A model generated the notes under the pieces. The model searched no databases. It was not told where the DNA came from and worked only from the letters and a program-made list of their open reading frames with translations. The position numbers and the translations under genes were made by a program. DNA of 64,000 nt from an uncultured bacterium (GTDB lineage Bacteria > Chloroflexota > UBA5177 > JANWHV01): positions 359,870-423,869 of the forward strand of contig CAWHAE010000008.1 of NCBI GenBank assembly GCA_963827235.1, given 5' to 3'. Positions 1 through 64,000 of this stretch are shown in pieces. Each line of letters begins with the position of its first letter. The first letter of the stretch is position 1.

Positions 1-121
1 CCCGTAGACTCGAACAACTGTTCGCACGCGGAAAGCAAGATGGATCACGGCACGGATACAAATGCAATGGCCGGCTCACGTGCCAATTGTGCCCAGATGA
101 CTGGCTGGTATGAAGCTCGAA

Positions 122-391
122 CTATGATGCCGAGGACTGCATTGGCATCGCAGTTGCGCTACGCCGGCGCCGGCGCCGGCCCACATATCCTTTGGTCGCG
201 TAAGGCGTGGCGTCACCCCAAGATCGAATCAGGCTAGTGCTGCCGCAGCGGCCGCATGTCAGGATCGAGCGCGGTGGCAATGCCAACGCCTCGGCCTGGC
301 TGACGGGCACGCTGCTTGCCTCGGTGTGGTGAACGAAGCCCCGGCTATTTGAGCAGCTCAAACACTCGATCTGCCGCGCATATAGTCCCAC
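122..391 (-). CDS. small hypothetical protein with two CxxC pairs (possible zinc ribbon)
   Basis: ORF 122..448 contains CLSC...CGRC and a basic tail; GTG start at 391 assumed. Confidence 0.35.
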   Translation of the reverse strand: MGLYARQIECLSCSNSRGFVHHTEASSVPVSQAEALALPPRSILTCGRCGSTSLIRSWGDATPYATKGYVGRRRRRRSATAMPMQSSAS

Positions 392-723
392 TGGAGTCTC
401 CCTATACTGCCACCCGGCGCCACATTCGGCACCAAAGCCGCGGATCACCCGACTGCACTCCGCGGTGTCAGTCGTTTAGTGCTGGCTCCATTCTGTTACG
501 GAGAGCTTTGCGGCGCACCACCTGTCCGGTGGATTGCAGGGCGGAAAAGGGACTAGCCCACGAACTCATCCATTGCCATACGTGAGGCCGATGCGCCTGC
601 ACCCATTTATCGCCATAATCAACAACGGCGGAGAGCATGGAGCCAGCCTCGTGGTTGAGGCCATGGCATGCAGAACCGACACGTGGGGATGTGGGCTCGG
701 CAATGCATGCTCGTGGGAGTATC

Positions 724-1254
724 ATGGAGAAGCGCATGAAGCCGGTGTTGCTGGCAGCGTTTCCGTCGCTAGACCAGGCACTGGGCGCTATTGACGATCT
801 GGTGATTGCGGGCTTCGGCGGAGATGCCGTGGGCTTGGCTTCCCGGGAGCGACCGTACGGCGAGTTGCAGCGTGAGAGTCAGGATCCGGTGAATGCGGCT
901 GGCAAACAGGACATCGCGGGCCAAGCTGATTTCTTCTCGCGGCCTGATGATGGCGGTGGGTGCGCGCGCAGCAAGTACCGCGGAACCGGCACTATCGTGC
1001 AAATTCCCGGCGTGGGACCGGTCGCCGTCTCCGGTCTCTTCGCCGGGGCAGCCGGTGTCAAGCACTGGCTGGCAGGATGTCTCAGCGACACCGACGCCGG
1101 TACCTCGGAATGCGGCTACCGTGAGAGCCAGATCGGCGCCGGTAAGGCGCTGGTTGCAGTTCTGCCCGAAGGCAGGTCGATTTTGGCTGGCGAAATACTG
1201 CAACGGCACGGCGGAGAGTTATCGCGAGCCTGGGGTCAAACCGCGCGCTGGTAG
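724..1254 (+). CDS. general stress protein-like (YflT/DUF1269-type) hypothetical protein
   Basis: AAFPSLDQALGAIDDLVIAGF...IPGVGPVAVSG...GKALVAV...ILQRHGG pattern; ATG at 724. Confidence 0.55.
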   Translation: MEKRMKPVLLAAFPSLDQALGAIDDLVIAGFGGDAVGLASRERPYGELQRESQDPVNAAGKQDIAGQADFFSRPDDGGGCARSKYRGTGTIVQIPGVGPVAVSGLFAGAAGVKHWLAGCLSDTDAGTSECGYRESQIGAGKALVAVLPEGRSILAGEILQRHGGELSRAWGQTARW

Positions 1255-1393
1255 CAACGGCGCCCGCACATCGTTCGATACTAGTGGTTTGGCGCCAGTT
1301 ACTGTGACGGCCAGTCTGAGCTTCTGGGCGAAGCGGCTTGCAGATGTTGTTCTATGCCTACCGTATCCAGGTGGGTCAGACTGAGAGAGTAGA

Positions 1394-1891
1394 GTGGAGC
1401 GCCGTCTGCTGACGCTGCGTGTCAAACAGCGCGTGCTTGGGCCCGGTGCGGACTACGAGATCACCCAGCCAGAGAGCGGCGAGATCGCGTATGTGGTCAA
1501 GAGCGTGCCAACCGGCGTCGGTCACTCGTTCGAGATGCACAACGCTGAGGGCGCCACGATCGCTACCATTCATCAGCACCTGTTGCCGGTGGAGCCAAAC
1601 TACGTGATCCGTCGCGATGGAATAATCGTGGGAGAGATTCATCGCGACCTGTCCGCGGTGACCTTTCCCCGCTTTGTCCTGGGCGGCATCGACGGGCTGG
1701 TGCTGACTGGCGACCAATCGGATACCAAGTTCAGCCTGCTATTCCGGGGCGAGGTCGCCGCCCGCGTCGAGAAGGAGCTATCGCACGTGGGCACTGCCTA
1801 CACGATGAGAATCTCCGGTGACGTGGACATAGTGACCGCCCTATGCATGCTTGTCGCGGTGGACGATGCCATTGGGCAGGAGGCTGACTAA
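1394..1891 (+). CDS. LURP-one-related/scramblase (Tubby C-like) protein
   Basis: LRVKQRVLGPGADYEI...AYVVK...ALCMLVAVD pattern. Confidence 0.7.
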   Translation: MERRLLTLRVKQRVLGPGADYEITQPESGEIAYVVKSVPTGVGHSFEMHNAEGATIATIHQHLLPVEPNYVIRRDGIIVGEIHRDLSAVTFPRFVLGGIDGLVLTGDQSDTKFSLLFRGEVAARVEKELSHVGTAYTMRISGDVDIVTALCMLVAVDDAIGQEAD

Positions 1892-2067
1892 TCGCAGGTC
1901 CGTCGGAATGAGTGGATACACCGAGGAAGCCGCCGCGGCGACCCGGCGCATGCGGACATGGACCTGCCACGGCCACTCATGCTGGTGATCCGCCTGACCA
2001 ACTGCCACCCCAATGATGGCGCAGCGTCATGGAAGGACGTTGCCAGCCCGCACAAGCCAGGCCCGGA

Positions 2068-4467
2068 TCACAGACATGCGGCCTGCGGCTCGTCAGGGTA
2101 CAGAAGCACGGTGTGCTCTTGCCATGCCACAAAATTCAGCACGTCGTCTCCCGGGACGCTGAGCACCGTCGTATCGTCGGGGCGTGCCACCTTCAAGGCC
2201 TGGGGCCGGTAGGCGATGCGGCAGGGTCCGTCCCGGTCTGCTCTGACTTGAGCCCAGGTCAGACGCCCACCGTCCCACTCGAGGTCAATGGTGAAGCCGC
2301 CGCGAGCGCGCACCCCCCGCACCGATCCCGTTGGCCACGCGCTGGGCAGTGCCGGCAAGAGATCGATCGTCCCGGTGTGGCTCTGTACAAGCATCTCGAA
2401 GATGGCGGACGCGCCTCCGAAGTTGCCGTCTATCTGGAAGGGAGGGCAGTTGTCGAACAGATTCGGCAGCGTCGAATCACGCAACAGGGCGATCAGGTGC
2501 TCGTGCGCTCGGTCGCCCATGCCGAGTCGTGCCCATTGACCGACCATCCACGCCCTACTCCAGCCAGTGTGTCCACCGCCGTTGGCGAGGCGGCGATCGA
2601 GAGATCGGGCCGCGGCTCGGGCGAGCATGGGCGAGCCGCTCGGCGTGATCTGCCGGCCCGGATGCAGGCCGAACAGATGGGAGATGTGGCGATGACCGGG
2701 CTCCACCTCGTCAAAGCCGGCAGACCACTCCAGTAGCTCGCCATATCTGCCGGTCCGCGGCGGCAGCAAGCGCGCTCGCGCCGTCTCCAGCTCTGCCCGG
2801 AAGTCCTCATCGGTTTGCAATATCGTGCTTGCCGCGATGCTGTTGGTGAACAGATCCCAGATGAGCTGCATATCCATGGTCGCTCCAGCGGACACGGCGC
2901 TCTCCCGGCCATGTGGGTCACGAAACGTGTTCTCGGGCGAGGTGGAAGGACAGGTCACCAGGTTGCCGTCCGGAGCCTCGACGAGCCAGTCCAGGCAGAA
3001 CTCCGCCGCGCCTTTCATCAGGGGATATGCGCGGTCGCGCAGGAACGTGAGATCGCCACCGAAGGCATAGTGTTCCCAGAGGTGCAGGCAGAGCCATACC
3101 CCGCCCATCGGCCACATAGTCCAGTTGGGCGGCGAGTGGCCGTCCCCTGCCGTCCGCGTGCCCCGCCAGATGTCGGTGCCGTTGTGCGCTGCCCACCCAC
3201 GGCAGCCATACGTCAGGCTCGCGGTCTTCCGTCCGTCCACGCTCAGGTCGCCGACAAGGCTCAGCAGGGGCTCGTGGCACTCCGCCAGGTTCGCCACCTC
3301 CGCGGGCCAGTAGTTCATCTGCGCGTTGATGTTCAGCGTATAGTCACTTCCCCAGATTGGCCGAACCTGGTCGTTCCATATTCCCTGAAGGTTTGCGGGC
3401 TGAGTGCCCGGCCGCGAGCAGGAGATCAGGAGATAGCGACCGAACTGCGCGTACAGCGCGGCGAGCTGGGTATCCTGCTCGATGTCTCCGGCGCGCAAGC
3501 GCTCGTCCGTCGGCACCTCCGGCGCGGACGATCGGCCCAGCGTGAGTGTGACCCGATCATACAGTCTCCGGCAGTCCGCGACATGTGCGGTCCGCAGATC
3601 ATCGTACGTGCGCATGCCGGCCTCGGCCAGCGTGCTCTCGATCGACGCGGCAATTGCCTCGGCCGATAGATCGGGCGCGGCGCCGAAACCCCTGTAGCCC
3701 GTGCCGCCGGCTATGAGCAAGGTCACGGCAGTGGCATCGTCAATCTGCACAATTCCCGATCCGGTGCTGACTCGTCCGCCTTCGGGGAGCACCAGCACGC
3801 GGGCCTCGAAACGCATTCCCTTCCCTTCGGCCTCGTGGTACGCGACTGGATTCTCGCTCGCAAGATGATGCGCCACCACGTGGCTGGGCGCTTTGCCTCG
3901 CACAGCGAGCCCGTTGTTCCCAACCGGGACCCTCGAGGCCTGCAGGGGACTGCTCAGGCCTACCACAAACGACAGTAAGGCCTCGTCGGTGCAGGTCATG
4001 CGCACGACCACCACCTGATGAACGGCGGAGGCGAATACCTCGCGAGTGAACAGCGCGCCGCCCACGCGGTAGCGCACTCGGGCCACGCCGCTGCCCACAA
4101 GCAGCTCCCGCCGATAGTCGTGCGCCGGCTCGGCGTGCGTGCACTGGAGGTAGAGATCGGCGAGCGGCAGGTATGACTCGGTGAATGGGCCCTGAAAGCT
4201 CTTCGCGAGCTCTTCTGCCTCCGCATACTTGCGCTCCCGCAGGATGAGGCGTCGAATCTCCTGCAGGAGCGCAGGTTCTGGACAGGGATGCGCGTCTTCG
4301 GGAAAGCCGGACCACAGCGTGTCCTCGTTCAGTTGCAGCCGCTCCAGCTCGACGCCGCCGAACACCATGGCGCCGAGGCGGCCGTTGCCGATCGGCAACG
4401 CCTCTGTCCACTCGCCCGCAGGACGGTTATACCAGAGGCACTGAGTCTCAGTTTCGGGATCGGTCAC
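2068..4467 (-). CDS. glycoside hydrolase family 95 (alpha-L-fucosidase/galactosidase)
   Basis: [61 protein letters not shown] motifs. Confidence 0.95.
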
Positions 4468-5429
4468 TGCGGAATCGTCTCGCCGGCAGGCGGAGGATTG
4501 AACACCAGCGGCTTGAGGAACTCGGCCGCCGCCCGTGTGCCTTCCTCCAGGCCCATGAGCGGATCTTCGTGTTCGATACTTAGCACGCCGTCATAGCCGT
4601 GCATCTGCAGCAGGCTGATGAAGTCGCGCCACCACGCGGCGCCATGCCCGAAGCCGACTGCCCGGAAGACCCACGGCATGGCGGCAGGCACCGCGGGCAA
4701 TGTGGTGTCGAGGCACCCGTTGATGCCGGTGTTGTGGGGATCGACCCGCGTGTCTTTGGCGTGCACGTGACCGAGTGCCGGACCGAGCGCCCTGACCACC
4801 TCGAGCGGATCCATACCCTGCCACCAGAGATGGCTGGGGTCCAGATTGGCCATTATGGTGCCGGAGATTGCGCTGCGAAGACGAAACAGCGAGGCAGTGT
4901 TGTAGACGCTCATGCCCGGGTGCATCTCGAAGCAGAGCAGCACGCCCAGGTCGCGAGCGTAGGCGGCCGCGTCCGTCCAGTACGGAAGGATTACCTCGTC
5001 CCACTGCCACGCCAACAGGGTTGCGAAGTGGTCCGGCCAGGTGAACGTCACCCAGTTGGGATGCGCTCCGCCGTCGGGGGTGCCGGGACAACCGCTCATG
5101 GTGACCACGCGATCCACTCCCAAGGCCGCCGCCAGGCGAATCGTGTCCCGTATCACCTGTGCGTCGTGCTGCGCCACCACCTGCTGCGGATGGACCGGGT
5201 TGCCGCTGCAGTTGAGCGCGCTGATGATCATGTTCCGGCTCTGCAGGTTGGCCAGGAGACGCCGGCGTGCGCCCGCGTCATCCAGCATCTCCTGAAGGCG
5301 GAGATGCGGCGCAGGCGAGAAGTTCCCAGCGCCCAGCTCGATGGCGGTAATGCCCCATTGCTCGTAGCGGTCCAGGGAATCGGCGAGCGACAGATGCAGT
5401 GTGCTGTCGGTGAACACTCCGATACGCAT
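4464..5429 (-). CDS. sugar phosphate isomerase/epimerase (xylose isomerase-like TIM barrel)
   Basis: [37 protein letters not shown]; ATG 5429 preceded by AGGAG. Confidence 0.9.
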
Positions 5430-5439
5430 GCTATTCTCC

Positions 5440-6513
5440 TCAGCGTGGCTTATATGCGTTGAACATGGCGATGGCTTGCGCAACGTCCGCTTTGCCCTGG
5501 GCGCCATCCGTGAGCGGCTGCTTGCCTGACACTATGCAGTCGTGAAAGTGGAGCAACTCCTGTTTGAACGCTTCCTCGAAACCTGCTTGGTGTTCTCGCC
5601 GCGTGTAGACGCCATTCTCCATGGCTTCCACTACCACCGGCGTGGGCACGCTCTTGAGGAAGGGCGAAGGGAACCGGAGCTCCACCCGGCCGTCGGTGGC
5701 CAGGAACGCCAGGTCCTCACGATAGTTGCGCACGTCGTCCAGGTAGGTCCAGGTAAGGACGGCGCGCACGTCGTTGCCGTAGGAGAACGTGCTCATCACC
5801 GCGTTACCCTCCGCCCAGATTTCGGTGGAAAGCACGGCATCCGGAGCGCCGATCAGTCCCCTCAGGGCATTGATATCGTGGATGATACTGCCGAGCAGAA
5901 CCTCCGCGTAGGCGTAGCCGAGCCAGCCCGGTACGTCCCCCACGGCCTCGCGCACGAGCGAGTCGTACTCGCCTCGCAGGCGCGAGAGGACGTCTGCCGG
6001 CACATCCGCGGCGCGATCGATGCGGTGATGCGCGGAATACAACTGCTCGGCCGGGTGCCAGATATGCACTTCCACAGCGCGCAGATGGCGCAGCCGGCTT
6101 ACGGCCTGCTGGGCGAAGCGGTAGCCTGGGTCGAAGCGTTTCATGTAGGCCACCATCAGGATGGTGTCGTGTTGCTCCGCCGCGGCGATCATCTCGTCGG
6201 CCTCGCGCAGCGTGAAGCACATAGGCTTCTCCACCAGCACGTGCCGCCCGGACATGGCAGCGGCTATGGCCGCAGGGGCATGAGATCCGGGAGTGAGCAC
6301 CAGGACCGCGTCCAGATCGTTGCCAATGAGATCGGAGACCTCGGTGTAGCGCGACTCCACGCCGTAATGTTTGCCCACTGTCTCCAGCACGCCCGGTGAG
6401 ATATCGCAGAGCGCCGCGATCTCGAATCGGTCGTCCAGCTCTCGCAGATACGGCAGATGCATCATCTGGGCAACGGCTCCGCAGCCAATCACGCCCACGC
6501 GCACGCGTTTCAT
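5440..6513 (-). CDS. Gfo/Idh/MocA family oxidoreductase
   Basis: VGVIGCGAVA Rossmann motif, HVLVEKPM, IHDIN. Confidence 0.9.
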   Translation of the reverse strand: MKRVRVGVIGCGAVAQMMHLPYLRELDDRFEIAALCDISPGVLETVGKHYGVESRYTEVSDLIGNDLDAVLVLTPGSHAPAAIAAAMSGRHVLVEKPMCFTLREADEMIAAAEQHDTILMVAYMKRFDPGYRFAQQAVSRLRHLRAVEVHIWHPAEQLYSAHHRIDRAADVPADVLSRLRGEYDSLVREAVGDVPGWLGYAYAEVLLGSIIHDINALRGLIGAPDAVLSTEIWAEGNAVMSTFSYGNDVRAVLTWTYLDDVRNYREDLAFLATDGRVELRFPSPFLKSVPTPVVVEAMENGVYTRREHQAGFEEAFKQELLHFHDCIVSGKQPLTDGAQGKADVAQAIAMFNAYKPR

Positions 6514-6612
6514 CGATCCTCCACACTAGAAGCACTGCTGTAGAAGCCTCCGGCCGGGGTGGAACGACAGGTGTCACCCGTACCGCGGCCGAGAGATGCG
6601 CTGGTTCCAAGG

Positions 6613-7827
6613 TTAGGCATGCAAGAGCTCGGCGATCGTCACTGCCTGTCCAGTGGCTATGGACTTGTTCGCCGCCACGCCCATGAGCACGGACATGGCG
6701 CCGTCCCATGAACCGGCCATGTGGCCCAGAGGATCCGGCAGGGTCAGCGCCCCAAACAGCCGCTCGAGGAGACGCTCGTCGCCGCCGCCATGATCGCCGG
6801 CAGGTTTTGGAATCTCATAGTTCGCCACCGTACCGCTCTTGTGGTAGACGGCTATTACGCTGCTGGCTGCTTGCGCCAGCGGCCCGGTCTCGTCCTCACG
6901 AAGCTCCATGCGACCCTCTGTGCCCGTCAGGGTAGCTCGCCAGCCCTCGATCGGACTGAATGCGACGAGCGAATAGCTGAGCTGCGTCCCGCACTTGTAG
7001 CGCGCCACCAGACTCATCGTATCCTCTATATCTATCTGCTCGGCGTAGACGCAGCGGTCGCGGTAGTAGCCGTCGTATTGCTCGGCGTCGAAGTAGAAGC
7101 TCTTCAGGAAAGGATCGGACAGCAGATCGACGTAGAACTCGCAGCTACGAGCGTACTTACAGGTGGAGCAGCGCTCGCCGCGTTCCAGGCGCGTGGGGCC
7201 ATAGAAGCGCAGTTGCCCGAGAGCATAGACGCGCTCCGCCTCGGCACCAAGCCACCAGTTGATCATGTCGAAATGATGGGTGGCCTTCGTTACCAGCAGG
7301 CCGCCAGAGTTCTCTTTCAGCCGGTGCCAGCGCCGAAAGTAGTCGGCGCCGTGCCGCCGGTCGAGATACCACTCGAAATCGACATTGAGCACCTTCCCGA
7401 CCGCTCCCTCGAGGAGCAGCTCCTTCGCGCGGGTGACGTAGGGCATGAATCGATAATTGAATGTGACGGTGACGTGCCCGCCGCTTCGTCGCTCGGCGGC
7501 GAGCACGGCGCGGCATTGCGCGTCGTCCACTACCATGGGCTTCTCGGCAATCACGGCGCAGCCCGAATCAAGGGCGCGTACGATATAGTCGGCGTGGTAG
7601 CGGTCCATAGTGGTGACGATGACGCCATCCGGCCGCGTATCCCGCAGCATGGAGTCGAAGCCGTCGAAGGCAGGCACGCCGCACTGCCGACCGACGAAGG
7701 CGGCTCGCCCTGGATTGGCATCGTACACGCCGGTCAGCACGGCGCTGGCTGTAAACTGACTCCTGATCGGCTCGGCATACATCTCCAGAGCGCGCTTGCT
7801 TGCTCCGGCGAGAACATAGCTCTTCAT
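6613..7827 (-). CDS. Gfo/Idh/MocA family oxidoreductase (YteT-like)
   Basis: AEKPM, HGADYFRRWH, KATHHFD, HGGGD motifs. Confidence 0.9.
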   Translation of the reverse strand: MKSYVLAGASKRALEMYAEPIRSQFTASAVLTGVYDANPGRAAFVGRQCGVPAFDGFDSMLRDTRPDGVIVTTMDRYHADYIVRALDSGCAVIAEKPMVVDDAQCRAVLAAERRSGGHVTVTFNYRFMPYVTRAKELLLEGAVGKVLNVDFEWYLDRRHGADYFRRWHRLKENSGGLLVTKATHHFDMINWWLGAEAERVYALGQLRFYGPTRLERGERCSTCKYARSCEFYVDLLSDPFLKSFYFDAEQYDGYYRDRCVYAEQIDIEDTMSLVARYKCGTQLSYSLVAFSPIEGWRATLTGTEGRMELREDETGPLAQAASSVIAVYHKSGTVANYEIPKPAGDHGGGDERLLERLFGALTLPDPLGHMAGSWDGAMSVLMGVAANKSIATGQAVTIAELLHA

Positions 7828-8243
7828 GCGACTCCCTGTATTCGGTTAGGTTGAACAGGTGGCAAACAGTCTGGCTGCACCGGCCGGATGCCGGTGCAGC
7901 GGTCAGCAGTCAATGTCTTGGCGCGCAACGCCAATAGCGCTGTCGGCCGGCGATTCATCCGCCAAGGCGGCTTTGCCCAATGCTTCCAGCGGGTGCGCCG
8001 CGTGGTCGCCTTGCCACAGCTTCTGCGCCCCGAGGCAGTACGGGTGAACGGCGGCAGCGCCGACACGCTGCCCCCAGTCCGCTTCTGCTGCCCCACACGT
8101 CTCGCGCCGCACCTCTACCGCAAAGACAGGTCCAAGAGCGTAGGAACCTACACCGGACACAGAGTAGGCATCATCCTGCGTCGTCATGCGTTTCACGTGG
8201 CTCAGCACGACAGGTTCTGTTCCAACCCAGTACCGGTCCCAGC

Positions 8244-11200
8244 CTACCGCCGCTCTTCCGCTTGCAAGGTAGTGCCGAGCTCCGTCGCCTCAGGCATCTC
8301 ACCAGGCGGCACCCATTCCTCGATCGCCATCTGGAAGCGCCAGAACCGCTCGAATCGGCACACCACGCTTCCGTCCGCCAGCAGGGACTTGTACGCGATG
8401 ACCTGCGTGCCGGAGCCCACAGCCTTCGCCGTTGCCAGCACCTCGTCCGGTTCTGCCTGCAGCGTTAGCGGTAGCCATGCAGTAGGTCCCAGCTCGATTT
8501 CCGTGCCCAGCAGAGCGGTGCGAGAGTCTTCCTCCCGCCATACGATGTAGTGTCCGCCCTTCACTGCCCGCACCATCCCTTCAATCTCCGCTCCGGTCGC
8601 CTCCTTCACAAAGTCATCGCGGCGGCACCGGTGCTCGCCTGTACGCAGCAGCTCCGCCAGATTCTTGATCGCTGCGATCTCGCTTCGGGGCAGCTCTTCA
8701 GGCAACACAACATCGTGCGTGTCCGCGGGAAATGTGTCGTGAATCAGCGCGAACGCGTCCATCAATGGGTCTTCGAACGCTTCCGGCTCCCCACCGAACT
8801 GCCCCTGGAAGCGCAGCACGTGCTGCTGATTGCGCACCGGGACCAACAGCAGGTCGCGCGGCTCGCGCACTGCGCGCATGAAGCGATATACCTGCACCAT
8901 TTCGTGCACCGTGCGTCCCGAATGATAGCGAAGTGACACTTGCATCGCCGATTTTGGATCATCCTCCGGAAGTGCGTCCAGCTTCTCGTCCTCCAGCCAC
9001 GCTGCAGGCAGATCGAACGACACTTCCACCGCGCAGTTGCTTTGTCGATGGTTGGTCAGGCGGAGACCGCCGCCAGGAATCGGCCATGGGGCCAGCTCGA
9101 GGTTCTCGAGCTGCTCGCCGGTCTCCGGCACTACCAACTTCCACGGCACGGCCTGCGCCAGCGGTTCCGCCTGAAGTGTCATCCGCACACCTCGCCGCTC
9201 CAACTCCGGATAGGCGTCGAGCAAAGCGAGCCTGTTATCCCCGCACACGAAATCGTGCGCGAGCATCTCAACGCCCTCGACGGCGACCGGTTCCATTGTC
9301 TGCAGCGCCCGATCGAACACATCCGCCATCTTCATTCCAGCCGGAAGACGCGCTTTCACCTCCATGTGGATCGGCTCCGTCGGTGATCGAGACTCCCGGC
9401 GAATTCCCTTCGCCTCCGGCCGCACCACGAGCGAACTTCCAGGAGGGTTGAGGGCACGCTCTATCTCGCTCCAAGGCTCCTGCAGCGCCGACGGCTGCAG
9501 CCGAGCCTGCTGCAGCGCGCCCAGCAACTGGGCAGCGCTCTCCTGAGGCGCAAGATGCCAGAGCACTTCGAATGCGAACGCCGCCGCGTGCCGGGCCGCC
9601 TGCTGCTGCCAGCCTTGCGCGTCCGAACCCTTCTTGCCAGCGATTAGGTCAGAGATGCCGCGCACGACAAGCCAGGCCACACTATGAGCGTAAACGGCCT
9701 CCAGAAAGCCCCGCCCCTCCATCTCAACGGCTACAGCATCCGAATATTGCTTACGCAGGAACCTGTATGTCGCCGATCTTGTGTGGCTCACCACCTGCTC
9801 GCCTGCCGCGATGGGTCCGACGTGCGCGACCGGCTCACCGCGCCGGGGACCGTGGATACGCGCATGCCACGCCGTGCCACGTCGGCAGGAGCGAGCACGC
9901 TGCACCAACCCGAAATCGCTCTGCCCTAGGTCAGGCCGCATCAGGAACTCCCGATCTGCCTTGCCCGCGTGATAGTTGTACACCTTGGTCGCGGCCACGA
10001 CGTCGCCGAGCTTGACGTCTTTCAAGCCACCTCCGACGCCGACGAACAGGCCTACCTGCGCCTCGGCAACGTTCAACGCGCGCTCTGTCTGCTGGGCAGC
10101 CGCTACGTTACCCGCGCCGACTTCGGCGATCAGCACCTCCCACCGGCAGTGCTTTCCTTCGAAGAATCCCCGCTCGTACCCGGTGCCATAGTTCACCTGC
10201 TCCACGGGATCGCTGAGGTGCTCCCGCACGGCATCGTATTCGATGCCCAGTGCGCTGAGTATCACGGCTTTCCCGGGCCGCCCCTTTCCGGACGTTGGCC
10301 TCGGGTAGGGTAGAAGTGGGGACCAGCGCGACGGACCGCTGTCCGCGCCCTCCGTCAGCGCCGAATACTCCGCCGCTATCGCAGGATCGGCGCGCACATT
10401 GCGTCGCAGGGGACCCGACGCCCAGTTTCTCGCAGTAGGATCGCTCTCGTCCAGCACCCTTCCTGCGCCACTGAGGACGATCTTCAGGGCGCCGGGCAGC
10501 CGCTCCCCATACGAGCACCGCAGTAGCGCGCGCTGCACCCCGCTCTCGACTGCTTCGACATGTTTGGGCTCGATCAGGCCATCGCTGAACGAGCGCGACC
10601 CCGCGCGCACCTCCAACCGGACGCCATCCAGTTCACGTCCCTCGACGCTGACGGACACGGTGCCGGGCGCCAGATACACATCGCGGATACATGCGCGCGT
10701 CTCCGCAATTCGCACCCGCACCGTGGCCCTCCCGACCTCTACAAACCCGGGCTGCACGCGGTTCGCGCCATACACGAGCTCAGTCACCAGCTCCTCGAAC
10801 CACCGGAACGTGGGACAGCCGGGGCCAGCCACGAATCGATCCGGCGGCGTCCATGGCACCGGATCTTGCTGCGACAGGACGTACTCCTTGTATGGCCAGT
10901 CGGTCGCCACGAGCGGAAAGGCAAGATGGCTGCCCACCAGCGGCCACTCCTGTACGCTCGGCACCTCCGACGTGCTGCCTGCTGGCATGACGAAGAAATA
11001 CACGCGGCCATCCGTATCCGGCCCCGGCATCCACACGCGGCCACCGCCCTGCAACAGCCACGATCCGACCTCGCCGCCCGGCACCACGCCGCCAAGTACC
11101 AGCACCGAGCCATAGTCGCAGACTCGGTTCTGTGCGGAACGCCGGTTGGACGGCGCCGGTGCTGCCTCCACGAGAAGCACGCGCAGCCGCCAAGGCTCCT

Positions 11201-11354
11201 CGGCATCACCCCGCACCAGCGCCAGCCAGAAGAATACTTGGTCATGCTGACCCAGCAGGCTTGCCAGGTCCTGAATGCTCAGCGACACTCCTCGACCCCC
11301 TAGATTCTGTCCGGTGCCATCATCCCGCCCGCTCAGGCCGCCGTCAAGCCGCAT
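8244..11354 (-). CDS. large multidomain protein with central purine nucleoside phosphorylase/MTA-SAH nucleosidase (PNP_UDP_1) domain; candidate defence effector
   Basis: AVILSALGIEY, FVGVGGG, LGDVV, GPIAAGEQVV, AVEMEG, VRGISD at about aa 360-600; ~340 aa N-terminal and ~420 aa C-terminal regions unassigned; start may be GTG 11288. Confidence 0.85.
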   Translation of the reverse strand: MRLDGGLSGRDDGTGQNLGGRGVSLSIQDLASLLGQHDQVFFWLALVRGDAEEPWRLRVLLVEAAPAPSNRRSAQNRVCDYGSVLVLGGVVPGGEVGSWLLQGGGRVWMPGPDTDGRVYFFVMPAGSTSEVPSVQEWPLVGSHLAFPLVATDWPYKEYVLSQQDPVPWTPPDRFVAGPGCPTFRWFEELVTELVYGANRVQPGFVEVGRATVRVRIAETRACIRDVYLAPGTVSVSVEGRELDGVRLEVRAGSRSFSDGLIEPKHVEAVESGVQRALLRCSYGERLPGALKIVLSGAGRVLDESDPTARNWASGPLRRNVRADPAIAAEYSALTEGADSGPSRWSPLLPYPRPTSGKGRPGKAVILSALGIEYDAVREHLSDPVEQVNYGTGYERGFFEGKHCRWEVLIAEVGAGNVAAAQQTERALNVAEAQVGLFVGVGGGLKDVKLGDVVAATKVYNYHAGKADREFLMRPDLGQSDFGLVQRARSCRRGTAWHARIHGPRRGEPVAHVGPIAAGEQVVSHTRSATYRFLRKQYSDAVAVEMEGRGFLEAVYAHSVAWLVVRGISDLIAGKKGSDAQGWQQQAARHAAAFAFEVLWHLAPQESAAQLLGALQQARLQPSALQEPWSEIERALNPPGSSLVVRPEAKGIRRESRSPTEPIHMEVKARLPAGMKMADVFDRALQTMEPVAVEGVEMLAHDFVCGDNRLALLDAYPELERRGVRMTLQAEPLAQAVPWKLVVPETGEQLENLELAPWPIPGGGLRLTNHRQSNCAVEVSFDLPAAWLEDEKLDALPEDDPKSAMQVSLRYHSGRTVHEMVQVYRFMRAVREPRDLLLVPVRNQQHVLRFQGQFGGEPEAFEDPLMDAFALIHDTFPADTHDVVLPEELPRSEIAAIKNLAELLRTGEHRCRRDDFVKEATGAEIEGMVRAVKGGHYIVWREEDSRTALLGTEIELGPTAWLPLTLQAEPDEVLATAKAVGSGTQVIAYKSLLADGSVVCRFERFWRFQMAIEEWVPPGEMPEATELGTTLQAEERR

Positions 11355-11445
11355 GGCGGCGCATGCCGACAGGTCTACGCCGACCCCGTCTGCCCCTGGC
11401 TAGTATCCTCCCGGGCATAGTCGTTTGCGTTGACGCAGCACGGAG

Positions 11446-12372
11446 CTAAGAGTTAGCCGGCCGTGGCGCGGGCGGTAGCTCGGGAAGCATGCCGAGCGGG
11501 GGTTTCAGGATCAGCGGCTTTCCGGCTATGCGTCTCAGCAGGTCTTCGTTGTCCCGCCACAGGACGTAGTGCTTGACGCCACGAAGAGGCAGCGGTATAT
11601 GTCGGATATCGTCGGAGCTGAAAACCACCGGCAGGAAACGATGATTAACGCTGTGGGCGTCATAGAGCTGCTGCGTGATGATCGCGCCCTCCCAGGGTGC
11701 ACCCAGACCGACACCCTCAGGCTCAGGCTCGCCGCGGAATCGGCGCGCGTATCGTTCCGTGCAGACGCACACGACGAAGTCTGCGCCTTCAAGTGATCGT
11801 TGCATCCAGAGAGGCAGACCCTCCGGAAAGTCCAGGTAGTAGCGATCAATATCGGCATCAACACCATCGTCACGCAGCTTGTCAGCGAGCGTAAGGCATT
11901 GGTCCTGGTGCTCGTCGGTGTCCCACGCATAGCTGATGACGGCCGTCGGGGCGATGGGTGCGGGCGATGACGTGCCAGGCGTGACGGCGGCGGACAGTAT
12001 GGGAGGGGCGGTTACGGCGGTAGGCGTGACCGTCGCGTGCGTAGCGGCAGGGGCTGTTGCCACCGGCACAGAGTGTGCCTCCTGCTCCAGTGCCTCCGTG
12101 CCCAGGTACGTGATGCGCACGCGCAGTGCGGCGTTGGGAGTGCTGGGGGTCTCGCGCTCTAGGTGGCCCTTGGCCACCAGATGCTCCACTGCGCGCGCAA
12201 CGCGCTCGTGGTCGAGAAGCTCGAGCTGCTGAGCCAGAGATGAAGCCGAGTGAAAGCGCCTTCGATCCTGTCTTGCAAGGGACTCTGTCAGTGTCAGGAT
12301 GCATCTGCGAAGCTGAGATCTCGGACTGGCTAGTTCGAACAAGAGCTTCAAAGCCAATCTGTACGTTGGCAA
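11446..12372 (-). CDS. winged-HTH + Pro/Thr/Ala linker + SEFIR/TIR domain protein (probably the 3' part of a longer frameshifted gene)
   Basis: VISYAWD...LADKLRDDGVDADID...WMQRSLEGADFVVCVCTERY...GVGLGAPWEG...FLPVVF is SEFIR-like; VARAVEHLVAKGHLE...VRITYLGTEALE is wHTH-like. Confidence 0.8.
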   Translation of the reverse strand: MPTYRLALKLLFELASPRSQLRRCILTLTESLARQDRRRFHSASSLAQQLELLDHERVARAVEHLVAKGHLERETPSTPNAALRVRITYLGTEALEQEAHSVPVATAPAATHATVTPTAVTAPPILSAAVTPGTSSPAPIAPTAVISYAWDTDEHQDQCLTLADKLRDDGVDADIDRYYLDFPEGLPLWMQRSLEGADFVVCVCTERYARRFRGEPEPEGVGLGAPWEGAIITQQLYDAHSVNHRFLPVVFSSDDIRHIPLPLRGVKHYVLWRDNEDLLRRIAGKPLILKPPLGMLPELPPAPRPANS

Positions 12373-12805
12373 GCAGCACGCCGATGATGGAGACCGGACG
12401 ACCTTGGGCCGTAGGAGACGCTGTGTCGTAGATCACGCTCTCCAGGTCACGCAGTTCGGAGAGTCGCATATGTAGATCGACGAACATGGCCTCCGGCTTT
12501 AGCCGCGCAGCAACGCCCAGCACAGCGACAGCCGTCGTCGGAGCATTGTTGCCGAACTGCCACCTTGCCACCGCCTTGTAGTCTTCTTGCTGGAGAGTTC
12601 GGAGGATCTGATCGAGTGCGTCGAGCTTGGGCGCGACATACTGCTTTGCCTGAATGGTTCGATGGGCCTGCAATCCACGGCGGTAGGCAGCTAGCTGGCT
12701 GGGCAGTTCACGCTGCATCCAGCCTATAGCCATGCCGATCCAGCTTGCGTCCCTCTTGACGTCGAACTGGAGCCTGGGAAGTCTGGCTCCATGGATCTGA
12801 TTCAA
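12310..12805 (-). CDS. probable N-terminal helical part of the SEFIR gene, in a different frame
   Basis: ORF 11882..12805 reads protein-like for its first ~165 aa and degenerates where the wHTH-SEFIR frame becomes protein-like (~12320). Confidence 0.5.
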
Positions 12806-12921
12806 CGGCCTTAGCCTTCAGCTGCGGTGGTCACGACCCTCTGGCTCCACTGCGCACGCCAGATGTCGATCGCCGGCTAGAACGACATACCCGAGATCGA
12901 ACTTGCAGCAGCGTGGCGCTC

Positions 12922-14313
12922 TCACGTGTGAGGGCCCCGCGCAGCAGTACCCTCCGCCTCGATCGCAGCCAACTCCGCCTCCGTCGGCTTCTCGACCTGC
13001 GAGCCATGCCGCACAAAGACATCACCAGAGTGGATTCGGTGCTGCTCATCGCCCAGATCGGACTTTACGCGGTAGGGCAGCTTCCGCCGATCTCGCAGCA
13101 CTTCTATTTCACCGACAGGCCCTACTCGGTAGTCGACGACCCGGTACCGGAGGTCCACTACTGGCTCTGTGTACATGGCAACGACCTGCTCAAAATGATC
13201 CTGGCTGAGCCTCGGGTCCGGCGGTCCGTGGTAAGCGTGCGTCCTCGGCGCGAAGCCTATCACCAGGAGCCGGGGACCGCTCGCCTGTGTGTTGGCCAGC
13301 GCGAGAAGGTCCTTGACCAGTTCTGCCTTCTCTCCCTTGGTGCCCGTGTGCAATTCGCGCTTGAAGTCGACGCTGGTCGTCTCCCATTGCTCAACCAGAT
13401 CGTCGATGCGGCGGGACTCGAACACATAGCCACGTTTGATTGCCCAGACGATACCGGTCATGGTGGCTACCATACTGAAGTAAGGACCGCCAACCAGCGT
13501 GGGTATGCGGATGAGGCCGAGATTGTTTAGCTCTTCGGCTACGGTGAGCAGCCGTGCCGTGCCGTTTTCCCAGCCAAGTTTGGACAATACTGCGTCGTGC
13601 CCTACAGCTGACACCAACACGTGATCGCTCCCGAGTTGTACACAGAGGTCCATAGTGGCGTTCAGCACCTGCTCCTGGGCAGGTTCAAGCTGCCAGGCGC
13701 ACGTAGACTCCCACGACTTGGCAGGGTTGGCGAGATAGGCTCTCCCGGCAGGTGTCAGGCTATACGCGATGCCATGCCCGATGGACTTTATCAGTCCGAA
13801 CTCTTGCAGTTCCTTGAGCATGCCGAGCAAGCCATGCCGCTGCGGCGACGTGTGCCACGACGGCCCTTCTGGCAGACTCTCGAAAAGCGCACTGGCGATC
13901 GTCTCGGTGTGCACTCCAACATACTCCTGCGCCAGCCCGGATTTCTCGGCGGCATCAACCGCACTCAAGATCCTGACACACCAGCCGAGGTAGTCCATGA
14001 CCTGGAGCGCCGGTTGACTCGCTGTCTCGTTGGACTGGCGGTCGTGGTGTTCACGCGTCCGCGTCAGAATCTGAGCCCGGTATTGCTCCTTCGCCGCCTG
14101 AACCAGAGGCGCTACGATCGCGTTGTTCGCGTAAGAGGCTACCTTTGCGTCGATGGCTGTCTCCATCTGCTGGATGGCTCGCTGGACGCTCGCGGCATTC
14201 GTGGGATCGAAGCGCAGCGTCGAGATCGTGCCGTCCAGCGAGGCGAGTGCGCGCTGCGCGTCCTCGAGCTCGCGCTGCAGCCTGTCAAAGCCACTGACCG
14301 ACAGGTTCATCAC
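12922..14313 (-). CDS. Schlafen AlbA_2 domain protein with N-terminal helical module and two wHTH-like segments
   Basis: C-terminal ETTSVDFKRE...LVKDLLALAN...LVIGF...PY...VFVRHGSQ; internal LKELQEFGLIK...YSLTPAGRAYL and AEELNNLGLIR...ATMTGI. Confidence 0.85.
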   Translation of the reverse strand: MMNLSVSGFDRLQRELEDAQRALASLDGTISTLRFDPTNAASVQRAIQQMETAIDAKVASYANNAIVAPLVQAAKEQYRAQILTRTREHHDRQSNETASQPALQVMDYLGWCVRILSAVDAAEKSGLAQEYVGVHTETIASALFESLPEGPSWHTSPQRHGLLGMLKELQEFGLIKSIGHGIAYSLTPAGRAYLANPAKSWESTCAWQLEPAQEQVLNATMDLCVQLGSDHVLVSAVGHDAVLSKLGWENGTARLLTVAEELNNLGLIRIPTLVGGPYFSMVATMTGIVWAIKRGYVFESRRIDDLVEQWETTSVDFKRELHTGTKGEKAELVKDLLALANTQASGPRLLVIGFAPRTHAYHGPPDPRLSQDHFEQVVAMYTEPVVDLRYRVVDYRVGPVGEIEVLRDRRKLPYRVKSDLGDEQHRIHSGDVFVRHGSQVEKPTEAELAAIEAEGTAARGPHT

Positions 14314-14363
14314 GGCGTATTCCTCCTTTGAGCTGCGATGCCTCCGCTTAGGTGGCAGCCAAG

Positions 14364-14420
14364 GGACACAGTGCCTCCGTCAAAGGACACAGTGCTGTGT
14401 CAAAGAGCCTGTGTCCTTTG
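14364..14420. promoter_or_regulatory. GACACAG direct/inverted repeat array (operator or terminator) upstream of the defence-like cluster
   Basis: GGACACAGTGC at 14364 and 14385; palindrome GACACAG-TG-CTGTGTC 14386-14401; perfect 12-bp IR CAAAGGACACAG (14381) / CTGTGTCCTTTG (14409). Confidence 0.6.
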
Positions 14421-14468
14421 CTGTTCCTCTGGCGAAGCTATGCTATGCACTGCGTTGCAGCGACGCTC

Positions 14469-16872
14469 TTAGCATTCGCTATAGCCGCAGCCGTGGCACT
14501 TTTTGCAGCCTTCCTCCAGGACGAAGGCGGCACTGCTGCCGCACTGCGGGCACATGTTGCCGAGCACTCGGGCCCCGGGCAGCCGGCCCGCTGCCGCGGA
14601 AGCGTTGCCGTTGCCGTGTCCGTTGCCGTTCTCGGCGACGTGCTTCTGCATGGGACGCGAGACGATGCTCAGGCCTTGCTGAATGTGCCAGCTCAGTGCC
14701 TGTGCCACGGCATCCGGGAGCGACAGCACGCGCTCGGCGCCGAAGCCAATCGAGCGGCTGCCGCCGATGCCGCGTAGCTGCCCGGCAATCAATCTCAGCC
14801 GTTCCTCGGTCGGTATCGGCGAGGGCAGGCGAAGGTTGAGCGAGATCAGCCTGCCCAGTGCCTCGGCGAGCGCCGCGATGTCCGAACCGGCGCGCCCCAC
14901 GCTGATGAACACCTCCAGCGGGCCCGCGTCGTCGGAGTTGACGGTGATATTGGCGGTGCCCTCCGGGGCCCGAAGCTGACGTGTGTAGCCCCAGACCACC
15001 GGCGGCCGCGGCTTCACGGTCGTCGGAATGGCTGGAATGTGCGCTTCGTAGTCTACGCCGGCCCCGGGCACCGGAAGCGGCAGGGCCTGGCCGTCGGTCT
15101 CCTCGCGTGCCGGCGTTCAGCACCTGGCCCGTGCTGAGGCAACCGTCGCGAAAGACGGTGATGCCTTTGCAACCTTCCTGATAGGCCAGCAAGTATGCCC
15201 GCGCCACGTCGTCCACCGACGCTTCGTTGGGCAGATTGACGGTCTTGCTGATGCTGTTGTCGACGCCGCGCTGGAAGGCGGCTTGCATCTTGATGTGCCA
15301 TTCGGGCAGAATCTCGTGCGCGGTGACGAACACGCGGCGCCACACTGCCGGCAGGATCCAGGTCGGCGACTGTGCCGTGATCGCTGACCCGTTCCATGAG
15401 CTCCTCGGAGAAGAAGCCCTGCTCGCGGGCAATGTGCTCGAACATGGTGTTGGTCATCACCAGCTTGCGCTCCGTGGGCTTGCCACGATCGACGACGTGC
15501 ATGAAACGCCAGGGCGAAAGCCGGCTCGATGCCGCTCGAGCAGTCGGCGATGATGCTGATCGTGCCGGTCGGAGCCACCGTGGTGAGCGTCGCGTTGCGC
15601 AGCGGCGGCCCGTCCTTATAGATCGATCGCGAGAAGTTGGGGAAGGAGCCGCGCGTCTTGGCCAGCTCCTGCGACTCCTGATGCGCCGATGCGGTTGACG
15701 AAGGACATGACCTTCTCGCCAAGCGCGAGGGCATCATTGGAGTCGTACGGAACTGCAAGCAGGAAGAGAAGGTCGGCCCAGCCCATGACGCCGAGGCCGA
15801 TGCGCCGATTGGCGCGGACAGTGTCCTCGATCTGCTCCAAGGGCAGAGGATTGATCTCGATCACGTCGTCCAGGAATCGGGTCGTGACTCGTGTGACCCG
15901 CTCGAGCTCTTCCCAGTCCACGGCGTAGGAGCCATCCTCGTTCTTGACCACGCATTCCGCGAGGTTGATGCTGCCCAGGTTGCAGGCGTCGTAACCGCCC
16001 AGCCACTGCTCGCCGCAAGGATTGGTCGCTTCGATCTGCTCTAGCTCCGGTATCGGGTTGCTGCCGCTGTTGTTAGCACGATCGATGAAGAGCAGGCCGG
16101 GATCGCCGGTGGCCCAGGCAGCATCGCAAATGCGGTCGAACACCATCTTCGCGTTGAGCGTGCCCGTGACTTTCCTTGTGTGAGGGTCGCGCAGCTCGTA
16201 GTCGCCCTCGCGATCGAGGGCATGCATGAACGCCTCCGTCGCGGCGACCGAGATATTGAAGTTCGTGATATCTCTGAGTCCAGTTTCCGGATCCGGGCGC
16301 TTGCAGTCTATGAACTTGAGGATATCCGGGTGGTCGACACGCAGCACACCCATGTTGGCACCACGTCGCGTGCCTCCTTGCTTCACCGCTTCGGTGGCAG
16401 CGTTGAACACGCGCAGGAAGCTGACGGGGCCGCTGGCTACACCGCGCGTCGTGGCGACTTCGCTGCCTTCCGAGCGCAGGCGCGATAGTCCGAAGCCGGT
16501 GCCGCCACCGCTCTTGTGAATGATCGCGGCGTACTTAATGGCGTCGAAGATCTCGGGAAGACTGTCGCCGACCGGAAGGACAAAGCAGGCCGACAACTGC
16601 TGTCCGTTCTGCTTCCCGGCGTTCATCAGCGTCGGGGAGTTGGGCATGAACTGGCGCTCGACCATGACCTGGTAGAAGCTCTCGGCCACACCGGTCACGC
16701 CGGCATCGTCGGCTCCCCACGCGCGCTCGGCCTGAGCCACCGCATCGGCCACGCGCCAACACATCTGGTCCTCGTCTTCCAACATCTTGCCGTCTTGGCG
16801 CCAGAGGTAGCGTTCCTTCAGCACACGTGAAGCACTTTCCGACCACCGCCCCTTCTTGCGCTCAACCATCAT
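14469..16872 (-). pseudogene. nrdJ: class II (adenosylcobalamin-dependent) ribonucleotide reductase with C-terminal TSCPD/zinc ribbon; about four frameshifts (likely sequence errors)
   Basis: [70 protein letters not shown]...[15 protein letters not shown] spread across five overlapping frames. Confidence 0.9.
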
Positions 16873-16891
16873 CGGCCCGTCATCCTTCCCT

Positions 16892-16907
16892 AGACTGTAT
16901 GTGGCGT
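16892..16907. promoter_or_regulatory. possible NrdR box upstream of nrdJ
   Basis: AGACTGTATGTGGCGT matches 11/16 of the acaCwAtATaTwGtgt consensus, just upstream of the nrdJ start. Confidence 0.45.
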
Positions 16908-16970
16908 TGCTCTGGGAATGCGCTTCCCCGCATTGACGGCACTCCGCCGTGCTGATGCTGGACCGTGCCT

Positions 16971-17430
16971 CTAGTCGTGGCGCACTCGCTCGATGGCCTC
17001 TTGGAGCTGGCCAAGCGAGTCGAACCGCAGATAGACCGACGCGAACCGAAGATAGGCGATGTCGTCGAGCTCCCGCAGCCTGGCCATCACGAGCTCGCCA
17101 ATGGCCTGGCTGCTCACCTCGGACGCGCCCTGCTTGAACAGCTCAGTCTCGACATCGTCCACGAGGTTGTCGACGGCATCAGCTGGAATCGGCAGACGAT
17201 GGCAGGCCGTCGAGACCCCTCGGCGTAGCTTGTCGCGACTGTAGTCCTCACGCTGGCCGTTCTTCTTCACCACCGAGAGCCCCACGTGCTCCAGCCGCTC
17301 GTACGTCGTGTACCTCTGCCGGCAGGCGGTACACTCGCGGCGCCTCCGCACGCTTCCACCGGCTCTTCGTCTCCGTTTCGCGCGAGTCAATCACGCGGGA
17401 GTCGTTGTGGCCACAGTAAGGACACTTCAC
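16971..17430 (-). pseudogene. nrdR: transcriptional repressor NrdR, one frameshift near 17365 (likely error)
   Basis: MKCPYCGHNDSRVIDSR in one frame; RRRRECTACRQRYTTYE, ATP cone and AYLRFASVY in another. Confidence 0.92.
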
Positions 17431-17459
17431 GACGAATCACCTTCCGGCGCCTCTGACCG

Positions 17460-17475
17460 CCCCAACATCTAGTGT
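17460..17475. promoter_or_regulatory. NrdR box
   Basis: CCCCAACATCTAGTGT, 12/16 match to the NrdR consensus, 30 bp upstream of the nrdR start. Confidence 0.75.
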
Positions 17476-17661
17476 CGGATCCACAGACCTCCCCAGAGCA
17501 TAGTATACGGTAGCACGTCGCCCGTTCCGGATCAATGCATATGCCGCCCAGTTTCCGCGCAGTTTCTGGAAGGCCAGTGGTTCGACAACTGGAACAAGAT
17601 TCGCCCATCCTACCATGTTGCAGACCGTGAGTGGGAGCCCGACTATGTTGCTACTCTAGAG

Positions 17662-18730
17662 GTGATGGGTAACGAGTCCGCAGTACATGCAACCGTGGCT
17701 GCTGCGGCCGGGCTTTCCGCCGGCCGGCGTCCCGGCGTGCCTCGTCGAGCCTCGAGCGTGGCCCGATCTCGCCTGAAGCTCGTCGCCCGGGGCTTGTCGA
17801 TGGTGGCCGTCGCCGCCGCCGTCGTGCTCGGCTGCGTGGTGACCTGGCAATCACTCGCCGCGCGGAGGGACGCCTCGCCGGCACTCGCCGCGACGGTGGA
17901 CGGCATGCCGGTGACCATGGCCGACTATCACGGTCAACTCGCTCTGGTAGATGCCGGTACGCCGGGCCTGCAGCCGCAGGATGTCGGGCAGGTCACGGCA
18001 CGCGCGCTGCAACTGGCGATCGACGGAGTGCTTATCGATGCCACGGCACGGCGATACGGACTGTCCGTGTCACCGGACGCGATCGACGCCACGATGAGGC
18101 CTCTTGCCCTGGGGGCGACCGGCGGCGATAGCCAGAGCGCGGTCTTGCGGTCTGCCGCGCGGCGGGCGATTCTGAGAACTCGTCTGGGCCTGCTGCTTCG
18201 CGATCCGACCTGGTTAGAAGAGATGGTTGCAAACGCCGATATCCGCTATTTCGTCGGCGCACCGAGTCCGCCCGCCCTGAGCTTGGGAGCGAGAGCACCT
18301 GGGTTCCAGGCGAGCGATCTGCGCGGGAAGAGCTGTCTCGTTGCAGGATCTGCACGGCAGGGCGGTCGTCCTGAATTTCTGGACGACGTGGTCGGGCTAC
18401 AGCGCGCCGGAGCTCGGCTTGCTCCTGGCCTTTGCGAGGGCGCATCCGGAGATGTATGTGGTCGCGCTGAACTCCTCGGAAGACGCACAGTTGGTCCGGG
18501 GCTTTGTCGCCGAGCACCAGCTCGAGGGACTCACTGTCTGGCTTGACAAGCGTGGTCAGGCATATGCCGGCTACAAGCTGGCCGGCGTTCCCGCAACATT
18601 CTTCATAGATATGCACGGCGTACTGCGCAGCAGTAACTACGGAGCGCTGCCGGGGATAGAAGCTCTGAACGAGCAGGCTCGTCTTGCCATGCGCGGTGTG
18701 AACGGCGCCGGTACGAGCGGGGTGCTGTAG
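17662..18730 (+). CDS. membrane-anchored SurA-N-like + TlpA/redoxin fusion with SxxS in place of CxxC; frameshift near 18330
   Basis: TM helix, AATVDGMPVTMADY...ALQLAIDGVLI...YGLSVS; LGARAPGFQASDL then, in the other frame, GRAVVLNFWTTWSGYSAPEL...GVPATFFID. Confidence 0.65.
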
Positions 18731-19285
18731 ATGACCGAGCATGCGGACTTGAGGCGCCGGCGTCGGATGCGCCGGCTGGTCGGCTGGGCTCCCGCGCTTG
18801 TCGCCGTGGCCGGCATCGCCATCGCCACCTTTCTGGTGTTGCGTCCAGCGAGCCACGCCACCGGCCTCGTAGGCTCGAGGGCGCCGGACTTTATGCTCCG
18901 AGACACGAACGGTGGCAGCGTGCATCTCAGGTCGCTGCAGGGACATCCGGTGCTGCTCAATTTCTGGGGCGTGAGCTGTGCGCCGTGCCGGCGCGAGATG
19001 CCGGTGCTGCAGCAGGCATATGGGCGGTATCGCGGTCAAGGGCTCGTGGTGGTTGGGGTGGACGCTCAGTTCGACGACATCCAGGCGGTTACGGCGTATG
19101 CCTCCGAACACGGCGCCACCTACACTATGCTGGTCGATCCCAGCCAGGCGCTCCTGCAGGCCTACGGCCTTGACGCCCTGCCACGCAGCTTCCTGATTGA
19201 CCGTTCCGGCGTGATTCGACTAGACGAGCAGGCCCCGCTCGTAGATCCCGGCGTTCTCGCGCAGGCACTTAAGTCGATACTGTAG
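18731..19285 (+). CDS. TlpA/ResA family disulfide reductase
   Basis: N-terminal TM, APDFML, LLNFWGVSCAPCRREMP, LPRSFLID. Confidence 0.9.
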   Translation: MTEHADLRRRRRMRRLVGWAPALVAVAGIAIATFLVLRPASHATGLVGSRAPDFMLRDTNGGSVHLRSLQGHPVLLNFWGVSCAPCRREMPVLQQAYGRYRGQGLVVVGVDAQFDDIQAVTAYASEHGATYTMLVDPSQALLQAYGLDALPRSFLIDRSGVIRLDEQAPLVDPGVLAQALKSIL

Positions 19286-19416
19286 CGCTGTTCTCGTTCT
19301 GCCTCGCGAGATGAAGCACCGTACTCGTGGATGTGCGCCGGGATCCAGCCGTCCGGCCGCTGCAGGAGCCGTGCTCCGCAGGCCCGCACCTGTCTGCGAT
19401 ATCCCGGCGAGAGCGT

Positions 19417-20524
19417 CTAGCGATCGCGCTGGAAGTATCGCCTCAGCCTCTGAAGGCGGGCGATCGCCTGCGTCTGCAGGCTCTCGCGCCTTGGGGCACT
19501 GCTGGCACCGTCCTGGCGACGCTGCACATCGGCCGACCGGGGCGATTGAGCCGGCCGGGTAGTCGGCGGCTTGGGCCCGACCGATGCCGATACGGCCGAG
19601 GGAGTCTTGACCCCTACCTGTGGACTCGCCCCGGCCGGCCCAGCCGTAGGCGGACCGCTCGCGGCACCATCCCCGTCAGGGAAACTGACCACTGACGGCC
19701 TCGCGGTCTGGGCGCTCGTGGCCGCGGGCGCCGCGGCGGCAGCATGGCTTTTCCGCGGCGCCACGAGGGGCACGACGCCTGCGACCGGTAGGTCGAGGTC
19801 GACTTTGCTCTCCGGAGTGAGTGGAACCACGCGGCTACCGGATGCTTTGCCGGCCGTCGCCGCGGGGCCGGCACCGCCGGAGCCGGAGCCGTCTTCATCG
19901 GGGGTCGCGTGTGCCCTGTCCGGCCCCGCCTCCGGAAGGGCTACCGAGCGATCCGCCTCGAGCGAGACCACGGTCGAAGCGGATTCGCGGGTGGCGGGTA
20001 CCGGCCCGGCAGTGGGCGAATTGACGCTGCTCGCCGAGGTAGCGGCGTCACCACCCGATACGCCGAGCGACTGACTTGACGAGACGCTCTCACTGCCGGC
20101 GGCGGCGCGGAGCAACCGAGGCGCCGCGCTCTCGATGGTCGCTGCCTCCAGGAGCTTCAGTCGCGCGTCTCGATCGCCGACCTGAGCCTGCAGGTAGCCG
20201 ACCTGGCCGGACAGGCGGACTCGATCTTCTTGGAGGCGCGCTATCTGCTCGTCTTTCTCGCGAAGCATCTCGAGTAGCGCCAGCATCTCGGGCTGTGCCT
20301 GGATGTGCTCGAGGCGCCTCGGCGGGCAAGGAAGTCAGCGCGCCGGCGCCGGCTACCGGTGCGTCAGAGCGCAGCTCCAACAGATCGGCGCGCTGCACGC
20401 GCCAGCGATTGCCGTGGCGAACCGCGGGCAGTCGTCCACTGAGCACGAGTGTGCGCAACTGCCGCTTGGAGCGGCCGCTCAGCTCCGATGCCTGGCCGAT
20501 TGATAGGTAGCTGTCGTCCGGCAT
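19417..20524 (-). CDS. excisionase-like HTH + coiled-coil + low-complexity tail protein (frameshift near 20295)
   Basis: YLSIGQASELSGRSKRQLRTLVLSGRLPA continues in another frame as LEMLREKDEQIARLQEDRVRLSGQVGYLQAQ. Confidence 0.6.
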
Positions 20525-20588
20525 GCGCCAAGTGTATCCTTGCGCGGCACGAGCGCAACCAACCCTCATCTGTTGATGAGCCCCGCCA

Positions 20589-20914
20589 TCAGCTATGGCT
20601 GCCCGTATGGGGCTCCGGGAGCTCGGAGCGTGGATCGGGTTGAACGGGAAGCGCCGGTGGTCGCGGTGCACTGAGGCGCAGAATGCGGCGCAAATCCTCC
20701 AGGGTGATACGGCCGCCCACGCTGCCGCCGCCTTCCACTGCTACGACCGGGATCTCGTACCGGTATCGCTCGAACAGGTCGACGTCGGTCATAATGTCTA
20801 TCTGCTCGACAGCAAGTGGACACTCGTGCGAGATATCTCGTCGAGAAGCTCTTCAGCTTGCTCGCATAGATGGCAACCTGGCTTCATGTAGAGGCGGACG
20901 ACTGGTATGGTCAT
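20589..20914 (-). CDS. glutaredoxin-like protein (DUF836), frameshifted near 20810
   Basis: MTIPVVRLYMKPGCHLCEQAEELL from 20914, then DLFERYRYEIPVV in another frame. Confidence 0.75.
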
Positions 20915-20920
20915 GCGCCT

Positions 20921-21271
20921 TCACCAAAACCGCATGAAGGCGTAGGCGACGAGCAGCATGGCAGCGATCTGCACGAAGCCGATAGGAAGTCCGCCGAAGC
21001 GGACCGTGGTGAACGTCAACACCGTCCACAGGGCGGCCACCACGACGACGAAGCTGATGCCTCTGGCAGCATTGACACCGCCGCCGCTAGAACGCCGGTA
21101 GCTGTAGGGATCATATGAGGACATGCCCCTCGGCGTCGGGCGCATGACTCTCACGCGTCCTCGAGGCTGCCGCAGCTCACGCCACCAGCGCTTGATCGCC
21201 AGATAACGGCGCGTGATGAAGCGGTATCGCCAATAGAGCGAATTCTCCTGTAGCTTCTTGAAAAGGTCCAT
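20921..21271 (-). CDS. hypothetical membrane protein
   Basis: basic N-terminus, two C-terminal TM helices, abuts the glutaredoxin gene. Confidence 0.6.
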   Translation of the reverse strand: MDLFKKLQENSLYWRYRFITRRYLAIKRWWRELRQPRGRVRVMRPTPRGMSSYDPYSYRRSSGGGVNAARGISFVVVVAALWTVLTFTTVRFGGLPIGFVQIAAMLLVAYAFMRFW

Positions 21272-21556
21272 TGGGACCTGCCTTCCCCAGCTCCGACTTC
21301 CCGCGGCTCAGCCTCTATCAATCGTAAGTATAGGCTCGTGCACCTATTCAGTCCATCCACCCCTTGACTTTCGGAAACAGATCCGGCGGATGACCGTTGC
21401 CATGATGCTGCTCCCATGCCAAGCTCGAACCCGTAGCGGCGGAGTGAACTCCGCGCTCGGCGCATTCGCGCGAGGGTGCCTGAGCACTCGCAAGGACGAA
21501 TCTAGGGGCATCGGGTGAGCCTCCGCAGGCATGGTGGATTCCGGCGTGGCTTGCCT

Positions 21557-21802
21557 TCAGGGGAGACCAAAGGCCAGGAACAGCATGCCGAGGCAGAGCA
21601 GTCCGATCTCAGGCAGCACGCCGTCGGTGTTGTGCTGCCCATTGATTGTTTCGGTGTGACCGTCGAATGCCACGGTGGTCGTAAGCAGCAATGCGACTGC
21701 GATAGTGATACACATAACGCCGGCGACGACGGAAAGTCGCCGGAGCCTGTGCAATCGCCGCGCTCTCCGTGTCTCTCGTTCTCCGGAAACCACCAAATTC
21801 AC
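21557..21802 (-). CDS. small two-TM hypothetical protein
   Basis: two hydrophobic stretches in ORF 21557..21880; start uncertain. Confidence 0.35.
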   Translation of the reverse strand: MNLVVSGERETRRARRLHRLRRLSVVAGVMCITIAVALLLTTTVAFDGHTETINGQHNTDGVLPEIGLLCLGMLFLAFGLP

Positions 21803-21972
21803 CTCACCGAATGAGAGGTCCGACCGGGTCGTGCTAGCCCGCGATGAATGATACACGCCGATCCGCACACCCAAAACCAATGTGCTGAACCTGATTGACG
21901 AATATCCGAATTCGACCGTACAGTGAGCGCAGCAGGAGCCGGGAGACGAGGCGGCCAGCCGATCGGAAGCTT

Positions 21973-22698
21973 ATGGATCCGGTATCGAGCACCGTGGTGT
22001 CGGACTACCTTCAGACAATTTACAACACCACGATGGAGGGCGATCCCGTCATCGCGGCGGGGCTGGCGCGGAAGTTCCGTGTCTCGGCGCCGAACGTGGC
22101 CACTATCCTCCGGCGAATGGAGGAGGACGGCTTCATCATGCGCGACAGCCGCAAGAGCATCGCGCTTACCGACACAGGTAGGGTGCGGGCCGAAGTGGTA
22201 CTGCGACGACACCGCCTGGCCGAGCGAATGCTGATCGAGCTGCTGGATCTCGACTGGATTGCAGCTCACGAGCAGGCCCATCATCTCGAGCACGCCTTCA
22301 CGCCCTTGGTCGAGTCGCGCATCGACGCGGTGCTCAACCATCCTGCCACCTGCCCGCACGGCAACCCTATACCAGGCGGCGTCCGGGACGCGGCGCAGTA
22401 TCTGCGCGAGGCCGGCGCCTTCCGCCTGAGCGATGCGCCTGTCGGCCAGTCAATCGAGGTGATGTGCATCTCGGAAGTGGTCGAGGATGAAACGGCGGTT
22501 CTGCGCTACGTGGGTGAGAAGGGCCTGCGGCCGGGCACTGCGCTGAGCGTTCGCGAACGCGAGCCAGGGGGTGCGATAAGCGTCGAGGCGAAAGGGCAGA
22601 CGGTGATCCTCGGATTAGACCTAGCCAGCAAGATCTGGGTGCGCACGGCACCCAGTGCCGCGGCGCCGCCTGTTGCTGGGGTCGGGCCCGGCGCCTGA
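21973..22698 (+). CDS. DtxR/IdeR/MntR family metal-dependent regulator with C-terminal FeoA-like domain
   Basis: DYLQTIY, RRHRLAERML, HEQAHHLEH, PATCPHGNPIPG. Confidence 0.92.
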   Translation: MDPVSSTVVSDYLQTIYNTTMEGDPVIAAGLARKFRVSAPNVATILRRMEEDGFIMRDSRKSIALTDTGRVRAEVVLRRHRLAERMLIELLDLDWIAAHEQAHHLEHAFTPLVESRIDAVLNHPATCPHGNPIPGGVRDAAQYLREAGAFRLSDAPVGQSIEVMCISEVVEDETAVLRYVGEKGLRPGTALSVREREPGGAISVEAKGQTVILGLDLASKIWVRTAPSAAAPPVAGVGPGA

Positions 22699-22887
22699 AT
22701 CCTGCAGGCCTGTCGCGATAGCTTCGAACTCGGTGGGCCGGCTGGGCGAGCGCGATGGTGCTTTCGCAGCCCGGGCCGAGTGCCCGCGCGCGGCTATGCC
22801 CTGCCGATTCCGCGTCTTCAACCTCTCAGGTACGCTATGCAGTAGGAGGTCATGGCGGGCCGGGATGGTCCGCAGGTGCGGAGGAAC

Positions 22888-23625
22888 ATGGAATACCCGT
22901 TGATCGTATTCGTGGTCAGCACGGCGTTCTGCGCGATCGTGCTGAACCAGTTCATGCAGCGACGCCGAGCCTATCAGCTTGCCTGGAGCGTGTCACTTGC
23001 CTCGGCGGCAGCAGGCTCTCTGTCCTACGTAGTCTTTCTCCTGGCGGGCAGGCCCGAGATCGCGTTTCGCCTTTACTACATATTCGGGGCGCTCTTAACC
23101 GCCCCGCTCTTGGGCGTCGGCAGTCTGTTGCTGGCGTCGCGCACGCCGGAGGCACGCCGGCGTGCCGGCTATCCGATCGCTGTCGTGGTACTGGGCTGTT
23201 TGGCCGGGTCGATCATGCTTCTCGTGAACCCGATCCACACGGATGTGCTGCAACAGCTCAACGGTGGACCGGGTACCAATCCGGACGTCTATGCCTCGGG
23301 GCCGTGGCAGCCGATAGTAATCGCGGTCAATATCGCGGGCGCTCTGAGCGTGTTCGGCGTCGCGGTATTCTCGGGATGGCAGCTTTTGCGCCGCTCGGGC
23401 ACGCGGAGGCTCGTGGTGGCGAACGGTCTGATCGCACTCGGCACCTACGTCATCTCGCAGGCTGGAGGCCAGGCGCGCACGGGATTCGGGGCGGGCGCCT
23501 TCTGGCTGACCATGGCGCTGGGATGGATCGTGCTCTTCGGCGGCTTCCTCAGCACGTTCAGTCCGCGAGTTGAGAGCGTGGACGTGCGTCGCTCGGTACG
23601 TGCGCGCGACGCGGCCACGGCCTGA
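22888..23625 (+). CDS. multi-pass membrane protein of unknown function
   Basis: about 7 hydrophobic helices; GGAGG RBS before ATG 22888. Confidence 0.7.
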   Translation: MEYPLIVFVVSTAFCAIVLNQFMQRRRAYQLAWSVSLASAAAGSLSYVVFLLAGRPEIAFRLYYIFGALLTAPLLGVGSLLLASRTPEARRRAGYPIAVVVLGCLAGSIMLLVNPIHTDVLQQLNGGPGTNPDVYASGPWQPIVIAVNIAGALSVFGVAVFSGWQLLRRSGTRRLVVANGLIALGTYVISQAGGQARTGFGAGAFWLTMALGWIVLFGGFLSTFSPRVESVDVRRSVRARDAATA

Positions 23626-23641
23626 GGACGTCCGCCGGCGG

Positions 23642-24535
23642 CTAGAGCGACCGATGCTGGCGACGGTACTCGAAGAGCACCACGGCCACGGCTATTGCCA
23701 GGTTCAGCGAGCCGCCGTGCGCCATGGGAATCCTGATCGAGAAATCGCTGTCCTCCGCCACGTCGGGCGGCAGGCCTTCTCCCTCGTTGCCGAACAACAG
23801 CATGCAACGCCTCGGTATAGTCGTCGACCATAGGTCGCTCTTTGCCCTGGACGAAGTGGCCACGATGGGCAGTTGATGATCGCGACACCAGGCGCGCACG
23901 GTATGCCATCGATCAGCGACGGCATACGGCACGCTGAAGATCGTGCCCATGCTGGCCTTGACGCACGCCGGGCTGTAGATGTCCGTGCCTCCAATGACAA
24001 TGGCGCCCCCGCCCATGGCGTCGAGGGTCCGTATGGAGGTTCCGAGGTTCCCCGGATTGCCCGGCGAATACAGTGCCGCAAACATGTCGGTGACGGCAAC
24101 TGGCAGACCATCTATGTTCGCCTTCGGCTTGGACACGACGGCCGCGAGGCCCGACGGATGGTCGCGCTCGGCAATCTGTTCGAACAGCGGTGCGGCCACC
24201 GCGGTTACGCGGGTACCGCGCCGTGCCTGGCGTACGACCATGTGCCGCGCATCCTCGCTCGCGAGCAGGTCGGGCGCTACCACCAGCGTATCGATCGGGG
24301 CGCCGGTGTCGACCGCTCGCCACACGGGCAGAATGCCCTCGACCAGAAACGAGCTGCTGCGGTCGCGCTCCTTGCGGTCCAGCAAGGCGCGCAGTTGCTT
24401 GGCGACTGCGTTTGATTTGCTCGTGATCGAGCCGCGGGCCAGCGCCTCCCACGTCTCGTCGCGATCTGTGCTGGCCGTGCTTGCGCCGGCTGCGTCCAGT
24501 GGTGTCATCATCTCCGGGCCGGCTCGCGCCGCCAT
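23642..24535 (-). CDS. TrmH/SpoU family RNA methyltransferase
   Basis: FLVEG, PGNLGTSIRT, KASMG, LLFGNEGEGL, IPM...SLNLAIA; start may lie slightly downstream. Confidence 0.92.
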   Translation of the reverse strand: MAARAGPEMMTPLDAAGASTASTDRDETWEALARGSITSKSNAVAKQLRALLDRKERDRSSSFLVEGILPVWRAVDTGAPIDTLVVAPDLLASEDARHMVVRQARRGTRVTAVAAPLFEQIAERDHPSGLAAVVSKPKANIDGLPVAVTDMFAALYSPGNPGNLGTSIRTLDAMGGGAIVIGGTDIYSPACVKASMGTIFSVPYAVADRWHTVRAWCRDHQLPIVATSSRAKSDLWSTTIPRRCMLLFGNEGEGLPPDVAEDSDFSIRIPMAHGGSLNLAIAVAVVLFEYRRQHRSL

Positions 24536-24606
24536 CGCGGCGCGAGTCCTTTCTGCGGATTACATCTGCTCATGATCATATCCGGACCCGCGTAGGGTGG
24601 CGGCAC

Positions 24607-26079
24607 GTAAGAGTTCAGAGTCGAGGTCAAAGAGTCTGCAAGGCGTGGAGGCAGGCAGCGAAGGGGTTGAGGTCGCGCGCAGCCCAGGTGGAGAAGACGC
24701 TGGCCAGGTCGCAACGGATGGCCGAGCCGGCATCGCCGCGCGAGCCACCGCTGATCTTGCGGGCGATCACCTGGGGACGCACGGTGCGTTCGGCCAGGTT
24801 GTTCGTGGGGCTGACGCCGGGCGTGCGGATGAACTCGAACAGTTCGCTCTCATAGCGGTGCAGGCAGGTGGCCAAGACCTGAGCCGGATGCCCGGGCGTC
24901 GTGCGATAGCAGCGGGCCAGCAGCCGCAGCCGCCGTTCCAGGTTGCGGGCCACGCGGGCACGCTCCCGCAGGGTGCAGGCGGACAGGTCCAAGGCACGCG
25001 CACCGGCAAAGAGGTCCTTGAGCGCACGGACCCAGTCCTGCACGTCTGGCCGCGCAGGGCAGTCCGCACCGAGCTTGTGGGCGTCGCGCAAGAGATGGGC
25101 CCAACAGCGCTGGTGTGGTCCGGGGTACTGGTCGTAGGCCGCGTAGAAGTCGGTGCTCAGCACGCCGCCAAAGTCGCCCACCAGCTCCCGTGCCACCTGG
25201 CCCGATCGGCTCGGGTGGAAGGTATACAGCCGCGTGGCCGCCGGCCCGTCCGTGGCTTGCACCCACAAATAGCCGTTCTGCCCGTCTTGGCGCCAGCCCG
25301 TTTCGTCCATGTACTGCACCGGACTGGCCCGTGTCTGGGCTCGAATCGTCGCCACCACCGGTGCCAACTGCTGCCGCAGGCGGGCCAGGATGTCTTGCAG
25401 GCCGCCGATCGAGAACCGGAGCCCGTAGACCTGGTCCAGCAAGGCTTGCACCTGTGCCAAGGGTAGCCGAGCGCTGGTGCGCAAGACACCAATCAGGCTG
25501 GCCAGCCGCACGCCTATCCGCCCCTGCCCCAACACCTGCCCCGCAAAAGAGACCCGCGGCGTCTTGTATGCGCGACAGACCGGACAGTACCGCTTGAGGA
25601 TCTGGTGCTCCACCACGCTCACCGGCGTGGCCGGCACCTCCAGCACTTCCCGCCGCCGCTGCACCGCTCCGTCGCGTAACGTATAGCCGCAATCCGGACA
25701 GCGGTCATAGGCGTGTCGGACGTATTGGCTCGGCGTGCTCCGCGGCCGACCATGGTTCTGCTCCGCCGCCCGCTGTCGCCGCGTTTCCCCTTCCGCCTTC
25801 TCCCGCTTGACCCGGTTGGCCTTGGCCCAGGGCGCCGGCGGCCGCTTCTCCGCCTCCAGTTCAGCTATCCGCTGTTCCAGTGCCGCCACTTTCACGCGTA
25901 AAGCCGCGTTTTCGACCTGGAGTTGCGCCACCTGCTCCCGCAGCAGCGCATTCTGGATCTGCAGTTCGGCAATCAGGGCGAGGGCGTCTTCGAGCGTCAT
26001 CCCTTGACGCTACCCGCTTCATCCGTAGCGGGCCAGCAACCTCAACCGATTGCACCTGCATCTACTTCTGAGCTCTTAC
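24607..26079 (-). mobile_element. complete IS66-family element (single-ORF ISBst12-type), 1473 bp
   Basis: TIRs GTAAGAGTTCAGA (24607) and TCTGAGCTCTTAC (ends 26079); 8-bp target duplication GGCGGCAC at 24599-24606 and 26080-26087. Confidence 0.95.
24627..26000 (-). CDS. IS66 family DDE transposase
   Basis: leucine-zipper N-terminus, CPDCG/CPVC zinc finger, MDETGW, STDFYAAY, QRCWAHLLRD, PTNNLAER. Confidence 0.95.
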   Translation of the reverse strand: MTLEDALALIAELQIQNALLREQVAQLQVENAALRVKVAALEQRIAELEAEKRPPAPWAKANRVKREKAEGETRRQRAAEQNHGRPRSTPSQYVRHAYDRCPDCGYTLRDGAVQRRREVLEVPATPVSVVEHQILKRYCPVCRAYKTPRVSFAGQVLGQGRIGVRLASLIGVLRTSARLPLAQVQALLDQVYGLRFSIGGLQDILARLRQQLAPVVATIRAQTRASPVQYMDETGWRQDGQNGYLWVQATDGPAATRLYTFHPSRSGQVARELVGDFGGVLSTDFYAAYDQYPGPHQRCWAHLLRDAHKLGADCPARPDVQDWVRALKDLFAGARALDLSACTLRERARVARNLERRLRLLARCYRTTPGHPAQVLATCLHRYESELFEFIRTPGVSPTNNLAERTVRPQVIARKISGGSRGDAGSAIRCDLASVFSTWAARDLNPFAACLHALQTL

Positions 26080-26505
26080 GGCGGCACGCGGGTGCAGGAC
26101 CGGCGCCAGAGAGGCCTGCGCTGAGCCGCACCGCTCACCACCGGCCCAGGCCGAGGCCGGATTCTCGTGACGTGCCCTCGAGCGCGGAACAGGCATAGCT
26201 GAGACTCTGCCCCGGCGTGCGTAGGCGCGGCTCGACCACGCCGTCACGGGCCAACCATTTGAGCATTTCGTTCGTTATGGAAAAATCATCCGGCCACTTG
26301 CGTTCACCGCGAGGCTGGCGTATGCTCGCTGCATGCGGAACGCTTCTACCGTGCTGGTTGCGTTGGCCATGCCGCGGCGGCAGACCGGCGTGTTCGTCCT
26401 CTGAAGTCCATTCTCGACTGCGCACAACGCTCTAGTGACGTGATTTGCTCGTGTTGGTTGCCGCTCGAGGCGACCGCAGACAGTCCCGGAAGGGTTGGGC
26501 AAGCG

Positions 26506-26823
26506 ATGGAGGCGCGGAGGTTCGTCGGCGATGAGACAGCAGTGTCGAGTGTAGAGAGGGTTGAGCAGGCAATCCCTCGGCGGGCATCGACTCATGGCGT
26601 GGCCTGCGGCCGTTGCCGATACTGCCATCGAGAGTACGTGTCGGAGGACCTCGCCAGGTGCGACCACTGTGGGGCATACGTTTGCGCCCGGTGTGGCAGC
26701 GTGCGCGACAATCCCAGCGGGCACGGCCATCTGTGCTCTGCCTGCCTCCGGGCCGCCGTGGAATGGCGAGCGCGCTGGCACCTGCAGACGGCAGCACGTG
26801 TCTCCAACCGTCTCAACATCTAG
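26506..26823 (+). CDS. small Cys-rich zinc-finger-like protein
   Basis: CRYC, CDHC, CARC, CSAC. Confidence 0.55.
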   Translation: MEARRFVGDETAVSSVERVEQAIPRRASTHGVACGRCRYCHREYVSEDLARCDHCGAYVCARCGSVRDNPSGHGHLCSACLRAAVEWRARWHLQTAARVSNRLNI

Positions 26824-26905
26824 TCCCTGAAGTCTTCCGCCGGCTTTCCCTGACGGGCAACCTGCGCTACGCTGATCGCGGTATTGGCCGGAGGGGAGAG
26901 TGACC

Positions 26906-27364
26906 ATGGACCTGTATCTGCTTCGTCACGCCGAGGCCGGTGAGGCGCCTCGGGATGAGGACCGGCGGCTGACCGACCATGGCCGTGTCCAGGCTGGAGC
27001 GGCTGCCGGCGGTATCGCAGCGTTACATCTCGGCTTGCACCAGATGATTAGCAGCCCGATAATCCGCGCCGTGCAGACTGCCGATCCGGTGGCGAAGGCA
27101 CTTTCGCTCCCGATCGAAACGTCGGAGGCACTATCGGCCGGCCATGGCCCGGCCGAAGCTCTTGAACTGCTCGTCGCATACGAAGGCCCGCTTCTCGTGA
27201 TCGGCCATGAGCCGCAGCTATCGGGTATTGTGATGGCCGTGTGCGGCGGTCGCGTCCGCATGCGCAAGGCGATGCTGGCGCGGCTCGAGCTGGATAGAGC
27301 CGACCCGGCAGTCGGAGCACTGGCATGGCTCCTGTCGTGGCAGCACCTCAAGAAGCTGGGCTGA
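26906..27364 (+). CDS. sixA: phosphohistidine phosphatase SixA
   Basis: LYLLRHAEA, RRLTDHG, SSPIIRAVQTA, VIGHEPQL. Confidence 0.88.
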   Translation: MDLYLLRHAEAGEAPRDEDRRLTDHGRVQAGAAAGGIAALHLGLHQMISSPIIRAVQTADPVAKALSLPIETSEALSAGHGPAEALELLVAYEGPLLVIGHEPQLSGIVMAVCGGRVRMRKAMLARLELDRADPAVGALAWLLSWQHLKKLG

Positions 27365-27753
27365 TCTCGTCGCCACACTCGCGGCGCCGGTGGACCGCGA
27401 GCAGGAACGACGCCGCGGAATAGCCTTCACGCCGTGATGCCGGAGTGACGGCCACCCGGATGGTGCGCCTCTCATCGCGCTGCACTTCAGAGCCGCTTCA
27501 CTTCTACCTATCCGCAGCACATGCCCCTGCAGCGGGTACTGCTGCGGTGCACAGCAGCCGACGGGAAGTACCGCGCTCGATGCCTTCGAGCGGGCCGGCG
27601 GACGACCCGCCCGGCTATGGCCGCGGGGCATTGCCCCTCCTGAATCGGCGCTCGGCGATTTGCGACGGATCCCGGGACCATTATCCCCCAAGAGCGTGCT
27701 CTTCGGCTCGATCTTGCCGTAGTCTATATGCGGGCTCTAAGCGAAAGGAAGGC

Positions 27754-28137
27754 ATGAAAAGCGGAATGTGCGAACAAAAGCGCGTGCTGGTGGTCGACGA
27801 CGACATGATGGTTCGGGAGCTGATGCGAGACGCCCTCTCGGTACAGGGTTATGTCGTCCAGGAAGCCACCGACGGGGTTGATGCCCTGGAGCAAGTTCGG
27901 CAGACCGAGTTCGATGCCATTGTCCTGGACATGCAGATGCCCAAAATGGATGGTTGGCAGTTTCTCGACAGCTATGAGCGCCTGAAAGATCAGCACGCGC
28001 CCGTAGTGGTCTGCTCTGCGCTTATGGGCTACGACCTCCGCATCGATCAGGGCTCCGTGGTGGGATTCCTGGCCAAGCCGTTTGCGCTCGACGACCTGTA
28101 CCAGTGTGTGAAGCGGTGTATCAGCTCGACGTACTAG
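27754..28137 (+). CDS. single-domain response regulator (receiver only)
   Basis: VLVVDDD, LDMQMPKMDG, CSA, LAKPF. Confidence 0.88.
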   Translation: MKSGMCEQKRVLVVDDDMMVRELMRDALSVQGYVVQEATDGVDALEQVRQTEFDAIVLDMQMPKMDGWQFLDSYERLKDQHAPVVVCSALMGYDLRIDQGSVVGFLAKPFALDDLYQCVKRCISSTY

Positions 28138-28153
28138 GCTCCAGGTTCTCGTC

Positions 28154-28990
28154 CTAGCCCGACCGCTTCAGTCTTCCGGTGCGCTTCGCGAAGCGCTCGG
28201 CCCGCAGGAACAGGTACACGCCCAGGGGAATGGTGACCAGCCCGATCACCGAGAGGCCGAGCAGCGACTGCCACATGGCGCCCAGGCCTTGCCCGTCAAT
28301 CATGGCCGAGCGCATGCCGTCGAGCGCGTAGAGAGCAGGCGAAACGTGAGCGGTCCATTGCATCCACATGGGCAATACGTTGATCGGGTAATAGACGCCG
28401 GAAACCAGCAGGAGCGAGGCGGAGATGATGTGTGTCATCTGTGCGCCTCGTTCGGTGAACAGCAGGGGCAGGATGGCAGCCATGATGCCCAGGCCCATGA
28501 AGCTGAAGCTGCCGAGCAGGATAACGACCACGGCGGCACCGAGGTTGATGTGGCTAACGTCGACTCCAAACAGTAGGCCGATCACGGCCAGGATGACGCC
28601 CGTACGCACCACGCCGTAGATAACGCTGAACACGCTGGCGCCCAGCAGGTGGGTGACTCGCAATACCGGGGCCATCATGGTGTATTCGATGGTGCCTTCC
28701 CATCGCTCGTAGGAGATGGTCTCGCTGATGCTGTCGAACACAGCCGACAGATACGACCATACGAGGGCGCCCACGGTCAGATAGAGGATCAGCCGGCTCG
28801 TATCCAGCTTCGATCCGCCACCGAACTCGTCCGCTGCCCTACCTATGTAGAGCACCGAGAGCGCCCCGGCGATGCTGTAGCAGACGAACACAACCTCCCA
28901 GCCCCAATAGCGCTTGGAGAGGTTTACATTGCGCTCGATGAAGGCGTATGATGCACGCAGCTCACGAAGAACCGCGGTAGCGGCGCTCAT
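28154..28990 (-). CDS. ABC-2 type transporter permease
   Basis: ERWEGTIEY, SGVYYPINVLP, six TM helices. Confidence 0.9.
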   Translation of the reverse strand: MSAATAVLRELRASYAFIERNVNLSKRYWGWEVVFVCYSIAGALSVLYIGRAADEFGGGSKLDTSRLILYLTVGALVWSYLSAVFDSISETISYERWEGTIEYTMMAPVLRVTHLLGASVFSVIYGVVRTGVILAVIGLLFGVDVSHINLGAAVVVILLGSFSFMGLGIMAAILPLLFTERGAQMTHIISASLLLVSGVYYPINVLPMWMQWTAHVSPALYALDGMRSAMIDGQGLGAMWQSLLGLSVIGLVTIPLGVYLFLRAERFAKRTGRLKRSG

Positions 28991-29841
28991 TCCTCACCTC
29001 CTTCTTCCCGATCGTTTTCCAGGGAACGCCCGGCAAGGGCGAGAAAGACCTGTTCGAGCGAGGGTAAGGTCGGGCCACCGGAGCGAGCCGCCAGCTCCTG
29101 CTTGAGCTGGAGCGGCGTACCTTCCCGCAGCAGCATTCCCTGGTCGATGAAGGCGATGCGATCACAGAGCGCATCCGCCTCGCCCATGTCGTGGCTGGTC
29201 AGCACGATGGTGGCGTCATGCTCGTCCCGCAAGCGCAGCACGAACTGCTGCACGTCGAGCTTGCTCTGCGGATCGAGCCCGGTGGTCGGCTCGTCGAGTA
29301 ACAGGAGGATCGGCGAGGTGAGGAAGGCACGAGCAATGGCCACCTTCTGCTGCATGCCGCGCGACATGTGCTCTACCGGCCGGCCGATGCGCGAACCTGG
29401 GATTCCCAACAGACCGAGGATGCGCTCGATCTCACTCCTGGCTGTCCGCCCATCGAGACCGTAGAGTCGAGCGGCATAGAGGAGGTTTTCCATCGGCGAG
29501 AGCTTCTTGAAGAAGCTCGCTTCTACGCTCACTCTGTTAATCATGCGCTTGACGTCGTGCTCGTGTCGTACGATGTCCCGACCGAAGACTGTGATGCTGC
29601 CCGAGTCGGGCACGAGCAGGGTAGATACCAGCCGGATCAGAGTCGATTTGCCCGAGCCGTTTGTACCGAGGATGCCATAGATCTCTCGCTTCTCGATACA
29701 GAGCGAGATGTTGTTTACGGCGAGCACCTGGCTGGACGGTTGCCGGGATTTGCCGAACAGCACGCGAAGCGAGGGCCGCCTGCTATCGGGCTGGAATGCT
29801 TTCGAGGCGCGATCCACCACGAGGGCGTATTCAGCAGCCAT
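28987..29841 (-). CDS. ABC transporter ATP-binding protein
   Basis: GTNGSGKS, MSRGMQQK, LLLDEPTTGLD, SHDM. Confidence 0.92.
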   Translation of the reverse strand: MAAEYALVVDRASKAFQPDSRRPSLRVLFGKSRQPSSQVLAVNNISLCIEKREIYGILGTNGSGKSTLIRLVSTLLVPDSGSITVFGRDIVRHEHDVKRMINRVSVEASFFKKLSPMENLLYAARLYGLDGRTARSEIERILGLLGIPGSRIGRPVEHMSRGMQQKVAIARAFLTSPILLLLDEPTTGLDPQSKLDVQQFVLRLRDEHDATIVLTSHDMGEADALCDRIAFIDQGMLLREGTPLQLKQELAARSGGPTLPSLEQVFLALAGRSLENDREEGGEE

Positions 29842-30517
29842 GAGGGTATCTCCATACTGACATAAAATCGCGAACGAAGGCCACACAAAAGCCACGGGTG
29901 CCGGCTAGCTCGAGCGCAACCCGTGGCGACCGCTGGTCAGTGGCGAGCGATACTCAACGGAGCGGCGGGCGCGCAGCGATGCGTCGGCTACGTACGACGC
30001 GGGACATGAGGATCTCGAACATAACCGCGCTGTGGTACACCCGCGCATTCCTTCCGCGGCGTGACGCCGCAATGCCCATGAAGATGCATCGACATCGTAC
30101 GTGCCGGGATGTGGGAAGTCAAGCTCGTGTAGCAGGGTATACAGCGACGGTCGAATTGCCAGTCTCGATGCCCAGCTGCGTGTACCCAGAGACGCAAATG
30201 ACGCAGATCGGCCAAGCGCCAGGCTCGGTCGAGTGCAGGCTATCTCGCGTGCAAACCGAGAGTGTCCGGTATCCGAGCCTGGCTGGATACGTGAGCAAGC
30301 GGTGTCGCAATCCGCGCGGCTGACCGTGCCCGGTCGCGCTAGCTACGAGCCGGCGCGCAGGCCATACTTGCCCGTGAAAGGGCTGCGGCATTTATCGACG
30401 ACGAGCAGCGAGCCGGCCTGAACTCAGACCGCGCAAACGCCGAGGAACCGGAAGAACGTGGTCATCGGGCCACCTCCGGACCCAGCAGGAGCAGTGCTCA
30501 TGTTAGGGCTCGGAACA

Positions 30518-33500
30518 CTAACCCCTGATCTCGATCGGCTGAACACCGGCAGCCACGCGATTGTCATGAACGCGCGTGGCGTCCGCGCTGGGAATGGAGA
30601 GCGCAGCTCCGCCAAGCTGCTGAAAAGTGCACGAGACAATTGCCGGCCGGCTCAGGTCGTCCGCCCAGATCCCGACAGCGCTCGCCTGCGCGAACAGGCT
30701 GTTCTGGATGCTCGGGCTGGCGCCTCCAGTTATGGAGAGCATGGCGTTGTCTCCATCGCTCCGGCTGCCGTAGTACATCTGCACGTAGTCGAGCCGGGTG
30801 CCGTCCGCGCCCGGGCCGTCGATGGCAATGTATTGCCACTTCCCGGGAGCCGGGCTCGCATTTGCACTCGTGATCACAATCGGGCTCGCGGCTGTACCCA
30901 GCGCGATCAGGGTGCCGTGCACGTGGAATGCCGCACCGTCTGCCATCTGCACGAAAACGCCCGGCTCAACCGTAAGGGTCACACCTGGGGACAGTACTCC
31001 ACCGTCCAGAATAAGCGGCGCCGCCTGCGCGTGCCACACCCCACTGTGAGTGATGGCCGTATCACGCAGCTCAATCCCGCGCTGCCCTGCCGCCAGCGAC
31101 GTGCCGCCGATCACAGTGCCGTCGTCGGCCGGCACCGAGATCGCGGACGACGCGTCGCCGGCAAATATGCAGTCGCTGAGCGTGGGTCTGCTCGTATCAT
31201 CGGCCCAAAGGCCGTTCCGGGCGGCCTGCGTGAATACGCTGTGGCTGATTACCGGCGCAGCGCCTCCAGTGATCGACAGCATGCCGTGGTCGCCGCCGTT
31301 CCAGCTGCCGAAGAACATCTGCACGTAGTCGATCCGGCTGCCGCTGGCGGCCGGTCCGTCGATGGCGAAGTAGCGCCAGTTACCCGGCGCCGGGCTGCCA
31401 GCATTGCTCGTTACAATGATTGGCGCCGCTGCCGTGCCCAGGGCCAGGAGTGTGCCCTGCACGAGAAAAGCAGATCCGTCGGCCATTTCCAGCAGCGTTC
31501 CGGGCTCGACGGTCAGGCTCACCTGGGCGTCCAGCACGCCGCCGTCGAGGATGAACGGAGCGCTCTGACGATGCCATGTGCCTCCATGCGTAATGGCCGT
31601 GGCCCGCAGCTCGATCCCGGCCTGGCCGGGTCCCAGCGTCGTGCCGGCGATCAGGGCGCCGTCGTCGGCCGGCACCGAGATCGCGGACGATGGGTCGCCG
31701 GCATACACGCAATTGCTGAGCGTGGGTCTGCTGGTATTGTCGGCCCACACACCGTGTCGCGTGGCCTGGGCGAACACGCTGTTGCCGATTTCCGGCGTAG
31801 CGCCTCTGGTGACCGACAGCATGCCGATGTCGCCACCGTTCCAGCTGCCGTAGAACATCTGTACGTAGTTGAGCCTGCTGCCGCTCGCGGCCGGTCCGTC
31901 GATGGCGAAATCCTGCCAGTCGCCCGGCGCGGGGTTGGCGGCATTGCTCGTTACGATGATTGGCGCCACGGCCGTGCCCTGGGCCAGCAGCTTGCCCTGG
32001 TCGTTCAACGCGGCACCCTGGGCCATGCGAATAACTGAGCCGGGCTCGATAGTCAGAGCAGCGCCGGGATTGATCGTGGCACCATCGAGCACAAATGGAG
32101 CGTCCTGCCGGTGCCAAACGGTGTCGTGCGTGATCGCCGAGTCACGAACCTCGATTCCGCGCTGGCCCAAGCCGAGTCGGGTTCCGGTAGTGAGACCCGC
32201 GCCCTCGGCGGGCACCGATATCGCAGCTCCGCCATCGCTCGCGAAAACGCAGTCGCTTATAATGGGACGGCTGTTGTCGTCCGACCACACACCGATTTGA
32301 GTCGCCTGGGCAAAGACACTGTTGCGGATGATCGGAGCAGCGCCGCCGGTAACCGAGAGCATGCCGTCGTCTCCGCCGGTCCAGCTGCCGTAGAACATCT
32401 GCACGAAATCAAGACGGCTACCGCTCGCGCTCGGTTGGTCGAGGGCAATGTACTGCCAGTCGCCTGGCTTCGGCCGGTCCGCAGCACTGGTGAAGATGAT
32501 CGGTGCCGCGGCCGTACCCTGCGCCAGTAGGGTGCCCTGAACGTTCAGCCCGGCACCGCCGGCCATCTGCACCACGGTTCCAGGTCGAATAGTGAGGCTG
32601 GAGCCCGCCGGCACATCGATGCTGCCTGGGACCGAGACGACTCCGGTCCAGGTAGACTGTGCAGGATTTGTCGCGGTCATGGTACTCGGCAGGCGGGTTG
32701 GCGGCAGCGTCACGCGTGCGGGTGGCGGGTTCGGCAAGTTGAGTACCGGTGGAACGGTAGCAGCCGTCGTGTTGGGAACGTTCTTGATCCAGGCGAGGAT
32801 AGCGCTCAAATCAGCCTGTTGTGGTGGGCCTGGCGGCCCATTGCGCGGCACAACGGTCTGGCGCCCTGCGCCAACCAGCACAGTCGATTTCCGGTTGGTT
32901 ACCTGAACTCGTCCCTCGATCACGGTGACCACGATGGCTTTGGTCTTGCGGTCAACGCGGACGTCAAGCCTGGTGCCCTTGGTGGAAGCCACCGCTGTGC
33001 CCACCTGAACGTTGTGGCTAGCCGCACCATGGACAACCTCCAGAAACAGCTCGCCACCTGTGAGTGTCAGATGCAGCGGGTCCCTGATCGCGACGTCGGT
33101 ATTGGCGCTCAGGTCGACCAGAGTTCCATCGCGCAGTGCAAGAGAGGCGTATTGACCCGCTCCGGTCAAGGCATGGTACTGATCCAGCAAGTCGGTGCCG
33201 ACCCGTCCGTGCACCGGCTTAGCTTTGGGCACCACCACGCTGACCCCTGCCTTGACGGCGGCGACCGTCGCAGGCGGTCCAGGTACTATTGGTATGCGGG
33301 CGGTGAGCGGGGCATAGCCAGTGCGACTCACCTGCACCAGCGCTTTGCCGACTGTTCCAGCGTGCACGACCAGCGTAACAATGCCGCCGCGCGTGCTGCC
33401 GACCGCCGGCCTGTTGACGCCGGTAATTGTCACGAGCGCGCCGGACACGGCCTTTCCCGCTGTGTTGGATACGCGGATCACCAGCTGAACGTCGCGTCCG

Positions 33501-33670
33501 ACCTTGATTTGCGGTGGCTGGACGCTCAACCGCAGAGACGGGGGCGACGGCTTCGAACGTGCGGCGCCGGGGAGGTATGCTCGCGCCGCGGCACCCGCGC
33601 CGTGGATGGGAGAAGAGATGGGCGCAGCTATCAGACAAAGCGCCGCGCAGAGATGGAACCAGCGAATCAT
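30518..33670 (-). CDS. secreted protein: Ig-like domain + FecR domain + four parallel beta-helix repeat units
   Basis: signal peptide MIRWFHLCAALCLIAA; LRDGTLVDLSANT...GELFLEV...STKGTRL..VTVIEGRV (FecR); repeated GTAAAPIIFTS...PGDW. Confidence 0.85.
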   Translation of the reverse strand: MIRWFHLCAALCLIAAPISSPIHGAGAAARAYLPGAARSKPSPPSLRLSVQPPQIKVGRDVQLVIRVSNTAGKAVSGALVTITGVNRPAVGSTRGGIVTLVVHAGTVGKALVQVSRTGYAPLTARIPIVPGPPATVAAVKAGVSVVVPKAKPVHGRVGTDLLDQYHALTGAGQYASLALRDGTLVDLSANTDVAIRDPLHLTLTGGELFLEVVHGAASHNVQVGTAVASTKGTRLDVRVDRKTKAIVVTVIEGRVQVTNRKSTVLVGAGRQTVVPRNGPPGPPQQADLSAILAWIKNVPNTTAATVPPVLNLPNPPPARVTLPPTRLPSTMTATNPAQSTWTGVVSVPGSIDVPAGSSLTIRPGTVVQMAGGAGLNVQGTLLAQGTAAAPIIFTSAADRPKPGDWQYIALDQPSASGSRLDFVQMFYGSWTGGDDGMLSVTGGAAPIIRNSVFAQATQIGVWSDDNSRPIISDCVFASDGGAAISVPAEGAGLTTGTRLGLGQRGIEVRDSAITHDTVWHRQDAPFVLDGATINPGAALTIEPGSVIRMAQGAALNDQGKLLAQGTAVAPIIVTSNAANPAPGDWQDFAIDGPAASGSRLNYVQMFYGSWNGGDIGMLSVTRGATPEIGNSVFAQATRHGVWADNTSRPTLSNCVYAGDPSSAISVPADDGALIAGTTLGPGQAGIELRATAITHGGTWHRQSAPFILDGGVLDAQVSLTVEPGTLLEMADGSAFLVQGTLLALGTAAAPIIVTSNAGSPAPGNWRYFAIDGPAASGSRIDYVQMFFGSWNGGDHGMLSITGGAAPVISHSVFTQAARNGLWADDTSRPTLSDCIFAGDASSAISVPADDGTVIGGTSLAAGQRGIELRDTAITHSGVWHAQAAPLILDGGVLSPGVTLTVEPGVFVQMADGAAFHVHGTLIALGTAASPIVITSANASPAPGKWQYIAIDGPGADGTRLDYVQMYYGSRSDGDNAMLSITGGASPSIQNSLFAQASAVGIWADDLSRPAIVSCTFQQLGGAALSIPSADATRVHDNRVAAGVQPIEIRG
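30560..32620 (-). repeat. intragenic tandem repeat with 540-bp (180-aa) period, about four copies
   Basis: equivalent GCACGTAGTC-like positions at 30781, 31321, 31861 and 32401. Confidence 0.85.
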
Positions 33671-33992
33671 GACGGCCTCCAGACTGGCAGCGAACTTGCG
33701 CCGGTTGCGCATGAGGACGTGAGAGGCCCCGCACGCCGTGCCAAGGCAATACCTCACCCTACATGGGGAGCCCATTGCTGTCAAGATAGGTACGTTCCGG
33801 CAACCTTCGCCAGTCTGCCAGTCAGTCGCCGGTGGCGAACTTCCTCTCCGGCCCGTGCCCCGTGGTTGCTCACCGCAAGCGTCGCTGGTTGCTCACGCGG
33901 TGGTCAGGGTGCTACCTCGCGATCTCGACGATACCAGTCAGACAGCAACTATCGTCGGGGCGATACAATCGGATTCTAGGGGAGAAAAGCCG

Positions 33993-35027
33993 ATGACTCA
34001 CGCCGAGAAGTCCACACGAACAGAGCATTTCTTGCACCTACGCGGGCTGTGGCTCGCCATTCTTACGCTGCTACTCATACTTGGGACCCTTCCGGGGCCC
34101 ACGCTGCTGCGCACCGTGGCCGCGGGCGTTGAACGGCCGGTTCTTGCCTTCTACTACCCTTGGTACAAGCAGTCGAGCTGGTGCACTTGTACGATGTCCG
34201 ACTTGCCTGCCGCCAAGTACAGCTCCAATGATACGAAGGTCATTGACCGCCAGATAGCCGAGGCTTCGCGCGCCGGTATCACGGGTTTCATCGTCTCCTG
34301 GTGGGGGAAGGGCAGCTATGAGGACGGCAACTTCGCCACGATGCTGGACCGCGTCGCCGCGTGGAACGCGAAGACGAGCGCCCACTTTGTGCTTGCCATT
34401 CACCTGGAAGATGATGGCACAATGCTGCAGACCGAGGCGCACATCGAGCAGCAGCTCCGCTACGCGATGGCTTCATACACCGCCCGATCGACCTACTTCC
34501 ACTGGCAGGGGAAGCCGGTATTCTTCATCTGGGACGCTTTTGGCGGCGGGCGCACGCAGGCCACCTGGGCAGCAATACGCAAGCAGGTCGATCCCCAGCG
34601 CAAGACGTTCTGGTCGCTGGATACTATCGAGGTGTCAACGCTGGACGACACCTTCGACAGCATGCACCTCTTCGGCGCCGGCTACTGGGGGATCACCCAG
34701 CACGACATGATGGCGCTGTACCGCAACTTCCGCGCCAAGGTCGACGCTTACAACCAGGCGCACGGCACACAGAAGCTCTGGATCGCGGGCGTGATACCGG
34801 GCTATAACGATAGCCAGAAACCTCAGCCGCTGGTGGTGCCGCGGGACAACGGCGCCACGTACGCCCTGAGCTGGCAGGCTGCGATCGCCAGCAAGCCCGC
34901 GTGGATCACAATCAGCACCTTCAATCAGTGGTATCTAGGCAGCACCATCGAACCCAGCGTTCACTATGGCACGCAGTATCTTGACCTGACGAAACGCTTC
35001 GCCGCAGAATGGCGGGCTCAGGGTTAG
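33993..35027 (+). CDS. secreted GH99/GH71-like glycoside hydrolase
   Basis: VLAFYYPWY, YSSND, AGITGFIVSWWG, GKPVFFIW, VIPGYND, WITISTFNQW...IEP. Confidence 0.8.
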   Translation: MTHAEKSTRTEHFLHLRGLWLAILTLLLILGTLPGPTLLRTVAAGVERPVLAFYYPWYKQSSWCTCTMSDLPAAKYSSNDTKVIDRQIAEASRAGITGFIVSWWGKGSYEDGNFATMLDRVAAWNAKTSAHFVLAIHLEDDGTMLQTEAHIEQQLRYAMASYTARSTYFHWQGKPVFFIWDAFGGGRTQATWAAIRKQVDPQRKTFWSLDTIEVSTLDDTFDSMHLFGAGYWGITQHDMMALYRNFRAKVDAYNQAHGTQKLWIAGVIPGYNDSQKPQPLVVPRDNGATYALSWQAAIASKPAWITISTFNQWYLGSTIEPSVHYGTQYLDLTKRFAAEWRAQG

Positions 35028-35430
35028 GCAGGTACGTCCCGCCCGATTTCACTGGTGGCAGCGGGTACCATGCGCATTGTGAGGGTCAGGGTCACGACGG
35101 CGACGGGCCGCAGCAGTAGTCTATGACAAACAGCGTGCCGGCCTGTACGCAAACTGCCTCAGCGCCGATTGACCGGAAGTACGTGGCCGTCGAGCTATCT
35201 CCAGAAACATGCGTGCCCGCACGAGAACCGACGGGCGGCGCGGAGCACTCTCACCTGTATCAGCCAGCAGTCGGGTGGTTGCAGCCGGCTGGCACCCCAC
35301 CGTCACCGGCAGAGTGGGCCCGCGGTGTGACGCAGATTCAACAGATGGGGCCAGCTCGAGGTGCAAGGCACCGCGCAAGATACAAGTTGGGCGGCGCAGG
35401 CACGGGCTACCGCCTTGCAGTGTCTGGGAG

Positions 35431-35472
35431 TGAGCCGCCCGGGACTCGAACCCGGAACCCATTGATTAAGAG
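35431..35472 (-). tRNA. 3' half of tRNA-Lys(CTT) only; att-site duplication of an integrated element
   Basis: minus strand CTCTTAATCAATGGGTTCCGGGTTCGAGTCCCGGGCGGCTCA = anticodon loop, T arm and acceptor 3' strand; no D arm or 5' acceptor strand upstream. Confidence 0.85.
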
Positions 35473-36031
35473 AGGGCAGACGGGTGTGTTTGCCTATCTT
35501 CGCACGCGTTGTCACTTGGGGCTATACCAGAGGGAGCTATCCTGTGGGAACCAGGCTCATAGGGCCATGTGTTGTCTTGACTGCGTTACTATGGGCACGT
35601 CCGTAGTAACGCTGTAGTAGGGCGACACACCATGATCCGGGCCGTGCCTGCGGCCAATCGGCACCCGTTTCTGTTAGCGTTTCTTAACTGATATTGGCAC
35701 ATCGGTGTCTGGACGGAGTTATGGTGCCGTGGTACCATACCCATGCTGAGAGGAAACTCTCAACGCAGGCGATACCAGCGTAGCTATCTGGTGTGCCTGG
35801 GATAGTGCCCCGCCGGGTGAAGCGAGTACCCTTCCAGCGCGTAGGCCATTCGCGTTGGGCAAGTTGGGAAAGCGTGACCGAGCCAGCGGCATCGCGGTGT
35901 ATACCGCCGGCAGCCCGCATGATGGGTTAACTCGCCCACGGCGGGAACGACTGCGAGAATCAAAAACGAAAACGATTCTAGCGTGTCCGCGCGTGCTTTT
36001 GCACGTGCGTCAACTGTCTGCGGGGGAGTCT

Positions 36032-36241
36032 ATGAACACTCAGCCTAACGCCATGCCCAGCCACGTCCGCTTGCTGACCGTGCCGGAAGCCGCTGCTCTG
36101 CTCAATATTGGCCGTTCGTTGGCCTGGAAGCTGGTGCACTCCGGACAGCTGCCAAGCATCCGCTTGGGTGCTAAGGCCGTGCGGGTACAGCTGCAGGGAA
36201 TCGAGGCGCTGATCGCGCTTCCCGCGGAAGCCTGCGCCTGA
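36032..36241 (+). CDS. excisionase-family HTH DNA-binding protein
   Basis: LLTVPEAAALLNIGRSLAWKLVHSGQLPSIRLG. Confidence 0.85.
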   Translation: MNTQPNAMPSHVRLLTVPEAAALLNIGRSLAWKLVHSGQLPSIRLGAKAVRVQLQGIEALIALPAEACA

Positions 36242-37836
36242 TGGCCGAAGCCTGCATCCATCCTGGCTGTGCACAGCCTGCACGGGCAGCTCTGCCGAGC
36301 GGTCGATACTGCGATCTTCACAGGCGGCTCTACACGGGCCGGTATTCAAGCCCGGACGTCCTAGCGTACTACCGCGACGTATGGCGGCTCTGCCATGGGA
36401 ACGGCGCCACGATCAACGCCATACTCACAACGTGGCGCCAGGGCGCGGAAGGCTGGCACACACTCCATCAGGTCGACCGCATCGTTCCCGGTGACGCTGC
36501 CCCTACGCCCGGCGGGTTGCCCACGCAGGCGGAACCTACGCAAATCGCCCGGTGGGCGCGCCTGAGCCCCGCACACTGCGGCACGTTCCTGCACTGGCCT
36601 ATGCCCGATCCTGACGATCCCGATCCGGTGCCGCTACCTTGGCCAGTACCAGCACACTTCGTGCTGCTGTACCAGCGGTACGGCGCACTGCACTCGATCG
36701 CCAGTGCCGGCGTGCCCACAATCGACGGCGTGGTTGACGCGCGGGTGTTCTCGCACAGTCCGCGCGTGTGGCTGCCTGGCGATTGGAAGGGACCGAAGGC
36801 ACCATCGTATGCACGCTACCAGATCCTTTCGGCGCCAGACGTCGCCTTCCTACCAACTGCCGAGCCTGTGCGGTTCATTACTCGAGCCGTGTATGGCAAA
36901 GACGTGAATCGGCCCGGCAACGGCCGTCCGCCGTACTACGCTGAGGGGCAGGAGTTAATGCTCTACCACCCGACAGACGGGTATGCGCCACTCACTGCCG
37001 AGCAGGAAGAGGCCGCATACTACGCCCTTACGGGCCTAGACGACAAGGATTTGCGCCTGTTCTTCGCATGCATGGATCTCCATCACAAACGAAGCAGCGG
37101 TGAATATGACCGAAAGGTGTTTGTCAGCGCAAATGACCTGCTCAGCTACCTAGGCTTTGCTCGCCATGGGGGCACTTTTCACCGTGAAGACAAGGAAGCG
37201 GTTGCCCAAGTGCTCCGAAACCTGAACCAAGTGTACGTACGTGTCGAGTTCTTGGACCGAACGGCCAAGCAGCCCAAGCAGCGGGTGGCGCGCGGCAGAA
37301 TGCTGGAACTTGGGGAGCTAGCAGGGGGCGCTGGCACAGACCAAGATCTACTTGGGTTTTGGGTGGGCGCAGGGGCATGGATCATACCATTCTTGGACGG
37401 GACGGCCGGCAGCCCGCAGTTCGCGGCCCTTCCCGGACGGGCACTGCAGTACAACACGCACTACGCGATGCAGAGGGCGGCCTTCCGAGCCAGTGTCTAC
37501 GTGACACAACAGCTGCGCATCCGGGCGAAGACCGGTAACTTCAGCCAACCCTTCCGCATCAGGACAATCCTCCGGAACATAAGCCCCGCACTCCCGGCTG
37601 ATCAGCAAGAAAGGCGCCGGCTCATGGGGTACGTTGCGGATGCATTCGAGCGGATGCTTACAGATGGCGTCATAGCAGGGTGGGGCTACATGAGCACTAG
37701 CGCACCAGCGACGTTTGAGGGTTGGCTTGATGAGACAGTGCGCTTCGATCCCCCCGCAACCGCTCAGGAGCAGTACGCCCAGATTGAGGCGCGGCACACG
37801 CAATCATCAACGCCAACGACGCGCAAACGCGGCTAG
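36241..37836 (+). CDS. putative replication initiator (Rep-like) protein
   Basis: coupled to xis (TGATG overlap) and immediately followed by iterons; wHTH-like VSANDLLSYLGF and FERMLTDGVIAGW segments; function inferred from context. Confidence 0.55.
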   Translation: MAEACIHPGCAQPARAALPSGRYCDLHRRLYTGRYSSPDVLAYYRDVWRLCHGNGATINAILTTWRQGAEGWHTLHQVDRIVPGDAAPTPGGLPTQAEPTQIARWARLSPAHCGTFLHWPMPDPDDPDPVPLPWPVPAHFVLLYQRYGALHSIASAGVPTIDGVVDARVFSHSPRVWLPGDWKGPKAPSYARYQILSAPDVAFLPTAEPVRFITRAVYGKDVNRPGNGRPPYYAEGQELMLYHPTDGYAPLTAEQEEAAYYALTGLDDKDLRLFFACMDLHHKRSSGEYDRKVFVSANDLLSYLGFARHGGTFHREDKEAVAQVLRNLNQVYVRVEFLDRTAKQPKQRVARGRMLELGELAGGAGTDQDLLGFWVGAGAWIIPFLDGTAGSPQFAALPGRALQYNTHYAMQRAAFRASVYVTQQLRIRAKTGNFSQPFRIRTILRNISPALPADQQERRRLMGYVADAFERMLTDGVIAGWGYMSTSAPATFEGWLDETVRFDPPATAQEQYAQIEARHTQSSTPTTRKRG

Positions 37837-37875
37837 GCGGAAGGCGGCCGGGCAGGGGGGAGGCTAACGCTGAAG

Positions 37876-37980
37876 CCACCGCCAGCTGATGGAGAACCCA
37901 CCGCCAGCTGATGGAGAACCCACCGCCAGCTGAAGGGCGTTCAGGAGAGAAAACGGCTCCTATTACTCTATTACTCTACT
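37876..37980 (+). repeat. iteron-like origin: 22-bp direct repeats plus AT-richer short repeats
   Basis: CCACCGCCAGCTGATGGAGAAC at 37876 and 37898, partial third copy at 37920; CTATTACT-CTATTACT-CTACT at 37960-37980. Confidence 0.8.
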
Positions 37981-38087
37981 CGCATGAATGCGGCGCTGGC
38001 GCGCCACACATGCGTGGATTCACACTGCACGGCTAACACTGCGTGGCTGCCGGGGCGTGCCCGCGGCCTACTTGAAAGGGATTGTTT

Positions 38088-38990
38088 GTGACTTCAGGGA
38101 CTTCGATACAACCGCGCTTGGAGCCCATCAGCGCGCTTGTGAACGACTTCATGGCAGGCTCCGAACGGCGCTGGGACGCGCAGCAGAACGGTACTCAGCT
38201 GGGGCCGATGACCGGCTTTCGGGCGCTTGATACCGCTTTGGGCGGTTGCTTGGCACCCGGCCTCCACATCCTGCACGGCAGCCCTGGCACTGGCAAGACG
38301 GCGCTTCTGTGGCAGATGGCCGCTCATTGCGGTGTGCCCGCCGTCTTCGTCACGTGCGAACTCAGCCCGCTCGAACTGCTTGCACGGGCCATTGCCCGCG
38401 AGACGCGTACGTTCCTGGGCGATATCAAGAGCGGGCTCGTGCTTCCCACGATCCTACATCGCCACGCGTACAAAACCATAGAGGAACTGTCACATGTGTA
38501 CCTCGTCGATGCCACGACAGAATGGCCCAATAGGCAATTCCTGATTGACGCCGCGGAGATTGCCCGCGGGGGCGGCCCGCACGTGCTGATGCTGCTTGAC
38601 AGCGTGCATACGTGGGCACAGGGTCTTGTCGGCAACGTCAGCGAATACGAAGCGCTAAGTGCCGCGGTTGATTCCCTACGGCGTGTTGCCGCGCAAGTGA
38701 ACATGCCGCTACTCGGGATAGCCGAACGGAACCGTAGCAGTATGGATCGCGGCGGATTGAGCGCTTCGGCCGGCAGTCGGAAGTTCGAATATGCAGCCGA
38801 AGCTGTGATCGAACTCTCGCGCCCGGACGAAGCCGAAGCGCGTTCCAAGCGCCCGGTGATGGAAGGAACCGACGATTCATACACGGATGTGCAGGTGAAG
38901 CTGAGCAAGAACCGCCATGGAAGCGTGGGGCGCGTGATCAATCTCACATTCGAAGGCCGCGTGCAGTGCTTCACGGAGGTACCGTACTAG
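38088..38990 (+). CDS. DnaB-like replicative helicase (C-terminal RecA-fold domain only)
   Basis: TGFRALDTALGG, GSPGTGKT, LLDSV, ERNR, GSRKFEYAAE, KNRHG. Confidence 0.88.
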   Translation: MTSGTSIQPRLEPISALVNDFMAGSERRWDAQQNGTQLGPMTGFRALDTALGGCLAPGLHILHGSPGTGKTALLWQMAAHCGVPAVFVTCELSPLELLARAIARETRTFLGDIKSGLVLPTILHRHAYKTIEELSHVYLVDATTEWPNRQFLIDAAEIARGGGPHVLMLLDSVHTWAQGLVGNVSEYEALSAAVDSLRRVAAQVNMPLLGIAERNRSSMDRGGLSASAGSRKFEYAAEAVIELSRPDEAEARSKRPVMEGTDDSYTDVQVKLSKNRHGSVGRVINLTFEGRVQCFTEVPY

Positions 38991-40090
38991 TGCCTACGTT
39001 CACGCTTCCACCATCCAAAGCAACCGATGATCGCCCATGGCTCACACAGGACTTGCTAGAACAGCACGATCCGGGAGCTCCGCACGCTAGGGGCCATCGG
39101 CGCTACTTGTGCCCGCTGCCCGCCTGCAGGGACCACCAAGAGCCGCGCAAGGACCGCAGTGTTAGTGTTGATCAGAGCAGCGGGGCATGGAAGTGCCACC
39201 GTTGCTCGGCACACGGTCAGTTGGAAGACTTTCGAGGGGACAGCCGCTTTCAGACCGGCAAGCAACGGGCACGCAGTGAGCTAGCCGCGAAACTGGCGAT
39301 CCGGCCGGCAGTCGTGGCCGAGCTACGACCCACGCCAAGCGGGCAACCAATCGCAGACGCCTACGCGGCGCTGTCACCCTTGCATGGCACGCCCGGGGCC
39401 ACCTATCTGGAGGGCCGCGGTATCAGGGTCGACTTAGCCGAGGCCGCGGGTGTTCGCTTCACAGCGGCGGGTCAACACGGGTGTTTCGGCGGCCACGCCG
39501 GCGTGGTGTTCCCGGTCGTTGATGTATCCGGCGGTGTGGTTGCACTGTCGTGTCGGTACCTTGGCGATCTTACACCCAACAAGAGGAGCGTAGGTACTGT
39601 CTCAGCCGGCGTATTCGCTACTTGCGGGGCGCTGAAGGCCGATCCCGTGGCCATCTGCGAGGCACCGATCGACGCCTTGAGTCTCGCAGGCGCCGGGCTG
39701 CCGGCACTCGCCTTGGTTGGTACAGGCGTATCGGGCCGATCCGCTTGGTTGCGAAAGGCGCTAGCGTTGCGAACGGTGTACGCGGCGACAGACGCGGACA
39801 CAGCCGGTGACAAGGCAGCCGACGAACTGGCTGCAAGCCTGAATCTTGGCACGCAGGTAGAACGGTTGCGCCCGCCGGCTCCGTACAAGGATTGGAACGA
39901 AGCGTTTGGCAATCAGCGTATTCCCATGAGTGCGGCGGAGAAGGCATATCAGGATCTGTATCCGGTATGGGCGGCCAAGCACGACGAATTGCGTGCGGCC
40001 CGTATGGCCGGCAGCCCGGACGAACCGCGGCTACAGCAGGAATTGGACGCCCTGCTTGCCGAGAATCACCGACTCCGCGCGGCAATGTAG
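38990..40090 (+). CDS. primase: zinc-binding domain + Toprim
   Basis: CPLPAC...WKCHRC, YLEGRGI, ICEAPIDALS, ATDADTAG, KDWNE. Confidence 0.88.
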   Translation: MPTFTLPPSKATDDRPWLTQDLLEQHDPGAPHARGHRRYLCPLPACRDHQEPRKDRSVSVDQSSGAWKCHRCSAHGQLEDFRGDSRFQTGKQRARSELAAKLAIRPAVVAELRPTPSGQPIADAYAALSPLHGTPGATYLEGRGIRVDLAEAAGVRFTAAGQHGCFGGHAGVVFPVVDVSGGVVALSCRYLGDLTPNKRSVGTVSAGVFATCGALKADPVAICEAPIDALSLAGAGLPALALVGTGVSGRSAWLRKALALRTVYAATDADTAGDKAADELAASLNLGTQVERLRPPAPYKDWNEAFGNQRIPMSAAEKAYQDLYPVWAAKHDELRAARMAGSPDEPRLQQELDALLAENHRLRAAM

Positions 40091-40716
40091 TGAGAAGGAG
40101 GGAGGCGTGAAATCGGCCAGTGGAGGCGTGTGATACTAAGCTGTGATGAATGCTTACCATACGCTGCAAGACTTCACGCTAGCGCGAACGTCGAGACGAA
40201 TTGCGGCCATTTAGCGATTGAGAAGCGCCCGGCGCGTGCGTAGCTAGCGGTCAACGATAGTGGTGGGTGCGCAAGGGAGCGTGCCCCCCACTCGGGGGCA
40301 AATGGGGGGGACACGTAGGCAGAAGCGACCCGCGCACAGGGGACACAACCTGAATCCTTGAAAAGCGTCTTCACGTTTCGCTGAGCACCGGCCGTGGCGC
40401 AAAGCCGCAAGGCTCGCCACGCACCATAACCCATGTACGCCTGCAGGGCAGCCGACAAGCAGTCACAGAAATGCCGCGCACGTTTGGTACCCACAGCGGC
40501 GCACCAAGGGCGTAGACTGTTGGCGTGCGGGATTTCCGTAGGAGGAAGCGTGTTCTCGGAGGTCGACAAATGCAAAGGCTTCCCGTGGCGCTGTTGTTGA
40601 TCACTCGCATGGTGTGTGTTGGGCTGACTTCACTCTTCAGGGCCGTACGCTAGCCCAAGCGCCTAGTGCTGCAAACCGCCGCAATAAGTAGGACTCAGCC
40701 AGAAGGAGAGATAGAC

Positions 40717-41214
40717 GTGGAATCTCGCAAGTCCATTATCTGGCTGCTTGTCGGCCTGCTTGTAGGTGTGCTGCTGGGCAGCCACTTGCATACCACCGCC
40801 CTGGCCACTAGCCGACCGTGTGGAACGCCGACGCCGAGCGTGGTGGGCACGCCACGCAACACGACTCCCACCACAGGCGCGCATAGAATCCGCCTGCTGG
40901 TGTACGTCGCAAGTACTAGCTCGAAGCCTGACAATAACAATGTGGTTGAGCGGCCTTTTACCGTGCGCGGCCCGTTCACACTCCGCATGGACTACTCCGC
41001 CATCGACCCAAACAAGATGGCTACAGGAGGCGGGGGTTGGGTAGAGAATGCCACTACCGGCTTGTCGGAGTTCTTTAGTGGGGCAGCAATCGACGTTCAC
41101 GAAGCGCCCCAAGTGGTTCAGGTGCGCTTCACGGATATGCGGTGCCAAATCGGCTGTACGCTTGACGTCGTGGAAGGCAAGAACCTGCGTTGGGCTGCGC
41201 GGGTGGAACAGTAG
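40717..41214 (+). CDS. secreted or membrane-anchored hypothetical protein (element cargo)
   Basis: AAGGAG RBS, hydrophobic N-terminus, Pro/Thr linker, beta-rich C-terminal domain. Confidence 0.6.
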   Translation: MESRKSIIWLLVGLLVGVLLGSHLHTTALATSRPCGTPTPSVVGTPRNTTPTTGAHRIRLLVYVASTSSKPDNNNVVERPFTVRGPFTLRMDYSAIDPNKMATGGGGWVENATTGLSEFFSGAAIDVHEAPQVVQVRFTDMRCQIGCTLDVVEGKNLRWAARVEQ

Positions 41215-41479
41215 GGGCCACCCAGCCGAAGAGGTCGAGTTCACGAGTTGTGCTCTTGGCGGAATGCGGTTGGCGCGCGGTTGCACGTGAGCGCCACACC
41301 GCTTGCTGTGAAGGTGCGTCTAGGTACCCGGCTGCCAGCGACCTCACGCGCTATGCGAGGGACACACGACAGTCAACCCCTGAATCAGCCGCTCCAGGCG
41401 TGCGAAGTCGGTTGACAGGTTAGCGCCACGCATTACTGCCCATTTACCCCCGCCTTCGTCAACGTAGGACGAACGAAAG

Positions 41480-41500
41480 TGGGCCGTAGGTGTATTATAG
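41480..41500. other. probable junction between two unrelated contigs/genomes
   Basis: abrupt and lasting change from GC-rich to AT-richer sequence, codon usage and gene repertoire. Confidence 0.8.
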
Positions 41501-41546
41501 AAATAGTCTGTCAAATACAGCCAATATGATCTCCCGGCAAGCTAAG

Positions 41547-41614
41547 ACAATATTGTTGTTTCATCTGACCCTTTTGTAATATGTAACGCTTTTGTTATAT
41601 CGTGACAATATTGT
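41547..41614. promoter_or_regulatory. two identical palindromic upstream activator-like sites
   Basis: ACAATATTGT at 41547 and 41605, upstream of a sigma54 promoter. Confidence 0.55.
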
Positions 41615-41661
41615 TCGTCACTCTAAGTTTAAATAACTCAGATTATCAATGAGATAGCGGC

Positions 41662-41677
41662 TGGCATATTTTTCGCT
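41662..41677 (+). promoter_or_regulatory. sigma54 (-24/-12) promoter
   Basis: TGGCATATTTTTCGCT with GG-N10-GC spacing; IHF-like TATCAATGAGATA at 41644. Confidence 0.75.
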
Positions 41678-41709
41678 AGATAATACATATCCAGGCCCGG
41701 AGGCAGACA

Positions 41710-41901
41710 ATGAATACTTTGAAAGACAAGATAAAAGAGCTGGAGCGCGAAGAGATCGTAAATGCCCTTAGGGAAAGCAACTGGGTTATGGCCAGGGCGG
41801 CGCGTAGGCTTGGCATAACCGAGAGGATGATAGGTTACAAGATCAAAAAACTGGGCATAAGAAAAATATTCGAGAGAGAGGGGGAAGGAAAGGAATTATA
41901 G
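41710..41901 (+). CDS. stand-alone Fis-type HTH (NifA/NtrC C-terminal-like)
   Basis: LEREEIVNALRESNWVMARAARRLGITERMIGYKIKKLGI; GGAGG RBS. Confidence 0.85.
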   Translation: MNTLKDKIKELEREEIVNALRESNWVMARAARRLGITERMIGYKIKKLGIRKIFEREGEGKEL

Positions 41902-41971
41902 ACAGGCGGTACCTGATCAAAGAACAAAGCGGACTTGAGTCCGATAAATATTCAAGAGGGGGACTTTAGAG

Positions 41972-42838
41972 ATGAAGCGTTTTATAGCATTGTTGACAGC
42001 AGTCTTTGCCTTATGTCTTATCATTAACGTGTATGCCGAGGAGCAGGCACCTGCCGCGGCGCCAGTTCCTGCGACAGCAGCGGCTCCGGCAGCCCCAGCG
42101 GCTCCGGCACCCGATGTAACTGGCAGCGTTGTGTTTACTGGATTAAACAGGTATATCTTCAGAGGTGCCGAACTGAGTACTAAGAGTCTTGTGTTGCAGC
42201 CTTCCGTAACAGTCAACTACAAAGGATTTTCTATTAATTACTGGGGCAACTTGGATACCGATCAGCATCAGACGCAGGCTTTAGGAAATAGCAGCGGCAT
42301 CGGCCAGAAGAGCTAGAATGAAACGGATCTCACCCTAAGCTATACCTATAATATCGACAAACTTGCCCTCACCGGCGGGTATATTTACTACGGGACAAAC
42401 TATACTCAGCAGACTCAGGAGTTGTATGTAAGTGGTACCTATGACATGATTGCGCATCCTACACTGGCGGTATACCGTGATATCGATGCCCACCCGGGAT
42501 TCTATTTTAACCTTTCGTTCTCGCAGTCTCTGCCTGTTTACAAACTGTCGAACGGGGATGTAACTGTTGACCTCGGAGCGGGTTTCGGCTTTTACGATGT
42601 TACTGATCCTGGTGAGAAATATAGCGCACTTCACGACGGCAATGTAAAAGTTGGCCTTACCATACCAGTATATAAAAACGTAGTTGTGCAGCCTTTTATA
42701 CAGGATTGGTTCGCGCTTTCTCACACGGCCGGCAACGACCACAATGTATCTATCAATGGCATGTTCGTCAATACCAATCCGGCCGGACATATCGACAACA
42801 CCCTTGTATATGGCATAGGCGCCACATTGAATTTCTAA
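41972..42838 (+). pseudogene. outer-membrane beta-barrel protein interrupted by an in-frame TAG at 42314-42316
   Basis: signal peptide, NRYIFRG...LQPS, then KS*NETDLTLSYTY continuing in frame to terminal GATLNF. Confidence 0.75.
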
Positions 42839-42881
42839 CTTTTGCATTAAACGAGAACACATAAAAATAAGGAGTATCACT

Positions 42882-44777
42882 ATGGCAAACGAGCAACAAC
42901 CAGTCACCAGAGGGACATTAGGTCTGACAGGCTTAACGATGAACGCGATGGCGCTGATTGCGCCAGGAGCGTTCCTATGGTTAACATTTCAAATGCAGTC
43001 GCTTTACGGCGCACCGCTGGCCGGCATGTCGATGTGGTTCGGCATTCTCTTTGCCCTGTTACTGTGCTTCGCAACTGCAATCAGTTATTCGGAACTGGCG
43101 AAATTATATCCAGGTCCGGGTTCATCATATCTGTATGCAGAGCAGGCGTACCTTTCAAAAACCCACTCCTACAAGTTCGCCCGAATCGCCAAGTTCATAA
43201 CCGGATGGGCGAGCCATCTGTATTATTGGGTATATCCTGGGGTCATGGTAGGTGTTACGGCTATCCTCGGCGGGTTCTTGTGTAACCAGTTCTGGCCGGA
43301 TATATTCAGCGGAACCTATAACAGCCCGATCTTCATGTGGCTCTTTTGCATCGTCTTCGCACTAGGCGTTGCATACATCGCGTATCGTGGCGTAACCGGC
43401 ACGACGGCGGTCAACGTGGCTATCAATGTAATCCAGATTTCGGCGCTACTGATTTTTACCGTAATCGCCATTGGCTATCGCGTTCAGCACCCACAGGGAG
43501 CAGTAGGTTACCACCTTTCCACCGGTATAGCGGTTAATTATCAGGTTGCCCAGGAAGTCGTGAAGGACGATAAGGGCAATCCGACACCTGCGCTTGATCC
43601 CGACGGCAAACCGACTATGGACAAGGACGGGAAGCCTGTCTATCAGATGCAGGATTCGGTTGACAAAGACGGCATTCCTGTTGGGGCGGACAAGGACGGC
43701 AAACCTGTAGCAGATCCGAAACTCGCAGCCCCATTTGCGATCGACTATTCCGACGGAGCGATTACCAAGGATGATAAGGGGGCTGAAACATTCAATTACC
43801 ATTCCACGGCAGGTTCTGTCATTGCCCCGCACGGTTTCAACTTTATCTTCATTCAGGCGGCCATAGCAATTCTGATCCTTGTCGGCTTTGAGTCAGTCAC
43901 CGCAATGGGGGCAGAGGCGAAGCATCCGACGAAAGACATTCCGCGCGCGGTCTTGCTGTCCCTGGCCATTCAGGGAGCTTTTTGTTACCTTCTTGAGTAT
44001 TTCGGCGCAAACTACCTGCTTCACAATGGTTACACTATGTCGATGGCGGGTGCTTCCGGTGCTCCGATTGGAGATATGATGGTAATCGTAGGCACGTGGT
44101 TATTCGGCAGCTATGCGGCGGGCAAGGCGTTCATGCTGGTACAAGCCTTCACTGTTTTTCTGGCGCTAATCGGCACCACGCTATCCTGTCTCAGCACCGG
44201 CGCCCGTGTTACTTATGCTATGGGCCGAGATGAGGAAGTACCGTCACATTTCGGTCTCATGCATGGCAAGCACATGTCACCTCACCGCGCCATCTGGACT
44301 TTGGCTGTGATCTCGGTTATTATCGGCATCATAACAGTGACGCTTTATATGGGCGGCCAAACTACTGCGCCTGCAGCACTAGACAAACATAACTTCTGGT
44401 ACAGCGTCGGCATATTCTCGCCCGAGACTTATATGGCAATGCCTAACACGCTGCTCATCGTGACTCTTGTCAGTAACTTTGGCACCTTCCTTCTTTACAT
44501 GATCACCTGTTGGATCGCGATGGTTGCCTTCAAGGAGCACCATAGCTTTAATGGTTTGAAGCACTTTGTCATCCCGATCCTCGGACTGCTGGCGAATCTA
44601 GTCATCATGCTCTTTTACCTCGTTGGGCCTTTCACAGTTGCTGGCATGAGTTGGAAGGAACCGTACATCGCTCTCGTTGTCGTCGCACTGTGGGGCATTT
44701 ACGGCGCCGTCTACTTCATGAAAAGCAGTAAGGCAAAAGGTAAAGAAATATTACTCAGCAAACCTGTTAAATCCTAA
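42882..44777 (+). CDS. APC family amino acid/amine permease with a large acidic loop insertion
   Basis: AMALIAPGAF, ELAKLYPGPGSSY, LVGFESVT..GAEAKHP, ARVTYAMGRD. Confidence 0.9.
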   Translation: MANEQQPVTRGTLGLTGLTMNAMALIAPGAFLWLTFQMQSLYGAPLAGMSMWFGILFALLLCFATAISYSELAKLYPGPGSSYLYAEQAYLSKTHSYKFARIAKFITGWASHLYYWVYPGVMVGVTAILGGFLCNQFWPDIFSGTYNSPIFMWLFCIVFALGVAYIAYRGVTGTTAVNVAINVIQISALLIFTVIAIGYRVQHPQGAVGYHLSTGIAVNYQVAQEVVKDDKGNPTPALDPDGKPTMDKDGKPVYQMQDSVDKDGIPVGADKDGKPVADPKLAAPFAIDYSDGAITKDDKGAETFNYHSTAGSVIAPHGFNFIFIQAAIAILILVGFESVTAMGAEAKHPTKDIPRAVLLSLAIQGAFCYLLEYFGANYLLHNGYTMSMAGASGAPIGDMMVIVGTWLFGSYAAGKAFMLVQAFTVFLALIGTTLSCLSTGARVTYAMGRDEEVPSHFGLMHGKHMSPHRAIWTLAVISVIIGIITVTLYMGGQTTAPAALDKHNFWYSVGIFSPETYMAMPNTLLIVTLVSNFGTFLLYMITCWIAMVAFKEHHSFNGLKHFVIPILGLLANLVIMLFYLVGPFTVAGMSWKEPYIALVVVALWGIYGAVYFMKSSKAKGKEILLSKPVKS

Positions 44778-44808
44778 ACAGGCCGGACCTTGTATCAGTT
44801 TCAAATCA

Positions 44809-44840
44809 GGATGGTCACCCTTAGGGTGGCCATCCCTTTT
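44809..44840 (+). terminator. intrinsic terminator-like hairpin
   Basis: GGATGGTCACCC-TTA-GGGTGGCCATCC followed by CTTTT. Confidence 0.65.
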
Positions 44841-44889
44841 GCAGCTCATGCTTTTAATTTCACAAAATAAATGGTAAAGTGCTCTAACT

Positions 44890-46686
44890 ATGGAACTGAT
44901 CTACTCTGAACTTTCATCACCCGGACCGGCGCGCGAGAACAATGAGGATTATTTAGGCTCCTGGCAGCCGCAATCACTGGAAGAGAAGCGCAGACTCGGC
45001 GCGGTGGCTGTGCTGGCTGATGGCGTGGGTGGACTTAATTATGGAGAAGTAGCGAGCCGTATGGCTGTGGAAACTGCGCTGAAGACTTTTCGAGAGGCCC
45101 CAGGCGAGCAAACCCCGCAGCAGTTGATTACTCAAATGTTCAACGCGGCCAATCTTGCGGTATACGACAAAGGCATGGAGGACCATGGCAAGTCCCGCAT
45201 GGCTACGACTTTGGCCATTGTCGTGCTTCGCAATAACGAAATCGTGGTGGGCAATGTCGGCGATTCCCGCGTATACCTAGTCCGCAAGGCCGAGATCAAG
45301 CAATTATCTACGGACCATACCTACACCGGAATGCAGCAAAAGTTCGGGTTGATTTCGGAACAGGATGCCAGGACAAGCGAGAACCGTTCTGTCCTGACAC
45401 GCAGCGTCGGGCATGAACCAGTATTACGAGTAGATGTGGAAAGTGTTACTGTTTTTAAGGGAGACCGCATAGTTCTTTGTTCGGATGGTCTTTATTCGCA
45501 CGTCGGGGACAGTGAGATTGCTGAAATCGTATCGCGTCTTTCTCCGGCACAGGCTTGCCGCCAGCTTATTGCACTATCTGAGCAGAGAGGCACCGAAGAC
45601 AATCTATCCGTGCAGATTCTGCAAATCACCGATGTTGAGAAGGTAGCATATTATCGAGGCGTCCCGATGTATCAGGAGACTGCAGATCCGACTGCCAAGT
45701 ATGAACTGCGTCCCGGACAGACGCTCGACAACCGCTTTTTGATCACTGAAACCATCAGCCGTAGTGGAATGGCAACAATATTCAAGGCCACTGACCTGGC
45801 TAACAAAGAGACTGTGGCGATAAAGGTCCCGTTCATGGAGTTCGAGAGCGATTCGGGATTCTACTCGCGGTTCCAGCGTGAGGAAGAAATCGGACTTCGC
45901 CTGAACCATCCATACATCCTGAAATTCATTCACTTGGAGGAGGAACACCGCAGCCGGCCATACATTGTGACCGAATACCTTCGGGGTTATACTCTTTCGC
46001 ACCTGTTGAATAGCGTCCGCCCGATGCCCGAAAGAGACGCGGTCAAGTTGGCAAGCAGCATCTGCGAAGCGTTGTCGTACATGCATGAGAACGGTGTCAT
46101 CCATCGCGACCTTAAGCCGCAGAACATCATGATCTGCTATGACGGAACGATCAGGATCATGGATTTCGGCATCGCCAAGGCCGAGGAAGGCAGACGGCTC
46201 ACATTCACAGGCTTCACTCCTGCTGTGGGTACACCTGACTACATGGCGCCTGAACAGGTAAGCGGGAAGCGCGGTGACGTGCGGACCGACATATACAGCC
46301 TTGGGGCAATGCTTTATGAAATGGTGGTCGGAGTACCGCCGTTCGATGGCGACAATCCGTTTGTAATTATGAACGCGCGTGTAACCGGCGACCCTGAGGC
46401 ACCACGGAAACAAAACCCGAGAGTTTCTACGCATGTCGAGGAGATTATTCTGCACGCTATGGAACGCAATCCGAGAGACCGATATCAATCAGCCGCAGCG
46501 ATGAAGGCGGACCTGGACAATCCGGGCTCGGTAAAATTGACCGGACGATGCGACCGGCTTCAGTCGCCAACCCCATGGAAGCAGAGCTGGAAGAAGGTCC
46601 GCTGGATAGTGCTGGGCGTGTCGATATCTCTGGCAATCTTCATTTTTGTGCTTTGGCTTATCATTCAACGTGGGCCCGCTCATTGA
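44890..46686 (+). CDS. bifunctional PP2C phosphatase - Ser/Thr protein kinase with C-terminal TM anchor
   Basis: RENNED, LADGVGG, NVGDSRVY, CSDGL, EDNLS; VAIK, HRDLKPQN, DFG, GTPDYMAPE, DIYSLG. Confidence 0.93.
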   Translation: MELIYSELSSPGPARENNEDYLGSWQPQSLEEKRRLGAVAVLADGVGGLNYGEVASRMAVETALKTFREAPGEQTPQQLITQMFNAANLAVYDKGMEDHGKSRMATTLAIVVLRNNEIVVGNVGDSRVYLVRKAEIKQLSTDHTYTGMQQKFGLISEQDARTSENRSVLTRSVGHEPVLRVDVESVTVFKGDRIVLCSDGLYSHVGDSEIAEIVSRLSPAQACRQLIALSEQRGTEDNLSVQILQITDVEKVAYYRGVPMYQETADPTAKYELRPGQTLDNRFLITETISRSGMATIFKATDLANKETVAIKVPFMEFESDSGFYSRFQREEEIGLRLNHPYILKFIHLEEEHRSRPYIVTEYLRGYTLSHLLNSVRPMPERDAVKLASSICEALSYMHENGVIHRDLKPQNIMICYDGTIRIMDFGIAKAEEGRRLTFTGFTPAVGTPDYMAPEQVSGKRGDVRTDIYSLGAMLYEMVVGVPPFDGDNPFVIMNARVTGDPEAPRKQNPRVSTHVEEIILHAMERNPRDRYQSAAAMKADLDNPGSVKLTGRCDRLQSPTPWKQSWKKVRWIVLGVSISLAIFIFVLWLIIQRGPAH

Positions 46687-46717
46687 TCTAAATTATTATT
46701 GTATCGGAGGACTAAAT

Positions 46718-47047
46718 ATGACATATCTTGCATGGCTTATTTTTATAGCCGCAGCACTCTTGGAAGTTGGTGGGGATGCGGTAGTCCGTAAAGGTCTCCG
46801 CGGCAGCGGGATGTTAGTGATTCTTATGGGCGCCGCAATGCTGGGATTATACGGAGTAGTGGTCAACACGGTTAAATGGGATTTTTCCAGACTTCTCGGC
46901 GTTTATGTGGCAGTATTCGCGCTGATCAGTGTATTGTTCGGGCGCTTCGTGTTCGATGAGAATATACCGGGCTCGACCTGGATTGGATTGTCAGTCATTG
47001 TCTGCGGAGGGATGATAATCCAGTTCGGAGACAAAATCAAGATATAG
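46718..47047 (+). CDS. small 4-TM SMR/YnfA-like membrane protein
   Basis: AAALLEVGGD with Glu in TM1, four TM helices, GGAGG RBS. Confidence 0.75.
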   Translation: MTYLAWLIFIAAALLEVGGDAVVRKGLRGSGMLVILMGAAMLGLYGVVVNTVKWDFSRLLGVYVAVFALISVLFGRFVFDENIPGSTWIGLSVIVCGGMIIQFGDKIKI

Positions 47048-47058
47048 TCGAAAAGGAG

Positions 47059-48666
47059 ATGGAAATGAACAGGGCATGGATAATTTTGTTGATGACGGTG
47101 TTACTTGCTGGACTCCTGCTGCCTTCATTCCAGACATTTGCCGATGAACAGGTGCGATCCGCATCCGCGCCTGGACTGAAACCTGATTCGTCCGGAGCAA
47201 ATACCGGTGGAGCCGTGGATGTTGTAGGGGCCTCGCGAGGCGCACCCACAACGGATGATATGAAAAACCTTGCGATAAACGAGCCGCTCGCCGTGAAGCT
47301 GGCGGATGTGATAGGCCACAGCAGAATAGCTATTAATTTCATCTGGACCCTGATCTGCGGGTTTTTAGTTTTTTTTATGCAGGCAGGTTTTGCAATGATG
47401 GAGACCGGGTTCACAAGGACGAAGAACGCGGGCCATACTATGGCGATGAACATGATGGTATTTGTATTTGGTGTCCTTGGTTACTGGGTTTGCGGATATG
47501 CTTTCCAAATGGGCGGCTCAGGACCAAGCCCTCTTGCTGGTGGCACGGGATTGCTGAATGGTGAATTTGCATTGCACCTGTTCAGCAAAGACTTCGGTTT
47601 TTTCGGCACAACCGGTTTCTTCCTTTCGGGGCAGGCTTATGATGTCTCGATCATTACGCTTTTTTTGTTCCAGGTGGTTTTAATGGATGTTGCGGCCACT
47701 ATTCCGACCGGTGCAATGGCCGAACGCTGGTCATTCAAGTCATTAGTTATATTCGGTTTCTTCATCTCAATGGTCACATACCCGCTTTATGCAAACTGGG
47801 TATGGGGTGGCGGGTGGCTTTCTATGCTCGGCAAGAACTTCGGTCTCGGCCATGGTGTTCTCGATTTTGCCGGATCATCGGTCGTCCATATGGTCGGAGG
47901 CGTTTCGGCTCTGGCAGGAGCGATCGTTCTGGGTCCCCGCATGGGAAAATACAAGGCCGACGGTACACCCAATGCTATGCCTGGCCATAATATTCCTATG
48001 GCCATCGTGGGTTGCCTCATTCTCTTCTTCGGTTGGTTCGGGTTCAATTCAGGATCCACCCTTGCAGGTGCTGATTTGAGGATAAGCGTGATTGCGGTAA
48101 ACACAATGCTTGCTTCTTGCGCCGCATGCTTCTCTGCCATGTGCTATATGTGGGTTCTTTATGGCAAGCCGGACCTTTCCGTGTGTGCTAACGGACTGCT
48201 AGCAGGACTCGTCTCCATCACGGCGGCCTGTGCATTTGTAAGCACTGTCGGGGCCGTAATTATCGGAGCTATCGGGGGAGTCCTTTGCTGCGTGAGCATC
48301 TTCTTCGTCGAGAGGAGATTAAAGGTCGATGATCCCGTAGGTGCCATATCCGTTCACGGCACTTGCGGCGCATGGGGGCTTATGGGTCTCGGACTTTTTG
48401 CGGACGGGACATATGGCGATGGTCTCAACGGCGTCGCCGGCGCGGTCAAGGGGCTGTTCTACGGCGGCGCATCGCAGTTCGCTGCCGAGGTCATCGGTGT
48501 TGTTGTAAATTTCGTATTTGTATTCGCCGTGATGTATGGTTTTTTTAAACTGCTGAACAGGATTATTGCAGTTCGGGTATCTCCTGAAGTCGAGTTCGAA
48601 GGGCTCGACCAGAATGAAGTCTCTGTCACCGCATATCCCGACTTCGGTCTCAAGGCCCGCCGATAG
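47059..48666 (+). CDS. amt: ammonium transporter
   Basis: FMQAGFAM, GAMAER, DFAGSSVVH, GWFGFN, NGLLAGLV, DDPVGAISVHG (twin His intact). Confidence 0.96.
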   Translation: MEMNRAWIILLMTVLLAGLLLPSFQTFADEQVRSASAPGLKPDSSGANTGGAVDVVGASRGAPTTDDMKNLAINEPLAVKLADVIGHSRIAINFIWTLICGFLVFFMQAGFAMMETGFTRTKNAGHTMAMNMMVFVFGVLGYWVCGYAFQMGGSGPSPLAGGTGLLNGEFALHLFSKDFGFFGTTGFFLSGQAYDVSIITLFLFQVVLMDVAATIPTGAMAERWSFKSLVIFGFFISMVTYPLYANWVWGGGWLSMLGKNFGLGHGVLDFAGSSVVHMVGGVSALAGAIVLGPRMGKYKADGTPNAMPGHNIPMAIVGCLILFFGWFGFNSGSTLAGADLRISVIAVNTMLASCAACFSAMCYMWVLYGKPDLSVCANGLLAGLVSITAACAFVSTVGAVIIGAIGGVLCCVSIFFVERRLKVDDPVGAISVHGTCGAWGLMGLGLFADGTYGDGLNGVAGAVKGLFYGGASQFAAEVIGVVVNFVFVFAVMYGFFKLLNRIIAVRVSPEVEFEGLDQNEVSVTAYPDFGLKARR

Positions 48667-48679
48667 GGCGCAGATAAGC

Positions 48680-48709
48680 AAAATGTCCTGCCCATCGGCA
48701 GGGTGTTTT
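48680..48709 (+). terminator. terminator-like hairpin after amt
   Basis: AAAATGTCCTGCC-CATC-GGCAGGGTGTTTT. Confidence 0.6.
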
Positions 48710-48743
48710 GTTTATAATTGAAAAAACTCCCGGGAGACTATGT

Positions 48744-49982
48744 GTGGAATCCGCGATCAGCTTTGAGATGGCCAGGCAGTTGCTGCTATCTTTTGCCGTC
48801 ATCCTGGCAGCAGGCACCGTTTCGGTCTTTCTGTCGCAAAAGCTCAAGGTCCCGGATGTGGCTATATTTCTTCTTGCCGGCATCCTGCTCGGATCTGAGG
48901 TTGCCGGCATCTTACACATTGCTGCCGACTCGGCTCTGAACCAAATCATACTCATATTCGGCGCCTGTTATATCCTGTTCGACGGCGGAGCTTCGATCAG
49001 GCTGAAGGTCATGAAGCAGGTCTGGATCACTCTCTTCGTTCTCGCTACGGTCGGCGTTATTATCATGACAGCCATTACAGGTATTGCTGCTTATTATTTG
49101 CTGGGGCTCCCTTTGATTACAGCTCTATTGCTGGGTGCCGTAATCGCACCGACTGATCCAGCTACGATAATCCCTGTTTTCCATCAATTGAGAATAAAGG
49201 AGAGGGTTTCTCAGTCGCTGGTCAGCGAATCGGCATTTAACGACGCAACAGGTTCCGTCCTCACTTTCGCGATCCTCTCTGTCGCTATGGGTTCTTCCGG
49301 TTTTTCGCTAATTGGATCCCTTTCGGATCTTTTGAAGCAGTCTGTCGGGGGAGTTGTCATAGGTGGGGCAATGGGATATCTCAGCGCTTTGCTAATAGCC
49401 CATGAGAAGTTTGACTTCCTGGCCAAATACGCTCCCGTAATAACGCTAATGGCTGTAATCGGGACTTATTTGGGTGCGGATGGAACTCAGACGAGCGGTT
49501 TCATGGCGGTTTTTGTTTTCGGAATCATGCTCGGCAACAAGGAATCGTTCGGCTTTCGGATGAATGTGCTCGAGCATAAGAAACTCGATGAATATATCAC
49601 AAGGACAGCTATGATCATGAGGATGTTTATATTCATCCTTCTGGGCTCGCAGGTCGATTTCAGTCTCATGAGCAAATTCCTGTTCGGTGGGATAATTATC
49701 GTCAGCATATTCATGTTAATCGCACGGCCGATTACAGTCTTTTTATGCGCCATTCCGGACAGGCGGGCAAAATGGAGTTTCGACGAAATGATCTTTATGT
49801 GCTGGACGAGAGAGACGGGCGTAGTTCCCGCAGCACTCGCAGGCTTGTTGACGGGAAAGCATGTACCTGGCGCCGAAATCATAGCTGCTGTTACATTTAT
49901 CGCTATCCTTATGACAATCCTGATCCAGGCTACGACCGCGAAGTGGCTTGCAGGAAAATTGGGATTGCTGGAAGAAGCATGA
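48744..49982 (+). CDS. CPA1/NhaP-type cation:proton antiporter
   Basis: ILFDGG, APTDPA, ESAFNDATG, ARP, RETGVVPAALA. Confidence 0.9.
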   Translation: MESAISFEMARQLLLSFAVILAAGTVSVFLSQKLKVPDVAIFLLAGILLGSEVAGILHIAADSALNQIILIFGACYILFDGGASIRLKVMKQVWITLFVLATVGVIIMTAITGIAAYYLLGLPLITALLLGAVIAPTDPATIIPVFHQLRIKERVSQSLVSESAFNDATGSVLTFAILSVAMGSSGFSLIGSLSDLLKQSVGGVVIGGAMGYLSALLIAHEKFDFLAKYAPVITLMAVIGTYLGADGTQTSGFMAVFVFGIMLGNKESFGFRMNVLEHKKLDEYITRTAMIMRMFIFILLGSQVDFSLMSKFLFGGIIIVSIFMLIARPITVFLCAIPDRRAKWSFDEMIFMCWTRETGVVPAALAGLLTGKHVPGAEIIAAVTFIAILMTILIQATTAKWLAGKLGLLEEA

Positions 49983-50010
49983 AGGCGGTTAAGCGCTTAG
50001 GGCGCCCTTA

Positions 50011-50050
50011 TTGATACAATTTTTACACAATTTTTATACTTTCTTTAGTT
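50011..50050 (+). promoter_or_regulatory. 11-bp-period direct repeats resembling KdpE (OmpR/PhoB family) boxes
   Basis: TTGATAC (50011), TTTACAC (50022), TTTATAC (50033), TTTAG (50044). Confidence 0.6.
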
Positions 50051-50117
50051 ATTCTAAATAGAAGTAACCGGCAGCTTCCAGTACAAATTTTGAGGGCCCG
50101 GATTATCAGTTAAGACA

Positions 50118-50240
50118 TTAGCAGCCTAAATCCATCAGGAATGGATGCGGGGGAACCGTTTTTTGGGGCGTATTCCGGTTTAGGAAAGGGCACTTCCATG
50201 CCTGAGCCCGTCAGCTAACCTCGTCGGCATGTGGAAGGGC
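50118..50240 (+). ncRNA. c-di-AMP (ydaO-yuaA) riboswitch
   Basis: AAATCC...GCGGGGGAACC...TGGGGCGTAT...AGGG...CCTGAGCCCGTCAGCTAACCTCGTCGGC pattern directly upstream of a ydaO/kimA homologue. Confidence 0.9.
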
Positions 50241-50313
50241 AATGGCAGGATCTTCAACCTCGCTGCATCGCAGCGATCTCCCCCTTTGCTCTCACCTATT
50301 GTAAGGAGGAGAG

Positions 50314-52128
50314 ATGTCACTCAAAAGTATTCTTATCGGTAGGCCCATTGAAACGGATAGGGAAAAACACGAACGTCTTCCAAAAACTCTCGGGCTGGCC
50401 GTCTTTTCGTCGGATGCACTTTCTTCCGTCGCGTATGCTACGGAGGAAATCCTTCTCGTGCTTGTGCTTGCAGGCACTACTATGCTCCACTATTCTATGC
50501 CAATTGCGATCGGGATTGCGACTCTTATCGCCATTGTCGCTATATCATATCGTCAAACCATTCATGCATATCCATCGGGCGGCGGTTCATATATTGTCGC
50601 CAAGGACAACCTTGGAATAAACACCGGCCTTGTGGCTGCGGCTGCCCTCCTTATCGACTACGTGCTTACCGTGGCCGTCAGTATAACGGCAGGAGTTGAG
50701 GCGATTACCTCGGCAGTCCCTGTCCTGCAAAACCATTCAGTCTTGCTGTGCATGGCTTCGCTGCTAGTCCTGACTGTAGGGAACCTGAGGGGCGTCAAGG
50801 AGTCCGGCAAAATATTCGCGCTGCCGACATATGTGTTCATCGGAAGCTTGGCCGCCCTGATAATCTACGGCCTCTTCAAATATTTTTATTTGCCCCATCC
50901 TCCACTGCCCGAATACAAGGCAGCCCCGGCAGGCAGCATTCTGCCGATATTCCTTATCATGCGGGCCTTTGCTTCAGGCTGCGCTGCGCTGACCGGAATA
51001 GAGGCGGTCTCGAATGGAGTGAAAGCCTTCAAAAAACCCGAGGCAAGAAACGCAAGCATCACGCTTACCTGGATGGCTGCGATCCTCGGGACCTACTTTA
51101 TAGGGATAACCTTTCTTACAAACCACTACGGTATACTTCCCAGCGAGAGCGAGACAATGCTATCGCAGCTTGCGCGCACCGTGTTTTCAAAAGGGGTCCT
51201 ATACTACATAGTGCAGATATCTACGTTCCTGATTCTCATCCTTGCCGCCAACACCTCGTTCGCCGATTTCCCACGGCTATCCTCGATAATGGCCGTGGAT
51301 GGTTACATGCCGAGGCAGCTCAGCAACCGGGGCGACAAACTTGTATTTTCAAATGGTATACTTTTGCTCAGTCTCTTCTCCGCAATCCTTATCTTAGGGT
51401 TCGGAGGCGAGACGCATGCACTCATCCCGCTTTACGCAGTCGGCGTGTTTCTTGCTTTCACATTGTCCCAGATAGGGATGGTGAAGCACTGGATCGACAA
51501 GAAGGGAAGCGGTTGGCAGAAATCGGCTGTCATCAATGGCGTAGGTGGGATTACTACTGCGCTGGTTCTGAGCGTCATCGCAGCGACGAAATTTATGCAC
51601 GGGGCATGGCTGGTCATCATAGCTATACCGACGATAGTATTCCTGACAAAGCAGGTCAAGTCACACTATCGGTCCGTTGCTGCCCAGCTCTCACTTGAAG
51701 GACATGTAAAAGAAACGGAATTCCAGCACCATTCAGTGGTAATCCCTATATCAGGAGTACAGAAAGCCGTAATACATGCAGTTAAATATGCCAAGGCGCT
51801 TTCCGACGACGTCTCTGCCGTCTACGTATGCCTGGACCAAGAGGAGACAAAAAGGATACAGGACAAATGGCAAGAATACGGGATGGGCGTTCCGCTCATA
51901 ATACTAGAATCACCGTACCGCTCGATAATGAGGCCGTTTCTCGATTTCCTGGATGAGGTGCACGCAAGATATAAAATGGGCGTTATTACCGTAATAATGC
52001 CTGAGTTCGTCCCCCAGAAATGGTGGCACCACCTGCTGCATAACCAGACCGCCCTCCTTATAAAAGGCGTGTTGACGTTCAAGAAAGGGATAGTGTCTAC
52101 AAGCGTGCCGTTCCACCTGAGCGAGTGA
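50314..52128 (+). CDS. kimA: KimA/YdaO-type potassium transporter (APC superfamily)
   Basis: LIGRP, FSSDALSSVAYATEEIL, AYPSGGGSYIV, GCAALTGIEAVSNG, LIPLYAVGVF, SPYRS, LLHNQTA. Confidence 0.92.
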   Translation: MSLKSILIGRPIETDREKHERLPKTLGLAVFSSDALSSVAYATEEILLVLVLAGTTMLHYSMPIAIGIATLIAIVAISYRQTIHAYPSGGGSYIVAKDNLGINTGLVAAAALLIDYVLTVAVSITAGVEAITSAVPVLQNHSVLLCMASLLVLTVGNLRGVKESGKIFALPTYVFIGSLAALIIYGLFKYFYLPHPPLPEYKAAPAGSILPIFLIMRAFASGCAALTGIEAVSNGVKAFKKPEARNASITLTWMAAILGTYFIGITFLTNHYGILPSESETMLSQLARTVFSKGVLYYIVQISTFLILILAANTSFADFPRLSSIMAVDGYMPRQLSNRGDKLVFSNGILLLSLFSAILILGFGGETHALIPLYAVGVFLAFTLSQIGMVKHWIDKKGSGWQKSAVINGVGGITTALVLSVIAATKFMHGAWLVIIAIPTIVFLTKQVKSHYRSVAAQLSLEGHVKETEFQHHSVVIPISGVQKAVIHAVKYAKALSDDVSAVYVCLDQEETKRIQDKWQEYGMGVPLIILESPYRSIMRPFLDFLDEVHARYKMGVITVIMPEFVPQKWWHHLLHNQTALLIKGVLTFKKGIVSTSVPFHLSE

Positions 52129-52131
52129 GCA

Positions 52132-52509
52132 TTATTCCCAGACAACGACCTTTGCACTCCATATCTCGCCGGTGCCGCCGAAAATGAACCATCCACCTTC
52201 GGGCATCGGTTCTCCTTTCGGCATTCCTTGAACGAGATCAATAAGGGCGTCTCCGCCCATTCTTCTTGCTTCATCCTGTAAGTGCTCGATGGCATCCATG
52301 ACATGATGAAACGGCCCAGTGCTTGCAATAACTGTCCCAATCACCTTGTACGTACGAGGCGCTCCGTAGGCAGCGTATATTTCTATGTTGTAATCTTCCG
52401 GCTTGACCTGTCTTTCAGCTTCGTCGTGAAGGACGCCGCGCGTGGTGGCGCAGCCGAATAGGGAATATATTAAGAAAAAGATCAACGAATACTTGATAAT
52501 GCTTCTCAT
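52132..52509 (-). CDS. hypothetical lipoprotein (YbjQ/heavy-metal-binding-like fold)
   Basis: lipobox LFGC; YKVIGTV...LQDEARRMGGDALI. Confidence 0.7.
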   Translation of the reverse strand: MRSIIKYSLIFFLIYSLFGCATTRGVLHDEAERQVKPEDYNIEIYAAYGAPRTYKVIGTVIASTGPFHHVMDAIEHLQDEARRMGGDALIDLVQGMPKGEPMPEGGWFIFGGTGEIWSAKVVVWE

Positions 52510-52777
52510 TTTATATCACCTAAAATGTGCATTGAGCCTTTCAAATAAAGACATCGATTAATATCATTATAACAACGAGAGACGATAGATATATATTACG
52601 AAGACTTCGGACAGGCATTGCGAATTAGTTGGACGTTAGCCAGACTGGGTCATATATGTAAGCCTTAGTTACCTGCAGATTTGTTAGGAAAAGTCAGAAC
52701 CGTACTGGATAAATAGATGTTGAGGGGAGGTTTTCAGACGGAACAACTTAGCGTATTCACACTGTTTTTTTCGCGAA

Positions 52778-53686
52778 TCAATTTTGTCTATATTTTGTCG
52801 AGCTGGGATCTACGGATGCCCTTCTGACGGAAAAATAGACTCCGGCCATCATTGCAGTAATTCCTATCCACTGATAACTAGATATCTCTTCTTTGAATAT
52901 TCCGATGAGCAGGATGAGGCTGAAGAAGGGGAAGGTCATTCCTAGCGAGATCGCCTTGGAGATATCCAATCGTGCAAGTCCCTCATACCAAATTATCTTA
53001 CCGACTCCAAGCAGGATAAGCCCTGTGAACAGGAGCGTGGGCCAACCTGCAAGAACGATATCGGACATATTCGACGGCTTTTCAACAATCATCGAAAGCA
53101 GCAGGATGAATAACCCGCCGATAGAAAAGCGGACGAAGAGTATCGTGGCGGGCGAAACCTGGTACAAGGCTTTCTTTGCGTAGAAATTGCCGATCGGATA
53201 TGTAGCTGTACTTGCAATGACCAGTATATCACCTATATTTAGGCTGAATTTGCCGTTGTATAAAATTAGTGCCGATCCAATAAATATACCCGAAGCGCCT
53301 ATCAGTTTTTCGATCGTGGTTTTTTCGCCTATAAGGGGGGTAAATAGCATGGTGAAAAGAATCTCCGAGAGTAACAATAACGAGGTGTTTATGCCTGACG
53401 TTTTGCTCGACCCGATAAAGAACAGTATGTAAGGAATTATGACGATGCACAAGGTAATCATGAGAAGTGAAGCATATGCTTCCTTCTTTCTGAGTTCGCC
53501 AAGTTTTCGGCTTATTGCTATGTAGGCGAATGCGCCGGCTGAGGCTAAAAGTGTGGAAATCGCCGCAAACGCCAACGCAGGAATACGATGCGAGCCCCGA
53601 TTGACTATCACCGGGAATATACCCCACAGCACGGCACTGAACAAGACGAGAATCACTCCCTTTGTTTCCTGTCTGGTGGGTTTCAT
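52778..53686 (-). CDS. DMT/EamA family transporter
   Basis: ten TM helices, LWG, GEK, GDIL, FKEEIS. Confidence 0.88.
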   Translation of the reverse strand: MKPTRQETKGVILVLFSAVLWGIFPVIVNRGSHRIPALAFAAISTLLASAGAFAYIAISRKLGELRKKEAYASLLMITLCIVIIPYILFFIGSSKTSGINTSLLLLSEILFTMLFTPLIGEKTTIEKLIGASGIFIGSALILYNGKFSLNIGDILVIASTATYPIGNFYAKKALYQVSPATILFVRFSIGGLFILLLSMIVEKPSNMSDIVLAGWPTLLFTGLILLGVGKIIWYEGLARLDISKAISLGMTFPFFSLILLIGIFKEEISSYQWIGITAMMAGVYFSVRRASVDPSSTKYRQN

Positions 53687-53803
53687 TAATATTGATTGGA
53701 CTATCGGCTCAGCCTGTTAGATGAATTACAAACTAATGACGTGGATATTCTGACCATTTCGGACGTCTATACTTCGGACGGAACAACCCAATTCTTACAG
53801 TTC

Positions 53804-54667
53804 TTAGAGGCCATTTTTATGGAGCAGAAAAACAGCAACCGATGCGCATAGACAATATATTCCAAAAAGATGCCAGCGGCCGTGTTCCAGCCAATTGGAA
53901 AGCCACCGAAGGGCCAACATGCCAGAAATAAAGCTCAGCATCATGCCCAGCAGGCTGGGATAAAAAAGACCTGCCACGCTTGTCATGTCCTGCAAAGACG
54001 CATGCTGTGCCTTCAGCAGTCTCAAAACCTCTCGTATGATAATTGGTGGTGTAAGCACAACTGCAAGAGCGAAACTAAACTCTTCAACTTTAGCCTTTGT
54101 GATCCCTAATAGAAGTCCTGTTGATATTGTTGCCCCGGAACGTGAAAATCCCCGAAATGGCAAACACAGACCCTGCACCGCTCCGATCCACAAAGCTTCG
54201 TTTATGTCCAAAGGGGTATGCCCATTGGGCGAACGACGACTTTTCCATCCCGAGAAGATTATTACCGCGCCCACTGCCGCAAGTGCTGTCGAGATAAGAG
54301 TTAAGTTGCCGAAAAGAAGTTCAATCTCTGCATGGGGGACATTCCCTAATATGAATCTTTCAATCAGGGACTTCAGAAATAATCCGATAACACCTGTCAA
54401 TAATGTAGCTACCATAATAAGTCTTACCGAAACCAAGAATGTATGCCGTGAAGAAAAGAAACTTTTTTTCCACGACTTCCAGAAAAAAATGATGACCGCG
54501 AACATCGTACCTGTGTGGAGCATTACCAGAAGAAGCGTCATCTCAGGACTGGTGGGGTCAAGTCCCATCAATTTTTCTGCAATAATGACATGCGCTGAAC
54601 TTGATATCGGCAACAGTTCAGCGGCCCCTTGGACCAGAGCAAGGACGAGAATCTTCAATAAAGTCAT
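53804..54667 (-). CDS. uppP: undecaprenyl-diphosphate phosphatase
   Basis: VQGAAELLPISSSAH, LHTGT, GFSRSGATIS. Confidence 0.93.
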   Translation of the reverse strand: MTLLKILVLALVQGAAELLPISSSAHVIIAEKLMGLDPTSPEMTLLLVMLHTGTMFAVIIFFWKSWKKSFFSSRHTFLVSVRLIMVATLLTGVIGLFLKSLIERFILGNVPHAEIELLFGNLTLISTALAAVGAVIIFSGWKSRRSPNGHTPLDINEALWIGAVQGLCLPFRGFSRSGATISTGLLLGITKAKVEEFSFALAVVLTPPIIIREVLRLLKAQHASLQDMTSVAGLFYPSLLGMMLSFISGMLALRWLSNWLEHGRWHLFGIYCLCASVAVFLLHKNGL

Positions 54668-54741
54668 ATGATTTAACCTCGATTGGTTAGCATTGGAAAT
54701 GTTCTACCGTCGAACTCCACGATAACTCTCTTAAGTATATC

Positions 54742-55218
54742 TTATTTGCTATCTGCCCTGCCGGCATTCTCCAATCTATCAAGAATCTTGAGCATGAGAT
54801 CGTTCTGACGTTCCAGATGCAAGAGAATTGTTTCAATTTCTTTTTCCGCTTTTACATTGACTTCAAAGTCTGATTCGGCTCTTTTTTCAGCATGTCTGCC
54901 TTGGAGATTTTGACCTATCATAATCAGCGGCATTAAGAATATCTGTAAAACATTGGATAGAAACAGCCATAAGACAAAAGCCGGGAATGGATCAAACCTT
55001 GACTCGATTGGCCCGAGAGTATTCCATCCTAGCCAAACAATTGTCCATACAAAGACAATAATGAAGAACCCCATTGAGCCGACCTTGTTAGTGATCCAGA
55101 CAGCTGAACGTTCCAACCGACTCAGGCTTTTGTTGTGCTCAATATTGACATTTCTGATCTGTTTATGCAGCTTTTCCTTTTTTAGTTCTTCATGAGTTAA
55201 TAATCGGTTGTCGTTCAT
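54742..55218 (-). CDS. DUF1003 family membrane protein
   Basis: VGSMGF, FDPFPAFVL, PLIMIGQN, DFEVNVKAEKEI. Confidence 0.85.
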   Translation of the reverse strand: MNDNRLLTHEELKKEKLHKQIRNVNIEHNKSLSRLERSAVWITNKVGSMGFFIIVFVWTIVWLGWNTLGPIESRFDPFPAFVLWLFLSNVLQIFLMPLIMIGQNLQGRHAEKRAESDFEVNVKAEKEIETILLHLERQNDLMLKILDRLENAGRADSK

Positions 55219-55661
55219 TCATCTCTCCCAGTATGAATATGTATACGGTGGTTCCATCTGTATCTCAACCATTATAACAGGCTTGGCACGGATTTTACGG
55301 AGGAGTTCGGACACAGATAAAAAGAAACTGTCTTTATCGCACGTACCTGTCATAAAAATGACGATATTAAGCTAAACTGTATGCGTAACTGCCTCTGGCA
55401 TTGTGGGAAAATCTTTCCTTAGACGTAAGAAATTGGAAAATACTGCCGCACAAGTGTTAGGTGGAAAAGTAGAGGCAAAGGTGGGAAGCCGGGAGTGAAA
55501 AAGAAAATGATCTATTTATTTTAAGTGGTTAGTCTTTTAACCGTTGCTTATTTATCATCTATCGAGCTATTTAGGCATAAGACTTGCTATACCACATACA
55601 GCGTAAGGGTTGTATGGCAAGCAGACGTGATAGTAAACATTTGCCTACAAATGGAGGTATC

Positions 55662-56366
55662 ATGGCAATGTATAAATTCCCCGGATTATTTGATGATCTT
55701 AGGAAAATGCAGATGTTTTCGGCGTTAAGTGATGAGGAGATGGGAGATATCGTTGGGAAAATAGTGGTTAAATATTATCCCAAAGACGACGTGATTTTGT
55801 GGGAAGGTGATACTAATTCTTATATGTATCTTATAATGTCTGGTAGGGTCAAGGTTGTGCAGATGACCGAAGATGGGAAAGAGATTATCAGTGCTATCCA
55901 TGCTGTTGGAGATTCATTCGGGGAATTGTCGTTACTAGATTGCAAGACTTCCCCTGCCGAGGTTGTAGCAATAGAGGACACTTCAGCTGCCATTATTAGC
56001 CGAGAAAATTTCTTTTCTATTATTTATTCACAGAAAAAGGTGCTTGATAATTTAATTCAAATGTTTTGTATGAGACTTAGGGATTCCTGTGAAAGAGTAC
56101 AGATGGTTAATTTTAAGAACTCAGAGCAGCGGCTAACCATGCTTTTTCAGAAATTCTCCGCCTCTCATGGTGAACCAGTTGCGGAAGGGACTTTATTGAA
56201 CATCAGGTTAACTCACCAAATAATGGCTTCTATGACGGGCCTAAGTCGTGAGACGGTGACAAGAACAATTGATGCATTACAGAAGGAGAAGAGCATAAAG
56301 ATTCGGAAGGGAGACAGGAAGGTGATTCTACTCCCTGACTTCTTGAAATTAAAGTTGGTTGCATGA
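55662..56366 (+). CDS. Crp/Fnr family transcriptional regulator
   Basis: cNMP-binding domain (SGRVKV, GDSFGELSLLD) and HTH LTHQIMASMTGLSRETVTR; GGAGG RBS. Confidence 0.92.
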   Translation: MAMYKFPGLFDDLRKMQMFSALSDEEMGDIVGKIVVKYYPKDDVILWEGDTNSYMYLIMSGRVKVVQMTEDGKEIISAIHAVGDSFGELSLLDCKTSPAEVVAIEDTSAAIISRENFFSIIYSQKKVLDNLIQMFCMRLRDSCERVQMVNFKNSEQRLTMLFQKFSASHGEPVAEGTLLNIRLTHQIMASMTGLSRETVTRTIDALQKEKSIKIRKGDRKVILLPDFLKLKLVA

Positions 56367-57109
56367 TCAGTTTTTACTCATGCTTATTCCATACAACAAG
56401 TATTCTGATTATCACCAGTTGCGTGCTTGGAACGCGCTAAAAGTGCTAGCAGCATTTCAGCCTGACGCGTCTCAGTATCCTTGCGCGAGGTATTGAAGAT
56501 TCTCCCTCAGTCCTAACATCCTAGCCGTGGTGCCAGCTTCGATGGGCTTGTAGTTGATGTCGTACACCTGCGTCTGGAATGAAAGCTTCAGGCTGTCTCT
56601 CTTGTCCTGCTGGATAGCTGCAGCAGAAGTGATCTTCCTGAAATCTTAGGTTTCATATAGCATGTTGCACAGTTTTTTCCCATCGCTGTCGAGGAAGGGC
56701 GCTGTAGCAATCTTTTGTAACAAGGAAGGTGGAGGCACCACTTACAAGACCGAGCGATGAGGTTACCACCGCAAAGACACCCAATATTGCTAAAAATGAA
56801 CGATGTCTCATACAATACTCCTTCATCTTCATCAGCTGTGTATCCCGACTGATTCAAAAAATCTCTTCTATAGATAAGCATGCCTGAAACAGAGGGTATT
56901 GCATATACTGAGCTCGATGTCGAGTGAATCAGACAGCTGGTGTTTCTCTTTCGTCCGAAATTGACGATAGCGGAGCGCCTTGAAAAAGCATCTTAAAATG
57001 TACATCGACCATCGGAAAGTCGTGCATGCTATGCCGAAATAGCATTGAGCCGCTTTTGCTGGTAATATTATAAATATCAAATTAGAATTTTTGATCACAG
57101 GAGGTTTAT

Positions 57110-57454
57110 ATGAAGAATGATGATGTTGTCAAAGTTGGGGCGGCATTTTTGATCGGCGGCACGATAGGCGCGGCCATTGCACTTCTCTACGCGCCGCAAT
57201 CGGGCCGCGAGACAAGAAAGGACATTAAACGGACGGCAAGGCGGGTAAAGAACGAGGCCGTCGACCTTGTCGAAGATACCATCGACAGGGTTGATGATTT
57301 TGTTGATGAGACAAAAGACAGGGTGACCGAACTTATCGACAGGGGTGTCGAGCTTTCCGGCGCAGCAAAGAAGGAGATCGTCAAATCGCTTGAGCAGGGA
57401 CAGAAGGCCCTTGAGAAACAGAAGAACAGGGTCATGGAGGCGGTTGGCCTTTAA
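57110..57454 (+). CDS. YtxH domain protein
   Basis: FLIGGTIGAAIALLYAPQSGRETR. Confidence 0.88.
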   Translation: MKNDDVVKVGAAFLIGGTIGAAIALLYAPQSGRETRKDIKRTARRVKNEAVDLVEDTIDRVDDFVDETKDRVTELIDRGVELSGAAKKEIVKSLEQGQKALEKQKNRVMEAVGL

Positions 57455-57472
57455 ACGTCCCCAAGTGATTCA

Positions 57473-59842
57473 ATGATATCACTCCACACACTCTCTTTGC
57501 TCGAATTCGACAAGCTTCTCAGGATCATCGCAGGTTTTGCAAACAGCGGCGCCACGGAAGCTGCTGTTGCGAAACTTGCACCTTTGTCTGACAAACGGGA
57601 AATCTCGCGAAGGCAGCGTGAGACAGGAGATATCTTAAGGCTCTCATCACAGGGCATCTCGCTCGGACTGTCGCAGTTTCCCGATATCGGTGGTCTTTTT
57701 TTAAAGGCGCGACCTGAGGGGTCAGTGCTAGAAGGAGTCGAACTTGCAGGTTTCACGCCGGTTCTTGAACTGATCTCGGACATTGCTGAAAATCTTGGAC
57801 TGCGAGAAGACATCCCTTCCCTTCGACAGCTCGCAGAAGGGCTTACAGGTTTTCCGGACATTCTGAAGGTACTCAAAAAGTCCGTCGACAGTCAGGGTGC
57901 TATTCTGGATACGGCTTCTTCAACCCTTGCCGGCATACGCGCCGAGATACGCAGGATCGAGTCCCGAATCAGGAAAAAGCTCGAAGACATGACGAGAAGC
58001 GAGGATGTATCAGTATTTTTGCAGGACGATTTCGTCACAACGAGGTCGGGCAGATGGGTCATCCCTGTAAGGATGGATTCGAAGGGCCAGGTCGCCGGAG
58101 TCGTGCATGATGTGTCGAAATCGGGTGAGACGGCCTTTGTGGAACCGATTGCGATTATAGGCCTCTCGAACGAACTTGAGAATCTGACTGCTGAGGAGAA
58201 GGCCGAAGAGATACGCATTCTGCGCAGCATATCTGCGCGGATACGCGAACAACTGGTCGAGATCGAGGAGCAGTTCAAGCTCCTAGTGTATATCGACATG
58301 CTGAATTGTATATACCGCTTGGCCGTCCTCCTGAGGATGGAGATTCCCGAGATCAACGAATCCGGACTTATCAATCTTGTCAATGGCAGTCATCCGCTCC
58401 TTTCCCTCAGCTTTCAGAAGCACGGCACGGGCAGGCATGTAGTCCCACTTTCCGTTCGGCTTGGCGGTGATGATGCGGTCATGGTCATTACAGGCTCTAA
58501 TGCGGGGGGCAAAACCATATCTATAAAAACAATTGGGCTTCTGGCTCTGATGGCTCTCACAGGTATGCCTGTTCCGGCCGATTCGTCATCTAGTTTCCCG
58601 CTGATAAGCGATCTGCTGATAGATATAGGCGACGAACAATCGATCGAGAACGACCTTTCGACCTTTTCGGCGCACATAGCGCATATATCAGAGATATTGA
58701 AAAAGGCTGACCCTAAGGCGCTTGTGCTGCTTGACGAACTAGGCACCGGTACAGACCCGGTCGAGGGTGCAGCACTGGCCTGCGCTGTGCTGAACGAGAT
58801 AAAGGAAAGAGGCGCACTCCTTTTTGCAACAACGCACCTTATGGATATCAAGGGATTTGTGCACAGGACCGCCGGTATGCTCAATGCGTCCATGGAATTC
58901 GATCAGAATACCCTGTCGCCACTCTTTCGGCTGAGGGTTGGAGAACCGGGGCAATCTCATGCTATCGAGATCGCCAGGAGATACGGGCTGCCGGATCGGG
59001 TGGTCGATTCGGCAAAAGCACTACTTGGAGGTGTGAAGGTCGAATTCGACAATCTCATAAGTGACCTGACCGAAAAGAGGTCGTATTACGAGAACGCCAT
59101 AGGCGAGATCAAGAGGCAAAAGTTGGAACTGGAAGAAAAGAGAAAGGACCTGGATGAGTTGACTGCGACAGCTAAGCGTGAGCGCGATGTCGTGCTGGCA
59201 AATGCATACCGGGAGTCGTCCGAGCTTGCGGGTGCTGTAAAAAGAGAGCTTTATGAACTCCTCGAAGCTGCGAAGAAGGCTGAAAAAGAGAAGATCAGAG
59301 AATCGTTGAAGATAGCGGACACAAAGAAGCAGGAGATCGACAAGACCCTAGTTGCCCAGATGCCTGAGGAGGCTGGGTCTCTTTCTATAGAATCGATAAG
59401 GAAAGGCGATCTCGTCTATGTAAGATCCATCGATCTGGACGCACAAGTAGTAGATGTCGACCGTCGACATGAGCGGATCAGGGTAAAATATGGGAGTGTC
59501 GAGGTCGAGATCCCATTTACCGGTATTCAGAAGAAAAAAGGCAAGAGCGTCTGCGCCGGCAGGCAGACAGGAGAACTCCCGCAAGCCGTATCTGAAAGAG
59601 CAGCGATAAGCATCAACATAATAGGGCTGCGTGTAGATGATGCTTTGTCGCGAATCGAACCTTTTCTAAACCATGCGGCATTGGCAGGGTTGCGTGAGGT
59701 GGTGATAATCCATGGTGTCGGGGCAGGCATTCTCATGAGAGCGGTAAGGGAACATCTCCAGGGCCATCCTCTGGTAACAGGTTTCCGCAGTGGCGAGCAG
59801 CATGAAGGCGGCAGAGGCGTGACGGTTGTTACACTCAAATAA
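57473..59842 (+). CDS. mutS2: endonuclease MutS2
   Basis: LEFDK, HD.SKSGET.FVEP, ITGSNAGGKT, DIGDEQSI, LDELGTGTDP, C-terminal Smr domain IIHGVGAG. Confidence 0.96.
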   Translation: MISLHTLSLLEFDKLLRIIAGFANSGATEAAVAKLAPLSDKREISRRQRETGDILRLSSQGISLGLSQFPDIGGLFLKARPEGSVLEGVELAGFTPVLELISDIAENLGLREDIPSLRQLAEGLTGFPDILKVLKKSVDSQGAILDTASSTLAGIRAEIRRIESRIRKKLEDMTRSEDVSVFLQDDFVTTRSGRWVIPVRMDSKGQVAGVVHDVSKSGETAFVEPIAIIGLSNELENLTAEEKAEEIRILRSISARIREQLVEIEEQFKLLVYIDMLNCIYRLAVLLRMEIPEINESGLINLVNGSHPLLSLSFQKHGTGRHVVPLSVRLGGDDAVMVITGSNAGGKTISIKTIGLLALMALTGMPVPADSSSSFPLISDLLIDIGDEQSIENDLSTFSAHIAHISEILKKADPKALVLLDELGTGTDPVEGAALACAVLNEIKERGALLFATTHLMDIKGFVHRTAGMLNASMEFDQNTLSPLFRLRVGEPGQSHAIEIARRYGLPDRVVDSAKALLGGVKVEFDNLISDLTEKRSYYENAIGEIKRQKLELEEKRKDLDELTATAKRERDVVLANAYRESSELAGAVKRELYELLEAAKKAEKEKIRESLKIADTKKQEIDKTLVAQMPEEAGSLSIESIRKGDLVYVRSIDLDAQVVDVDRRHERIRVKYGSVEVEIPFTGIQKKKGKSVCAGRQTGELPQAVSERAAISINIIGLRVDDALSRIEPFLNHAALAGLREVVIIHGVGAGILMRAVREHLQGHPLVTGFRSGEQHEGGRGVTVVTLK

Positions 59843-59938
59843 TAGAATTGCACCGTAAAGTCCCGACTGATCAGATGGAGGCCCTTCGAAACGCACCGAC
59901 TTTCAATGATTACGTCCTTCCCTGTAAAATAATAGATT

Positions 59939-60397
59939 ATGGAAAAGAAACATTTTGTGGATATTTTTGCGGATGGGGCATGCAGCGGCAATCCTGGACC
60001 CGGCGGGTTCGGAGCCATTCTGAGATCGGGCGCAAAGGAAAGAGAGATATCCGGCTGCGAGTCTCACACTACGAACAACCGCATGGAACTTATGGGCGTT
60101 ATCTCTGCAATCGAAGCTCTCAAAAAGCCCTGCAGGATCAAGGTGACGACGGATTCGAACTATATCGTCAAGGGAATGACGGAGTGGATAAATGGTTGGA
60201 TCAGGAACAACTGGCGCAACTCGCAGAAGAAGGAGGTCCTGAACAGGGACCTTTGGGAAAGGCTCCTCCAGGTCTCGAAAGGGCATGACATTGAATGGGT
60301 CTGGATCAAGGGACACAACGGCCATGTCGAAAACGAGCGCTGCGATGAACTAGCGCGACAGGAAATAGAGAAGTTCAGAAGATCGGCCGCGCGATGA
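59939..60397 (+). CDS. rnhA: ribonuclease HI
   Basis: [37 protein letters not shown]. Confidence 0.97.
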
Positions 60398-61608
60398 AAA
60401 GGCCGGAACTGCTCTCTCCTGCGGGCGACTTCGAAAAGATGTGTACCGCAATTCATTACGGTGCGGATGCGGTATATCTCGGAGATCCGCGGTTCAGCTT
60501 GCGAAACAAAGCTAGGAACTTCGATTCTGAAGAGCTTGCCGCAGCAGTCCAATACGCTCATGATCGCAGCGTCAAGGTTTATGTGACGGCAAATATCTTT
60601 GCCCGCAACCGCGACCTGCAGGCTGTCAAAGACCATATCCGTATCCTCAAAGACATCAGGCCGGATGCTGTTATCATCTCCGATCCAGGCCTGTTCATGA
60701 TGTTCAGGGAAAAGGCCCCTGAGGTAGATATCCACGTCTCCACCCAGGCTAACATTACCAATAGCGAATCGGCCCACTTCTGGGAGAAGATGGGCGCTAA
60801 AAGACTGATTCTATCAAGAGAGCTCTCGATAGAAGAGATAAGAGAGATCGGCGAAACCGTGGAAATTGAACTCGAAACTTTTGTACACGGATCGGTATGC
60901 CTGTCTTATTCCGGCAAGTGTTACCTTAGCAGCTTCCTGGCTTCGAGGAGTGCAAACGCCGGCGAATGTACAAATTCATGCCGATGGAAATATGCCCTCG
61001 TCGAGGAGAAACGGCCTGGGGAATATTTACCCGTGTTCGAAGACGACGGCGGGGCGTATGTCATGAACTCCAAAGACCTCTGCCTCGTCGAGCACCTGCC
61101 GCTTTTGAGTCGTGCAGGCATAGGCAGCTTCAAGATCGAGGGCAGGATGAAGGGCGTCCATTATGTCGCAGGCGTAACTAGGGCGTACCGAGAAGCGGTC
61201 GACCTTATCGGCAATGATGATCTCTATCAGTCGCGGCTCCCGGCATGGCAAAAAGAACTATCCCTGTTCGGCAAACGGGGATATACGACGGGACTCTTGT
61301 TCGGATCCGATAAAGACGAAATATGCAATGTCACGGGCAAGAACTACGCGCCAGAAAGTGAACTGGTCGGTATCGTCCTCGATACAAAGGGTCAATTTGC
61401 CAGGGTTTTGCTCAGGATCAAAATCTCTGTCGGCGAGTGGATCGAGTATCTGATCCCTGGACACGAAGATAAGATGATTGCCGTCGACATATTGCGATAT
61501 GAAGACGGGATCGAAGCTGTCTCGGCATTGGCCGGAGAGACTGTGCTGATCAAGGCCCCTTATGTGCCACGCAAAGGAGATTTGATAAGAAAGATTCATC
61601 AGGCGTGA
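60394..61608 (+). CDS. U32 family protein (TrhP/YegQ-like tRNA hydroxylation)
   Basis: [48 protein letters not shown]. Confidence 0.92.
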
Positions 61609-61611
61609 CAA

Positions 61612-63316
61612 GCGACTGGCCATGTTCTTGGAGGTAGAGATCCAGACTTTCTTTCACTCCGTTGCGACGGTGGGAAATAGATGCCTGTTTGAACGCTGCT
61701 TAAAACCGGACATTTTCACTTTGGCTTGACAGCAGTGCAGTGTGGTGTTGACTTTTCTTAAGCAGCGACATAATTTAATAGGGAGTATATGCAAAGCGGA
61801 GTCAAATTCCGGTGTTATCCGGGCAGTATCTTGTCGAGGCCACTGTCGCAGTGGATTGGATGCCAGCGCTTTGTCTATAACGCCAAGGTAGCTGAGGATG
61901 AGTATTTCCGGACTTTCAGAAACCATTCCCTATCCCTAACCGGAGTTCACACCCCGACCGACCAGCAGTACTCCCAGTTCAAGGATAAGGATCTGACCCC
62001 GTTTCTGTACGATGTCCCATCCCAGATATTGCGTAACGGTGCTTACCGTTACATGCAGGGACATGCCCGCTTCCGTCAGGGACTCGCTCAACGTCCGACC
62101 AGAAGAAAAAAGCACGGTCGTCAGACCGTAATGATCACCAAGGAACTGTTCCGGTTCATTCCGACCGGCAAGATTACCGGATCCAAGGACGGGGATATCA
62201 TCGAACACAAGCTGTTTATAGGCACTGAGAAGTCGCCCATAGGGGAGCTTAAGTTCAAGGCACATCGTCCCTACGGGATACCAAAATCGATCGCTATTGC
62301 TCGCCATAATGGGGAATGGCATGTGTCATTCAATTATGCAGAGGCAAACTTGTCCGGCAACATGGAGCCAATGAGCGAAGAGAAGTTAATCGAGTACTTC
62401 TCAGGACTGACCGCCGAAGAGCTGGAGGCAATTGCCGTGGGTGCAGATCGTGGAGTCACTATCCCCATGGCGACTAGCGATGGGGTTAACTATGACTTCA
62501 CTGAGACCCAGAAGAAACGTCTGACCAAGGCAAGGAAGCAGAGGAAGAAACTACAGAAGCGGCTAGCCAAGCAGCAGAAAGAATCAAATCGGCGAAAGGT
62601 AACAAAAGAGAAGATCGGTGATACCTACGCCAAGGAGCGCAATATCCGGCAGGCCTGTGCCCACAAGATCAGCCATACCATCGTAGAGTCCGAGGCCCAG
62701 GTATTTGTCCATGAGGACCTGCAGGTTAAAAACATGACCAAACGGGCAAAGCCTAAACAGGACGAAAACGGCAAGTACATAAAGAATGGAGCTGCTGCCA
62801 AGTCGGGACTTAACGATGCCATACTGAGATCTATGTGGGGAATGGTTGTTAAGTTTATCAGGTACAAAGGACTCAAGAGGGAGAAGTTGACAATCAAGAT
62901 ACCGGCTCATGGCACTTCGCAGGAGTGTTCCCGATGCGGGCACACTCACCCCGATAATCGGGAAACGCAGGCAGAATTCATCTGCCAGGACTGCGGTTTT
63001 ACGGCAAATGCCGACTACAATGCAGCCCTAGTAATCAAGAAACGTGGTATCAAGGCATAGTTGGATGGCGTGATTGTGGTAAAGCAGAAGAAGGCCGTAA
63101 TGGTCAGGAAGGGATCACGGCGGCAAATAGGGCAGGGACTGCCCGAATCAAAGCGCGCATCCATGGATGTTAGCCGTATCATGGGTGGCCCGGTTGTACA
63201 CGGGCAGGAGGCGACTGTAAGACGCACTGCGGGTATTCCTCGCAGGGTGCTTGTGTCTGCGAATCGCGAAGCCCCCACCTTAACTGCTTCCTGCGGTTAG
63301 GTGGCGGGTAGTTCAC
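61612..63316 (+). mobile_element. tnpB-only (IS1341-like) element; left boundary approximate
   Basis: right-end hairpin GAAGCCCCCACCTTAAC...GTTAGGTGGCGGGTAGTTCAC ending 63316; no tnpA ORF; 10-bp IR CGCTGCTTAA/TTAAGCAGCG at 61694/61758. Confidence 0.7.
61789..63060 (+). CDS. tnpB: IS200/IS605-family RNA-guided endonuclease TnpB
   Basis: GCQRFVYN, RuvC D (GADRG), E (VHEDL), D (NADYNAA), CSRCG/CQDCG zinc finger; TAG at 63058 with the frame continuing to 63300. Confidence 0.93.
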   Translation: MQSGVKFRCYPGSILSRPLSQWIGCQRFVYNAKVAEDEYFRTFRNHSLSLTGVHTPTDQQYSQFKDKDLTPFLYDVPSQILRNGAYRYMQGHARFRQGLAQRPTRRKKHGRQTVMITKELFRFIPTGKITGSKDGDIIEHKLFIGTEKSPIGELKFKAHRPYGIPKSIAIARHNGEWHVSFNYAEANLSGNMEPMSEEKLIEYFSGLTAEELEAIAVGADRGVTIPMATSDGVNYDFTETQKKRLTKARKQRKKLQKRLAKQQKESNRRKVTKEKIGDTYAKERNIRQACAHKISHTIVESEAQVFVHEDLQVKNMTKRAKPKQDENGKYIKNGAAAKSGLNDAILRSMWGMVVKFIRYKGLKREKLTIKIPAHGTSQECSRCGHTHPDNRETQAEFICQDCGFTANADYNAALVIKKRGIKA

Positions 63317-63336
63317 AAATGACGAGGGCAAACACC
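63070..63336 (+). ncRNA. predicted TnpB omegaRNA (scaffold to 63316 plus flanking guide)
   Basis: established right-end origin of TnpB guide RNAs; 5' boundary is a guess. Confidence 0.55.
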
Positions 63337-63504
63337 GACAGCCCCAGAAATGCGACGAGGCTGAAGCTCAAAAAATTATTATGCAACTATCCTTCCGCTT
63401 TTGTCATATGCAGGATTGGTGGATCGATGAATCGGGAAAGAATCGGGCGAGGTAAATCTTTCCCTTCAAAGCAGTATTCGGGCAAATAGTCTCTCGACGC
63501 TTGA

Positions 63505-63966
63505 TTATCTCCACCAGTTGTGGCGGTACCATGGATTTTACCAGGGATCGTACCAAGGATCGTACCACTCGTAAGGATACGGATAATAGGCTGGATAGTA
63601 TCGCGGTTCTTCCCAAAGATGGAAATCGACGATTTCGAAATATCCATATGTGTAGTTCATCTCGTCCAGCCTCTCCGTTCTGGTCCCTTTGTATATGCCA
63701 GCTATCGTGATCTCCCGGTCTTTCCTGAATATGATTGGGTCGAGTATTGCCCTTTCCTTAGGGTATAGTGCAAGGAACCTTATAGACCTGACATAGTCTT
63801 TCAGATAACCCCGCGAATCGACAGGCGCGTAAATAGCTTCTATCAGCGAACCGTCCTTAGTCACGCGCGTATTGACGATTTTACCTCCAAGAATGTAAAG
63901 CTTGCCTTCGAACAGCACCGGGGCTGCATTAAGTTCGTAGAGCGAGGGATTCACTGTCGATGAGTA
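63505..63966 (-). pseudogene. Slp family outer-membrane lipoprotein lacking its 5' end, with an internal TAA at 63538-63540
   Basis: GKLYILGGKIVN...RFLA...LDPIIFRKDREITIAG...YTY...HLW; in-frame TGA TAG at 63972-63967; WYDPWYDPW*NPWYRHNWWR. Confidence 0.7.
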
Positions 63967-64000
63967 CTATCATTTATCTCGTCTTCATCGGCAGCGTCAC

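Follow-up and report, generated by a model that had tools for sequence, protein, structure and literature searches.

Schlafen/AlbA_2 domains act as tRNases in prokaryotes (PMC13462974, PMC13056530). Their catalytic motif is Ex4(E/D)xK, and the study that describes it counts 55 architectures and 558 unannotated clusters and leaves room for non-immune functions of some prokaryotic Schlafen genes (PMC13056530). PNP domains have been characterized as ATP nucleosidases (10.1101/2023.01.24.525353), and SEFIR as an NAD+-cleaving domain, according to 10.64898/2026.01.28.702374. An initial annotation of the DNA analyzed here had named these same effector roles, in agreement with all four sources. The single-gene bSEFIR system is defined by an N-terminal SEFIR domain (10.1101/2022.05.11.491447). 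Fusions of Schlafen, SEFIR and PNP effectors to diverse sensors are a well-described pattern.

Here we describe a locus of an uncultured Chloroflexota genome (JANWHV01), contained in a 64,000-nucleotide stretch of DNA hereafter called the window, where a Schlafen, a SEFIR and a PNP gene lie co-oriented on the minus strand (Table 1). Judging from the sequence, we consider it probable, at roughly 60%, that this trio forms a small variable 'defence islet' beside the ribonucleotide reductase gene nrdJ, consisting of three independent genes that each encode a single polypeptide of abortive-infection type. Each gene would combine a non-catalytic, putative sensor module with one enzyme domain able to shut the cell down; we infer the sensor role from the architecture alone. 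Because the three effector domains are already established anti-phage tools, the islet adds no new principle, and its novelty lies in the non-catalytic modules attached to them, for which no match was found in Pfam, PADLOC 2.0 or PDB sequences.

Table 1. Features of the three-gene locus, in window coordinates
Feature	Position	Strand	Basis or remark
PNP fusion gene P0001, 1036 aa	8244..11354	-	ORF
Orphan N-domain of PNP gene, residues 1-355	10290..11354	-	No family match; coding-like GC
PNP_UDP_1 nucleosidase domain, residues 363-596, E544-M-E546 and G566-I-S-D569	9567..10268	-	Pfam, PADLOC, PDB
C-module of PNP gene, residues ~609-1017	8304..9530	-	Rare domain; other effectors elsewhere
SEFIR gene, one frameshift near 12310-12325	11446..12805	-	P0235 aligns continuously over both frames
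N-domain of SEFIR gene, ~166 aa, no known family	12308..12805	-	57% identical to P0235 2-167
Putative winged-helix part of SEFIR gene N-module	12073..12324	-	65% identical to P0235 163-246
SEFIR domain	11479..11949	-	Pfam, PADLOC bSEFIR, PDB 5y8e
Schlafen-family gene P0004	12922..14313	-	463 aa as longest ORF; family core from Met106, nt 13998
N-terminal extension of Schlafen gene, 105 aa	13999..14313	-	Missing in most relatives (alignment A1)
Schlafen/AlbA_2 nuclease domain, E311-x4-D316-x-K318 motif	12979..13413	-	Pfam SLFN_AlbA_2

Layout of the locus

On one side the trio is bordered by two GFO/IDH/MocA oxidoreductases, a xylose-isomerase-like TIM barrel and a GH95 gene, and on the other by nrdJ. 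The position between a sugar operon and nrdJ, the shared orientation and the three effector-type domains, all proposed in the initial annotation, are borne out by the open reading frames, the annotation of the flanks, and Pfam and PADLOC matches. Likewise, no cyclase, NLR-like or other STAND ATPase, Argonaute or two-component gene is found among the annotated flanking genes, as that annotation had stated, and no NTPase domain was detected by Pfam in any of the three proteins. Direct or inverted repeats that could mark an insertion were searched for around the trio, and none was found. In the rest of the window PADLOC gives solely kinase-like and TnpB-like matches, so that no larger island of known systems surrounds the islet.

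The slot itself varies within the genus. In G001, which has the same flanking genes, it holds instead a gene encoding an HTH-TIR-nSTAND1-WD40 protein, and in G003 an MMPL transporter and a histidine kinase take up the same interval. This suggests that the genus exchanges conflict genes at this site beside nrdJ.

The genes of the trio are separated by gaps of 91 and 116 bases. Nothing that convincingly resembles a terminator was seen in these gaps, and scans for promoters and terminators did not rise above the level of shuffled sequence. Short gaps, a common strand and the lack of a terminator make an operon, and hence cooperation, possible. The question arises whether the trio is one multi-effector system, in which a shared trigger or relay would switch on the destruction of tRNA, NAD+ and ATP together; the distribution of the homologues, given below, bears on this point.

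The Schlafen gene

The Schlafen gene has 122 relatives in the database at E<=0.001, mostly of 350-390 aa, with about 77% of the query covered. By sequence it belongs to a fairly widespread family of ~355-aa proteins, in which a part of ~200 aa, possibly a winged helix, precedes a C-terminal nuclease. Most relatives start at the point that corresponds to Met106 (alignment A1). The 105-aa extension upstream of it looks coding (codon-position GC 0.68/0.44/0.80); it has no Pfam match, and PADLOC yields only PDC-S63 at E 0.019. A kinship between this extension and the tail of a type IIG enzyme encoded upstream of the L015 homologue was considered and rejected (BLASTP E 0.12).

The nuclease assignment comes from several comparisons. 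SLFN_AlbA_2 covers residues 311-442 (Pfam, E 2.2e-6) and is matched by 28 of 28 family members, PADLOC PDC-S50 is matched at E 1.1e-8, and the family profile finds CbCash in the PDB (9ylu, E 1.2e-6). In that alignment E311, D316, K318 and R319 fall on the E17/D22/K24/R25 centre of CbCash, the catalytic roles of which are described in PMC13462974. The motif region, WETTSVDFKRE, fits Ex4(E/D)xK, E311 and K318 are invariant in the 28 members of alignment A1, and the triad as a whole shows little or no variation across the family. The protein is predicted to cleave tRNA.

A non-immune function of the trio should be considered, in which the winged-helix and AlbA_2 proteins would be DNA-binding regulators, PNP an enzyme of nucleoside salvage or signalling, and SEFIR a domain for protein interaction. 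Members of the Schlafen family are labelled 'putative DNA binding domain-containing protein' or 'ATP-binding protein' in their sources, prokaryotic Schlafen genes may in some cases be non-immune (PMC13056530), and no known defence system lies beside the trio in the window. Against this stand the conservation of the nuclease triad and the presence of defence genes near family members: type IIG restriction-modification, SspC/SspD, BrxC, TRIP13 and IetA were encountered in 140 ORFs at 20 loci, a tally made without a matched control. Among the PADLOC matches of these neighbours, PD-T4-6 and mad6 recur in the window control. A scan of viral contigs gave no relative of the Schlafen family.

The PNP gene and its C-module

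The PNP protein, which is present in the database in a version called at 1014 aa (P0005), contains a nucleosidase domain between two modules. This domain matches Pfam PNP_UDP_1 (E 8.8e-23), the PADLOC model of the CBASS 'PN-superfamily' effector (E 3.8e-12) and, in the PDB, MTA/SAH nucleosidases (E 6e-10), with its EME and SD motifs aligned. The relatives of the C-module that carry PNP have retained EME and ISD as well (alignment A2), and D569 presumably corresponds to Cap17 D472 or DtcC D353. Predicted catalytic residues are found in both enzymes, as the E/D/K motif of the Schlafen protein and as EME and ISD here. Cleavage of ATP or dATP is the predicted activity.

That the closest solved relatives are housekeeping MTA/SAH nucleosidases would fit the non-immune role discussed above. 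However, the nearest relatives of the domain are STAND, TPR and TIR fusions rather than free enzymes: the closest PNP domains of the database, 50-57% identical, occur in proteins with TPR, WD40, NACHT/NB-ARC, AAA_16, TIR or SEFIR parts. The N-domain of the PNP gene gave no Pfam or PADLOC (E<=1) match, and its best PDB match, at E 0.48, is not meaningful. It looks coding (codon-position GC 0.72/0.53/0.76), has no paralogue, and, of 401 Chloroflexota genomes, is present in G000 alone.

The C-module, of ~410 aa, is rare: a search of 1.84 billion representative proteins gave 18 matches at E<=0.001, the window's own protein included. Five of the 18 carry PNP. A hydrophobic N-terminus replaces it in six others, five of them with two segments and one with a single long segment at the threshold used, while one protein carries HNH (PADLOC PDC-M68A, 1.5e-23) and one SEFIR (bSEFIR, 5.4e-49, and Pfam as well); the remaining five have no N-terminal effector or are fragments. 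In weaker relatives of the last part of the module, the N-terminus is DUF4365 or Mrr_cat-like. The module has no PADLOC match at E<=1, and a profile search of the PDB returned nothing meaningful, the best match being a dehydroquinase at E 0.038. A limited literature search found no description of the architecture, and the family may already have been published. A metabolic role leaves this swapping of PNP, membrane segments, HNH and SEFIR unexplained, and with the arguments given above we hold a non-immune function of the trio to be improbable.

The SEFIR gene

The SEFIR gene is read as two overlapping frames, 11446-12372 and 11882-12805. The order of its parts would be a new N-domain with a winged-helix-like part, a Pro/Ala/Thr linker and SEFIR. 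The SEFIR domain is C-terminal (residues 142-298 of the downstream frame), scores higher with Pfam SEFIR (1.6e-11, 45.1 bits) than with TIR_2 (1.2e-9, 39.1 bits), matches PADLOC bSEFIR at 1.9e-43 over profile positions 37-196 of 412, and is related to the Bacillus SEFIR domain in the PDB (5y8e, E 1.2e-8) and, with 42% identity, to the SEFIR of P0252. NAD+ cleavage is the activity predicted for this protein.

The N-domain gave no match in Pfam, PADLOC (E<=1) or PDB sequences and has no paralogue in the genome. For the part that follows, the sole Pfam match is MarR_2, at E 0.1, which is below threshold. Of the wHTH-SEFIR label given initially, the SEFIR half therefore stands, and the wHTH half goes back to this sub-threshold match and to a sequence pattern. 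With the downstream frame as query just four proteins were obtained, the 8000 candidates being probably swamped by the low-complexity linker. The informative relative is P0235, a 533-aa metagenome protein that aligns with the upstream frame over its residues 2-167 and with the downstream frame over residues 163-246, and in which the N-module is joined to PNP, not to SEFIR.

Effectors are thus exchanged on the C-module of the PNP gene as well as on the SEFIR gene's N-module. A tentative reading, to which we would give somewhat less than even odds, is that each stands for a family of single-chain phage sensors, not yet described, whose death effectors are swapped: the partners would be PNP, a two-helix membrane segment, HNH, SEFIR and DUF4365 for the C-module, and SEFIR and PNP for the N-module. 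The PNP protein of the window, with its additional orphan domain of 355 aa, would then be a two-sensor version. In a bolder and less likely variant of this reading, the three neighbours would act at the same moment and deplete tRNA, NAD+ and ATP jointly.

Co-occurrence of the three genes

If the trio were a single system, its members would be expected to travel together. At loci of the Schlafen family in other species, a homologue of the window's PNP gene, of its SEFIR gene or of P0235 was found within 10 kb in 0 of 21 cases, and the 150 ORFs surrounding these 21 loci form no cross-locus cluster larger than two, so that no neighbour is conserved. Among four genomes of the same genus, a homologue of the PNP gene is present in one, and the Schlafen family and the SEFIR N-module in none; the one genome is G003, which is 92% complete. 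This lack of co-occurrence is well founded for the Schlafen family alone, as the PNP and SEFIR families have one or two informative loci: the sole usable PNP locus, L002, is cut at the 5' end of the gene, and the metagenome scan with the SEFIR N-module gave the single locus L038, cut at a contig end with only 8 kb visible upstream.

At the loci and in the genomes covered the homologues do not co-occur, and the modules are attached to other effectors elsewhere; therefore the single-system reading is not supported. It does have in its favour, besides the compact arrangement of the genes, that other proteins, such as P0012 and P0032, combine SEFIR and PNP in one chain. Yet no Schlafen-family locus carries the other two genes, G003 has the PNP homologue with no match for the other two, and the putative sensor modules are elsewhere paired with their own effector in a single chain. 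One cooperating system is in our opinion very unlikely. The initial annotation had left the choice between a new multi-effector system and three stand-alone fusions gathered in a hotspot. The homologues proved not to be together at the 21 loci or in the four genomes of the genus, and this, with the effector swapping, speaks for the stand-alone fusions and against the system.

Frameshift and possible decay

The frameshift of the SEFIR gene is real in the assembly, since P0235 is unbroken across both frames, and the gene may therefore be dead; the break may also be an assembly error. The adjoining nrdJ is also broken, with no fewer than four indels that disrupt its frame when it is compared with the intact, 90%-identical gene of G001. 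One DNA sequencing run, with 7% of the sampled words, yielded three short contigs, none of which extends over the SEFIR frameshift; one of these short-read contigs, at a depth of ~2, has a 1-base difference at position 10011, inside the PNP gene. No RNA sequencing run containing the sampled words was listed.

These disruptions may be taken as signs that the islet is a decaying remnant, where the SEFIR gene, and perhaps the others, became non-functional pseudogenes after horizontal acquisition. The frameshift, the nrdJ indels and the difference at 10011 would all fit. However, the 1036-aa and 463-aa frames of the PNP and Schlafen genes are intact and have coding-like codon-position GC, and the clustering of indels in an otherwise conserved nrdJ suggests local assembly error as much as decay. 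We regard a decaying remnant as unlikely.

Proposed mode of action

For three independent genes, the following scenario may be proposed. Each protein would remain inactive until its putative sensor module meets a phage cue; oligomerization would then switch the effector on and halt the growth of the infected cell. The three proteins would act in parallel rather than in one pathway. Effector swapping, which two of the modules show, is a pattern that repeatedly marks real defence sensors. Should these modules sense phage cues, they would represent two new and rare families of sensors, from soil and sediment phyla that have been little studied, and the PNP protein would be a natural example in which to ask how a PNP effector profits from an uncharacterized domain on either side.

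Comparison with known systems

The prokaryotic Schlafen nucleases pSlfn (PMC13056530) and Cash (PMC13462974, PDB 9ylu) likewise unite, in one chain, a Schlafen/AlbA_2 domain with the Ex4(E/D)xK motif and a non-catalytic domain. In several genomes defence genes lie near members of the window's Schlafen family, a possible association counted without a matched control. In Cash and pSlfn5 the nuclease is N-terminal and is associated with Csx15 or Ig-like sensors, whereas in the window protein it is C-terminal and follows a part of ~200 aa that lacks a firm annotation; no type III CRISPR locus is adjacent. The family may be among the architectures and clusters already counted in PMC13056530.

With the bSEFIR system (10.1101/2022.05.11.491447; PADLOC PDLC03957) the window gene has in common a SEFIR domain of bacterial type and a single-gene architecture. 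It differs by the C-terminal position of SEFIR, by a match restricted to positions 37-196 of the 412 of the profile, by another partner module and by its frameshift.

Cap17-like PNPs, namely CBASS Cap17, Detocs DtcC and PNP-Avs (10.1101/2023.01.24.525353), share with the window protein a PNP_UDP_1 effector in a fusion and the catalytic Asp and Glu motifs. The defence-type fusions among the nearest relatives of its PNP domain and the match to the PADLOC PN-superfamily model would fit a place in the Cap17 clade. Unlike them, the window protein is without SAVED, receiver domain, CD-NTase, DtcA/DtcB or STAND ATPase, and its PNP stands between an orphan N-domain and the C-module. Neither the three proteins nor their flanking genes contain a CBASS or Detocs partner, be it CD-NTase with SAVED or DtcA kinase with receiver.

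Finally, the TIR/PNP-STAND conflict proteins (Avs/NLR-like) have an NTPase domain, of a kind not detected in the trio, but follow the same logic, in which interchangeable death effectors are mounted on a sensor scaffold; the gene that occupies the corresponding slot in G001, with its TIR-nSTAND1 domains, follows it too.

Gene content of the islet

The initial annotation described three genes with Schlafen, SEFIR and PNP domains between sugar genes and nrdJ, and this is borne out by the open reading frames, the Pfam and PADLOC matches and the flanks. Two GFO/IDH/MocA oxidoreductases, a xylose-isomerase-like protein and a GH95 glycosidase lie on one side, and a ribonucleotide reductase on the other.

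Positions of the islet and its genes in the window
Feature	Position	Strand	Basis
Islet, three long frames	8244-14313	minus	ORF calling
PNP gene	8244-11354	minus	1036-aa frame
SEFIR gene	11446-12372 + 11882-12805, two overlapping frames	minus	ORF calling
Schlafen gene	12922-14313	minus	463-aa frame

In the PNP gene, PNP_UDP_1 occupies residues 363-596 (Pfam, E 8.8e-23), the CBASS 'PN-superfamily' effector of PADLOC is matched at 3.8e-12, and E-M-E (544-546) and S-D (568-569) are kept in the alignment to MTA/SAH nucleosidases. The nearest database relatives share 50 to 57% identity, restricted to the PNP part, and are fusions joining PNP to TPR, WD40, NACHT/NB-ARC, AAA_16, TIR or SEFIR; a role of PNP in immunity as an ATP nucleosidase has been described (10.1101/2023.01.24.525353). 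In the same database search, the protein outside its PNP domain had one partial relative (P0006, from a same-genus genome), and residues 1-355 found no counterpart in searches of protein databases, its own genome, 401 Chloroflexota genomes or the PDB.

The SEFIR domain lies in the downstream frame of its gene (Pfam 1.6e-11, PADLOC bSEFIR 1.9e-43) and is of the bacterial SEFIR type, which is counted among NAD+-cleaving defence domains (10.64898/2026.01.28.702374). The Glu of its 'PWEG' motif, kept in bacterial SEFIR relatives and replaced by Ile in the aligned human adaptor, is a putative catalytic residue.

The Schlafen gene carries SLFN_AlbA_2 at residues 311-442 (Pfam, E 2.2e-6) and matches PDC-S50 in PADLOC (1.1e-8). 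Among the 122 database proteins matching it at E<=0.001, most are 350 to 390 aa long, span roughly 77% of the query and start, in the alignment, at Met106 of the window protein. The first 105 residues are an extra piece, coding-like by composition. The protein's database record carries a precomputed PF27363, a family missing from the Pfam copy searched, which may correspond to this 105-aa N-terminal extension (window 13999-14313).

Modules that exchange effectors

The C-terminal module of the PNP gene (query residues 605-1036) was found in 18 proteins by an exhaustive search of 1.84 billion representatives, and had no match in PDB, Pfam or PADLOC. It is joined to an N-terminal PNP domain in five of the 18, the window's own protein counted, and to a hydrophobic N-terminus in six (at the threshold used, two segments in five proteins and a single long segment in one). 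One protein has an HNH nuclease instead, which matches PDC-M68A (1.5e-23) and CBASS endonuclease effectors in PADLOC and falls narrowly short of the Pfam cut-off for HNH_2 (20.6 bits), and another a SEFIR domain (PADLOC, Pfam) 42% identical to that of the window; the remaining five lack an N-terminal effector or are fragmentary. The profile of this module matches 5 of 401 Chloroflexota genomes; in three of them the match is weaker, lies in the last part of the module, and the protein starts with a DUF4365 or Mrr_cat-like nuclease domain. One distant relative with an Mrr_cat-like N-terminus is split between two overlapping frames (positions 498-2160 of locus L041, genome G392).

The N-terminal module of the SEFIR gene recurs, among the sequences searched, only in P0235, a 533-aa metagenome protein where it is joined to a PNP domain in place of SEFIR, and in one further truncated locus. 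The effector domains of the islet are already known; within the limits of these searches, the modules attached to them are undescribed.

Frame breaks

The upstream frame of the SEFIR gene aligns to residues 2-167 of P0235 (57% identity) and the downstream frame to residues 163-246 (65%). Since P0235 runs on across both, the two frames represent one gene, broken near 12310-12325. The neighbouring nrdJ (14479-16872) is split into three frames, with at least four frame-breaking indels relative to the intact 802-aa gene of the same-genus genome G001 (90% protein identity). The nrdJ breaks reflect either misassembly of this stretch or the loss of function of nrdJ, normally an important gene, as a pseudogene, and the SEFIR-gene frameshift is either genuine or an artefact of assembly. 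Only one public run has contigs on the region, three short ones, none spanning the SEFIR break. GATC is present at this break and at one nrdJ indel site (15340-15360), a hint only that, if the assembly is nanopore-based, methylation-linked consensus errors could account for breaks at such sites. Inside the PNP domain, one base at 10011 is missing in a short-read contig of depth ~2 from a freshwater-sediment metagenome (public run X1), elsewhere at least 99% identical to the window.

The host genome assembly comprises 8.0 Mb in 21 contigs (95.9% complete, 9% contamination), against 4.4 to 5.4 Mb for same-genus genomes, and the bin may be a mixture of strains or organisms. A database protein from the same genus carries the label Chloroflexota.

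One system or three

In G001, genes matching window 164-1885 and nrdJ enclose 8.5 kb of other content, including an HTH-TIR-nSTAND1-WD40 gene. Its HTH-TIR-nSTAND1 and overlapping WD40 frames (7167-11578 of locus L013, in the slot syntenic to the islet) are probably one NLR-like-type gene of ~1470 aa split over two frames. In a second relative, G003, nrdJ is followed by an MMPL transporter and a histidine kinase, and the PNP-gene homologue lies elsewhere, adjoining a CoA-transferase. Among four same-genus genomes (completeness 83 to 92%), the PNP gene is found in one, and the Schlafen family and the N-terminal module of the SEFIR gene in none.

Scanning one genome per species gave 21 Schlafen-family loci, from Chloroflexota, Acidobacteriota and Actinomycetota, with one distant Xanthomonas relative. 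In these loci, tblastn with P0235, the PNP protein and the two SEFIR frames gave no match at E<=1e-3, and all-against-all comparison of 150 neighbouring ORFs gave just six cross-locus pairs, with no cluster beyond a pair. PADLOC matches among 140 neighbour ORFs include type IIG restriction-modification, SspC/SspD, BrxC, TRIP13 and IetA; kinase-type matches (PD-T4-6, mad6) carry no weight and appear in the window control too, where an ORF outside the islet hits these Ser/Thr-kinase models (33 ORFs scanned). A TnpB-type transposon gene is suggested by another of the 33, also outside the islet, whose matches to Cas12f/Cas12u models reach an E-value of 4.8e-41.

The operon-like layout of the three genes is compatible with a single cooperating system, but none of the comparative results supports one, and we consider it very improbable. 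The data fit three independent sensor-effector genes collected in a variable slot, each of whose products is predicted to halt the infected cell and would do so by destroying tRNA, NAD+ or ATP.

Comparison with known systems

Members of the bSEFIR family have, by definition, their SEFIR domain at the N-terminus (10.1101/2022.05.11.491447), whereas that of the window gene is C-terminal and matches the model in part only, which places the gene outside this family.

The solved Schlafen tRNase CbCash (9ylu) is matched by a 28-member family profile (E 1.2e-6), with family E311, D316, K318 and R319 aligned to CbCash E17, D22, K24 and R25. E17/D22/K24 are described as the Mg2+ catalytic centre for tRNA cleavage (PMC13462974), and the Schlafen motif as Ex4(E/D)xK, in a work that counts 55 Schlafen fusion architectures, HTH fusions included and many unannotated (PMC13056530). 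Since its catalytic residues align with those of CbCash and fit this motif, the Schlafen gene is, by sequence, a member of a known effector kind with intact active-site residues. Scattered sub-threshold winged-helix matches occur in its ~200-aa N-terminal part in 4 of the 28 family members. This part is unlike that of the studied Schlafen examples, and the domain order is reversed, the nuclease coming last in the window gene.
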